From assembly GCA_013375475.1 (NCBI GenBank), contig JABXKD010000071.1:1-17614 (forward strand): DNA of 17,614 bases. Reading direction: 5' to 3'. The notes below the pieces were generated by a model. That model was not told the DNA's origin and did not search any database. It saw nothing but the letters and a program-made list of their open reading frames with translations. Positions 1 through 17,614 of this stretch are shown here, piece after piece. The translations under genes were made by a program, and so were the position numbers. Within the stretch, counting starts at the first letter, position 1. Every line of letters begins with the position of its first letter. This stretch comes from Promethearchaeota archaeon (GTDB taxonomy: Archaea > Asgardarchaeota > Lokiarchaeia > Sigyniarchaeales > SOKP01).

Positions 1-48
1 AAAAATTGTTAAACAAGATATTATTTTAAAAAAATACTTAACTATCAT
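1..48 (-). CDS. Possible 5' end of a gene running off the window (MIVKYFFKIISCLTIF...)
   Basis: Minus-strand ATG at 48..46 preceded by purine-rich AAGGGGCGAATA. The frame stays open for 16 codons to the window edge and would be divergent from 248..1456 across an AT-rich spacer. Too short to be sure. Confidence 0.35.
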   Translation of the reverse strand, partial: MIVKYFFKIISCLTIF

Positions 49-247
49 TATTCGCCCCTTTTAAATTTATATAATTATAATATAAAATATTATAATATAA
101 ATGTTTGTGATTAATATAAATTGCATTGACAATTATAATAAATAATTATGTTTTTCCACAAAACTAAAATTTTATTAATTAGATATTTTACTATAAAATA
201 AAGTTACTTTATAAATTAAGTTAAACTGATATTAAATCCGATGTGCC

Positions 248-1456
248 ATGTCTGAAGAGGAGACAAAGAACATTATCATTAAAGATTTTTTCAAAAGGAC
301 GGTTATTCTTAACGAATTAGACGAAGCGTTAAAATTCAAACCAGATGCTCTAATTGGGATAGATCAAATTTCTTCAGAAAAATTAATTGAAAATAATGTT
401 AAAAACATAGAGGAGTTAGCACATCTCTCTTTAGAAAGCCTTCCCGATATTAAAGAAATACCTAATAATGTGCTTATAAAATGGGTTAAGATCGCTCAAG
501 TATTAGAAAAAGCCATAAAGGAAAAAACAAAAACTCATAAAAAAATATTACTGATTGGCTTGGATAATGGTGGAAAAACCAGTATCTTAGCTGTTCTTCA
601 AGATAAATTCTCAATAATCAAGTCTCTTCTACCAACAAGGGGAGTAAAGCGCGAAAAATTAGATTTTTTTGGTTATCCAATACTTTCTTGGGATTTAGGA
701 GGACAAGTTCAATATAGAGAAAAACTTTATTTCAATAGACCGGAATTATTTTTTACTGAAGCAGATTTAGTTTTATATGTAATTGACACGCAGGATAGTG
801 ATAGATTTGCAGAAGCAGCGAATTACTTCCGTGAAGTTTTAAAAGTTTTAAAAGAATTAAACGAATTTCCTCCAATTTTAGTTGTGTTATCCAAAAGCGA
901 TCAGGATATTCGCACATCTCTTGAGTGGCAGAATAACATATCTGCGATAAAAAATAAGTTTAATCATATAGTAAGGGAACACGAAAAAACTTCAATTAAG
1001 TATTCCGATACAACAATATATCAAAAAGAAACTGTATTGCAGATGTTTAGCGAAGCGTTAAAAATAGTTTCTGATACATCTGAAATTATAGAAAATATTC
1101 TTGAGGATTTTACAACTACGATAGAAGGAAAGGCTTCAAGTTTAATTTCTATGGACGGCTTAATATTTGGAAGTTACACGATTTCGGATATTGACGAGGC
1201 GTTATTAAATAATACTGCTTTGATTATGCAAACACTTTCTAACTTTCATAATTCAATCGGATTAACAAGAGAACCTTCCATGACGCTAGATTTTCCTCTG
1301 AATGGGTTTGCTATTCGAGGAGAAAAGCTATTCGAATATTCCGAACTAAAAATACCTGTTTATCTATGGCTTTTATCAGACAACGTTGACTTAATTTATG
1401 AAAAAATCGACTATTTCAAGCTACAATTATTACCATTGATAAATTTATTCCTTTAA
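248..1456 (+). CDS. Small GTPase (Arf-like G1-G3, Rag/Gtr-like architecture) with N-terminal helix-hairpin-helix-like domain and C-terminal roadblock-like domain
   Basis: G1 GLDNGGKTS, G2 PTRG, G3 WDLGGQ, G4 SKSD, G5-like TTIY. N-terminal LIGIDQISSEKLIENNVKNIEELA resembles the HhH pattern (GIGxxxAEKLxxxGxxxxEDLA). The C-terminus has a helix then ASSLISMDGLIFGS, a typical roadblock strand-DG-strand pattern. Confidence 0.88.
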   Translation: MSEEETKNIIIKDFFKRTVILNELDEALKFKPDALIGIDQISSEKLIENNVKNIEELAHLSLESLPDIKEIPNNVLIKWVKIAQVLEKAIKEKTKTHKKILLIGLDNGGKTSILAVLQDKFSIIKSLLPTRGVKREKLDFFGYPILSWDLGGQVQYREKLYFNRPELFFTEADLVLYVIDTQDSDRFAEAANYFREVLKVLKELNEFPPILVVLSKSDQDIRTSLEWQNNISAIKNKFNHIVREHEKTSIKYSDTTIYQKETVLQMFSEALKIVSDTSEIIENILEDFTTTIEGKASSLISMDGLIFGSYTISDIDEALLNNTALIMQTLSNFHNSIGLTREPSMTLDFPLNGFAIRGEKLFEYSELKIPVYLWLLSDNVDLIYEKIDYFKLQLLPLINLFL

Positions 1457-1504
1457 TCAATTATTGTGTCCTTATTTATAACTTATAATTTATTCGCCCA
1501 AAAA

Positions 1505-1532
1505 TTCTTCTTTTGAAGAACTTTATTTTTTT
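1505..1532. terminator. Weak candidate terminator between convergent genes
   Basis: TTCTTC-TTTT-GAAGAA hairpin (1505..1520) followed by a T-rich tract, between the convergent stops at 1456 and 1600. Confidence 0.3.
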
Positions 1533-1599
1533 ACAAGATTTCCAGGTTCTTAAAAAAAAATTAAGTTTCCAAATATTTTATATAAATTATTTACATTGT

Positions 1600-2250
1600 T
1601 TATGCTTTATCCATCATAAACATATTCCTTGCCCCTATTACATTTACAATTTCCTTTTTAATCTTTAAGATCATTTCCCTACTTAAAGAATCAAATTGAT
1701 CAGAATTTAATATCCTTTTGATAAGATTTTTGACTTTCTTTCGAAGGTCCCGAGGCATATAAACTTTTATTAAATTACTCTCTTCTAATAAAGTTAGCAA
1801 GCATATAATATTAAAGCTAGCCTCTTTACTGTTATTAACCACGTTATGAATCTTTCCTAACAATTGTTCTTTGATTTCTGGTTTTTGTAAATAATAGAGC
1901 TTAGTTTTTAAAAGGGGGCTGAATTCGCTTTTTAAAAGACCTTCTTTTTCCATTAAATCGAAATATAAATAATAATAGGCATATTTTTGAGAAAGTAGAT
2001 CGATCCAATTCATTAAACTTCGTTTTTTACCTGATGTTTTTATAATTTCGAGTATTGAATCTAAAAAATCATCTCCCGTTGCACTTGGATCAATTACTTC
2101 AATGTTACTTTCTGTTAAAGCTATTTTACCTTGAAGAAATAGATCCAATAACAATCCCCCTGCAAAACCTAAACTTTCGTAGCCTTTAGAATAACTACTC
2201 CCCGTCTGTTCATCTAAAACCATTAGTAAATAACTTTTTGAAATGAGAAT
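1600..2250 (-). CDS. GPP34/GOLPH3 (Vps74) family protein
   Basis: YLLMVLDEQTG...GFAGGLLLDLFLQGKI...TGDDFLDSILEII...WI matches the GPP34 pattern (LLLxLDxxxG...LAGAxLxELxLxGRI...TGDxxLD). The ORF track starts at ATG 2223. The frame is open upstream, and an ATT at 2250 lies 8 nt from GAGGAG (2264..2259), so the start is uncertain. Confidence 0.8.
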   Translation of the reverse strand: MLISKSYLLMVLDEQTGSSYSKGYESLGFAGGLLLDLFLQGKIALTESNIEVIDPSATGDDFLDSILEIIKTSGKKRSLMNWIDLLSQKYAYYYLYFDLMEKEGLLKSEFSPLLKTKLYYLQKPEIKEQLLGKIHNVVNNSKEASFNIICLLTLLEESNLIKVYMPRDLRKKVKNLIKRILNSDQFDSLSREMILKIKKEIVNVIGARNMFMMDKA

Positions 2251-2474
2251 GGTAATTTCTCCTCTATTTAATATGCATATAAAATTGTTTTAAAATCTTC
2301 TTTATTAAGAATATAGACTACTTTAGGTATTTAAGTTATTAGAAAAACAAACACATTATTGGTTACATTATCTAAGCATAGACCTCATAAACTTAAGGGA
2401 GTTATAAATTCTATATTATATTCAATAAATAAAGAATAAAATAATTGAAATCGTAAAAAAAATATTGTACTACC

Positions 2475-3020
2475 ATGGTAAAACATAGAAAAACGGGAGC
2501 TTATGAACATTTTTGTGTTCTTATTTTCCCACAAGGAACTTGGAAAGAAGCTGATAGGGATAATGTGAGGAATTTGATAAGAGAAAAACTGAGAAACAAG
2601 AATGATACTTACTATAATATATTCAATAAATTAACTTATCGAGATCAGATGCCCATTTATGCAGATTGCCATATATGCCAACCAATCTATAAAATGTTTG
2701 AGGAATTTAAGGGGAATAATGATGGAATTTTGTATCAAGGCCATCATTATCTTATTCCAGAGGATGATTTTGACGATATGAAATCTCTTATAAATATAAT
2801 TATTTCCCACGATAAAGTGAAGAAAGTTTATTTATTATACCTTGATGGCTTCAGAGAAATTAAAAGAACTATCCTATATGATATGAACTTAGAGGAATTC
2901 AAAGGAAAATTGAACTTTGCGAAATGTAATATTAATGATTTTATCTTGATGATTGATAATAATAAATTTAAGAACAGAACAGTTTATGAAATATCTAAAA
3001 GTAGAGGTGTTTATAATTGA
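2475..3020 (+). CDS. Hypothetical protein (181 aa)
   Basis: Long ORF in AT-rich DNA with ATG start and a CHIC (CxxC) motif. No family recognised. Confidence 0.7.
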   Translation: MVKHRKTGAYEHFCVLIFPQGTWKEADRDNVRNLIREKLRNKNDTYYNIFNKLTYRDQMPIYADCHICQPIYKMFEEFKGNNDGILYQGHHYLIPEDDFDDMKSLINIIISHDKVKKVYLLYLDGFREIKRTILYDMNLEEFKGKLNFAKCNINDFILMIDNNKFKNRTVYEISKSRGVYN

Positions 3021-3208
3021 GTGAAGAGGATGACCAAGAAAATAAAAATCAAACGGCTGAGGATATCGCCAGAATAATGGTAGAAAATATGAAAAAGAAT
3101 ATGGAAGATCCCGATTTCTTTAATAAAAGAGAAAAGATACTAGAAGATGTTACTCATAAGGTTCTCAAAAGACGCGAAGAAAAGCTTAAAAAATTTAAAG
3201 ATGAATGA
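3017..3208 (+). CDS. Small charged helical hypothetical protein (63 aa)
   Basis: TTG start overlaps the upstream TGA (TTGA, 3017..3020). SD-like GAGGTG at 3004..3009. E/K/D-rich composition. Confidence 0.6.
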   Translation: MSEEDDQENKNQTAEDIARIMVENMKKNMEDPDFFNKREKILEDVTHKVLKRREEKLKKFKDE

Positions 3209-3259
3209 TGAATAAGATTTGATAATTTTTTAACAGTTTCACACGGCAAAGCTTACTTG

Positions 3260-3484
3260 TTAGGTTAAATCCACTTTCATTTCAATATCATTTTTAGCTG
3301 AGAGTAAAAATTTGGTGCTTTTTTCCATCATCTCGATTGCTTTATTGATTTTCTCTACGACTGAATTTAAACCATTTTCTTTAGCAATATTTCTCCATTT
3401 TATATAGTTTTCTTTATGAGAGTTGTTATGTTCCGCCCAATGCTCACATAATTTAGAAAGTTTTAAAATCTGTTTTTCTACCAT
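3260..3484 (-). CDS. Small helical-hairpin protein with HWxEHNxxH motif, putative metal-binding
   Basis: KLSKLCEHWAEHNNSHKENYIKW...A...G...V...I..A...M matches a small uncharacterised family I recognise from anaerobic prokaryotes. Confidence 0.75.
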   Translation of the reverse strand: MVEKQILKLSKLCEHWAEHNNSHKENYIKWRNIAKENGLNSVVEKINKAIEMMEKSTKFLLSAKNDIEMKVDLT

Positions 3485-3611
3485 CTTAATTAATATTCAC
3501 GTTTGTTTAGTATAAGAATATAATCTAATAATTAGATTTTTTTATATATTCTTAAAAGTAAGTCTAAAATCGATTGAAATCAGAAAAAATTGATGTAATA
3601 AAACCGATTCA

Positions 3612-4226
3612 TTACAAAGAGGCTAAAAAATCTGACACTGCTATATCAGACATTTCTTCATCAAGTAAATTGTCATCAAATTCGCCTACGAGAAGACTAA
3701 ACTTATACGAGCACTTATCTCCTCCTGTTAGAATGCATTCTACTTCTTCGCCGTCTACATCAATACCTATGACATCAAAAACACTGTTGAAAATACCGAG
3801 ATATAGCAAACACAAGTTTTTAGCCATAATATTTCCTTTTTCTTGGATTGCTAATGAATCATACACGTTTATAATAACATGATCTTTCTTGAACATTCCA
3901 GTGAGTCCGCCATACCCCATTAGCATCAAAACCTCAAGTGTACCAAATATTACCTCCTTTTTAACAGCCATTTTTTCGCTACTCCAGTCTTTATTGTAAA
4001 AAAACTTTTCCATGAATATTTTTCCAAGAGATTTTCCAACCCATATGAGGATATCTTCAGCATTTGTTCCAGCGAATTCGCAAAATTCCATGATCTCATT
4101 AGGGCGAAGCATTACAAGTCTCATTTCTTTTTCTTTTTCGCCTAAAAATAGTTGTCCTTCCTTTTCTTCAACATTTATTTGTAGGTCTTTTTTTAATCGT
4201 TTGATCATGATTTTAATCTTATCCAA
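3612..4226 (-). CDS. Stand-alone V4R (4-vinyl reductase) domain protein, Bet3/TRAPP-related fold
   Basis: RLVML, VGKSLG, MGYG and C-LLYLGIF...EEVEC-ILTGGDK-C-SYKF (V4R C/E/C/C metal site). Acidic C-terminal tail. Start is TTG 4226 or ATG 4208. Confidence 0.85.
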   Translation of the reverse strand: MDKIKIMIKRLKKDLQINVEEKEGQLFLGEKEKEMRLVMLRPNEIMEFCEFAGTNAEDILIWVGKSLGKIFMEKFFYNKDWSSEKMAVKKEVIFGTLEVLMLMGYGGLTGMFKKDHVIINVYDSLAIQEKGNIMAKNLCLLYLGIFNSVFDVIGIDVDGEEVECILTGGDKCSYKFSLLVGEFDDNLLDEEMSDIAVSDFLASL

Positions 4227-4333
4227 TAATGGTAAATCTTAATTAACAATATATTTGAAAGTATTTAATATAATAGAAATTTAAATGGCTAGCTATTTAA
4301 ATTTATTGATAAAAGAAAATCTAATCCAAAACC

Positions 4334-5371
4334 CTACTCTGAGACTTGCGTGAAAATCGTGTTTAATGCTTTTTCAATATTGTGGCTAGTCTTAACAGAA
4401 GTGAATACGAACTTCCAATTACTGTTTTCTAATTTCTCAAATTCAAAAAATTTAATAATTTCTTTCCTCGTTCTTTCAAGAGAATCATTGTTATTATGCT
4501 CGTTATGGTTAATTAAATCGATTTTATTCCCTAAAATTAGAAGTGGAACATTTCTAAATTCATTCTGGTTAAAAATATTCCAAAATTCTCTCTTTGATTC
4601 TTCAAACCGTAATTGGTTAGCAACATCAATCATATACACAATTATATTCGAATCTTGAAGCCCTAATAACCATCTTTCTCTAAATGAACTCTGACCAGGA
4701 CTATCCCAGATTGACAATAAACCATCTTCTCTTTGGATATACTCAATATTAAATCTTTTGTTTGGTGTAAAAAAGTTATCGCTGTATTGACCTGTCTTAA
4801 GTCTTCTGGTTAAAGATGTCTTCCCAACATTGTCAATTCCAAATAAAAATACTTTTGTAAATAAACCTGAGGGTAGTAAAGAAACTTCTTGAGCTTTTTC
4901 AAGAGCTTCGCCTCCGAATCTTTTTATATCGATAAATAGGGTTATTAAGAAGTTCTCGATCTCAATTTCGTCTTTAAAAGAACAACATCTTTCCGTATTA
5001 AGAAGTTCGTGAGATAGGTCCTCGTATATTTCTTTATAATCGAAAGGATTATCTTCTTTTTCAAATATTAATCCAATAAGCATTTCAGAATTAACGCATA
5101 TAGTAAATATGTTCTGATCCCCTATAACCTGCGAAATAGGACTACTAATTGCGTAAGGGTTAGTGTTATTCTTTTTTTTATTTGAATTTTTAAAACTTTT
5201 AGTATTTTCACAACATGGTTCAATAAGAGATGCTTGATCATGGCCGTGAATGATTTTTAATGCGATTTCATGATTTTCTTTATTATCTATATCTTCGGGA
5301 TAACTATAGATATCAAGATTATTTAAATCATGAGAATCTTTACTTTTTAATAAAAATATTTTTAGTAACAC
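4334..5371 (-). CDS. Arf-like small GTPase with ~165-aa N-terminal domain (putative longin-like)
   Basis: G1 GIDNVGKTS, switch I PNKRFNIE, G3 WDSPGQ followed by FRERW, G4 NKID, G5 TSVK. The N-terminal pattern (KIFLL / IYSYP / helix / IFTICV / LIGLIF / helices) fits longin topology; this part is inferred. GTG start. Confidence 0.85.
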   Translation of the reverse strand: MLLKIFLLKSKDSHDLNNLDIYSYPEDIDNKENHEIALKIIHGHDQASLIEPCCENTKSFKNSNKKKNNTNPYAISSPISQVIGDQNIFTICVNSEMLIGLIFEKEDNPFDYKEIYEDLSHELLNTERCCSFKDEIEIENFLITLFIDIKRFGGEALEKAQEVSLLPSGLFTKVFLFGIDNVGKTSLTRRLKTGQYSDNFFTPNKRFNIEYIQREDGLLSIWDSPGQSSFRERWLLGLQDSNIIVYMIDVANQLRFEESKREFWNIFNQNEFRNVPLLILGNKIDLINHNEHNNNDSLERTRKEIIKFFEFEKLENSNWKFVFTSVKTSHNIEKALNTIFTQVSE

Positions 5372-5538
5372 AGAATTTTCCTAATCATTTATTCCCTTAA
5401 GGATGTAAATAAAAATTGCTTAAAAAAAGTTTGGAATTGGACGAAGAACCTCTCTTATAAACTTTATGCTATTTAGAAATTAATAGCCAAACAAAGAAAT
5501 AATACATTTAGCTTAATTTTGAGTTTTGAGGAAAGATT

Positions 5539-6924
5539 TTACGAATCTGTATCTTCTTCACTATTCAATTCTTCTTCCGAGATCTCATTTTGATCTGCTT
5601 TTGATGGTTCTTTTGGCTCTTCTTCTTGAGAAGGTTTTTCTCCAACCGGAGTATCACACACCGGACATTTCTTCCATCCGGGTCTTAAACTATATCCACA
5701 GCTAGAACACTCCGACATATCTTGATCAGGTTGCCATTCAGGAATATTTAATCCTCCTCTTCTTCGTTTCTCTGCTAATTCTAGTAAATCTTCTTCTTTC
5801 CAAACATCCATGCCTTCAGGAATGCCTGAACCACGCTCTTCAGCGAATTTTACTAAATCTTCCTCACTCCAAGTTGGAAGATCTGGTTGTGCGGCTAGTC
5901 TTTTTTGAGCTTCACTGGCGAGTTCTTCAGCAGTCCAAGATTTCAATTCCTGCCCTCCAGGTGTTCTGATCCCCCCTCCAGGCGGTCCAGCAGTAGGAGC
6001 ACTTTGAGTAGGTTCTTGATGACTTTGTGAAGGTACTTGACAACATGAAGCGGATAATTTTAATAAAGCTTCAAAACAGTTTCCGAATCGAAGATTTTCC
6101 TGATTCTCGTCAGTGATTAAGACAATACTTTTTTTATCGGATGGTAAAGGTATTGCTATACTACAAACCGCAATATCTGACGTGATTCTTCCAGATTCTA
6201 ACGCAGTAATAATTTTTTTCATAGATTTAACTAATTCATCATCTTTCATCAAAAAATCACAGATAGGGTCACCATGTCTTTGAAATTCTTCGTGATATTT
6301 AGCTAATTGATTTTTAGTTATTACAGAATCTAATGAATTTATGAGAGCACTAATATAAGGAAACAAATGAGACTTCGGTTCTTTTTCAGAAGCATCTAAT
6401 TTGTAACCTCCTAGATCTAAATTTCCTGTAAAAGGTGCGAACAAAGGTTCTTGATCTTTAATCTTTCCATATAATGTTGTTCTGTCAATAAAACATTTAA
6501 TTTCACCGTAATATGCAATAGAGTTATCCAAAAGTTCTACTTTATCGTTATATGTTATACGAGGAAAAGTTCGAAAGACTACATCAACCCATGGCATTTC
6601 CTTTACTGGAATTATTGCTACACAAGTTTTAATGATTAACTCCGATAGTTTTTTAAGGTATTCTTTTAATTTCTTCTTGATCTCTTTATATTTGTCTTTT
6701 TCAAGCTCGGTTTCAGCATTTTTCATAAATTCCTTGAATTTTTCCTCATTTTTTTTCACTGAACCTCCGAAGGATTGTACCTCTCCTACAATGTTATCTT
6801 TTAGAATGAATGTAGCATCATTTATTATATCTTTTTGAAGTTCTGTGAGTTCTTCAACCAAATACTCGCTCACTTCAAAATTTAGACTGTCAATAAAGAT
6901 TTCAAACAATTTCGCTTCTGACAA
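5539..6924 (-). CDS. Hypothetical protein with Pro/Gly linker, three WxxE(E/D)LxxxAx(K/E)R repeats, C-terminal zinc ribbon and acidic tail
   Basis: 461-aa ORF with TTG start. CSSC-x10-CPVC zinc ribbon at 5656..5709. Repeats are visible in the translation. Confidence 0.85.
   Translation of the reverse strand: MSEAKLFEIFIDSLNFEVSEYLVEELTELQKDIINDATFILKDNIVGEVQSFGGSVKKNEEKFKEFMKNAETELEKDKYKEIKKKLKEYLKKLSELIIKTCVAIIPVKEMPWVDVVFRTFPRITYNDKVELLDNSIAYYGEIKCFIDRTTLYGKIKDQEPLFAPFTGNLDLGGYKLDASEKEPKSHLFPYISALINSLDSVITKNQLAKYHEEFQRHGDPICDFLMKDDELVKSMKKIITALESGRITSDIAVCSIAIPLPSDKKSIVLITDENQENLRFGNCFEALLKLSASCCQVPSQSHQEPTQSAPTAGPPGGGIRTPGGQELKSWTAEELASEAQKRLAAQPDLPTWSEEDLVKFAEERGSGIPEGMDVWKEEDLLELAEKRRRGGLNIPEWQPDQDMSECSSCGYSLRPGWKKCPVCDTPVGEKPSQEEEPKEPSKADQNEISEEELNSEEDTDS
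5734..5937 (-). repeat. Protein-level tandem repeat, period 22-23 aa
   Basis: SWTAEELASEAQKR / TWSEEDLVKFAEER / VWKEEDLLELAEKR plus a fourth Trp (IPEW). Trp codons at 5937, 5871, 5802 and 5736 (spacing 66, 69, 66 nt). Confidence 0.85.
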
Positions 6925-7060
6925 TTTCTTAACCTTATTCTATCGATTTACTTCTTTTTATAAATATAGCAACGAATTGAATATAAAAATTTATTTAAAA
7001 CATAGTCATTTCACTAGCAGTTATTACTTATCATAAACTTTAGTAAATTGTGAAGATCAA

Positions 7061-8086
7061 ATGAGTACAAATAAAATCACGGTCTGTTTTACATCCCCTG
7101 TGTCAAAAGAAGTCCAGAATTACTTAGGAAAAAACCTTAAAAAACATCCAAATGTAAAAATTTTATTTCCAAAAGATACTTCTGAAGAGATTTTATCAGA
7201 TATAGTTCCTAACGCAGATATTTTGATTGGATGGAGACCCTCAAAAACATTGTTAGACAAGGCAACTAAACTAAAAGTATTCATTAATCCCGGTGCTGGT
7301 GTCAATCATCTTTTGGATTTATTTAGGAGAGTAAATAAAAATCGTAAAGTTTTATTGATCAATGGACACGGTAATTCTTACTTTGTAGCTCAACATGCCG
7401 TTGCCCTACTTTTAACTCTGATGAACAAAACTATTTCTCATCACATATGGATGAAAGAAGGTAGATGGCGTACTGGAGATAAAGATGCAGCATCAATTCC
7501 ATTACGCTTTCGAGAAATTGGACTTCTAGGTTATGGCGCAATTAACCAAAAAGTACATTGTTTTCTCTCAGGATTTAATGTGAATTTTCATATTTTAAGA
7601 AATAATTGGAATAAACAAAAGAACGAGTTGCCCACTCCCGCTAAAAAATACGATTTCAACCAGCTGTATGATTTTTTAAAAGAAATTGATGTTTTAATGA
7701 TAGCGATTCCAGTTACTTCACTAACATCAGGATTAATTAAAGCCAAGGAAATCCGTTTGCTAGGACCAGATGGTCTAATTATCAATATTGCTAGAGGAGA
7801 GATCATTAATCAAGAGGATCTTTACAAATCTTTGAAAAATAGAATAATTACGGGGGCAGCTATAGATGTTTGGTATGATTATCATCCGCTTCCAGATAAA
7901 AACGGCATTAAACATCCTTATGAGTTCCCTTTTCATACACTTGATAACATTATTTTATCTCCGCATAGGGCATACTCTCCTTTTAGTGATCTGTTGAGAT
8001 GGAATGAAGTAGTGGAAAATATTGCTCGCATGGCTAAGGGGAACAAAAACCTAATCAATGTTGTCAATCTGGAGGAGGAGTATTAA
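7061..8086 (+). CDS. D-isomer-specific 2-hydroxyacid dehydrogenase family protein
   Basis: GAGVNH, VAQHAVALLL, Rossmann IGLLGYGAIN, PVTSLTSGLI, INIARG, AAIDVW, ILSPHRA (catalytic Arg and His present). Confidence 0.92.
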   Translation: MSTNKITVCFTSPVSKEVQNYLGKNLKKHPNVKILFPKDTSEEILSDIVPNADILIGWRPSKTLLDKATKLKVFINPGAGVNHLLDLFRRVNKNRKVLLINGHGNSYFVAQHAVALLLTLMNKTISHHIWMKEGRWRTGDKDAASIPLRFREIGLLGYGAINQKVHCFLSGFNVNFHILRNNWNKQKNELPTPAKKYDFNQLYDFLKEIDVLMIAIPVTSLTSGLIKAKEIRLLGPDGLIINIARGEIINQEDLYKSLKNRIITGAAIDVWYDYHPLPDKNGIKHPYEFPFHTLDNIILSPHRAYSPFSDLLRWNEVVENIARMAKGNKNLINVVNLEEEY

Positions 8087-8400
8087 TTCTCTAGTAATTT
8101 AAGAATTAAACGTGTTCACTCTTTCTCCAAAGTGTTGAACTTTTATTTTTATTATTTAGAATTTTGAGATAATAGACTAATCAAGATTTTTTATCATAAT
8201 ATTTGAAAAATTAAATATTTAGAATGAAAAGCGAATATAAATTCTTTCAATTCAGACATTTCTCCTTGTTTTTACATTTTTTGCTTATTTCTGTTTTTTC
8301 TCGCGAAAAAAATGACATATAATTTTTTTTTCCAAATTTAAAAGTCCAACATTTTTTGTATTTAGGAGTTATTAGTTTTTTTAAAAAAATTTTAACTACT

Positions 8401-8550
8401 TTAATATATTCTGATAAAATATTTTCAAATAGAACTTTTAATTCAATTTCCGCGGTTATATTTAAAAATTTATATCCAAAATGAAGAATGGGGTGCCAAA
8501 TTTGACTCATTAAGATTTTTGGTAAAAATTATTTTATCAGAATATATTAA
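8401..8550. repeat. Perfect 21-bp inverted repeat with 108-bp spacer
   Basis: TTAATATATTCTGATAAAATA (8401..8421) and its exact reverse complement TATTTTATCAGAATATATTAA (8530..8550). Confidence 0.9.
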
Positions 8551-8555
8551 CCCAC

Positions 8556-8575
8556 TAAAAAACAATGTTTATATA
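8556..8575 (+). promoter_or_regulatory. Candidate archaeal BRE/TATA promoter for the RHH gene
   Basis: TTTATATA at 8568..8575 preceded by an A-rich tract, ~62 nt upstream of ATG 8638. The AT-rich background lowers specificity. Confidence 0.4.
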
Positions 8576-8637
8576 TTATTTTGGTATAAATAATTATATA
8601 TAGAATAATCAGAAAAAAATATGGTTAAGGCGATTGG

Positions 8638-8928
8638 ATGAAGATAGTTACCGTAAATGTACCTGAAAGTTATATAGATGCGATAAATAAGTTGATAGGG
8701 CAAGAAGGACTGTACCCCAGTCGATCAGAATTAATAAGATGTGCAGTCCGAAGTTTCCTTATTAAGGAGCTTAAACTCGCTAGTAATATGGCAAAATATA
8801 ATGAAATAGAAATAGAAGATTTTGACGATAAAAATTTTGTTCGAGTACCAATTGAAGGGGTAAATGAAAACTCCGAACCCGTACGAGAATTTAAAACTTA
8901 TAAAATTTTAAAGAGGCTAGAACACTAA
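8638..8928 (+). CDS. Ribbon-helix-helix (CopG/Arc/MetJ) transcriptional regulator, CdrS-like
   Basis: MKIVTVNVP (beta ribbon), ESYIDAINKLI (helix A), GLYPSRSELIRCAVRSFL (helix B; the G-x-(Y/F)-P-(S/N)-RSE-x-IR-x-AVR pattern is as in archaeal CdrS). ~45-aa C-terminal extension. Confidence 0.9.
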   Translation: MKIVTVNVPESYIDAINKLIGQEGLYPSRSELIRCAVRSFLIKELKLASNMAKYNEIEIEDFDDKNFVRVPIEGVNENSEPVREFKTYKILKRLEH

Positions 8929-9281
8929 AAACTTCTATTAACATATTTAAATATATTTTGTTATAATATTATTGGTGAAATTGAGTTTTTTATTCTTTTT
9001 CTTTTTTTCTATCTAAAATTCAAAGAAAACATATAGAATTAAATTTAACGACATTTTTGTAAGAGTGAACAATTTTTTATTTTTAATCATTATTCTATAA
9101 AAAATTTTATTTTACCTAGATGTGTTTTTAAGTATACCTAAATGATTGACAGTTGTATAAAAATAGTATTATATCTATGAATCTTTAAGTTAAATATATA
9201 AGAGTGGTAGTTTCTATTAAAATAATATCATAATTTAAAGGGTGTAAAATAATTTCGAGCGAAGAGCCTTTTCCAGATTTT

Positions 9282-10526
9282 ATGGAGTGGGGTATTATAA
9301 GTAAAGAAAATTTTGTCGGAAAAACATCTTATGATGTTCCAATTAAGAGATGGGATCCATTATCGACAGTAACCATAAGAACAGAAGACTTTGGTCTTAG
9401 AAAAGAAAGAATTAAATTCTATGGGCATTACGCTTATATAAGCCCCATTCGGGGTAAAAGACCTAAAGGCTTTACGAGCATTGAAGAAAAAAAACAGTTC
9501 TATGATTGTTCCAAGAAAATTTCGTTACAGCATAAAGACGTGTTCACAGCGATCACAGAAGGAAAGCCAATTTATGATGATAGGGGTAAACAATTAGGCG
9601 ATGGTTTTACAATGATTATTGCTGAAGACGAGAAAAGAAAAGACAATCCCTTTTTAGAAATACCACATCGAAACCAAAGAATATCAGAAGATTGTAAAGC
9701 CTTGACATTAATTAATAGGTATCCTTCGATGGCTCGGATTGTTGATCCTGATATTGAAAAATTGATAACTGATAAATTACCATTACACATAAAACTCTCA
9801 AGGGGCATAAATTTAGTTACAATTTCAAGGAATTTTTATCCTTCTCTGTGTTTTAACTTAATTCCTGAAGATATTTTAGCTAGTATATTCTTATCCATGA
9901 AAGCCGCAATTCTTTATTGTATTGAAGAAGCAATAGAGAGAGATTTTTACGATATTCCGATATCGCCCTTTTTCAATATAGGCCTTAAAGTTGGTGGCTC
10001 ACAACCACGAATACATAGCCAAGTATATATTGATTTAAATATGGATGGTCACGGAAGCCGATTGGAAGGACACCTTGAAGCATTTAAAGAGATGGGAGAT
10101 AATTGTCATCTATGTCAGACATCTCACGGAGATAGTGATAGAATTATCATTAAAACTAAGTTTTGGACTTTTTTTACCACAGGAAGTCCAGTAAGGAATT
10201 ATCACATACGATTTCATCCTAATGAACATCTACGCAGGTTTTCCCAACTAAAAGTTAATCAAATAAACGACCTTGCAAAAATATTAAAGGTTATCTTACA
10301 AGGTATGGATGACATTTCAATAGATAAAAATCGAAATATTTTGTTTAACTGTTGTCCTTATCATTACGATGCAAATTTCCATTTGTTTGGAGATATAATT
10401 CCTCACGAAATTATAGGAGGTGCTGAAATGGTTGATGATATGAGAGTTGCGAGAAAATTACCACATATAGCTGCTAGCGAAATCAGAAATTCAATTGAAA
10501 AATATGTTAACGAGATAGAATGGTAA
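9282..10526 (+). CDS. GalT-like (HIT superfamily) sugar-1-phosphate nucleotidyltransferase / NDP-sugar phosphorylase
   Basis: ISPIRGKRP, INRYPS, FNIGLKVGGSQPRIHSQ (cf. NxGxxAGASxxHPHxQ), CHLC, FHLFGDIIP...GGAE. Confidence 0.8.
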   Translation: MEWGIISKENFVGKTSYDVPIKRWDPLSTVTIRTEDFGLRKERIKFYGHYAYISPIRGKRPKGFTSIEEKKQFYDCSKKISLQHKDVFTAITEGKPIYDDRGKQLGDGFTMIIAEDEKRKDNPFLEIPHRNQRISEDCKALTLINRYPSMARIVDPDIEKLITDKLPLHIKLSRGINLVTISRNFYPSLCFNLIPEDILASIFLSMKAAILYCIEEAIERDFYDIPISPFFNIGLKVGGSQPRIHSQVYIDLNMDGHGSRLEGHLEAFKEMGDNCHLCQTSHGDSDRIIIKTKFWTFFTTGSPVRNYHIRFHPNEHLRRFSQLKVNQINDLAKILKVILQGMDDISIDKNRNILFNCCPYHYDANFHLFGDIIPHEIIGGAEMVDDMRVARKLPHIAASEIRNSIEKYVNEIEW

Positions 10527-10575
10527 TAGATTTATATCTATTATTCACCATATATATAATGTAACTTTTTTTGAG

Positions 10576-11733
10576 GTGTTCAATTTGAAAGATTGGTCTG
10601 CTATAGTACTCGCCGGAGGTAGAGGTAAAAGACTTTTACCTCTGACTTCACTGATACCTAAACCATTAGTGAAGGTTACAAATAAACCAATGGTAGATTA
10701 TTCAATAGCTCACCTAATTTATGCCGATATCAAACATATAATTCTTGCTTTGGCTTATATGGGTAAAGAATTAAAAGAATATATAGAAAAAACTTGGACA
10801 CCAGATAAATTGGGTGATGTCGAGTTAGAATGTTTTGTTCAAGAGAGTAATGGTACCGCAGATGCATACAGGTTATTAAAGAACAGTATTGATTCTGACA
10901 ATGTAGTAGTGAGCATGGCAGATATCGTTACAAATCTTCCAATGAGAAATTTTATGGATTTTCACATAGAGAAAGGTGGGATAAGCACAATTTCTATGAA
11001 AACCAGTGAAAGTCATACAAGTCAGTATGGTGTTGTTCTTCTCGATAATCATAGAAAAATATATCTATTTTTAGAAAAACCCGCTCCTATGGAATTATAT
11101 TTGAGTAGTATGGCTCAAAGAACAGATTTATTTCTGCATACAAACATTATTAACACTGGAATTTATTGTTTTAAAAGGGAAATTGAGAGTATATTGCAAG
11201 AAACAAATTTATTGGATTTTGGTAGTGAAGTTTTCCCCTATCTCCTTGAAAATTCGTATGATCTGTATGGTTTTGTTAAAAATTACTATTGGTTGGATTG
11301 TGGAAACTCCCAGACTTATTTATGGGCAAATTGGGATTTATTACGCAAATATTCTTGGCCGATTACTCCAAATGGTGAAGAATACGATGGCGTATTTGTT
11401 ATGGGAATAATTAATTCTGGTCAAAATGCAATCATTGAAAAACCCACCTGTTTTGGGGAAAATGTTGAGCTTTTTAATAGAGTGAAAATAAAACCACTTA
11501 GTTCCATTGGAAACCGCGTCAAAATAGGGGAAGATACAATAATAGAGAAAAGTGTTATCTGGGACGATGTTATTATTGGAGCAGGGTGTCACATTGATGA
11601 CTCTATAGTTTGCAATAACTGCCAAATAGGGGATAATGTCGTTTTACATAATGCAATAGTAGCACCCAATAGTAAAATCAGCAGTGATACTCAAATAAGA
11701 GATAAAACTCTGGAACTTGGAACCAACATCTAA
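10576..11733 (+). CDS. NDP-sugar pyrophosphorylase (mannose-1-P guanylyltransferase / GlgC-like) with C-terminal left-handed beta-helix
   Basis: AIVLAGGRGKRLLPLT..PKPL, GTAD, YGVV, FLEKP, INTGIY, DFGSEVFP, YWLDCG, then hexapeptide repeats. The true start may be the in-frame TTG at 10585, with GAGGTG (10573..10578) as SD. Confidence 0.92.
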   Translation: MFNLKDWSAIVLAGGRGKRLLPLTSLIPKPLVKVTNKPMVDYSIAHLIYADIKHIILALAYMGKELKEYIEKTWTPDKLGDVELECFVQESNGTADAYRLLKNSIDSDNVVVSMADIVTNLPMRNFMDFHIEKGGISTISMKTSESHTSQYGVVLLDNHRKIYLFLEKPAPMELYLSSMAQRTDLFLHTNIINTGIYCFKREIESILQETNLLDFGSEVFPYLLENSYDLYGFVKNYYWLDCGNSQTYLWANWDLLRKYSWPITPNGEEYDGVFVMGIINSGQNAIIEKPTCFGENVELFNRVKIKPLSSIGNRVKIGEDTIIEKSVIWDDVIIGAGCHIDDSIVCNNCQIGDNVVLHNAIVAPNSKISSDTQIRDKTLELGTNI

Positions 11734-11755
11734 AACCCTTTTTTTATGGGATTTT
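11732..11755. terminator. Candidate terminator between convergent genes
   Basis: AAAACCC-TTTTTTTAT-GGGATTTT, an imperfect hairpin containing a T7 run, in the 24-bp gap between the convergent stops. Confidence 0.4.
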
Positions 11756-11757
11756 GT

Positions 11758-14700
11758 TTAAGAAATATTCTGTAAATCATCTAAAAATTTTGTTACTTGA
11801 TATTTTGAATTTTTTGCTATTTCTTCGATTCTCTGATAAAAAGTCAATAAATTATTCAGTTCCTTGCTCGCATTATTTTTACTGTTTGCAATTTTGTCAA
11901 TTACAGCAGTTATCCAAATCCACCTTGTAAAAGTAGCAAATTGCTCTGCACTATACCAAAGAAGGTTATGATATCTATTTACTTTTAAATAAACTTGAAT
12001 TTCAGGGTCCCTAAAGAAAGATTGAAAGATCTCATAAAGATTTTTTTCAGAAAAATCAATTAACTTCGCCCAGTTTTGGAGAGAAACCATTAGTTTTATT
12101 ATTGAACCGACTTCCAAATCTTTCTCGTCCTTTTTTATTGATAATACATTCAATGTATTTGCTATGTATTTTGATAAACGCCACTCATCAAACAAACTAC
12201 GACTTTTAAGTTCATAATTTTTTTCAGAAATAACTCTTCCTAATTGATGAATAAATACCCAAGAAATTACTATCCCCCATTCAAATTCAGATTTAGGAAG
12301 AATGTTGGCTAAAGTGTTCTTCATTTTAACAGAAAGATCTAAATGTGTAAAGCCGTGATGTAATTGTAAAAGTGTATTTAATTTAATTTGAATATCTTTT
12401 TCTATTTTAGTCACATCCTTATTACTCGAAGAGTATTTTTTCACTTCAGCTAAAAATATTTTAAGTTTTTTAGTTGTACTTTCTAAAATAAATTCCGTTT
12501 TCTGAGTTTCTAATAGGTTTTTAAAACTATTGATATTGACTATTTTCTTAAAGGATTCGAGTAATGGTTGGTATATTATTTCATGAAGTGTCTCGTTAAT
12601 ATTATGGACACCTCTACCCCCTAGAAGATCATATAATTGGGCGTAGTGGAAAAATTCATTATCATTTACTATTTGGAAATCCATGAATGAAAAGCATTGA
12701 AATGCTTGGAGTTCTAAATACAAACCTTGATCGTGAAGATCTTGATTTCGTCTTATATATTCTAATCCGGTCATATAATCTTTAAAGATGCAGTATCCTT
12801 CTTTTGGTAATTTTAATCCCTCAATTATGGTTTTTTGAGCTTGAATTTTATCATTTTTTTGTTTAACAGCAAAACCAACAGAATTTTTAATAAAACCTTT
12901 TGTTTCTGCATATTTATTGTGATAAATAATCAAAGCACGTTCAGTATTAACTCTATTTGAATACGCAAACACATCTTCATTCACCATATTTCCACTCCAA
13001 AAATCATAGAGTAAAAAATTATCAGCATTAGCAAATAAGTAGCGTTTTTTCATTATAGGAAAGATTACTTTTTCATGGTGTTGAAGCAGATCCAAATTGA
13101 TTTTTTCATCCCAATAAGGGCGTCTATACTCCATACCGTACTTTTCGTGAAAACCCTCTATTTGACCGTGTCCAAACATAGGCAAACCCGGCATAGTTAT
13201 CATCATTAAACAAACACCAAAATATTTCCCACTATCTCCAAATTGTTTAATAGCAGTTTCTTCGTCTGGATTATTCATGAAATTAACAAATCTTTTAAGG
13301 ATTTCGGGGTCGAATTGTAAGGTATTTTTTAAGACTAGTCGATACATGGCGTTATCTTCGTCTCTGAGCATATTCATAAAAGCAGAATTATACACACGAT
13401 GCATTCCTAAAGTCCTTACGAAAAATCCTTCGAGCAACCAGAATGCTTCTGCGAGCAATAATGTATCAGGATTTTCTTCATTGATTTTATCTACAACTTC
13501 ACGCCAGAATTCTTGTGGCATTAATTTATAAAACTCATCTTTTGAAATACCCTGTTCTGCTCTTGAAGGAATAGCACCTCCAGTTCCTGGTTCAGGAAAC
13601 CATAGGCGTTGATAATGCTTTCTCGTTAGAGTCATAGCGGCATCAAAACGAATGATGGGAAACATTTTAGAAACATGCAATATAGTTTTTATAACTGCTT
13701 CTCGAACTTCAGGATTTAGAAAGTTTAATTGAGCAGTATCATTCCAAGGAAAACTTGTTCCATCGTTTCCGTGGTAAATATATTTCTCTTCTCCTGATCG
13801 AAAATCTACATGTTTAAATGTAACAGCTGCGTCGGTTCTTGAAAAATACTTATCCTCCAAATAAATTCCGATATTTGGATCATCGGATAAATTTTCGCCC
13901 GAAAAAGTATAAGAGGGGAAGGGGGAATACGGTAGAGATACGTACCAATCAGGATGTTCCTTAAGCCATTTTGAAACAATTCCGGTATGATTGGGAACCA
14001 TATCACAGGCAAGACGAATTCCTCTCGCTATTGCTCTCTCTTTTAAATTCTTATAAGCTTCATAACCTCCCAAGTCATAAGCAATATTATAATCGTAAGT
14101 TGAATAAGCACTTGCTTCTGCTTCGGGGTTTCCACACCATCTCTTAATAGTTTTAGACGCTTGACTTCTCTCCCATAAACCAATAAGCCACAATCCAGTA
14201 AAGCCCCATTCTTTTAGTTGATCTAATTCTTCGTCAGGTATTTCATTTAAATGGGAAATATCTTTCTCATAAGTTAGAGATAATTGATTCATCCAAACAT
14301 ATACATTTTTAGCAATCATCACAACTTTAGGCATCCATTCTTTATCGAGAGTGTAATTTTCGAGTTCGAATGCATCATAATCATAAGCTTCTGACTTACC
14401 GGGACCTAAACCTCTCAGCAGTTCTTCTTCTCGTATGATGTCAATAGCAACTAAGATCTTGAAGAGGTATTTTCCTACCAGTTCCCCCCAATTCTCATGA
14501 ATATATTCCAATTGCTCACGAATTGAATGAGGATATTTAATAGCGGGTTCAGTTAGCATTTCAATTAAGTTTTGATTATTCGGACCGAATCTTGTTTTCT
14601 CTTCGAAAAAATTTGTAATTTCATCAATAATTTCCCTATAAGCAGTCCTTTTTTCAAGGGATTCATCATCAAATAGTTCTATAAAAGGAGAATATGAAGG

Positions 14701-15165
14701 ATTACTATTTCCAAACCACAAGGCTATGAATTCATCAACAAAATGGATTTTGTTACCAACACCATTAACTTCTTCTTTTAAAAATTCTTCAATATTTACT
14801 TCTTCTTGATACACTTTTTCAGGAGGGAATTCTTCTATCAAAGAATGTATAGCCTTATCCAGCTTTAAATCCCCAACTTTATCTTTTAAATAATCAAAAA
14901 GTTCCAGGATTAGTAAATCGTTTTTTGTTTCATGTCTGTACAATTCTAGTAGATATTTTTTTATTTCATACATTAGTGCCATTCCATTGAATTCACCTAT
15001 CCGAACAGCTAATTCAGGGTAATTGATTAAGTCTTTCTTTTGATTTAATTTCTGCACAAATAACCTAACTAAATGGGTATCACCCTCAAATTCAATGTTT
15101 CCCCTTTCAGTAAATTTGAAGTCATTTAATTCATATTTATTCCTAGCATCTCTCGAAATTTTCAT
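11758..15165 (-). CDS. Large GH13 alpha-amylase-family glycoside hydrolase/transglycosylase (1135 aa)
   Basis: GFTGLWLIGLWE, region I DMVPNH, region II IRFDAA (nucleophile Asp), region III LAEAFW (acid/base Glu), region IV FMNNPDE, MPGLPMF. Long helical N- and C-terminal extensions. Confidence 0.92.
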   Translation of the reverse strand: MKISRDARNKYELNDFKFTERGNIEFEGDTHLVRLFVQKLNQKKDLINYPELAVRIGEFNGMALMYEIKKYLLELYRHETKNDLLILELFDYLKDKVGDLKLDKAIHSLIEEFPPEKVYQEEVNIEEFLKEEVNGVGNKIHFVDEFIALWFGNSNPSYSPFIELFDDESLEKRTAYREIIDEITNFFEEKTRFGPNNQNLIEMLTEPAIKYPHSIREQLEYIHENWGELVGKYLFKILVAIDIIREEELLRGLGPGKSEAYDYDAFELENYTLDKEWMPKVVMIAKNVYVWMNQLSLTYEKDISHLNEIPDEELDQLKEWGFTGLWLIGLWERSQASKTIKRWCGNPEAEASAYSTYDYNIAYDLGGYEAYKNLKERAIARGIRLACDMVPNHTGIVSKWLKEHPDWYVSLPYSPFPSYTFSGENLSDDPNIGIYLEDKYFSRTDAAVTFKHVDFRSGEEKYIYHGNDGTSFPWNDTAQLNFLNPEVREAVIKTILHVSKMFPIIRFDAAMTLTRKHYQRLWFPEPGTGGAIPSRAEQGISKDEFYKLMPQEFWREVVDKINEENPDTLLLAEAFWLLEGFFVRTLGMHRVYNSAFMNMLRDEDNAMYRLVLKNTLQFDPEILKRFVNFMNNPDEETAIKQFGDSGKYFGVCLMMITMPGLPMFGHGQIEGFHEKYGMEYRRPYWDEKINLDLLQHHEKVIFPIMKKRYLFANADNFLLYDFWSGNMVNEDVFAYSNRVNTERALIIYHNKYAETKGFIKNSVGFAVKQKNDKIQAQKTIIEGLKLPKEGYCIFKDYMTGLEYIRRNQDLHDQGLYLELQAFQCFSFMDFQIVNDNEFFHYAQLYDLLGGRGVHNINETLHEIIYQPLLESFKKIVNINSFKNLLETQKTEFILESTTKKLKIFLAEVKKYSSSNKDVTKIEKDIQIKLNTLLQLHHGFTHLDLSVKMKNTLANILPKSEFEWGIVISWVFIHQLGRVISEKNYELKSRSLFDEWRLSKYIANTLNVLSIKKDEKDLEVGSIIKLMVSLQNWAKLIDFSEKNLYEIFQSFFRDPEIQVYLKVNRYHNLLWYSAEQFATFTRWIWITAVIDKIANSKNNASKELNNLLTFYQRIEEIAKNSKYQVTKFLDDLQNIS

Positions 15166-15305
15166 ATGGAATTCACATTTCTAAATATATTCTTATAATT
15201 AATTATGCCCGACTTATTATATTACGATTGACTTTTTAACGAAAGTTATTAATGTAAAACTATCTATAATAATTATATTTTTCAATTCGAAAATTCCAAA
15301 TCTCA

Positions 15306-16700
15306 ATGGTTAAATTGTCTCAGCGCATCCAAAATTTAAACGAACTAAATAAAAACGGTCGGATAGTAGGAAAAGCAAATTACATCTTTACACCTGAGAT
15401 CTCAAGCTCAATTGGCTCTATTCATGGAAGTTCATTTAAGGTGGACGAAACTGTTGTAATTGGTCGAGATTACCATAACGATAGTCGCATGTTAAAAAGA
15501 GCATATACCTCAGGAGTCATGAGCACTGGAATAAATGTCTTAAATCTCGCAGATTGTACCTTTCCATTATTAGAATTCACCATTAGGCGATTTGGGGCAA
15601 GTGGAGGCGCATATTTCTCAGGAGGGCACTTATATAGTGAAGATGTTGGAGTGAAATTTGCCGATGCTGGAGGAATTGAATTAGCTCCCTTAGAAATCAA
15701 AAAGATCATTGAATCTTACAACACATATCCAACACAAATTCGACGTGTTGATCCAAGGATGATAGGACAAATTATCGCTATCCCTCAAACTCAAGACGTG
15801 TATATCAAGTCCTTAGAGCAATTTGTCAACAAAAAACAAATTAAAGAGGCTAACTTAAAAATAGTGGTAGATTGCTCCTTTAGCCCAACCGGGAAAATTA
15901 CTCCTTTGCTTATAAATGAAGTGGGCGTAGAAGTTATTGCTCTTAATACTCACTATCGAGAAAGATCTAAAATCCCCGTACCGAGTGTTAATACGATTAA
16001 AAACGCTGCGGATATTGTAAAAGCATCTAACAGTCATTTAGGAGTATGCTTTGATGTGGATGGATCGCGGATATTAGTGGTAGACGAAAACGGTTTAGAG
16101 ATTTGTTTTGAAGATTTATTAATGCTTTTTATTGCATATGACAAAAGAATTAGAAATTCTAAAAATAGCTCAGTTATATTAACACCTTCAATATCTCCCG
16201 TTATCAAAAACTTTATTGAAGAGAGTGGTCATCCCATTAAACTCGTAGAAAACTATCCGGGTGAGCTTTCGAGACAAATAAGGCAAGAAAGAGCATGTTT
16301 TGCGGCCGCAGACTCTCTAAAATTCTATTTTCCAAGTTATGCTCCTTTTAGTGATGGTAATTTTATTTTACTTAAAATTTTAGAAATAATGTCGATTCAA
16401 AAAGATCTTATTAGCTCTCTTACTAAGGGTTTCCCTAAGGGTATAAAAGTCAATAAAACGATACCGGTTTCGGCCGAAGCTATGGAAAACATGCACAATC
16501 GGTTAATTGAATTTGCTGACGAATATGAATTAAAGTACCAAGACATTATAAATGAGCTAAAAATAATAGATGAAGACGTGTATGTTAAAATTAAAGTTGC
16601 CTTGAATAGAAACGCGATTTTAATGTCAGCAGAATCTGAGGATACCCGTAAGTCGGAGAAAATGATAGCAAAGTTATCTAAAATTATTTCTAACTTATAA
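15306..16700 (+). CDS. Alpha-D-phosphohexomutase (PMM/PGM) fold protein with degenerate active site
   Basis: GRIVG, VVIGRD...SRMLK, FTIRRFGASGG, LKIVVDC, GVCFDVDGSR, DG..ILLKILE. The TASHNP position reads SGGHLY. Confidence 0.88.
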   Translation: MVKLSQRIQNLNELNKNGRIVGKANYIFTPEISSSIGSIHGSSFKVDETVVIGRDYHNDSRMLKRAYTSGVMSTGINVLNLADCTFPLLEFTIRRFGASGGAYFSGGHLYSEDVGVKFADAGGIELAPLEIKKIIESYNTYPTQIRRVDPRMIGQIIAIPQTQDVYIKSLEQFVNKKQIKEANLKIVVDCSFSPTGKITPLLINEVGVEVIALNTHYRERSKIPVPSVNTIKNAADIVKASNSHLGVCFDVDGSRILVVDENGLEICFEDLLMLFIAYDKRIRNSKNSSVILTPSISPVIKNFIEESGHPIKLVENYPGELSRQIRQERACFAAADSLKFYFPSYAPFSDGNFILLKILEIMSIQKDLISSLTKGFPKGIKVNKTIPVSAEAMENMHNRLIEFADEYELKYQDIINELKIIDEDVYVKIKVALNRNAILMSAESEDTRKSEKMIAKLSKIISNL

Positions 16701-16883
16701 CAATTGCAGGACTAATATACTTTTTTTACTTTAAAATCAGAGTATTTACAATTTTATAGTTTTAATTTAATTTCTCTGACGCTAAATTAATAATGGTCTG
16801 GTATTAATTTAATTATATATGTTAATATATTATATATAATTATTAAAAAAATTAAAAATAATAATTAAAAGGAAGTTTTTATT

Positions 16884-17573
16884 ATGGCTTTTGATATAAA
16901 TTCTATTATCATTACTGGAACTCTATTCGTAATATTTGGAGTCTTTTTATTTTTCGATCTTTTCAAAAGAAATGAACGATACGGCTATTTAGCATACATT
17001 GTTGCTCTGATACCAATAAATTTCTTATGGTTTCTTCAATTTGATGTTCTTGGAGTTTATTTAATTTTATTTATTCTTTGGAACTTATGTTTATTACGAG
17101 ATTTGCTTGGAGTTATAAGAAAAAAGGATCCAAAAGAAATTAACGATATAGTTTTATACTTAGCTTTAGGTATTGTAATACAGACGATTATAACAGCGAT
17201 TCTACCCGTTTCCATTCCCACGATGCAAACAAATACCACCCCTTACTGGTTTTTCTACTTTCCAGATATTTACGCAATTTCTCCTGGAACGGAATTATGG
17301 TTCCCAAACTCCATAATTTTATTAACTTTTAGAGTCACGGCTACCTTATTAATTGGATTAGTAATAGTGCCACTGCTCGTAGATCTTAGGGATGAAGAAG
17401 TACCTCTGCCCGTTTTTATTATCATAATTGGTCTGTTTATTTTACCTTTTCTCTACTTGAGCTACATATGGTTACCTGAAGCAATGGGAGTATTAACTTT
17501 TCTTATGAGCGTAATCTTGTTTATCACTCTCCTCATTATAACTCGGAGCGGGAAGGAGATACAAAAGAAGTAA
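16884..17573 (+). CDS. Polytopic membrane protein (~7 TM), unknown function
   Basis: About seven long hydrophobic segments separated by short charged loops. SD-like AAGGAAG upstream of the ATG. Confidence 0.85.
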   Translation: MAFDINSIIITGTLFVIFGVFLFFDLFKRNERYGYLAYIVALIPINFLWFLQFDVLGVYLILFILWNLCLLRDLLGVIRKKDPKEINDIVLYLALGIVIQTIITAILPVSIPTMQTNTTPYWFFYFPDIYAISPGTELWFPNSIILLTFRVTATLLIGLVIVPLLVDLRDEEVPLPVFIIIIGLFILPFLYLSYIWLPEAMGVLTFLMSVILFITLLIITRSGKEIQKK

Positions 17574-17614
17574 TACTATAATTTTATTTTTTTGTTATTA
17601 TTTTTAAATTTAAA

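Follow-up and report, generated by a model that had tools for sequence, protein, structure and literature searches.

The analysed stretch of DNA (the window, 17,614 nucleotides) makes up one end of a roughly 20-kb gene block of Loki-type Asgard archaea. In the reading we favour, to which we give about an even chance of being right, the Arf-related GTPase G2 is a switch with a V4R sensor-type partner (V4R-1) and an adaptor partner (Znr461), and a Rag-type GTPase, G1, forms part of a separate unit. An earlier note on this DNA had proposed a membrane-signalling module of four genes, namely G1, a GPP34/GOLPH3-like gene, V4R-1 and G2. There is a real GTPase-plus-regulator neighbourhood, but it differs from the four-gene set, which is only partly borne out: gene order is kept for G1, V4R and G2 but not for GPP34. 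The genes lie as follows:

248..1456, forward strand: G1, a Rag-type small GTPase of 402 aa (Pfam, motifs, PDB profile match, AF2 model, Foldseek)
1600..2223, reverse strand: GPP34/GOLPH3-family gene, 207-aa form (PF05719)
2475..3020, forward strand: unk181, a 181-aa ORF and second optional insert (no family match)
3260..3484, reverse strand: s74, a small helical protein of 74 aa and conserved block member (cluster 11)
3612..4208, reverse strand: V4R-1, a probable V4R-type protein (MsvR-like, Bet3-fold family) of 198 aa (sub-cut-off Pfam match, MsvR region, ESM Atlas, cysteines, hhalign)
4334..5371, reverse strand: G2, an Arf/Arl-like GTPase of 345 aa with a predicted N-terminal longin-type domain (Pfam, alignment, AF2 model, Foldseek, VIA)
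5539..6924, reverse strand: Znr461, an uncharacterised Loki-specific zinc-ribbon protein (alignment of 32 orthologues)

The coordinates given earlier for the four genes are correct; s74 and Znr461 are two further genes in the same span that the earlier note did not mention.

Family-wide, the block begins with TPR/SNAP-like, MtrH-like and vWA-RING genes pointing leftward, followed by G1 pointing rightward. The next run (s74, in most genomes a CO-dehydrogenase-like metabolic gene, V4R-1, G2 and Znr461) points leftward again, and an RHH gene, in some loci preceded by a 2-hydroxyacid dehydrogenase gene, points rightward and leads into the rest of the block. We compared synteny in 38 loci of one Loki-type family and found the order of G1, V4R and G2 maintained across seven genera. 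V4R-1 and G2 are immediate same-strand neighbours in 29/29 family loci (gaps of 53-178 bp), G2 and Znr461 are adjacent on the same strand in 30/30 (115-231 bp), and neither joint is interrupted in any family locus counted. The vWA-RING gene and G1 form a divergent pair in 37/37 family loci; in the source genome the vWA-RING gene is located on the next contig and not in the window. Coordinates read by eye place the G2 N-terminal domain and V4R-1 about 0.6-0.8 kb apart on one contig in 35 of the 37 family genomes that have both, and on different contigs in the remaining two.

The trio of Znr461, G2 and V4R-1 stays whole when its surroundings change. It is intact where the CO-dehydrogenase gene has been lost (this window and L015-L018) or inverted (L043), where extra ORFs adjoin it (L022, L025, L026, L028 and L040), and where an insertion of about 12 kb separates it from G1 (L044 and L058). 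The three genes are co-directional, spaced by 53-231 bp and never interrupted, and we read their products as acting jointly as a switch. Family-level order alone is weak proof of a module, since pairs without an expected link keep their order almost as well: TPR-MtrH in 31/32 loci, RHH-unk414 in 25/26, unk414-NTP-transferase in 18/19 and Znr461-dehydrogenase in 19/19. Order conservation within the family thus hardly exceeds the background of unrelated neighbours. Intergenic gaps of 100-230 bp, in a genome of 28-30% GC, are wide enough for each gene to have its own promoter. In two metatranscriptome libraries, contigs span G1 and V4R-1 in addition to parts of G2 and Znr461; because such libraries can hold DNA, this coverage is only a weak hint of expression. 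Equally weak is the hint from a near-identical RNA-library contig over positions 2463-2682, at unk181.

G2 combines an Arf/Arl-like GTPase with a front domain seen in its predicted structure. The Pfam Arf model scores 98.6 bits (cut-off 22.3), and the G domain carries the motifs GIDNVGKTS, WDSPGQ, NKID and TSVK. In Foldseek and VIA searches, the GTPase half matches Arl8b, Arl3, Arf6, Sar1 and Asgard ArfRs, with E 3e-12 and a TM (target) of 0.89 for Arl8b in Foldseek and Z 21.6 with rmsd 2.0 over 163 aligned positions for Arf6 in VIA. In both searches the matches listed for full-length G2 were taken up by GTPases aligned over residues 165-344. The preceding domain occupies residues 1 to about 160/170, with a variable loop at 45-75. 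Its AF2 model contains strands at 3-9 and 18-23, a helix at 30-49, strands at 78-82, 85-92 and 96-103, and helices at 108-125 and 134-157, with pLDDT of these blocks mostly 62-87. The resulting order, b-b-a-b-b-b-a-a, is that of the longin fold, and judged on model topology alone the domain is probably longin-type. Searches of Pfam (31 orthologues, E threshold 10) and of PDB sequences (E threshold 5) gave no match to the domain. The earlier description of an Arf-like GTPase with a longin-like N-terminus holds for the Arf fold and, in the model, for the order of elements, while no sequence family backs the longin part. The N-terminal domain is present in single copy in 39 of 43 genomes of two families of the order and in 0 of 157 genomes elsewhere in the phylum sample.

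The N-terminal amphipathic helix with which Arf proteins bind membranes is absent from G2, whose N-terminus is a 170-residue folded domain that starts with a strand. We describe G2, on the strength of its model, as an Arf-related GTPase with a predicted longin-type domain in place of the membrane helix. Like Asgard ArfRs it has an Arf/Arl-like G domain, and it differs from them in an N-terminal domain that falls in no sequence family; the ArfRs studied in the available part of bioRxiv 10.1101/2024.02.28.582541 use an N-terminal amphipathic helix on membranes, whereas G2 is without one. The accessible text of PMC10933270 reports fusions of a GTPase with a longin domain from MK-D1, and G2 shares the architecture of the longin-fused Arf-related/Rag-like GTPases of Lokiarchaeia treated there, with a predicted longin-type domain ahead of an Arf/Arl-like G domain. 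The orthologue alignment has no invariant arginine in the b1-b2 stretch of the G2 domain, which sets it apart from the GAP longins in the portion of PMC12290439 available to us.

V4R-1 is probably a cysteine-bearing V4R (MsvR-type) protein, though it falls under curated cut-offs. Its reading frame is open to a TTG at 4226 (3612-4226); orthologues begin at the ATG at 4208, the likely true start. Against a Pfam V4R cut-off of 31 bits, V4R-1 scores 23.1 (25.2 when the whole genome was scanned). Its residues 29-175 match the V4R part of the NCBIfam MsvR model (NF053755) with E 4.3e-6 and 26.6 bits, a score far short of the equivalog cut-off of 220. ESM-Atlas neighbours carry V4R (0.93-0.97), and hhalign pairs V4R-1 with a paralogue, V4R-2, at E 2.7e-4 and 41.6% probability. 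Across 30 orthologues C138 and C163 never vary and C171 is kept in at least 90%, and these cysteines line up with cysteines of V4R-2. A profile search of solved structures (PDB) with V4R-1 found nothing, and V4R-2 weakly matches the solved protein MJ1460 (E 0.0024). The call of a V4R gene in the earlier note is thus backed by the MsvR region, the ESM Atlas and hhalign, and not by the Pfam score. MsvR is a methanogen regulator that senses redox state through its V4R domain; V4R-1 aligns to this half, with three conserved cysteines, and lacks the winged-helix DNA-binding half.

V4R-type genes recurrently sit beside GTPase genes. Only two V4R-type genes were found in the source genome, and both adjoin small-GTPase genes. 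The V4R-2 unit, in the order Rab-like, thioredoxin-like, V4R-2, keeps its order and strand in 39/42 loci from three families, and in a fourth family a Rab-like GTPase gene is found on the same strand as the V4R-1 homologue, 1.1-1.4 kb away, in 3/3 loci. At least three distinct arrangements thus bring a V4R-type gene next to a small-GTPase gene. As an upper bound on small-GTPase density, the Arf model has 72 matches in 3.92 Mb, or about one per 54 kb.

Znr461, the third member of the trio, consists of a globular N-terminal domain (residues 1 to about 295), a Pro/Gln linker, four Trp-acidic motifs of the W-[ST]-E-E-[ED]-L type (the final one being I-P-E-W), a CxxC...CPxC zinc ribbon and an acidic tail. 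Its Pfam matches are weak and confined to zinc ribbons, and sequence and profile searches with the N-terminal domain found neither a family nor a solved relative. All 362 homologues are unnamed or labelled 'hypothetical'. Znr461 is a new protein family that carries Trp-acidic motifs along with a zinc ribbon.

In the favoured reading, V4R-1, probably a dimer by analogy, would sense a thiol, a metal or a small hydrophobic ligand and then act on G2 through G2's own longin platform, altering its nucleotide state. Znr461 would serve as adaptor or effector, its short Trp-acidic motifs reading the state of G2. A second unit may comprise G1 together with the divergent vWA-RING gene and the TPR protein.

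G1 is a Rag-family GTPase with a C-terminal roadblock domain and a homologue of the solved LokiRagO. It is built from an N-terminal helical domain (about 1-92), a G domain (about 97-270) and the roadblock domain (276-401), which the AF2 model (pLDDT 83.7) resolves as a-b-b-a-b-b-b-a. Conserved motifs across 39 orthologues are GLDNGGKTS (P-loop), WDLGGQ and SKSD; Pfam scores are 72.9 bits for Gtr1_RagA (cut-off 22) and 72.5 bits for Arf. A profile of the 39 orthologues matches PDB 8yl2 (LokiRagO, RagA-like, Lokiarchaeota) at E 1.3e-56 over profile positions 82-391, that is both domains, and Foldseek aligns the model with LokiRagO, RagA/RagC and Gtr1/Gtr2 over 293-324 columns, with a TM (target) of 0.75 to LokiRagO and 0.69-0.73 to RagA and Gtr1. 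The profile match, model and Foldseek result bear out the GTPase-roadblock fusion proposed earlier. G1 shares with all of these proteins a G domain followed by a C-terminal roadblock domain. It differs from them in an additional N-terminal helical domain, some 80-90 residues long, the 8yl2 alignment beginning at profile position 82, and in a G4 motif that reads SKSD. Nearly every family genome sampled has a full-length orthologue, at 54-93% identity among the matches listed.

The joint between G1 and V4R is the most variable in the block, and GPP34 and unk181 are optional inserts there, not members. GPP34 is a sound family assignment (93.3 bits against PF05719, cut-off 29.1, model positions 8-186 of 201), as the earlier note had it. 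In-frame upstream sequence has ILI in place of the usual MLI... start, and the usual first 10 or so residues are missing. GPP34 occupies this site only in this window, L002 and L003, which amounts to 2 of the 31 family loci that span the joint. Within the genus GPP34 is patchy (9/24 genomes), and in the sister species it is interrupted by an in-frame TAA. It diverges faster than its surroundings, with 67% identity to the relative G024 where neighbours have 88-92% (G1 92%). Each of the 33 close homologues (53-100% identity) with an organism label is assigned to Asgard archaea, so the recent bacterial acquisition that the earlier note named as a refuting result was not seen; the accessible part of PMC11706023 reports the archaeal GPP34 family from Asgard archaea only. 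Among family loci unk181, which has no Pfam or NCBIfam match, is present only in this window, L002 and L017. By contrast with these inserts, s74 (no family match in our searches) occurs in 24 loci and is the immediate neighbour of G1 in 21 of them. On whether the original four genes cluster beyond chance, for which the earlier note had named gene order in relatives as a check, a family-wide order holds for V4R-G2-Znr461 and for G1, and fails for GPP34.

Beyond the family the block breaks up into three parts: G1 with vWA-RING and TPR (with or without Znr461), G2 alone, and V4R beside other GTPases. G1 still adjoins vWA-RING and TPR in 3 of 5 non-family loci (L051, L052 and L059), with Znr461 nearby in two. 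In the sister family, G2 orthologues (30-35% identity) lie among CDC48-like, PEPCK, GrpE and HSP20-like genes, and tblastn at E 1e-3 detected neither V4R-1 nor Znr461. On this result the trio formed late.

This break-up, and the fact that unrelated adjoining pairs stay together in 94-100% of family loci, would be expected if there has simply been little rearrangement since the family ancestor and G1, G2, V4R-1 and Znr461 act independently. The available text of PMC10933270 points the same way, stating that MK-D1 GTPase genes are generally not in operons with roadblock, longin and TRAPPC3 genes. We consider such purely inherited order possible but rather doubtful, as the trio outlasts every local rearrangement across the 38 loci and V4R-type genes return to GTPases in varied arrangements, both of those in the source genome among them, despite the sparse background of Arf matches.

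Two functional alternatives are harder to sustain. The trio could serve carbon metabolism, for instance in the maturation or regulation of metal centres, with the Cys-rich V4R and the zinc-ribbon protein handling metal or redox state. A Prismane/CO-dehydrogenase-family gene (about 785 aa) is the immediate co-directional downstream neighbour of V4R-1 in 18 of the 26 loci with both, an MtrH-like methyltransferase gene is part of the block, and V4R-1 resembles the redox-sensing MsvR. This is very improbable in our judgement, because this window and its four closest relatives have an intact trio at the locus but no CO-dehydrogenase gene, and because that gene is turned round in L043 and L044; known metal-insertion GTPases, moreover, are of another GTPase class. 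We rate as very improbable a proto-Golgi or TRAPP-like trafficking module in which GPP34, the Bet3-fold V4R and both GTPases act jointly at a membrane. All four domain types are present, and in 3 of about 7 lineages a GPP34 homologue has a small-GTPase gene less than 2 kb away (the window site, a second copy in the source genome and genus g2), where GTPase density predicts about 0.1, though the lineages were grouped by eye after the data were seen. Against this stand the rarity, patchiness, stop codon and fast divergence of GPP34. No predicted membrane anchor was seen in GPP34, V4R or either GTPase, G2 lacks the Arf helix, and in the accessible text of PMC10933270 the Asgard GTPase, roadblock and TRAPPC3 proteins expressed in HeLa cells are diffuse, not membrane-bound. 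The link to Golgi-type trafficking through GOLPH3 and TRAPP is thus unsupported. The gene matches the GPP34 Pfam family of GOLPH3/Vps74 well above cut-off, but it is a short 207-aa form and optional in the block.

The TRAPP core, built of Bet3-family and longin subunits, is the exchange factor for Rab1/Ypt1. The logic we propose for G2, V4R-1 and Znr461 would resemble it, since the block encodes a small GTPase along with a predicted longin-type domain and a probable Bet3/V4R-fold protein. The V4R-G2-Znr461 set should nevertheless not be filed as TRAPP: its predicted longin-type domain is fused to the GTPase itself, which is Arf-like and not Rab-like; it has one V4R gene where TRAPP combines several Bet3-family subunits with longin subunits of their own; no Rab gene is a constant neighbour; and the V4R-G2 pairing arose within one family. 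A small GTPase gene beside a gene for a small regulator fold is a known prokaryotic pair type, according to the available part of PMC9481161. MglA-MglB operons encode a Ras-like GTPase with a roadblock-domain GAP, and the block likewise places a GTPase beside a small regulator-fold protein; here, the partner has a probable V4R fold, the GTPase carries its predicted longin-type domain in cis, and the set includes Znr461 as a third, uncharacterised protein.

The stretch from 248 to 6924 belongs to a GTPase/regulator block that is kept throughout one family of Loki-type Asgard archaea and that includes a candidate three-gene switch. We accepted seven ORFs in it as genes:

248-1456, plus strand: G1, a Rag-type GTPase with a roadblock domain
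1600-2223, minus strand: GPP34, a GPP34/GOLPH3-like gene
2475-3020, plus strand: unk181
3260-3484, minus strand: s74
3612-4208, minus strand: V4R-1, a V4R-type protein
4334-5371, minus strand: G2, an Arf/Arl-like GTPase fused to a probable longin-type domain
5539-6924, minus strand: Znr461, a zinc-ribbon protein

The window is one full contig (17,614 bases, G+C 26-36%) of a draft genome of 3.92 Mb, and labelled homologues of its genes carry Lokiarchaeota or Promethearchaeota labels. A window-wide search for tRNA and Rfam families found none. Downstream, at 9282-16700, lies a sugar-nucleotide/glycan gene set comprising unk414 (weak HIT-like match, E 0.019), an NTP-transferase with a left-handed beta-helix, an alpha-amylase-family protein of 1135 aa and a phosphoglucomutase-like protein; unk414 and the NTP-transferase stay in this order throughout the family.

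To compare gene order, about 20 kb around G1 orthologues was fetched in 40 genomes, together with two loci from the GPP34 search, and all ORFs were clustered. The order shared by seven genera of the family (> and < marking strand) is TPR/SNAP-like <, MtrH-like <, vWA-RING <, G1 >, s74 <, CO-dehydrogenase-like <, V4R-1 <, G2 <, Znr461 <, (2-hydroxyacid dehydrogenase >), RHH >, unk414 >, NTP-transferase >. Counted over 38 family loci, V4R and G2 are immediate neighbours on the same strand in 29/29 (gaps of 53-178 bp), as are G2 and Znr461 in 30/30 (115-231 bp), while vWA-RING and G1 adjoin divergently in 37/37. G1 and s74 are immediate neighbours in 21 of 24 cases and the CO-dehydrogenase and V4R genes in 18 of 26. 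However, neighbouring genes for which no link is expected stay together almost as often (TPR-MtrH 31/32, RHH-unk414 25/26, unk414-NTP-transferase 18/19, Znr461-dehydrogenase 19/19), so that synteny proves less than it seems.

Beyond this background, the trio of Znr461, G2 and V4R-1 is favoured by its integrity: none of the local changes observed breaks it up, whether the CO-dehydrogenase gene is lost, inverted or duplicated, further ORFs appear next to the trio, or about 12 kb is inserted between it and G1. Further in its favour, V4R-type genes lie by small-GTPase genes in several unrelated arrangements, and the second V4R-type gene of the window's own genome likewise sits in a GTPase unit. 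Against it stand the G2 orthologues of the sister family, which are surrounded by CDC48-like, PEPCK, GrpE and HSP20-like genes and have neither V4R-1 nor Znr461 beside them. Most of the family has the CO-dehydrogenase-like gene itself, a Prismane/CO-dehydrogenase-family member of about 785 aa, between s74 and V4R-1. This locus lacks it in the window (3020-3612, compared with L019, L021 and other loci) and in its four nearest relatives (L015-L018); in L043 and L044 it is inverted, and L048 has two copies.

The earlier note had proposed a proto-membrane-trafficking neighbourhood of G1, the GPP34 gene, the V4R gene and G2. Its gene order is borne out for G1, V4R and G2 but not for GPP34, which is a passenger outside the block proper. 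The assignment of the gene is sound (Pfam 93.3 bits against a cut-off of 29.1). Yet it lies between G1 and the rest of the block only in the window, in the sister species (L002) and in L003 (genome G024), making the insert a feature of 2 of 31 loci in which G1 and V4R are both present. In the closest relatives by G1 identity (93%, 88%, 87% and 85%), G1 and V4R are 0.3-0.5 kb apart or have only s74 or unk181 between them. With the window's copy as query, GPP34 was found in 9 of the 24 genomes of the genus; in the sister species its frame contains a TAA. Between the window's genome and G024, GPP34 is 67% identical, against 92% for G1 and 88% for V4R-1. Repeats flanking the GPP34/unk181 insert were sought, and only short AT-rich matches at chance level appeared. 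In the window, ILI replaces the usual MLI... start and the ORF begins ten residues later; since many close homologues share the 207-aa form, this late start need not mean decay.

The note had named a recent bacterial acquisition of GPP34 as a possible refutation; no sign of one was seen, as every close homologue with a label is Asgard. Among archaea, one report places GPP34 only in Asgard archaea, with a patchy and non-monophyletic distribution (PMC11706023). In 3 of about 7 lineages (this site, a second copy in the same genome at L001, and genus g2 at L012-L014), GPP34 homologues have a small-GTPase gene no more than 2 kb away, a hint in favour of the note's idea that comes with small numbers and a post hoc grouping. 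That second copy (contig C233; L001 5340-9048) has 202 aa and is 23-24% identical to the window's; 1.8 kb away, beyond an opposite-strand gene, is a Rab-like GTPase (437 aa) whose C-terminal half is hydrophobic. Overall, the note's observation was confirmed in part and its interpretation supported in part: the neighbourhood exists as a family-wide GTPase/regulator block, and GPP34 drops out of it. A GOLPH3-like gene by Arf- and Rag-like GTPases, though the most eye-catching feature of the locus, is an optional insert, which makes the locus unfit as evidence for a Golgi-like system.

The GTPase-roadblock fusion proposed for G1 was confirmed by several lines of evidence. Pfam gives Gtr1_RagA 72.9 bits and Arf 72.5 bits. 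A profile of 39 orthologues matches PDB 8yl2 ('RagA-like small GTPase from Asgard Lokiarchaeota (LokiRagO)') along positions 82-391 of the profile (E 1.3e-56), as well as RagA and Gtr1; a search of one literature library found no paper on 8yl2. The AF2 model (pLDDT 83.7, pTM 0.76) displays a helical N-domain, a G domain and an a-b-b-a-b-b-b-a domain (276-401), and Foldseek aligned 293-324 columns to LokiRagO, RagA/RagC and Gtr1/Gtr2. Pfam searches with the isolated segments 1-98 and 270-402 gave nothing usable. The TPR/SNAP-like, MtrH-like and vWA-RING genes precede G1 in all relatives. In the window's own genome they stand at the end of contig C236 (L113 3657-7110; 381 aa, 293 aa and, for the vWA plus RING/PHD-finger protein, 399 aa), the vWA-RING start lying 17 bases from the contig end. 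The window thus begins at a joint of the block, and the two contigs probably adjoin in the genome. Outside the family, G1 persists with vWA-RING and TPR in 3 of 5 loci (L051, L052, L059), with Znr461 nearby in two. G1, vWA-RING and TPR may form a second, separate unit. In L051 (6524-8719), from another family, a shorter G1 paralogue (304 aa, 36% identity) directly follows the G1 orthologue, an arrangement that recalls the Rag-like gene pair within one operon described for MK-D1 in PMC10933270.

For V4R-1, the gene is where the note had placed it, while its Pfam V4R score (23.1 bits) falls under the cut-off of 31. The assignment is nevertheless supported by an alignment to the V4R half of MsvR (E 4.3e-6), by nearest ESM-Atlas clusters that carry V4R, by three conserved cysteines, and by an hhalign match to V4R-2, the genome's second V4R-type protein (E 2.7e-4, 41.6% probability). 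V4R-2 weakly matches the solved protein MJ1460; a PDB sequence-profile search with V4R-1 returned nothing. V4R-1 occurs in 37 of 41 family genomes. Of the 37 genomes that contain both it and the G2 N-domain, 35 have the two side by side according to the coordinate lists, and two have them on separate contigs. The four family genomes without the G2 N-domain are the same four that lack V4R-1 (G048, G009, G041, G062). We did not count this as co-loss, because G1 sits at a contig edge in three of them and is itself missing from the fourth, so that an assembly gap explains the joint absence.

The window's genome has 72 matches to the Arf model (an upper bound, across 3.9 Mb) and only two V4R-type genes. 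The second belongs to a co-directional unit on contig C214 (19711-21107; L060 5712-7108), in which a Rab-like GTPase (182 aa) is followed by a thioredoxin-like protein (85 aa) and V4R-2 (159 aa, four conserved cysteines), flanked by a TBP gene and a second Rab-like GTPase. Of 42 loci in three families of the order, three single-contig genomes among them, 39 share this gene order and strand; of the exceptions, one is cut by a contig end, one has the GTPase on the other strand, and one has the thioredoxin-like gene after V4R-2. In a fourth family, each of 3 loci has a Rab-like GTPase on the same strand as the V4R-1 homologue, at a distance of 1.1-1.4 kb. Among seven sister-family loci, four show no GTPase within 4 kb of V4R-1, two only weak (24%) opposite-strand matches, and one gave no V4R-1 match by tblastn. 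Two further observations concern single loci. In L025 (7742-8287), L026 and L028, an extra Rab-like GTPase gene (179-181 aa) directly downstream gives V4R-1 GTPase genes on both sides. In L032 and L034 (genus g12), the ORFs at its position (169 aa and 79 aa) do not cluster with V4R-1 and tblastn finds no match to it, while G2 and Znr461 remain; V4R-1 may be degraded or replaced there.

The second Arf-like GTPase of the note, G2, is Arf/Arl-like in its C-terminal half by sequence (Pfam 98.6 bits) and by fold (Arl8b, Arl3, Arf6, Sar1 and Asgard ArfRs). Its first ~160 residues are probably a longin-type domain, as modeled elements run b-b-a-b-b-b-a-a, which we take to be the longin order. This call stays probable because no sequence family matches the N-domain (Pfam on residues 1-170 and on 31 orthologous N-domains; PDB sequence-profile search) and whole-protein fold searches (Foldseek; VIA-align wide search) returned GTPases only. 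The N-domain is single copy and occurs in 36/40 family genomes, 3/3 sister-family genomes and 0/157 genomes of the phylum's other families. Aligned over 32 orthologues, Znr461 begins with a conserved N-domain (about 295 residues), continues with a Pro/Gln linker and four Trp-acidic motifs, and ends in a CxxC...CPxC zinc ribbon followed by an acidic tail. Its N-domain had no known match in Pfam (residues 1-300), the ESM Atlas (best score 0.77, uninformative) or a PDB profile search, which gave zinc-finger noise alone (positions 400-434), and all 362 homologues are 'hypothetical' or without a name.

Contigs from two metatranscriptome libraries, some near-identical to the window, cover G1 and V4R-1 together with parts of G2 and Znr461, unk181 and s74, a weak hint of expression given that such libraries can contain DNA and the contigs show no transcript ends. 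No contig from the two runs covers GPP34 (1562-2242); being from relatives and possibly DNA, the contigs are silent on its expression.

Asgard genomes encode dozens of small GTPases. Were a pairing with regulators fixed, three or four specific proteins would be at hand for biochemical tests, either the longin-fused Arf-type GTPase with the V4R and zinc-ribbon proteins, or the Rag-type GTPase with the vWA-RING protein. The architectures themselves are already in print: Asgard GTPase-roadblock, longin-GTPase and TRAPPC3/V4R proteins in PMC10933270, and ArfRs in bioRxiv 10.1101/2024.02.28.582541. For MK-D1, the former states that GTPase genes are generally not in operons with roadblock, longin or TRAPPC3 genes and that genome layout is of little help for GTPase regulators. 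At the level of listings and abstracts, a literature search found no description of these gene pairings.

The identity of the parts and their order are shown by the data. Acting together, V4R-1 would be the sensor, G2 the switch and Znr461 the adaptor. By analogy, the MsvR-like cysteines and the thioredoxin in the V4R-2 unit suggest a sensor of thiols or metals more than a TRAPP-type exchange factor. In its full form, which we regard as unlikely, the reading makes Znr461, the longin-fused Arf-type GTPase and V4R-1 a self-contained sensor-switch-adaptor: the cysteine/metal site or cavity of the V4R protein would sense redox state or a hydrophobic ligand, the V4R protein would gate nucleotide exchange on G2 via G2's own longin platform, and Znr461, through its Trp-acidic motifs, would bring in a partner of TPR type, for example the SNAP-like protein of the same block. 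If true, this arrangement, together with the order-wide Rab-thioredoxin-V4R unit, would mean that the rule 'Bet3-fold protein regulates a small GTPase' in Loki-type archaea predates TRAPP.
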